Shown here: one piece after another, positions 1 to 54,106 of the stretch
Layout: each line of letters starts with the position of its first letter
Position numbering within the stretch: position 1 is the first letter of the stretch
From: Octopus bimaculoides
Taxonomy: Eukaryota
Length of the DNA: 54,106 bases
Direction of reading: 5' to 3'
NCBI RefSeq assembly: GCF_001194135.2
Contig: NC_068983.1
Location: 75,800,498-75,854,603, forward strand
Translations under genes and position numbers: made by a program
Notes under the pieces: generated by a model
What the model saw: the letters and a program-made list of their open reading frames with translations, nothing else
Databases searched by the model: none
Told to the model about the DNA's origin: nothing

Positions 1-13719: not shown

Positions 13720-15510
13720 TCTATTTCTCTTGTCATGCTTCATCCACTGCTTGGCAAAAGTCGTTTCCAACTTTATGGCTAGTGTAGCAACATTATTATC
13801 AACTGCTACAAAGATAAAGGTGACACCATAGACAAACATATCTATAAAGATATCAAATTTCTGCACCAGGTGATGAAAGTTACAGAGGTCATAGCTCAAC
13901 TTATTAGAAAGAGAGTTAATCTAGATGAGATGCGGTTTGGTCTTATGCCAGGGAAAAGCACTACTGACGCTATATTCCTAGTAAGGTAGCTGCTGATGTA
14001 CTTAATCGAAAATAAACTTATGTACTTGGCTTTTGTTGATATGGAGAAAACCTTTGACAGGGTCCCTCGCTCCCTTATGTGTGGTCAATACAGAAGTTAG
14101 GGATAGACGAGTGGTTGCTAAGAACTGTGCAAGCCATGTACAGCAATGAATTCAGTGTGCATGTAGGAGTTCACCAAGGTTGGTTCTCAGCCCTCTCTTT
14201 TTCATTATAGTCCTCCAGGCCATAACAGGGGATTTAAGACGAGCCGTCCTTGGGATCTCCTCTATGCTGATGACCTTGCTCTTATAACTGAATTGCTACC
14301 TGGATTACAGAAGAAATTTCAGGCGTAGAAGCAAGGTTTGGAATCAAAGGGCCTTAGAGTTAATTTAGCAACGACCAAAGTCTTAGTTAGCAGGAAAACA
14401 GACAAATCACAAATCAATTCAGGGAGATGGTCCTGCTCGATATGAAGAAAAAGGTGTAGGTAGAAATTCCATATGGCGTACTCGGTGCAAGCTATGGACA
14501 TATAAGAGATGCAGCAGTATCAGAGGATGGTTAACGGAGAAAGTAGTCTTTGTGTGCGGCAGATGTGCACGTACAAGAAATACTAGAAATGTATAGAAAA
14601 TAGACTTCGTCAAATGCTCGGGAAGTAATAGATAACTTCCATTACCTAGGTGACCAAGTCAGTAGTAGAGGTGGATGCTCCGAGAACGTAGCTGTTAGAA
14701 TAAGAACGGGATGGGCAACGTTCAGAGAGCTCTACTTTTGTTGGTAGCAAAGGGCCTCTCCCTCAGAGTGAAAGGCATATTGTATGATGCCTGTGTGCAA
14801 ACAGCCATGCCACATGGCAGTGAGATACGGACTGTGACCGCAGAAGACATTTGGAAGCTTGAAATAAATGAAGCTAGTATGCTCCATTGGAGGTGCAATG
14901 TCAGTATGCCTGTACATCAGTGTGTCTTAAAGAAAATATTGGGTATAAGAAGCATCAAATGTACTGTGCAAGAGAGATGACTGCTCTGGTATGTGATGGT
15001 CATGTGATGTGTACGGACGAGGACAGTTGCGTAAGGAAGTGCCGGTTTCTAATTGCGAAGGGAACCTATGGAAAAGGTAGATCCATGAAGACGTGAGACG
15101 AGATGTTGAAATAAGGTCTTCGGTTTTTGAGTTTCATGGAGGCGATGACAAATGACTGCGACTTCCGGCGATTTGTTGTGCTTGAGAAGACACGTCAAGC
15201 TAAGTGAAATCGCGGTTGTGGTCAATCCTGGTGATATGTAAAAGGCACCTGCACAGGTGATACTTAAAAGGCACCTGTGACAGTGCACGTAAAGGGCACC
15301 TATGCCGGTGACACATAAAAAACACCCAGAACACTCTGTAGAGTGGTTGGTGTCAGGAAGGGGGACCAACCGTAGAAACCAAGCCAAAGCAGGTGACTGG
15401 AGCCTGGTGCAGCTCTCCGGCTTACCAGATTACCAGCTCCAGTCAAACCGTCTAACTCATGCCAGCATGGAGAACATTCGTTAAATGATAATGACGATGA
15501 TGATGATATT
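13720..15510 (+). mobile_element. 5'-truncated RTE-clade LINE, decayed reverse transcriptase and 3' end
   Basis: NCYKDKGD..., FGLMPGKSTTDAIFLVR, YLAFVDMEKTFDRVPR, GVHQG and LLYADDLAL (YADD at 14263-14274). The 3' region has ~25-nt aaaggcacc repeats, an RTE-type end (ggaagggg...accgtagaaacc...atgccagcatggagaac) and a (GAT)n tail. Confidence 0.92.
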
Positions 15511-16999
15511 TATATATACATATACATATATACATACGTACATGCATGCATAAATACATTCATATATATATATATAGTGAATGAAACGAAAATAATTCCT
15601 AACTCAAGTTGAATACTTGAAACCGTATGTATTCGATAAGAAAATAAAAATAGTTCTGCTATCTGATGCGTGTATGTTTGTTTCTGTGTGTGTATGTTTT
15701 TTTAAATATATAAATAAACACTTATCATACAAGAGCGATTTACAGTCTCGACTATTCACAAGTTAATTGGAAAATTTTAATAGGACTGCCTCTCGTGCTG
15801 ATAAGTAAAGATCAAATTGATGAAATTTTATGATTTGTAATAACTCAGACAAGTATCAATGTCTGATGAAATAGTGGTTCTGTGTAATATTTTTTCTTTT
15901 TCGTATTTTCTCTAACATCATAGCCTTAGTACAAACTGAAGAACATCAATTTCCATTCAATTTGTTCTTCAATTTATTTCATTTCTTGCCATGTTTTTTC
16001 GATTTGAAATTTTAAATTGATAAAACAGAGACGTTTGTTTAAATCAAAAGTAGGTGGTGTTGCGGCAGATTGGAAGCAGCCGAACGAAATTGAAATTCGA
16101 AATGGAATGGATAAAATATTTTCTATTTCTTTCCATTGAATTTCTAATAGACATCTAATTTCAGATCGTCGACTCCCTCTTAGCTCCGATTTTTTGGTAT
16201 GTGGTAAAAACATCCCGGTTTTATCAATCTAAAATTTCAAATAAAAGGAAATAAATTATATAAAATAAATCACGTTAAGTTAAAATTATATTAAAAGAAA
16301 CAATTTTAAATACCAGAAAGCATATTAAATCGAAGTTTCTGTAAAAATAATAAACATATAGTAAACGACATAGTTTTCGATATTGCAAAATTTATTCATC
16401 GATTTTCTGTGATTGAATCGATACATAGCAACTGTTAGCGATTAGAATATTAATGAAACTAGAGTTGGATCTTAAATATGGGAAAAAAAGTTATTCACTA
16501 GATACTATTTGTACCGGACGTTTAAATAATAATTTTTTCAGCCGACCTCTGAAAGTTACGCAGCTGGCCTCTGAGTGGCCACTTTTGTTGTTGCTAAAAT
16601 TAATATTGATTTAATTATGCACACTGATTGCAAAAGAATAGCCGATCTCTAGAAAATTTATATAGATATTTCTAACTATAGCTACTTTTTTCTTCTTGAG
16701 GGCATGATGTCCTAAGATTTATGGAACTCTTCTCTACCATTTTAAAGACGGTAGATAATTTCTTGAGAGTGTTTTAACTGCAACATTTAATATACTGAAT
16801 GACCATGAATACATTTGTCTATACGTTACGTTAACACTCCTAATTCATTACTTTTATAGTGGATGAGGGGCACAGGAGTTTATTTGGCTTTCATAATAGT
16901 AAGACATTACTTACGTTGGAATACGCGGTTCAGTTGATCTTTGTCGATGCCCAAAGTCTCATTGAGAACGTCGCCGCTCTTACCCAGAATTAGCATTCT

Positions 17000-19900
17000 A
17001 GAGTACGCACGAGTTGAAATACGACCAGATGTATACCCATCTGATTGGAATTTGCAACACGGGCACATCAAACGGTCTTTGTCTTCACATTTTCTAGAGC
17101 ACGCATCCTAGCTCTGACGAGGCAACTTTCATGCTTTGCGTTGAAGAATTGGTTAAGAGTCAATCTCGCACCAGCACGTCGGTCGTGATGCCTTTCCGTA
17201 GAACCTCTTCTAGGTTCTTAAATATCTCTTCCTTCGGTCTAAACTTCTGCATTGCTATTTCCTTAATAAAGCTAATCGATTCTACTATAATAGCCCTTTT
17301 CGAGGCTAGTCATCATCGGTTCTTGACGACTGACTTCCATCTACTTTCGCTTCACTAATTTACTAATCTGGACTCTGTAAATTTGGCGTGCTGGGAAAGA
17401 CATGCTCAGTTTCCAATGACCGAATCCAGATCTATGTAGCCTATCTAGCTCGAGCGTACAGATAACAAATTTATGATCTGTCTAGTAGGCCACAATAAAT
17501 TATAGATTACCTATGTTCTCTTTACCTGCTAATCTACAGAATGTTCTCCTTACCTGCTAATCTACAGAATGCTGTATTTAGATATCATCTGGGCGACCCA
17601 ATGTTGTTTGCTCATGTCCACATCGGCATTTTCGGGAAATCCAGTCGGTACCCATCAGGCAGCTGAAAACCTCTAAGCAAGTACGCGAATCTTTTGCCCC
17701 TCACCTCTTCTATTAGCTGATCTCACAAAATCCAGACGTGCATCGAAGATGATGTTCTAATCGTTCACTAGCATTAAAATGTGGGACGTTCTTTAGACGC
17801 CTGCAAAAATCTGGTTGCCTCGCTCTTGTAGGAGTGTAGGCAGCTACTAGTTTGAAGGCACCCCTTTTAGTTCTGCTTACATTCATTCCCACTAACTTAC
17901 CGACCAGGTTCTGGAAGACTCACTATATCTTGAGAACCAGGCCTTTCTAAAACACCGCTGCTACTCCAGCTCCCATTCCAGTTCCCCCCAGAGATGTGTA
18001 GATCTCAAAGTCACAAAAAAATAGGTGCCATAGAAGGTGTGTCAAAAATCGTGGCCTCGATAATGATACTAATAACTTATGACTTGTGGTCATTGAGTAA
18101 GCGCCTCTACTTCTAGGGTGACTCAAGGCTACATGCATGCATTTATGCAACCCACTCTTAAAACCGCTATGTTGGTAGGAAGAAAAAGGGAAGAAGAGAA
18201 GACAGTCATATACCTTCATGGTTTTGCTGTAGGCAATCGGATACATCAAAATACCTTCTCAGTGTGAGGTCCCTTGAAGAAACTCTGACGTAACCTTTTC
18301 GAGACCGAACGCTTGTGTTCCCAATGTCACGCGTGTAACTCTAACATATTTCCTTACATCTTTCTACCGGCAGCTTTACGAATCTTAGGTCCCTTGGGAC
18401 TTTCATTGTGCTTTTATTGAATGCTCTCCTCTTTGGCTCTATGTCTCCATTTTCTGCTATGTAAGACTGCAGATCTTTAGTATTTCTCTTACTAACACTA
18501 AGGTGGATGTGGGTGCAATTTGTTATTGTTGTGTGTGAATTTGTATATTTAGTAGATGCTTTTGTTTCAGTTATTGTTGAGTTTGTGGATTTGCTATATT
18601 TTTCTCTAGTGTCCTTTGTTTTGTTTGTGTATTTTCTTTTTGTTGCTGTTATTGAAGATGGTGGTAGTGAGGGTGTACTTGTGTTTGTAGATTTTTACAT
18701 TGTTTGAGATCAATGTGTAGTTAGTGTTGTTTTGAGTTTTGCTTTTTTATTTTTGATTATTTTCAGATTTTTTTTTGCTTCTCTTCCCACCCAGGCTTCT
18801 CTTCCCACCCCCGCTTCTCAGCACGAGACTCCAACTCGAATGTGGAAAAGGACCTGTTTTCTCTTGTGTGTGCATGTCTGAGTTTGTGTATGTAAGAGGG
18901 GTGGGGAATATGGACAGAAAAAGAGAAAGAGCTGCGTTGGGATGTTCTCGGAGGGCGATTATTATTTTATATTCATTATTTGTCTTCAAATAGGCGTAGG
19001 AGTGGCTGTGTGGTAAGTAGCTTGCTTACCAACCACATGGTCCCGGGTTCAGTCCCACTGCGTAGCATCTTGGGCAAGTGTCTTCTACTATAGCCTCGGG
19101 CCGACCAAAGCCTTGTGAGTGGATTTGGTAGACGGAAACTGAAAGAAGCCCGTCGTATATATGTATATATATATATGTATGTGTGTGTGTGTTTGTGTGT
19201 CTGCGTTTGTCCCCCCAACATCGCTTGACAACCGATGCTGGTGTGTTTACGTCCCCGTAACTTAGCGCTTCGGCAAAAGAGACCGATAGAATAAGTACTA
19301 GGCTTCCAAAGAATAAGTCCTGGGGTCGATTTGCTCGACTAAAAGGCGGTGCTCCAGCATGGCTACAGTCAAATGACTGAAACAAGTAAAAGAGTAAAAG
19401 AGTAAAGAGTACCTCAGTTGCTTCTGCCGATGGATTTTATGTTGATATCTTATTGCTGTTGTTGTTGCTGTTACAGATGTTATTATTATAATTTCTTTCC
19501 CCCACTTGCTTCTACTGTTGCTACTGCTGCTATTGTTGTTCATCGTTGGTGTTGCAGTGCTGGTATTGGCAGCAGTGGTGGGGTTCAAATTTCCCCTTTT
19601 ATGTTTTGATTGTGTGGGTAGAACATCCTGAGATGGTCAACTGCTCTACAGGCGTGGTAATTTGGTCGTATGAACTCCACAATTACTTTTAATTTAATTC
19701 CATCCGACTAAGAGGTGATGTCTGGGTTTCTTTTCTATATGCTCAGGCTTTACATGGAGTATCTCTGGTGTGGTACCAAACTAGTTTTTCTTGCTTCGAT
19801 CTCTTCACTTCCAATAGTGTTTCGCTTCCTTCCAACACTATGTATACCAATATCTGTAAGAGATCTAGCTCTGGTGGGACCCCCGGTATTGTTACCTTTG

Positions 19901-20350
19901 TCATTCTTCTTCACAAGTAAGTGAGGGGAAGAGCGAAATCCTTACTGTGGTGGACGACCACAAAATGTTGCACTATGAAGACCTCAGTCATAAAATAGAA
20001 TATCGACTCCGCCGAATTGCCTTGCTCTAAATATATGTTCAATGTCCTGCTATATATAGCAGAGGGCCTTTTCTACTTGTACGTTTGTGGCTGTCTCCAG
20101 GTGTCGAGTTGTCTACTATTGTTGCTTTTGTTATTTTTGTTAATGTTGTTATTGTTTGTTGTTGTTGCTGCTCTTGTTGCTTTCACTGCTACAGTCGTTT
20201 GCTGTTAAAGCAGTTGTAGAATTGCTTGAATTTTCATCGACGAAAACACCTCCTCCCTTCCATGGGTGTTTTGTCATTGCGTTCGTTGTTGTTGTTGATG
20301 GTGTTGTTACTGTTGTCGGGCAACGATGAACGAACATATCTATGATCAAA
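17000..20350 (-). mobile_element. L1/Tx1-like LINE 5' portion (ORF1, AP endonuclease, linker; no RT seen), interrupted by a SINE
   Basis: ORF1-like TKVTIPGVPPELD and decayed knuckle KLKVIVEFIRPNYHACRAVDHLRMFYP (~19600-19910). Endonuclease-like GGTGMGAGVAAVF, GAFKLVAAYTP and NIIFDARLD (~17600-18250). Linker WKSVVK... QFFNAKHESCLVRARMRALE (~17090-17340). Confidence 0.75.
18992..19410 (+). mobile_element. tRNA-derived SINE family A, full length, with internal (TA)/(TG) microsatellite
   Basis: A box tggctgtgtgg, B box ggttcagtccc, CORE-like segment atcttgggcaagtgtcttc and a (taaaagag)n tail. At least six other copies occur in the window. Possibly one of the octopus OR SINEs (unverified). Confidence 0.92.
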
Positions 20351-20475
20351 AGTATTGATTTCAGTCATAATCATTCCATCTTTTTGAAAGAATGTGACGA
20401 CTTAGATTACACTGTGTAACACGATTTTTGCCCTTGAGTAGCAACTGTTATTTCCTGTTTGCTTACCCCTTGAAA

Positions 20476-20858
20476 GTGGAGGCGCAATGGCCCAGTGGTT
20501 AGGGTAGCGGACTCGCGGTCGTAGGATCGCGGTTTCGATTCCCAGACCGGGTGTTGTGAGTGTTTATTGAGCGAAAACACATAAAACTCCACAAGGCTCC
20601 GGCAGGTGATGGTGGTGAACCCTGCTGTACTCTTCCACCACAATTTTCTCTCACTCTTTCTTCCTGTTTCTGTTGTACCTGTATTTAAAATGGGCCAGCC
20701 TTCTCACACTGTGTCACGCTGAATATCCCCGAGAACTATTTTAAGGGTATACGTGTCTGTGGAGTGCTCAGCCACTTGCACGTTAATTTTACGAGCAGGC
20801 TGTTCCGTTGATTGGATCAACTAGAACCCTCGACGTCGTAAGCGACAGAGTGCCAACA
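20476..20858 (+). mobile_element. tRNA-derived SINE family C, full length with TSD
   Basis: Head ggaggcgcaatggcccagtggttaggg...gtttcgattccc and a caacaac tail. 11-bp TSD accccttgaaa at 20465-20475 and 20859-20869. Confidence 0.93.
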
Positions 20859-20919
20859 ACCCCTTGAAAATATGAAAAATAACTAATATATCCTTCAAAC
20901 TTTGCTTTTGTTACATTTT

Positions 20920-21077
20920 TCCAAGTCTCAAAGAATCCCTCTCAACGCTTGGCTATGATGCTCCCCTACAACCCCTGCTCATGGTCAGAGATGCATATAT
21001 TGTCAACCACTAAGGAACATGGTCAAGGGTTAAGGTCTAAGGACTGACAAGCAAATCCGTGGTATTTAGGAGAATAT
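20920..21077 (-). mobile_element. Internal fragment of repeat family E
   Basis: Diverged reverse complement of ~26560-26720 (ggctatgatgctcccct...gacaagcaaatc.gtggtatt). Confidence 0.7.
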
Positions 21078-21589
21078 TTACTATAACGAAATTTCTGCTT
21101 CAGCAACTCAGCGCTGAATCTGTCTGAAATGTAATGGAAAATAGGTCAGTTTCAAAACATTGATGTCCAGGTCACTAAAGCAAAGCTTGACGGGAATAGT
21201 AGTCATTTCCTTTGACTTCTAGATAGAAGCAAATAGGAAAAATACACTTATTGGCCAAAGACAAAAATATAAAAGAATGTTACACAGTGTTATACAATGC
21301 ATCCATCCTATTTTCAAAATGTCATGGTGTAATTTGATGGAGATTTATCTGCTATTTCTAGCTGGCTGGTCAAACCGCGAAGTAGAAGCTCAATCGTTGG
21401 CTCGGTACAAGATGGTGGCGTTGAAGTCGGTAATGGTTGTTGTTTGTGATAAGGAGAAAGAAGAGGAGGAGGAAGAGAAAGATGAGGGGGAAAAAAGGAA
21501 GAAAGGGAAGAGAAAAATTTAGGTGAAGGTTTATGAGATTGCTTGTGTTGATGGTTTTGATTATTACAGAGGTAATGTCTCGCTGCTAC

Positions 21590-21755
21590 TACTATTACTG
21601 CTGCTGCTGCTGCTGCTGCTGCTGATAATGATAATGATAATGGTGGTGGTGGGGATAATGATGACAACGACAGTGATGTCGGTGTTGTTTGCAGTAATGA
21701 ACATAATAGCGAAGGTAGTTCTGTTGTTGTTGTTGTTGTTGTTGTTGACGATGAC

Positions 21756-21814
<59 letters not shown>

Positions 21815-22041
21815 CAGTGACTACGACGATGGAGACGATGAGAAAATTGTATGCTAAAATTTAGAACTGATTTTGTTACCATTGTTCATGCCTTTAGCAT
21901 TTTTTTCATTTGTATTTATACTTTAAATGCAAGAAGATGGTGTTTTTGGTCTACATACGAATTTGTTTCTATATTTATGCTTGTCGCTTGTTCGTTTCTT
22001 TCTTTATTTCTTTCTTCCTTTCTTGTTTTCTTTCTTCCTTC

Positions 22042-22104
<63 letters not shown>

Positions 22105-22153
22105 TCAGCCAATCAGTCAATCTGTCTACCTGCCTATCTGCTTCTATACCCCC

Positions 22154-22224
<71 letters not shown>

Positions 22225-22342
22225 CAAATACCCTCTCTCAAAGATGCTGAAGAGATGAAGAAATAAAGGAAAATAAGTAAAGAGAGGAAATTAGTGGGTG
22301 AGAGACTGAGAGATAGATAGATAGATAGATAGAGATACATAG

Positions 22343-22407
<65 letters not shown>

Positions 22408-22410
22408 TTG
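21590..22410. repeat. Microsatellite cluster (CTG)n, (GTT)n, (GAT)n, (CTTT)n, (ATCT)n, (AGAT)n, (GA)n
   Basis: Directly visible. Confidence 0.95.
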
Positions 22411-23130
22411 ACAGAGAGAGAGTGAGAGAAAGGGAGAAAGAGAGAGATATGAAGGAATTTTAGGAAGAGAGAGATGGTAAGAGAGTGGGCCTCGGATGGT
22501 ATTTGGGAATGAGAGGAAGACACTGAAAACAAAATGGAGGGGAAGGTATTGAAAGAAAGAATGGAAGAAAAGAAGGTAAAAAGGAAGGAAGTTAAGAATA
22601 AAGAATGGAAAAAGAAAACCAAGTAGAAAGTGGGGGAAAAAAAGAGTGAAATCTGGAATGAACAAAGAATGAAAGAAAACGAAATAGAAACGAAAGGAAA
22701 AAAAGGAATGAATGAAGGAAAGAAGGAAAAGACAGTGAAAGAAAAAGTTAATTAGAAAAAAGAAAGAAAATGATGGGGAGAGAACAGGAAGGATCGAACG
22801 GAAAGCGAAAAGAAGCGAAATAGAAAGAACGAAGAAAAGAAAGCAAAAGCGAAGAAATAAAAGGAATGAAAGAAAAGTAGAGAGGAACGAAGGTGAGAAA
22901 GAGTGAAAGACAGTAAAATAAAAAGAAACAAGGGAAGGAAAAGAGGAATGAACGAAAACAGAAGGAAAGCAAATTAAGAAGAAAGTAGATAAAGCAAAAT
23001 GCAAAAAATGAAAAGAAAGACAATACGATAAAAAAAAATATGAAAGAAAATGAGAGAAGGAAGAGACGAAAGAAAGAAGGAACGAGCAAAAATGAAGGAA
23101 AAGCAAAAGAGAAAGTAAGAAAGAAGGCAA
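22410..23130. repeat. Purine-rich (GAAA-like) low-complexity tract
   Basis: The plus strand is overwhelmingly A/G over ~700 bp. Confidence 0.85.
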
Positions 23131-24399
23131 AAACCTCGGTAGTTGTTTGTCTTTTACCCGAAAACAGAATGCACCTCACCCCAATTATTTTTTCAAAATA
23201 TTTTTGTTGTTGTTTAGTTTAAATTGGACGTTCTTTAGTCTGCAGTCATCGACCGTTCCGCTTGATCTCATTCAATAGTGAACATTAAAAGCAATTTAAT
23301 GAGTCAATAAACCGCTATTAGATTTTTTGTCTTTGTTATGCTTTGTGTGTATTCTTGTTATATTTTGGGACATTTTTGTCTTTGTTTTGTTATTTTTGGT
23401 GCTCTTTTCATCCATCAACGATTTTCTTTTATCTTTACACTACTTAGTTTTCGGGGTTTGGTTTAGTTTCACTGGTTCGATTTTTCTCTTCTCTCTCTTT
23501 TTTTTCATTTGTGCGTGAATGTGTGTTTAGTTGTTTATGTACTTCTTGTTTTTTGTTGTTGTTCTTAGTTTATTTATTAGTTTGCGTTATTTTCTAACAA
23601 GAAACCAAAGAAAAAAAAAAAAAAAAGGGAAGTAGCACAACTTTAAAATATACAGAATTAACACTTTGTTGACAAGTTTTGCATCAATAACTTTTATTGC
23701 ATTATTTGATTTCATGACGTGGTTTCAATCCTTGATGTGCCAAACGTTTCGGCTTGATTAAATATATAAAAAAAAAAAACAGAAACATCTAAAATAGTGT
23801 TTGAATTTCACGATATTGCATGTGGCCTCTAGTAAATCGGAGAAAACAGCTCATCCGTTTTTTTTTTACTCTTTTACTACTGCCAGACTATGGTGTAGCC
23901 TTCATGGGTTTCGATCGATTATGTCAACGAAAGCTTATTTTATCATCTTCGGTGAACGAAAGGTAAAGTTAATTTGGACATAAAGGACCTAACCAGAACA
24001 CAAAAAAAATTAACAAAATAGCACTAGGAGTTTTATCTGACGTTCTATTATTAAGACCTGTCAAAGACAGCAAAAATATTTTATTCATTCCACTTGGGCT
24101 TTAGATTTGAATCAAATAATTTCTGGGATGCAATCCCCTACCCAAATCAAACCACTTCACACTTAAGTAACTTCGACAAACGGGATTTTTGTGACACTAG
24201 AAAAATGGCCGCAACTGATAATGATTGTTATTCAAACAGTTGTACTGGTTGTCAAGTTCCTGAGAATATCCAAATGCAGCCAAAATCTGCCGTAGAAAAG
24301 AATGACAAACACGTAAACAAGCTTCCAACTTCATCAACACCATAAAACCATAACTGGATGATTATATCTCTCTGTATAAGACCATACGTGTAGAGATGA

Positions 24400-25320
24400 T
24401 CGTGGAACATACTTACAACTTAAAAACAATTAGCAATCGAAGTCTGAGAGGATGTTTTTTCAAATTTCTCCAAACTAATTTTAGATAACAAAGTTTTTGA
24501 CGAGAGTTACAAAAAAAAAACAAAAACTAGTCTCATGTTAAAAGTTATCGACTATATCGATAAAGACAATATGTAAACATGTGATAATACGCTTTGGACT
24601 ATTAATGTTTCTCTCTATACAGCTGTTGCATCTCTAAAACAACACCTAGAACGTTGTCTGCTGTACATAGATAATGAAATTATACAACACAAGCTACTTA
24701 AGTCGGATAAACACCAAGAATAGTATCATAGAAACACGAATTATTATCAACAAGTTATCCGTAGACTTAGAAGCAATGTATTGGTGAATAAAAAGAAAGG
24801 ACACCTTTGTGAAAACATCCCTCTTATAAAGATCTTCGATCATTTTGGTATAAGACCTGGAATGAAAGGAAGGATTTCAGCAATAATGTAACTTGGTTGA
24901 ATTCTATTAGAAGAGAAAACTGCACCAAAATTAACAGTAAAAACATACACTATCGGTTCCTAAACTTTAAGTAAAACTGTAGAAAAACTACAAAACAAAA
25001 AGTACAAAGACTGCGCTTAATAGATGGATACTGCCAGACGAAGTTGCCTTCTACAGAAAAATAGTCATACCAAATCTTGTAGCCAAGAATGAATATATTG
25101 ACTTGGCAGAAAGCTATCGGCGTATTACTTACTTATACATAAATTTTAAACAAGCTAATTAAATCAATTCTTCGAAGAACATTACAAATCTAACAAGGCA
25201 GTGACTAATAACAAGCAAGTAGAAAGAATAGAAAGAGATGTACTGAACAACTTTTAATTAATAAACCTAGGGTGTCTGAAGTATATAAATACTGCAGAAA
25301 AAACAGTGACAGTATGGTGT
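24400..25320 (+). mobile_element. Highly decayed R4/Dong-type LINE (pre-RT region and start of RT)
   Basis: TLWTINVSLYTAV, FWYKTWNERKDFSNNVTWL, ESYRRITYL (NYRPITCL-like) and RCTEQLLINK appear in the expected order with many disruptions. Confidence 0.6.
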
Positions 25321-25972
25321 AATTACTAAAAGCTACTTGGCATTATTCTTATTGTTCATTTGCTGGAATCATTGCATTTTGGGAAAGCTCTTTACAACCT
25401 TTATTGCTGTCATTGCAAAGTTACAATGACTTTTTCAACTAAGCTCATTCTTGAAACCGAAATCACAATGATTTCTTTCTGATATATCTCAGTTGGTAAG
25501 TTCGTCAGAGACAGTCTGCTGGCGAGTTTGTTTATTTTGCTATTAAATCTATTGTCATTCTTTTACAAAAGTCCAGTGGTCTACAACAACATCAACATAT
25601 AATTATATGTTGATACTGTCACTTAAATTATACACTGAAAATATCTACAAAGCTAAGAAACTACTGGATTTGATATTTTTGGCTCATATGAAGAGAAGGA
25701 ATTTGGCCATCTATAATACATCAAAAAGTTCAATCTTGCTTGCTTGCTTGCAATGTTACACAGCTAAACTGGCGCATAATGGGAAAATACTTTGAAAGTA
25801 AGTTGCCCCTGAAATGTGAATGCAAGCGGAATAAAACAGTCTTCACGTAAATCAGACCAGTGGTTATTGAGATATTCGGAGTTTTGAGGTATAAATACCC
25901 AAAACGGTGCATAAAGGGAAAATACTCTGATGATAACTTAACTCTGAAAGAGAAGAAGCTTTTCCATTAGAC

Positions 25973-26258
25973 AGGAGTGACTGTGTGGTAAGTAGCTTGT
26001 TTACCAACCACATGGCTCTAGGTTCAGTCCCACTGCGCTAAAACCTTGGGTAAGTGTCTTCTACTATAGCCTCGGGCCGACGAATGCCTTGTGAGCGGAT
26101 TTGGTAGACGGAAACTGAAAGAAGCCCGTCGTATATATGTATATATATGTATGTGTGTGTATAGGTTTGTGTGTCTTTGTTTGTCCCCCAACATCGCTTG
26201 ACAACCGATGGTGGTGTGTTTACGTCCAGGTAACTTAGCGATTCGGCAAAAATGATCG
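25973..26258 (+). mobile_element. SINE family A, 3'-truncated
   Basis: Matches the 18992 copy from the head to ...gatag, then switches to family E sequence. Confidence 0.9.
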
Positions 26259-26343
26259 ATAGACGGGCAGTCATGATGGGTATACTGGGCTTCATATATT
26301 TTACCCCAGTGTCACTTTGGTGGCATGCGCTGCTTTCTCACTC
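26259..26343 (+). mobile_element. 3' terminal fragment of repeat family E with (AAC)/(AAT) tail
   Basis: Matches 26925-27009 (gtcatgatgggtata.tgggcttc.tatatttt.ccccagtgtcacttt...tctcactc). Confidence 0.8.
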
Positions 26344-26367
26344 AATAACAACAACAACAACAACAAC

Positions 26368-26404
<37 letters not shown>

Positions 26405-26455
26405 CCCGGATGCAGTACCAGGCAGTGGCTNNNNNNNNNNAATAATAATAATAAT

Positions 26456-27009
26456 GCCCGGATGCAGTACCAGGCAGTGGCTCTCATGACTTCTGATCTT
26501 AATTGATTGGAAGTGTTATCATGTACATTGATTTGCCTTGGTATAAAAAATGGGCTACAACAAATATTCCGCTTAATACCACAGATTTGCTTGTCAGTTG
26601 TTTGACCGTAACCAGTTGAGCGTGTCCCTTGGTGGCTGACGATATGTGCATTTCTGATCATGAGCAGAAGTAGTAGGGGAGCATCATAGCCATGTGTTGA
26701 GAGGAATTCTTTGGGGTCTGAATAATACACATTTGGAAACATGGGTGTTTTGCTCAACATCCTTAAACAAACCTTATTCAGGGACCTTTTGGGCGGGATG
26801 GGCTGCTTGACCTGAAGAAAATTCTAACTGGGCTCCACCTGTGAGGTCATGCGCTGTTTATCTTGATATGAGATCACTATGTCGCGCACACATGGTTGTG
26901 ATGCATGTGCCTGGTGTATCCTTATCAGCTGGGTAGTCATGATGGGTATAATGGGCTTCGTATATTTTGCCCCAGTGTCACTTTGATGGTATGCACTGCT
27001 CTCTCACTC

Positions 27010-41100: not shown

Positions 41101-41189
41101 AAGAGTAAAGAAGTCTCTAAATATGCTGAAATAGAACTTCGATTTATTTCTGTTGAAGCAAATGCTGTGGCATGGATAGTTCAACAGAC

Positions 41190-41330
41190 TGGTCCTTTAT
41201 TATTTCGTCGAACCAGAAAGGATGAAAGACAAATCTGACCTTGACGAGATTTAAGTTCACATCTTAAAGAGTCGAAACAAATGCCGCAAAGCATTTTGTC
41301 CGAGACTCTAGCGATTTTGCCAATATATAC
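41190..41330 (-). mobile_element. Degenerate SINE family B fragment
   Basis: tcgaaccagaaaggatgaaagacaaatctgaccttgacgagattt...gccgcaaagcattttgtccg. Confidence 0.65.
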
Positions 41331-41357
41331 CACTCTTGTAGAGCGAAATATTAATAA

Positions 41358-41488
41358 TCTTTTCTACTGAAGGCACATGGCCTGAAATTTGATGGGAGGG
41401 GACTAGTCAATTACATCGACACCAGTGTTTCACTGGTACTTAATTTATCGACCCCGAAAGTATGAAAAGCAAAGTCGACCTCGGCGGA
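41358..41488 (-). mobile_element. SINE family B, 3' two-thirds
   Basis: ggtacttaatttatcgaccccgaaagtatgaaaagcaaagtcgacctcggcggaa. Confidence 0.85.
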
Positions 41489-42984
41489 AGAGCGAAATAG
41501 TAATAATCAAAACATTCTCAGTCGAGACTGATGCGGAGCTAAGTGGTTGTAAAAGAAAAAAAGGAAAGAAAATAGCATGTTGTAGTGCTCATGCATCGTT
41601 TTCAAAAAATATTCACGTGTAAAATAAATGAATAAATAAAAATAGTTTCAGATGACAGCTTATAAATCCGAGTTGAAATTATTTTGCATCATTTACGTTT
41701 GAAATGTCCATACGAAAAGTGAGACGCCAATAACTGCCCTATTTTACAGCTACCACTAAAAAAGAAAAGAAAACGGAATTTTTGCATCTACTTAGTCAAA
41801 AAGAAAACCCACTATCAATTAAGCCCTTTTCCCTGAAGCAAAATCTAAATTCATCAACATATAAAAGGGTTTGCGTGAATGATTGTATTAAAATAGGATT
41901 TAACATTGTGTCGTAGAAAAATTCAATTTGTTAAAAAGTGATTTCCTTTATATTGCAGATAACCGTAGTTTGTATTTTTTTCTCTCGAAATCTTGGAATT
42001 TCAAATTCTTCTCAACGAACGAACAAAGATTGTGACTTGAAATCGAGATCAGTCGTATTTTTTGTTTATTATTTTAATCTTTATTTTACACCAATCTAAA
42101 ATCAAAATGTAGCATATAATATAATATAACAGAAGGAAATTGAAACCAAAATAATATGCAATCAATAACGTTGGATTTGAGTGACAATAGGTAACAAATA
42201 AAGAATCAACAAAAAAGTTGCATTTGAACAGAATCAAATATTGAAGCAAGCATCATTGTTAAGACGACCTTCAGTTGTTGATAAAATGCTACGTGTAACT
42301 TGTTGGTTTGGAAGGCTGGAAATATAGGATTAGATTAAACTCGAAAATGATACAAAAACTAAAGAAGTAAAAAATACGGAAAATGGGAGGAAAGGCATTA
42401 AAAAAAAGCACCTATCTAAACCTTCAAAAATCTGATAACTGGTAGAAAGGTCACGAAATAAAATTAATAGAAAAAGAGAAAAAATATTGCAATAATAAGT
42501 ATAAAACAAATGATTTGAAAGAGAAGTGAATGAACTACTTTGGAAAAGCCTTTGCAATATTGATTTCTTCATTTATCGAAAGGGCATCAGTTTGAAAGAA
42601 GTATATCATACAATAGATGACTTTCCCCCATATTAAAAAGAAACAAAAATAGGCAGAGGCAGGATTACATGATTTTTTTTGTAAGAATTATTATTAGTTT
42701 GAAGTAGTGATTATTGATAAGAAGTGGATTGGCAGAATCGTGAAAGAAATATGTTTCGGTTCTTTAGCTCAGATCCAACAGTAATAAATTTTGTCACTTA
42801 TCCTTTCGGAGTCGATAAAATAAACAATCGACTACCGAGATCGATGTAATCGATTAATCTCTCCTTGATAAATTACTAGATTTGTGCGTTTATTAGGAAC
42901 CAACATTGTTGATAAAATAAACTATTGGGGAATCGACTAACCACCTTTCCCTCCAAATTACTGGTCGTGTGTCTTATGGTATTT

Positions 42985-43156
42985 CTTCATGTTTTGCGTT
43001 CTGATTTCAAATGCTGTCGTGGCCGACTTTGCCTTTCATCCTAACGAAGCCGATAAGATAAGTGCCATTTGAGCACTGGGGACGATGTTACAACTAATCC
43101 CTTCCCAAAGTCTCAGGCCTATAGTGGAAAGGATTATTATTATTATTATTATTATT
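42985..43156 (+). mobile_element. SINE family B with (ATT)n tail
   Basis: gttctgatttcaaatgctgtcgtggccgactttgcctttcatcc...gagcactggggacgatg...gaaagg(att)n. A more decayed copy lies at ~42725-42900. Confidence 0.75.
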
Positions 43157-43484
43157 GTTCAGTAGTTTTATTTTTATACCGTGCTTCCACTTCACTACCG
43201 AGCGCAGCTCTGTGCGCCTTGGGTATGTGCTGTGGTTTGCTGTGGTACTCTTATGTTTACTGTATTGAAAGTGTTTTGCGTAGAATGTGTGCAGTACCCA
43301 GTAGTGCAATTTTCTGTATGTTATATATATTTGTAAGTCCTGGTGTTTTTGTTATGTATTTGTCTGAATATTTTTTTATTATACCTAAGGCACCTACTAT
43401 GATAGGAATTGTTTCTGTTTTTAGATTCCACATTCGAGTTATCTCTATTTCCAGGTCTTTGTATTTTGAAAGTTTTTCCATTTC

Positions 43485-43488
<4 letters not shown>
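43157..43488 (-). mobile_element. Young R4/Dong-type LINE 3' end flanked by (TAA)n on both sides
   Basis: KEMEKLSKYKDLEIEITRMWNLKTETIPIIVGALG...ALLGTAHILRKTLSIQ*. About 7 differences over ~235 bp from 38523-38757. Confidence 0.92.
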
Positions 43489-43553
<65 letters not shown>

Positions 43554-43574
43554 CATTATTATCATTATTATTAT

Positions 43575-44024
43575 AGATGGTTGATGATTGAAGATATTGT
43601 ATCTACCGGTGGTTTGTACTGTTTGTCAAGTCACATCAAGGACCTCAGACAGAAAGTACTTTACGCAATATGCATGCAGTTCCAACTTTACATCTACATT
43701 GTAGGATATCTAAGGTTTTCAGATGATTTTCCATATTGACTGGAATTGAACTTAATGCTCTGATGACAATAGGGATAATCTTTATGTTCGACTCTCGTAG
43801 CTGCCACATCTTAGCGATCTCAATTCTCAGGTTTCTATATTTATCAACTGTTTCTCTTTCATAATGATATGTTGTTCCGACACTGCTACGTTGATTATTA
43901 TGCACTTTTGTTTGTCCCCCCTATAGGTTACTATATCCAGCCTTCAGTGCTCTAACACTTTGTCTATCTGGAAATCAAAATCCCAGACGGTATTTGCCTT
44001 CCCCCTTTCGCCCATTACCTTTTC
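43575..44024 (-). mobile_element. 3' end of a second R4/Dong-type LINE family
   Basis: EKVMGERGKANTVWDFDFQIDKVLEH*RLDIV..., DKYRNLRIEIAKMWQL...IIPIVIRALSSIP and GTACILRKVLSV*, then a short UTR and (TAA)n. Confidence 0.85.
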
Positions 44025-44135
44025 CTTTAGGTGTTTTCGCTCAATAAACACTCACAACACCCGGTCTGGGAATCGAAACTGCGATCCTACGACCGCGAAT
44101 CTGCTGCCCCAACCACTGGGCCATTGCGCATCCAC
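44025..44135 (-). mobile_element. SINE family C 5' fragment
   Basis: Reverse complement of the first ~110 bp of the 20476 copy. Confidence 0.9.
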
Positions 44136-44454
44136 TTCTACACATACAAACATGCACATATTCACATAAACACGAAGTCAAACATGTGCACACACCACAC
44201 ATACACATGACATATACATACACACACAACAACTTTTTACTTACAAAATCCTATATAATCACTAAGCCGAGGATATTCAGTTTTTTTTCTCAAATTGATA
44301 TTGTCCAACCGCTCATACAGATTAAAGCAAGACGATTATTTCTTGTCTGAATTTTTTGTTTTTCTTCACTGCTGACGTTAATATCTGTGGAATTTAAAGT
44401 TTGATTGGTCACGTTCCATTTCAGTCAACTTATCCACGGTTTCATATTTATTCA

Positions 44455-44670
44455 GTGGAGGCGCAATGGCCCAGTGGCTAGGGCAGCGGACTCGCGGTCG
44501 GAGGATCGCGGTTTTGATTCCCAAACCGGGCGTTGTGTGTGTTTATTGAGCGAAAACACCTAAAGCTCCACGAGGCACCGGCAGGGGGTGGTGGCGACCC
44601 CTGTTGTACTCTATCGCCCCAACTTTCTCTCACTCTTTCTTCCTGTTTCTTGAGTAAAAAGCTGCGATGA
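44455..44670 (+). mobile_element. SINE family C, short form
   Basis: gtggaggcgcaatggcccagtggctagggcagcggactcgcggtcgg...ctctttcttcctgtttctt. Confidence 0.9.
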
Positions 44671-45049
44671 TATTAATTTATCGTTATATCTTACTGTATG
44701 TTTATATACATACATTATATGTATGTATGTATGTATGTATGCATGTATACGTGCAGATTTGTCTTCTCATGCATATACTTGCGTATCTAGACATACTCAT
44801 TTATACTTAAATGATAAACCTCTGGAAAGTTTTACTATGTATGTATGTATGTATGTATGTATGTATGTATATTCTTTAATTTTTTTTTCTGTCTTTCATT
44901 TCAGTCCGCGTTTCCATGCTTGCCTCTCCTGATACTAACCCGTATTTCTTTTTCTAAGAAAAGAATAACATTTTCATGCTCACACATTCACATAAACACA
45001 TCTGCATATGTATTCATATACATCGTTGTTTTACTGTCTCCTTGCCTTA

Positions 45050-45230
45050 TCATCGGGCAGTAGGTGCAAGCGCGTGTCACTGTCATGCAAGAGTGGTTCT
45101 TATTTTCCAATCTTCCACATAATCGTGTCTGGGTATGGTGAAATATTACCCTACTTGGAAACAGATAAGAGAAGGGCATCCGGCTGTGCAAGATCCGTCT
45201 GATCCAAGTAGGCATGGAAAAGTAGAGATT
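45050..45230 (+). mobile_element. Decayed SINE-like fragment with RTE-type 3' end
   Basis: cttggaaacagataagagaagggcatccggctgt...ggcatggaaaagtagaga resembles the RTE 3' end at 15355-15485. Confidence 0.55.
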
Positions 45231-45830
45231 TCATAGATACATATTATGTGGACGGTAATATTTTCAATATATCTGATTGTTTAAGTATTTCAGTTCAGTG
45301 CATTTACATATTCCTTCTCGATTGATGACATTTATCAAAAGTGTCTCCAATTGTTTTGATGTGCCATTTTCTACCATTTATAAAACTGTCGGCATTTTTG
45401 ACGACACGGGTATTATGGTTATATCATGTTTTTGAAATAATTTCAAAGTTTTATCAATATTTTCAAATTTTTAAAATATACATTTTGTGAGTGATAAATA
45501 TTCACTTTATATTTTAAAATCATTATTGAATTCTTGATATCAGCGGGCAATTTGCCATCGGTGAATGTGCCAATCATTCAATTACTTCTAGATGGGTATG
45601 CTAATTGGTGAATTGTTGGTCGGTAATTCAGCATCGGTGAATTGCTGTCTGTAAATTTTCAGGTAGCTAATAAAATCATCTCCCGCTTTCTTCAGGGTAC
45701 ACACGCAGGAAGTTTGAAAGTTGAAAAATAACTTTTTTAGTCTATTGCAAGATAAGAAGGCAGCTATTTCCTGAATTTTGGACCGGGATTTCTTTCCCTA
45801 GTTACCTTCTGTTTGTTTTGTTTCGATATG

Positions 45831-45888
<58 letters not shown>

Positions 45889-46459
45889 GCACCGTCCACG
45901 ACTCCCAATAAATGTAACAGTTGTTTTGAAAGATCCTGGCCTGATATGGGCAGGTTTTTCAGTTTGACGAAAGACAAAAAAGTATACTATTAATTACCCT
46001 TCTGTTCTAGAAAATTGATATATTTTGTATATTTTCTATCTATCTATCTATCAAGGTTTTCGCAAAATCAATTTATCATATAAGTACCAGGTAATAACTA
46101 CATTTCTAGTTTATGGTATTTTAATGACCGATATTAGGAATTACTTTTAATGAGGTAGACATGGATGTTGTCTTGGTTTAGGCAAAACTATGTTATATGA
46201 TTTGTGTTTTAGAGCGTATTGCTTTCAAATTTTCTCTACACGAGAATTCTGCTCATAGATCTGGGTCATTGCATTGCCCTAGCAGACACTTACACACACA
46301 ATCTGTATTACTTCAAGCAAGCCTTCTCCTGTCTCCCATAAAAAAAGAGACAGATGTTCTCCAGACATTAAGATTAAATCATATTCAGTCTCTACCGCTT
46401 CCGAACAAGCCTAATATCCTTTGCTCCCTAAACTTTCTCCTTAATTAAGGATGCCAGCA

Positions 46460-46570
46460 GCTCTAGGGAGAACCTCTTTGTGATCGGTAGTCATGCTAGA
46501 AATAGCAGACAAATCTCCTTCAAACCACATCCCATATCTTATAAATTAAAGGATACTGGTGGATAATCTG
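46460..46570 (+). mobile_element. Old dispersed repeat family F (representative copy)
   Basis: The motif ctagaaatagcag.caaatct recurs in decayed form at ~9790-9830(-), ~21310-21400(-), ~47940-48010(+), ~51900-51955(-), ~52670-52765(+) and ~53100-53240(-). Confidence 0.65.
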
Positions 46571-48568
46571 TAAATATGTTTGCTTGTTCATGGCCGATTT
46601 GTGGATAAATAACAAACCCATTTAGCATAATTTTCCTTTTAATCAATCTCTCTTTGTCGCTTTTCCAAGACATTTAGCTCAACAATCTTTTGCCTTATTT
46701 GTTGTCTACGCAGAGCTGTCATTCTAGAACCTTCGAAAAAATCAACGCTTTCTTTTCATTTATTAAAGATCTATTAACATTGCAATATTCAAATTGAATA
46801 TCAACACACACAGACTTTACCTATCAACAGGTTTCTTTAACATAGAAGACAATGAAATATTAATGCTTACTGTCTCACTTCTTTTGACTAAGAGATAAGA
46901 AATAGCTTTGTAATTTCTTTCAGACGTCACCCGTTATATAATTTATTATATTCTCAATTTCTTTATTCATTAATATTCTGTTTTCACCGTCTCGATCTGT
47001 TATTACAGTTTTTCAATATTCTTTTCCTAGTTTAATACCTTTTGTCTTGTTGATATCTTACTTGACATTATCATATGACCTATCTCATAGGTCGTAGACA
47101 TATTATATCGAATCCTGCACTGAGACTCTTCTCATTGATTTGAAATAAAATCGAAAATGTGCTTCGTCTGTCCTACAAATCAATAATTAATTTGACCACT
47201 GCACGAACCACTGAAGACGTAATATCTAATTAATTTGGGAACCTACAAGAGATAAGAAAATCAATGAGATTGGATTGTATCGGTTGAAATGAGATAAGAG
47301 TACACAAGAAAAAGTTTGTTCGAATAAAAAGAAAATTAAAATGACTAAATACTTGTTTTGTGAAGGAGAGCACATAACAGATAACTGATTACGGTGGATC
47401 ACTGTTAGGTACTTTATCATCAAACAGAGAGGTGAAAACAGTAAAGACCATGAACTTAGTAAGGTCCAATAAGGTTAGACAACGAATCTGAAACAGTAGA
47501 GTATTAGGATGTGCACTCTTATCCTTACTGATCTATATTATTGCACGTACGTTGATATAAATTTCTTTCTGTTGAAAGTGGTCCTTGTTTACTCGACATA
47601 ATATACAGATATAAAGTTACGACTGTATGTGATCAAAGAACATTCAACTCAGAGGATCCAATTCTTCATTAATCAATCCAGTAACCTCTTCTGTCAGACA
47701 TTGCTATCATATTTTTGAAGACCAATTATAATTGCTTTCAATTTCACCAAAACCTGAAACGCAGAATATAATATCACTAAATGAAAGTAAGCGTATAGAC
47801 TTCAAGAAGATGACAGGTTATTTTCTTTCATTCAAGAACAAATTCTAATTTAACTGTTCCACGTATGGTGGTGAAATAATTGAAGAATAAACTAGGAACA
47901 AACGATGGCGCCTTGTGTAAATGTGGGTGCATCACTTGTTAAAATTAGTAGCTGAATTCCTTCAAATCATGTCCTGTCTAAAATGATAAAATGGGCCAGG
48001 TAGTCTTTGATATATGTCTGAAAAAAGGAAGGAGCTTCGAGGCTGGAACACTTTTAGTCATAGTTCTGATATGAAGCTAAAGATAAAAAGTAATCGTTTT
48101 CTTCTTTATTGTTGAGCTAAGAATATATATCACCAGATATAGGCGAAAATCTAACTCGTTAAAGTAGATGACGCTTGTTTTCAAACAGAGCATTTTAATC
48201 TTCAAATAACTACTTACGTTTTAAAAATGAAAGCTCATTAGATAATGTGGTCCTAAATACACCTTACCTGAAGAAAAAAAAAAAAGACTGAATGATCACT
48301 GATGGAAGGCCTTTGATTATAGATTTGTTCTGCTCCATTTGATTTGATCATGAGCTGAAAAAATTGTCGACTGTTGTTAAGGTACTGGATTTCTTTTTTA
48401 AGATTTGTGAGAGCAAATTTGTTGCAGTCATTTTTCTTGTGATGCTGGATAGGATAATTAGTGTTACATTACTCTTCAGATCTAATTATACGGAATTGTC
48501 TGTGTATGAGTTTGTGTGTGTGTGCGTGTATCTTGGCAGACGAGAATCGTCTGCTACGGGCGCCGGAA

Positions 48569-48608
48569 CTGCAAGCTCGCGTGATTTCGCTCTATCCGGG
48601 CTCTTCAG
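48569..48608 (-). ncRNA. Degenerate hammerhead ribozyme paralogue (probably inactive)
   Basis: Minus strand reads CTGAAGA-GCC-CGGATAG-AGC-GAAA-TC-ACGC-GA-G-C-TTGCAG, with the same spacing as the 48896 copy. U16.1 is changed to G and a 12-nt insertion disrupts stem I. Confidence 0.65.
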
Positions 48609-48895
48609 CTCTGGTGCACTTAGCAGACAAGAATCTTCAGTCAGTCAACGATATAAATATGAATGTTTTATGCACCATGCATCGATATGAGAGGGCCTCT
48701 CAAGGTAAATATCACAGTATTCGGTGTCCTAACACAACATCCACGTTATGTTGGATATAAAGATTGCCTTTTGGTATTAATACTGTTTTTGTCGCAGTTA
48801 ATTATTTTTAAATAAGCTTGCTGGCTATTTGTGTCATCGGACTCTGAAATTCTATATATTGCTGACAGTGAGATTCGGCTGTCGCTACCAGACGT

Positions 48896-48941
48896 CTGCC
48901 ACTGAAGAACCAGAGCAGGGTGAAATCACGCGATCTGGCAG
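48896..48941 (+). ncRNA. Type I hammerhead ribozyme motif (minimal, retrozyme/Penelope-like)
   Basis: Stem I CTGCCA(48896-901)/TGGCAG(48936-41). Core CTGAAGA(48902-08). Stem II ACC/GGT with 7-nt loop AGAGCAG. GAAA(48922-25). Stem III ATC/GAT with loop ACGC. Cleavage triplet AUC (C17=48935). All conserved hammerhead core positions are present in the correct order. Confidence 0.85.
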
Positions 48942-49103
48942 TTTCAGCTCCCGTATCGGACGAGAATAATCTGCCAACGATATAAATTGGGAGCATTTAT
49001 GCACTATGCATCTGAATGAGAGGTCCTTTCAATGCAAATAGCGCAGTATTTGGTGTTCCAACACACCACCCACGTTAAGTTGTATATACAAATTGCCTTT
49101 TGC

Positions 49104-49106
<3 letters not shown>

Positions 49107-49156
<50 letters not shown>

Positions 49157-49246
49157 CAATATCTATCAATCAATCAATCAATCAATCAATCAACCAATCA
49201 ATCAATCAATCANNNNNNNNNNTCAATCAATCAATCAATCAATCTA

Positions 49247-49322
<76 letters not shown>

Positions 49323-49345
49323 CCTACCTTCCTATCTCTCTCTCT
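49107..49345. repeat. (CA)n, (TCAA)n, (TATC)n microsatellites
   Basis: Directly visible. Confidence 0.95.
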
Positions 49346-50423
49346 CTTTCTATATAAACACAATATATATTTTTATATAAAAATATATGTTGTGTTTATT
49401 AATTAATATTTATCTCCTACCAGATGGATTATTTTTATTTGTTAATCTTTCCACCACGGAACAGTACATTATATATATATATATATACACATACATCATA
49501 TAAACAGCAGTATGCAATGTTTCACCAAAAAGGAAAACCATAATTGTCACTAAATGTGACTAAGGTGTTAAGAAACAGTTACATTGCTAGAAATAATGTT
49601 GTTGTTAATGCGCACATGTGTGTATATATGTGTGTGTGTGTGTGTGCGTGAGTGTGTGTGTATGTGTGCGTAAATGTATGTGTGTATCTATGTTTAATAA
49701 TACAGGTGCATAAGACGGATAAAGTTGTAATATATGTGAAGTTTACAGCGTCTGCTGGAATCTGTAGAGATGTAATAGCTACAAATCATGCATATAGTGT
49801 GAAGAAAAGTATTTATGGTCAAGTGTTTCGAAACTTACAATTTCTTTAGTTTGGTTATAAATTTACATTTGTATCTATAATAATTTGTGCAACTGATGTA
49901 ATGCTAGTAAGTCTGTANNNNNNNNNNNNNNNNNNNNNNNNNNNNNNNNNNNNNNNNNNNNNNNNNNNNNNNNNNNNNNNNNNNNNNNNNNNNNNNNNNN
50001 NNNNNNNNNNNNNNNNNNNNNNNNNNNNNNNNNNNNNNNNNNNNNNNNNNNNNNNNNNNNNNNNNNNNNNNNNNNNNNNNNNNNNNNNNNNNNNNNNNNN
50101 NNNNNNNNNNNNNNNNNNNNNNNNNNNNNNNNNNNNNNNNNNNNNNNNNNNNNNNNNNNNNNNNNNNNNNNNNNNNNNNNNNNNNNNNNNNNNNNNNNNN
50201 NNNNNNNNNNNNNNNNNNNNNNNNNNNNNNNNNNNNNNNNNNNNNNNNNNNNNNNNNNNNNNNNNNNNNNNNNNNNNNNNNNNNNNNNNNNNNNNNNNNN
50301 NNNNNNNNNNNNNNNNNNNNNNNNNNNNNNNNNNNNNNNNNNNNNNNNNNNNNNNNNNNNNNNNNNNNNNNNNNNNNNNNNNNNNNNNNNNNNNNNNNNN
50401 NNNNNNNNNNNNNNNNNNNNNNN

Positions 50424-50760
50424 GGCACCTTGGGCTAGTGTCTTCTACTATAGCCTCGGGCTGACCAAAGCTTTGTGAGTGGATTTGGTAGACGGAAACT
50501 GAAAGAAGCCCGTCGTATATATGTATATGTATATATATATATATGTGTGTTTGTGTGTCTGTGTTTGTCCCCCCAACATCACTTGACAGCCGATGCTGGT
50601 GTGTTTACGTCCCCGTAACTTAGCGGTTCGGCAAAAGAGACCGATAGAATAAGTACTAGGCTTACAAAGAATAAGTCCTGGGGTCGATTTGCTCGACTAA
50701 AGGTGGTGCTCTAGCATGGCCACAGTCAAATGACTGAAACAAGTAAAAGAGTAAAAAGAG
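50424..50760 (+). mobile_element. SINE family A (head lost in N-gap)
   Basis: Close match to 19065-19405. Confidence 0.92.
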
Positions 50761-51420
50761 TATATACATGCATACATACATGCATACATACTGACGAAGA
50801 GCATGGCTAAATAATTTATATGTCATACATGATCATCGTATGGATACAAGAAAAAATATGTAAGATATTCTTAAAATCTGAAGGGTGGAGGATGATTGTT
50901 CAAAAAGAAAAAAAAGGCAACCATGTTTTTACTTAAACATCTTTCCTTTAAAATATTCATACTATTGAATAGCGACAATTCATATTATTGAATAGTTTTA
51001 TAAAATGCAGGCAAGATTACATATCACAAGAAACAACGATGTTTTCTAGAATCATACTTTTATTTCATGAACATCTGAAAAACATTTTGTTAATTAGAAG
51101 AACGTAAGTATATTCACCTATTTTAATTTTTAAGCATTTATTGTTTACATCCACATTGTCTTGAGTCACCATCTTTACTGAGGGACTCACGATACGTAAA
51201 AAGAGCAAATTCTTCAGTTTACATGGTGACCTTCTTTCAACTATTGTCGTTTGGAAAGCACAAAAAAGCATAACATGAAATTCTTCACCTCCACGTAAGT
51301 GGAAGATTTAAATGCATGACATAACAACACAACCATTGTGATCATCAAGAAAATACTCGATGGTGTAGCACTATCAGCTGTACGAGTCATTCTTTAACCT
51401 CAAATCTGCTATAATAGAGC

Positions 51421-51812
51421 TGTTGTTGTTGTTGTTGGCACTCCGTCACTTACGACGTCGAGGGTTCCAGTTGATCCGATCAACGGAACAGCCTGCTCGT
51501 GAAATTAACGTGCAAGTGGTTGAGCACTCCACAGACACGTGTATTCTTAACGTAGTTCTCGGGGATATTCAGCGTGACACAGTGTGACAAGGCTGGCCCT
51601 TTGAATTGCAGGCACAACAGAAACAGGAAGTAAGAGTGAGAGAAAGTTGTGGTGAAAGAGTACAGCAGGGTTCGCCACTATCCTCTGCCGGAGCCTCGTG
51701 GAGCTTTGGGTGTTTTCGCTCAATAAACACTCACAACGCCCGGTCTGGGGATCGAAACCGCGATTATGTGACCGCGAGTCCGCTGCCCTAACCGCTGGGC
51801 CATTGCGCCTCC
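51421..51812 (-). mobile_element. SINE family C, full length with TSD
   Basis: Reverse complement of the 20476 copy with a (CAA)n tail. 13-bp TSD gctataatagagc at 51408-51420 and 51813-51825. Confidence 0.93.
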
Positions 51813-53319
51813 GCTATAATAGAGCACACATAAGTTAAAAAGATGTCTTGCTATGGCTTTCCGTCTTATTGTTTAACATACCGTATCTAGGACTAGCTCA
51901 TCCTTCATATGTTAATTCTTTTTAAGCAGATAGACTGTGATTTAGGGGACATATCTGTCACGGGTTGAGAAACTACACAGAGACCCTCTCGCAGGCTCGT
52001 TTTTGTTGTTGTCAAACTGCAGGTAATCCCTCGAAAAGCGTTCCAGTGGAGACCAAACTTTTATGGAGAAGAGTGTATTTATGACGACAGCGTGTGATTT
52101 GATAGCAGTATCGCAGCCAATTTGAACGATCACTTAAAGACATTTAGCTGTGTGAGAAGTATTAAAATCTGTATAGGCATCAGTGGATTAGCTAGAACTG
52201 ACATCTATTTACATGAGTAGAGTAATTAATAACACACTATCTCGAGACTGTCCATAATATCGAATAAATCACAATTACTAGATTTACTACGGATCTGGAC
52301 AATTATCTAAATTAGTGCTAGTTAATTCAGCGGAGAATTTGCTTCATCTAATTTCAGAGTGCTCTTCTGAGTACAACGAAAAATATCTTTTAAAGGAACG
52401 ACATCGATATAACGAATTCATTTATATATAATGATTCCATGGTGACACAGACATAACTGATGCACTCTGCGTACATTTACTGTCATTTGCACGTGCAGAC
52501 TGTTATGGTTTAACGAACAGGTCCAGTTAAATTTAGCACGTTGTTAGGCAAACTCTACCTTGCTGTTGCTTTGTGAGGATAAAGAAATAGTTGTTTTTGA
52601 GGAGTACCTTTTAAGAAGAACCATTACTGAATGTAAAACTTTCTAGAGCAGGGGAGCTTGTAACGCAATCACTCGACTGGCTTGAAATAGCAGTCAAATC
52701 TTTTTCGTATTATATTTATCATTAAAAGGACACATTAGATAACGTAGTCTTGGTTATAAAAAAAAACAAAAAACAAACAAACAAACAAACAAAAATAAAT
52801 AAATAAATAAGCTATGAGACGTTCAAGAATGGGTCATCTGTGGTCATAGAACTACTTTTACAAGGTCATTTTGAACAACGGCCACAACAACAACAACACT
52901 GACTGAAACGGTTAGGTACACTTCTCGAGACTACATAGTAGCTAATACAGGCCTCCAGAGAACATCTGAACACTGACTTTGGCTGTTAACTGTTGTTGTT
53001 GTTGTTGTTGTTCTTTTTCTTTTTCTTCTTCTTTATCTCCAGGGCAGCTCTGATTGAACAGATCTATCACGAAACGAATTCAAGCCATGACCCCCCGTCT
53101 ATTTAAGAGTATGTATGACTACATTACAAAATCCAACAAATCTCTTCTTTTCGTAAGACAGTCAGGGGAGATTTGGAAGAAAGTCGTTTTCTATTTCTAA
53201 CAGGTCGAATGATCAAACAGAAACTCCCTCGCTGGTTGTTACCAGGAGGCAAATTTAGCAGTTATTACATGTTTTTTTGCAAGAAGTGTCTAACTTCTGA
53301 AGATATTGAAGGCATTCGT

Positions 53320-53740
53320 TTGAGGCTGGTGCAAAAATAATTGCAGTATTTAACCATCAGCTTTAAAAGAATATATCTGATCATAGAATAAATTATATAA
53401 TAATAACTCGGTTTTGTCAAGAAGAAATAAATCAAATCTGGTGGTATATAATTATGGAGTTCGGGAACGGGTGAATTCTAAGAAGGCATTGTGAGCTGCT
53501 GCTTGGTTGTTGAAGATCTTTTACAAAAAGTTGCCGAGATGCAAGTAATAGTAGTAGTTTATTGGAGAGAGATGTTGGGGGTGTAATGTGGCTTAAGTAG
53601 AATTTCGTAGCCCAGTTCATTCAGTTTTTGTTAAGTCACTTATTGGCTATTCAAATACATTTGCTTAAACATTTTTTATTCGGTATCAAAATTTTCGTTG
53701 CACCAAATGTGACCTAGTCACTGACATAATTTCACTGCAT
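53320..53740 (-). mobile_element. Mariner transposase 3' remnant with TIR
   Basis: Minus-strand KLNELGYEILLKPHYTPNISP...NNQAAAHNAFLEF is a decayed PHPPYSPDLSP region. TIR-like gaggctggtgcaaaaataattgcag at ~53322. Confidence 0.75.
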
Positions 53741-54106
53741 CTAGTTTGTGAGGTTGTTAGTTGTGTGGCTGTGTGGTAAGAAGCTTTCTTCCCTCACTAC
53801 AGTGAAGAGGTAATTTTACTGGCTCTCGGTAAGCGTTTTGTTGTGTTGTCATTGCTGTTATTGAATTTTTTTGCTGTTGAACGAAGAAATTATCGTAGAA
53901 AAAACTGTTGAACTGTTTTATTTCCCGGTTCTACCGGGGAATAATTACAAGAATTATTGGATCTTTTTTAAAACGGGGGCCACATTTTTCATTAACGAAA
54001 CACTTTGAAACTTGGAACACTGGTAGAATGTGTCATATAAAACATCTTTTTCTCTTAGTCTTCTTAAAAAAAAAAAATCCCTAAGTTATTCCATGTTAAA
54101 GTTGTC

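What the first reader, a model, noticed from the sequence alone, without database searches (positions are those of the whole stretch)
48896..48941. Complete type I hammerhead ribozyme in non-coding DNA
Seen: CTGCCA-CTGAAGA-ACC-AGAGCAG-GGT-GAAA-TC-ACGC-GA-TC-TGGCAG, i.e. the full CUGANGA/GAAA/NUH core, a perfect 6-bp stem I and short stems II and III. Established: minimal type I hammerheads with short stem III occur in Penelope-like elements and metazoan retrozymes, often cleave as dimers, and can yield small circular RNAs. Inference: this is a self-cleaving RNA from a retrozyme or PLE-derived family, cutting after C48935. No PLE RT or GIY-YIG coding sequence is visible nearby, so it would be non-autonomous. 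I cannot tell whether this family is already described.
Basis: partly seen in the sequence, partly recalled or inferred. Interest (0 to 1): 0.85.

Follow-up and report, generated by a model that had tools for sequence, protein, structure and literature searches.

The report
Minimal hammerhead motif in retroelement relic
The 46-base stretch is a formally complete small hammerhead (self-cutting RNA) motif that sits in what looks like an old, broken copy of a Penelope-type jumping element; this is a common kind of thing in invertebrate-like genomes and probably an inactive fossil here.

Summary
Window 48896-48941 (+) reads as a complete minimal type I hammerhead: 6-bp helix I, CUGAAGA, 3-bp helix II, GAAA, 3-bp helix III, AUC, with the cut between C48935 and U48936. 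It is the only such match in the window. Chance expectation is about 1e-5 per window for my descriptor. A covariance model built only from four experimentally cleaving animal retrozyme hammerheads ranks it first (21.5 bits, E~6e-4).

The motif lies in a ~645-bp composite: an inverted partial copy, then a 1.5-unit direct tandem (329-nt unit), with (CA)n facing outward at both ends. This is the published layout of Penelope-like-element (PLE) insertions.

Several points weaken the claim:
- Rfam hammerhead models give no hit, even at E<=10.
- The hammerhead fold (-7.7 kcal/mol) loses to another fold (-12.3).
- The pairs flanking the core are atypical (A10.1-U11.1 and U15.2-A16.2, giving AUC).
- The only paralogue has lost U16.1 and helix I.
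- Helix I reuses a palindromic motif that recurs in the element.
- There is no second same-strand hammerhead, so this locus cannot make circles.
- No relatives could be retrieved elsewhere.

Verdict: probably a genuine PLE/retrozyme-type hammerhead relic. It is a new member of a known kind, of modest interest.

The parts
48896..48941 (+). Minimal type I hammerhead motif. Helix I 48896-901/48936-941; core CUGAAGA 48902-908; helix II 48909-911/48919-921 with loop 48912-918; GAA 48922-924; helix III 48925-927/48932-934 with loop ACGC; C17 at 48935; predicted cut between 48935 and 48936.
   Evidence: Sequence. Only descriptor hit in the window. Top hit of model R1, 21.5 bits, E~6e-4, model positions 1-44. 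No Rfam hit.
48861..48975 (+). HH2 module: left arm (hairpin GACAG...CTGTC), the hammerhead, and a right arm ending in TCTGCCAA. It is 55% GC, against about 33% for the surroundings.
   Evidence: Aligns at 75% to the reverse complement of 48529-48608. GC content.
48529..48650 (-). HH1 module: an inverted, degenerate paralogue. It keeps CTGAAGA, GAAA and TCACGCGA. It has G at 16.1, lacks the 8 nt (CGTCTGCC) that supply the helix I 5' strand, and its helix II is reduced to G-C and C-G.
   Evidence: Alignment A1. blastn E=2e-9, inverted orientation only. Model R1 gives only 6.5 bits. Arm hairpin GCAGACGA/TCGTCTGC.
48646..48777 (+). B1 module, first copy of the direct repeat.
   Evidence: 80% identical to 48975-49106, start-to-start spacing 329 nt.
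48778..48860 (+). AT-rich spacer (29% GC) between B1 and the HH2 module. Together with B and HH it makes the 329-nt unit.
48975..49106 (+). B2 module, second copy of the direct repeat; it runs directly into (CA)21.
48505..48531 (+). Imperfect (TG)n at the left edge. On the minus strand this is a (CA)n following the HH1 module: ...TCTGCCAA GATA CACGCACACACAC.
49107..49149 (+). (CA)21 at the right edge, followed by (ATCA)n, a 9-N assembly gap and (ATCT)n up to about 49345.

Best explanation
The locus (about 48505-49149) is a relic of a Penelope-like-element-type retroelement insertion. It is either the 3'/pseudo-LTR end of a heavily 5'-truncated PLE or a short non-autonomous, retrozyme-like passenger mobilised by PLE enzymes.

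Shown: a partial direct tandem (B1-spacer-HH2-B2, unit 329 nt) is preceded by an inverted partial copy (HH1), and (CA)n faces outward at both ends. The plus-strand copy carries a formally complete minimal type I hammerhead.

Inferred mechanism: in a plus-strand transcript, helices I-III would assemble around the CUGAAGA/GAA core. The 2'-OH of C48935 would attack its 3' phosphate, leaving a 2',3'-cyclic phosphate on C48935 and a 5'-OH on U48936. In the parent family this would trim or unit-size multimeric element RNA. The head-to-head layout would come from cDNA synthesis primed on both cleaved target strands, as shown in vitro for a PLE protein.

At this particular locus the ribozyme is probably weak or silent, and the locus is a fossil, for four reasons. 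Helices II and III are marginal. A competing fold hides the cleavage site. There is no second same-strand hammerhead to form a dimer or to release a unit-length RNA. The copies differ by 20-25%.
For: (1) The descriptor match is perfect and unique in the window, with chance about 1e-5 per window.

(2) Model R1 was built without the candidate from coral, mussel and two axolotl retrozyme hammerheads that cleave in vitro. It ranks 48896-48941 first over both strands with filters off: 21.5 bits, E~6e-4, full length. The next hit scores 11.7 bits.

(3) The motif fits CUGANGA/GAAAY/RUH. Like all four validated examples, it has A2.1-U1.1 and C2.2-G1.2 at the base of a 6-bp helix I.

(4) The paralogue HH1 keeps CUGAAGA-N13-GAAA-UCACGCGA intact and shows an A-U to G-C double change at 10.1/11.1.

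(5) The layout matches published PLE signatures:
- partial tandems forming pseudo-LTRs, an adjacent inverted 5'-truncated copy, microsatellite bias including (CA)n, and a hammerhead in the pseudo-LTR;
- pairs of min-hammerheads 100-700 bp apart on opposite strands;
- a PLE protein that cleaves and extends both strands and initiates reverse transcription internally.

(6) The unit size of 329 nt and GC of 41% fall within the range of animal non-LTR retrozymes.

(7) The in-register dimer helix III scores -5.1 kcal/mol, similar to the validated axolotl Ax330 (-4.6).
Against: - No Rfam hammerhead family matches at gathering score, or at E<=10 on 1.2 kb or on 81 nt.
- The hammerhead fold is -7.7 kcal/mol against an MFE of -12.3, an ensemble share of about 1e-4. 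The MFE pairs CCAGA with UCUGG across the cleavage site.
- Hairpin III alone is +1.1 kcal/mol.
- The 10.1-11.1 pair is A-U, whereas G-C is 'highly conserved' in PLE hammerheads. There is no extra base after A9, helix II is 3 bp rather than 6-8, and loop 3 is only a near-palindrome.
- The AUC triplet was reported as essentially absent from natural hammerheads, though catalytically competent.
- HH1 has G16.1 and no helix I. The hammerhead region diverges about as much as its flanks do.
- Helix I depends on an 8-nt indel and on a palindromic motif that recurs in the element.
- The minus-strand copy lacks a B module, which the simple 'inverted 5'-truncated copy' model does not predict.
- The unit RNA is no more structured than shuffled sequence (z = -0.44).
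- No further copies occur in the window. No relatives were found in any searchable collection.
Confidence: 0.6

Rival explanations
1. Chance hammerhead look-alike. The element is an unrelated low-copy repeat (SINE-like, or a local inverted/tandem duplication) rich in the palindromic motif TGGCAGAC...GTCTGCCA. One copy happens to complete the hammerhead consensus, and no ribozyme ever functioned in this lineage.
For: - No Rfam hit.
- Helix I comes 'for free' from a motif present 4 times in 611 bp, and needs an 8-nt indel absent from the paralogue.
- Without helix I, the descriptor is expected about 0.03 times per window and hundreds of times per Gb-scale genome.
- The pairs next to the core are atypical.
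- The hammerhead fold is disfavoured.
- Conservation of 11 of 12 core positions in the paralogue is not significant at 75% background identity (my estimate, P about 0.16).
Against: - The full descriptor is expected only about 1e-5 times per window.
- The independent covariance model gives E~6e-4.
- The identity of the two base pairs at the foot of helix I matches all four validated retrozyme hammerheads.
- The PLE-like tandem/inverted/microsatellite layout is independent evidence.
- True hammerheads number in the thousands in many animal genomes, so the prior favours a real one.
Confidence: 0.22
2. Active non-LTR retrozyme locus. The 329-nt repeat is transcribed, cut by tandem hammerheads, ligated into a small circular RNA, and copied back into the genome.
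For: Unit length (329 nt), GC content (41%) and the type I hammerhead fit the published retrozyme description. There is a direct repeat of the unit.
Against: - There is only one complete hammerhead. The neighbouring one is on the other strand and is defective, so the published criterion of >=2 consecutive units with complete motifs is not met.
- The unit RNA is not unusually self-paired (z = -0.44).
- The repeat copies are 20% diverged.
- The array holds only about 1.5 units.
Confidence: 0.07
3. Host-exapted single hammerhead, for example an intronic or UTR ribozyme acting on a host transcript, like the conserved amniote hammerheads.
For: It is a solitary complete motif. Isolated hammerheads with proposed mRNA roles exist (introduction of PMC7229834).
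Against: - It sits inside a repeat flanked by microsatellites, with no exon evidence nearby.
- No orthologous conservation could be tested.
- It does not match the Rfam HH9/HH10 families.
Confidence: 0.03

Closest known systems
Type I hammerheads of animal non-LTR retrozymes (Cervera & de la Pena 2020, PMC7229834), e.g. mussel Mg353: GCGUCA CUGAUGA GUCU UUUGU AGAC GAAA C GCGC G UC / UGGCGU
   Same: The topology and sizes match: a 6-bp open helix I starting U1.1-A2.1 and G1.2-C2.2, a short helix II with a 5-7-nt loop, and a 2-3-bp helix III with a 4-nt CG-rich loop. The repeat unit is about 330 nt and has low GC. A model built from these sequences scores the candidate at 21.5 bits.
   Different: - It has A10.1-U11.1 and U15.2-A16.2 (AUC) instead of G-C and C-G (GUC).
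- Loop 3 is not a perfect palindrome.
- It is not in a same-strand multimer.
- The unit RNA is not strongly self-paired.
- There is no sequence similarity outside the motif.
Minimal hammerheads in the pseudo-LTRs of Penelope-like elements (Cervera & de la Pena 2014, PMC4209133; Craig et al. 2021, PMC8557442)
   Same: Both are small type I motifs with a weak helix III, and mostly occur as solitary motifs from truncated copies. Pairs occur a few hundred bp apart on opposite strands. Insertions are partial tandems with an adjacent inverted copy and are associated with microsatellites.
   Different: PLE min-hammerheads typically have a long helix II (6-8 bp), an extra base after A9, a conserved G10.1-C11.1 pair and a palindromic 15.2-16.2/loop 3. 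None of these is fully met here. No RT/GIY-YIG ORF is attached.
Rfam Hammerhead_1 (RF00163) and the hammerhead clan
   Same: The core boxes and the three-helix junction are the same by inspection.
   Different: There is no match at gathering score or at E<=10, so it is not a member by Rfam's criterion.
Satellite/SINE-borne hammerheads of newts, schistosomes (Sm-alpha) and cave crickets (cited in PMC7229834; details are from my own knowledge)
   Same: All are type I hammerheads carried by short, non-coding, repeated elements of a few hundred bp. The weak helix III implies that they act as dimers.
   Different: Those families are high-copy, occur as same-strand tandems or carry pol III promoters, and have loop 1-loop 2 contacts. 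Here ARAGORN found no tRNA-like head, no tertiary contact can be identified, and there are only two local copies.

Membership tests
Hammerhead ribozyme, type I | Catalytic core C3 U4 G5 A6 N7 G8 A9 / G12 A13 A14 | tested here: met
   CUGAAGA at 48902-08 and GAA at 48922-24.
Hammerhead ribozyme, type I | A15.1-U16.1 pair followed by H17 (the RUH triplet), with the cleavage site at the start of the helix I 3' strand | tested here: met
   A48925-U48934, C48935; triplet AUC. AUC is rare in natural hammerheads but catalytically competent.
Hammerhead ribozyme, type I | Three helices around the core, with helix I open-ended | tested here: met
   6/3/3 Watson-Crick pairs. However, this fold is -7.7 kcal/mol against an MFE of -12.3.
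Hammerhead ribozyme, type I | G10.1-C11.1 closing pair of helix II | tested here: not met
   The pair is A-U here; the paralogue has G-C. It is described as highly conserved.
Hammerhead ribozyme, type I | Loop 1-loop 2 tertiary contacts (canonical, fast-cleaving form) | tested here: inconclusive
   Helix I has no recognisable loop 1 or closing stem beyond its 6 bp. Only a 4-bp GCUG/CAGC pairing across a 14/3-nt asymmetric loop is possible. It is best classed as 'minimal'.
Hammerhead ribozyme, type I | Match to a curated covariance model (Rfam clan CL00010) | tested here: not met
   No hit at gathering score, or at E<=10 on 1.2 kb or on 81 nt.
Hammerhead ribozyme, type I | Match to a model of experimentally cleaving animal type I hammerheads | tested here: met
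   Model R1 (four sequences, candidate excluded): 21.5 bits, rough E~6e-4, top of the window.
Hammerhead ribozyme, type I | Mg2+-dependent site-specific self-cleavage | not testable with these tools
   Needs in vitro transcription.
Hammerhead ribozyme, type I | Core conserved and helices covarying among relatives | tested here: inconclusive
   Only one paralogue is available. It shares both core boxes and has one double change at 10.1/11.1, but has lost U16.1 and helix I. No relatives are retrievable.
Non-LTR retrozyme (animal) | Short tandem repeat unit of 150-450 bp with low GC | tested here: met
   329-nt spacing, about 1.5 units, 41% GC.
Non-LTR retrozyme (animal) | [quoted passage not shown] | tested here: not met
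   There is one complete motif. The other is inverted and defective.
Non-LTR retrozyme (animal) | Highly self-paired unit RNA | tested here: not met
   z = -0.44 against shuffles for 48646-48974.
Non-LTR retrozyme (animal) | Expressed as linear and circular RNA of unit length | not testable with these tools
   No transcriptome is available.
Penelope-like element (insertion signature) | Partial tandem (pseudo-LTR) plus an adjacent inverted 5'-truncated copy | tested here: met
   B1-spacer-HH2-B2 is a direct repeat, and HH1 is inverted immediately upstream. The inverted copy lacks B, so the fit is imperfect.
Penelope-like element (insertion signature) | Association with microsatellites such as (CA)n or (TA)n | tested here: met
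   (TG)n at 48505-31 and (CA)21 at 49107-49, both facing outward. The reference is.
Penelope-like element (autonomous) | ORF with a telomerase-like RT and a GIY-YIG endonuclease | tested here: not met
   None lies in or next to the element. ORFs >=62 aa across the window show only mariner and non-LTR-like fragments. Shorter decayed fragments were not excluded.

The most novel reading that the evidence does not exclude
The locus could represent an undescribed, lineage-specific family of PLE-mobilised mini-elements with two unusual features. First, the hammerhead would use an atypical A10.1-U11.1 / AUC core context. Second, it would sit in a GC-rich cassette between two hairpin arms (GCAGACG...CGTCTGC), so that the cassette can be found in either orientation relative to the rest of the unit. 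A (CA)n 3' tract would serve to anneal the RNA to nicked (TG)n microsatellite targets, analogous to the reverse-complement telomeric repeats next to the hammerheads of endonuclease-deficient PLEs.
Probability: 0.08. Interest if true: 0.5.

Novelty: new member of a known kind. Interest (0 to 1): 0.25.

Why it matters
If confirmed, it adds one more lineage-specific hammerhead-bearing retroelement to a class already known to hold thousands of copies in cnidarians, molluscs, flatworms, arthropods, fish, amphibians and reptiles. Its main value is practical in two ways.

First, it shows that a formally perfect minimal hammerhead with non-consensus pairs next to the core is invisible to the Rfam models, yet is recovered by a small model built from validated retrozyme ribozymes. 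Such motifs are therefore likely under-annotated.

Second, the locus is a compact example of the tandem/inverted, microsatellite-capped architecture attributed to PLE-type integration.

It does not open a new question, and this copy is probably not active.

Tried and rejected
- Rfam at gathering score and at E<=10 gave no hammerhead. The weak miRNA and SCARNA7 hits are microsatellite artefacts.
- ARAGORN found no tRNA-like SINE head.
- The element shows a partial resemblance to 5S rRNA by eye. I rejected it because it is not colinear and Rfam gives no hit.
- I looked up element ORFs as called genes; they are not on record.
- A protein-word search with the 99-aa reading frame across copy 1 found nothing.
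- Exact DNA patterns from the HH module and the B module found nothing in the metagenome, viral and prokaryote-genome collections. The source genome is evidently not in any searchable collection.
- A full HMMER search with the 62-aa minus-strand translation returned five hits. They are bacterial WD40-repeat proteins, a chance similarity inflated by repeats, so I rejected them.
- I tried to reach same-species DNA through a transposon protein. The best hit is only 52% identical, so I abandoned this route.
I replaced it with ORF lists and a Pfam scan of ten selected ORFs.
- There is no sequence similarity between the element and the mussel or coral retrozymes outside the motif.
- I rejected a MITE with terminal inverted repeats, because the two outer ends of the composite are not inverted repeats of each other.
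- I did not establish the source organism. SSR richness, Mos1-type mariner and the repeat content suggest an invertebrate. My guess of a cephalopod mollusc rests on memory only.

Full report
**1. The observation**

In standard hammerhead numbering it reads:
- helix I 5' strand CUGCCA;
- C3-A9 = CUGAAGA;
- helix II ACC/GGU closed by a 7-nt loop;
- G12-A14 = GAA;
- helix III A15.1-U16.1, U-A and C-G closed by ACGC;
- C17 = 48935;
- helix I 3' strand UGGCAG.

The predicted scissile bond lies between 48935 and 48936.

I wrote a type I descriptor and ran it over both strands. This is the only match, even with helices relaxed to 3/2/2 bp and G-U allowed. A descriptor for dimer-only 'min-HHRs', including the U3-A8 core variant, finds nothing else.

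For a chance estimate I generated 20 Mb of random sequence with the window's dinucleotide make-up. Core plus helices II and III occurred 5 times, and never together with even 2 bp of helix I. Extrapolating to six Watson-Crick pairs gives about 1e-5 expected per window, but of order one per few-Gb genome. For this window the motif is far beyond chance. For a scan of very many windows it would not be sufficient on its own.

**2. Model-based tests**

Rfam 15 gives no hammerhead hit at gathering thresholds over the whole window. It also gives none at E<=10 on 1.2 kb or on 81 nt.

As an independent test I took four animal retrozyme hammerheads shown to self-cleave: coral Amil224, mussel Mg353, and axolotl Ax353 and Ax330. 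Their sequences come from Supplementary Table 2 of PMC7229834. I aligned them and built a covariance model that does not include the candidate. With filters off, the model's best hit in the window is 48896-48941 (+), full length, at 21.5 bits and a rough E of 6e-4. The next hit is a partial match at 11.7 bits.

The candidate also fits the consensus CUGANGA/GAAAY/RUH used by those authors. Like all four references, it has A2.1-U1.1 and C2.2-G1.2 at the foot of a 6-bp helix I.

The likely reason for the Rfam miss is that the two pairs flanking the core are non-consensus. The candidate has A10.1-U11.1 instead of G-C, and U15.2-A16.2 instead of C-G. The resulting triplet is AUC, which Carbonell et al. 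describe as essentially absent from natural hammerheads although catalytically competent.

**3. Folding**

The hammerhead fold of the 46-mer is worth -7.7 kcal/mol, against an MFE of -12.3. Its ensemble share is about 1e-4, and the whole sequence is not unusually stable (z = -0.99). The favoured fold pairs CCAGA (in loop 2, or upstream at 48888) with UCUGG across the cleavage site. Hairpin III alone is +1.1 kcal/mol.

An in-register intermolecular helix III, as in dimeric hammerheads, is worth -5.1 kcal/mol with two A.C mismatches. That is comparable to axolotl Ax330 (-4.6) but much weaker than coral or mussel (about -13). If active at all, the motif should behave like the weak, dimer-dependent minimal hammerheads described for PLEs.

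**4. Surroundings**

The window is eukaryotic and repeat-rich:
- 88 tandem-repeat rows and about 33% GC;
- assembly gaps totalling 3020 N;
- Mos1-type mariner fragments;
- several interspersed repeat families.

The hammerhead belongs to a local composite of about 645 bp.
- A 132-bp 'B' module occurs twice in direct orientation (48646-48777 and 48975-49106), 80% identical and 329 nt apart.
- The GC-rich 'HH' module carrying the motif (48861-48975, +) has a 75%-identical copy in inverted orientation at 48529-48650.
- Each HH module is bounded by hairpin-like arms of the type GCAGACG...CGTCTGC.
- The plus-strand order is (TG)n | HH1 (inverted) | B1 | spacer | HH2 | B2 | (CA)21, so both outer ends carry (CA)n pointing outward.
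- No further copy exists in the window.

**5. The paralogue**

HH1 retains CUGAAGA, GAAA and the helix III/loop 3 block UCACGCGA. At 10.1/11.1 it has G-C where HH2 has A-U, a double and compensatory difference.

However, HH1 has G at 16.1, a broken third pair in helix II, and lacks the 8 nt (CGTCTGCC) that supply the helix I 5' strand in HH2. Model R1 gives it only 6.5 bits.

Divergence inside the hammerhead region is about the same as in the flanks. Sharing 11 of 12 core positions is not significant at 75% background identity.

Helix I of HH2 is also not independent evidence. TGGCAG/CTGCCA is a recurring motif of the element, found 4 times against 0.3 expected. TGGCAG at 48936 has an alternative partner at 48971, a pairing that also exists in HH1.

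**6. Interpretation**

The architecture is what the literature describes for Penelope-like-element integration:
- high 5' truncation, partial tandems that create pseudo-LTRs, an inverted 5'-truncated copy immediately adjacent, microsatellite association including (CA)n, and hammerheads in the pseudo-LTR (Craig et al. 2021);
- pairs of minimal hammerheads 100-700 bp apart on opposite strands, with most motifs solitary and derived from truncated elements (Cervera & de la Pena 2014);
- a PLE protein that cleaves and extends both target strands and starts reverse transcription internally (Frangieh et al. 2024).

Unit size (329 nt) and GC content (41%) also fit animal non-LTR retrozymes, now argued to be PLE derivatives.

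Against the simple model, the inverted copy runs from its right arm straight into GATA(CA)n without a B module.

Against an active retrozyme, there are not two consecutive same-strand hammerheads (criterion). The unit RNA is also no more structured than shuffles (z = -0.44).

No RT or GIY-YIG coding capacity is in or near the element. I cannot distinguish a 5'-truncated autonomous PLE end from a dedicated non-autonomous family with the sequence available.

**7. What could not be done**

Every route to relatives failed:
- exact-protein look-ups;
- a word-indexed protein search;
- DNA patterns in the metagenome, viral and prokaryotic collections;
- a full HMMER search, whose only hits were bacterial WD40 proteins, a chance match.

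A transposon protein from the window finds nothing closer than 52% identity. The source genome is therefore not represented in the searchable collections. The organism remains unidentified. Family-level conservation and covariation, the decisive computational test, remain open.

**8. Verdict**

- Most likely (about 0.6): a genuine but atypical minimal type I hammerhead in a decayed PLE-type or retrozyme-like insertion, catalytically weak at best and unable to yield circles from this locus.
- About 0.2: a chance completion of the consensus inside a palindrome-rich repeat.
- The remainder is spread over the other readings.

If real, it is a new member of a well-known kind. Interest is modest.

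Noticed in passing
window 10576-10962 (-) and 32799-33161 (+): Mos1-type mariner transposase fragments (Pfam Transposase_1, E=5e-11; HTH_48, E=9e-9). 10252-10515 and 10896-11173 are inverted copies of each other (79%).
   Followed up: partly
window 32411-32816: A 406-bp stretch that is its own reverse complement at 82% (a long palindrome or fold-back), directly upstream of the mariner HTH fragment.
   Followed up: no
window 173-291, 6000-6800, 18998-19404, 25973-26263, 31536-31887 (-), 50424-50763: An interspersed repeat family of about 340 bp (up to 94% identity between copies), each copy next to TA/CA-type simple repeats. It is probably a SINE-like element.
   Followed up: no
window 20474-20860, 44025-44137, 44454-44650, 51431-51815: A second interspersed family of about 390 bp (88-94% identity). 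Its translation has a tRNA-like look by eye, but ARAGORN and Rfam report nothing.
   Followed up: no
window 38523-38783 vs 43133-43393; 31886-32023 vs 39946-40083: Two near-identical inverted pairs (97% and 98.6%), much younger than the other repeats. The first pair brackets about 4.3 kb.
   Followed up: no
window ~13300-15400 and 27600-28120: ORF fragments that resemble non-LTR reverse transcriptase (YADDLAL motif, by eye) and an RT C-terminal region. Pfam gives no hit. The latter is 52% identical to an unnamed database protein (P0001).
   Followed up: partly
window 49214-49222 and other N runs (3020 N in total): Assembly gaps. One lies inside the (ATCA)n/(ATCT)n run immediately downstream of the element, so the right flank of the insertion is not fully resolved.
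   Followed up: no
window 48808-48996 (-), 62-aa translation: The translation over the hammerhead region gives E=1e-12 to 2e-5 against bacterial WD40-repeat proteins, with 6-7 matched stretches each. This is a chance similarity inflated by the repeats, not homology.
   Followed up: yes
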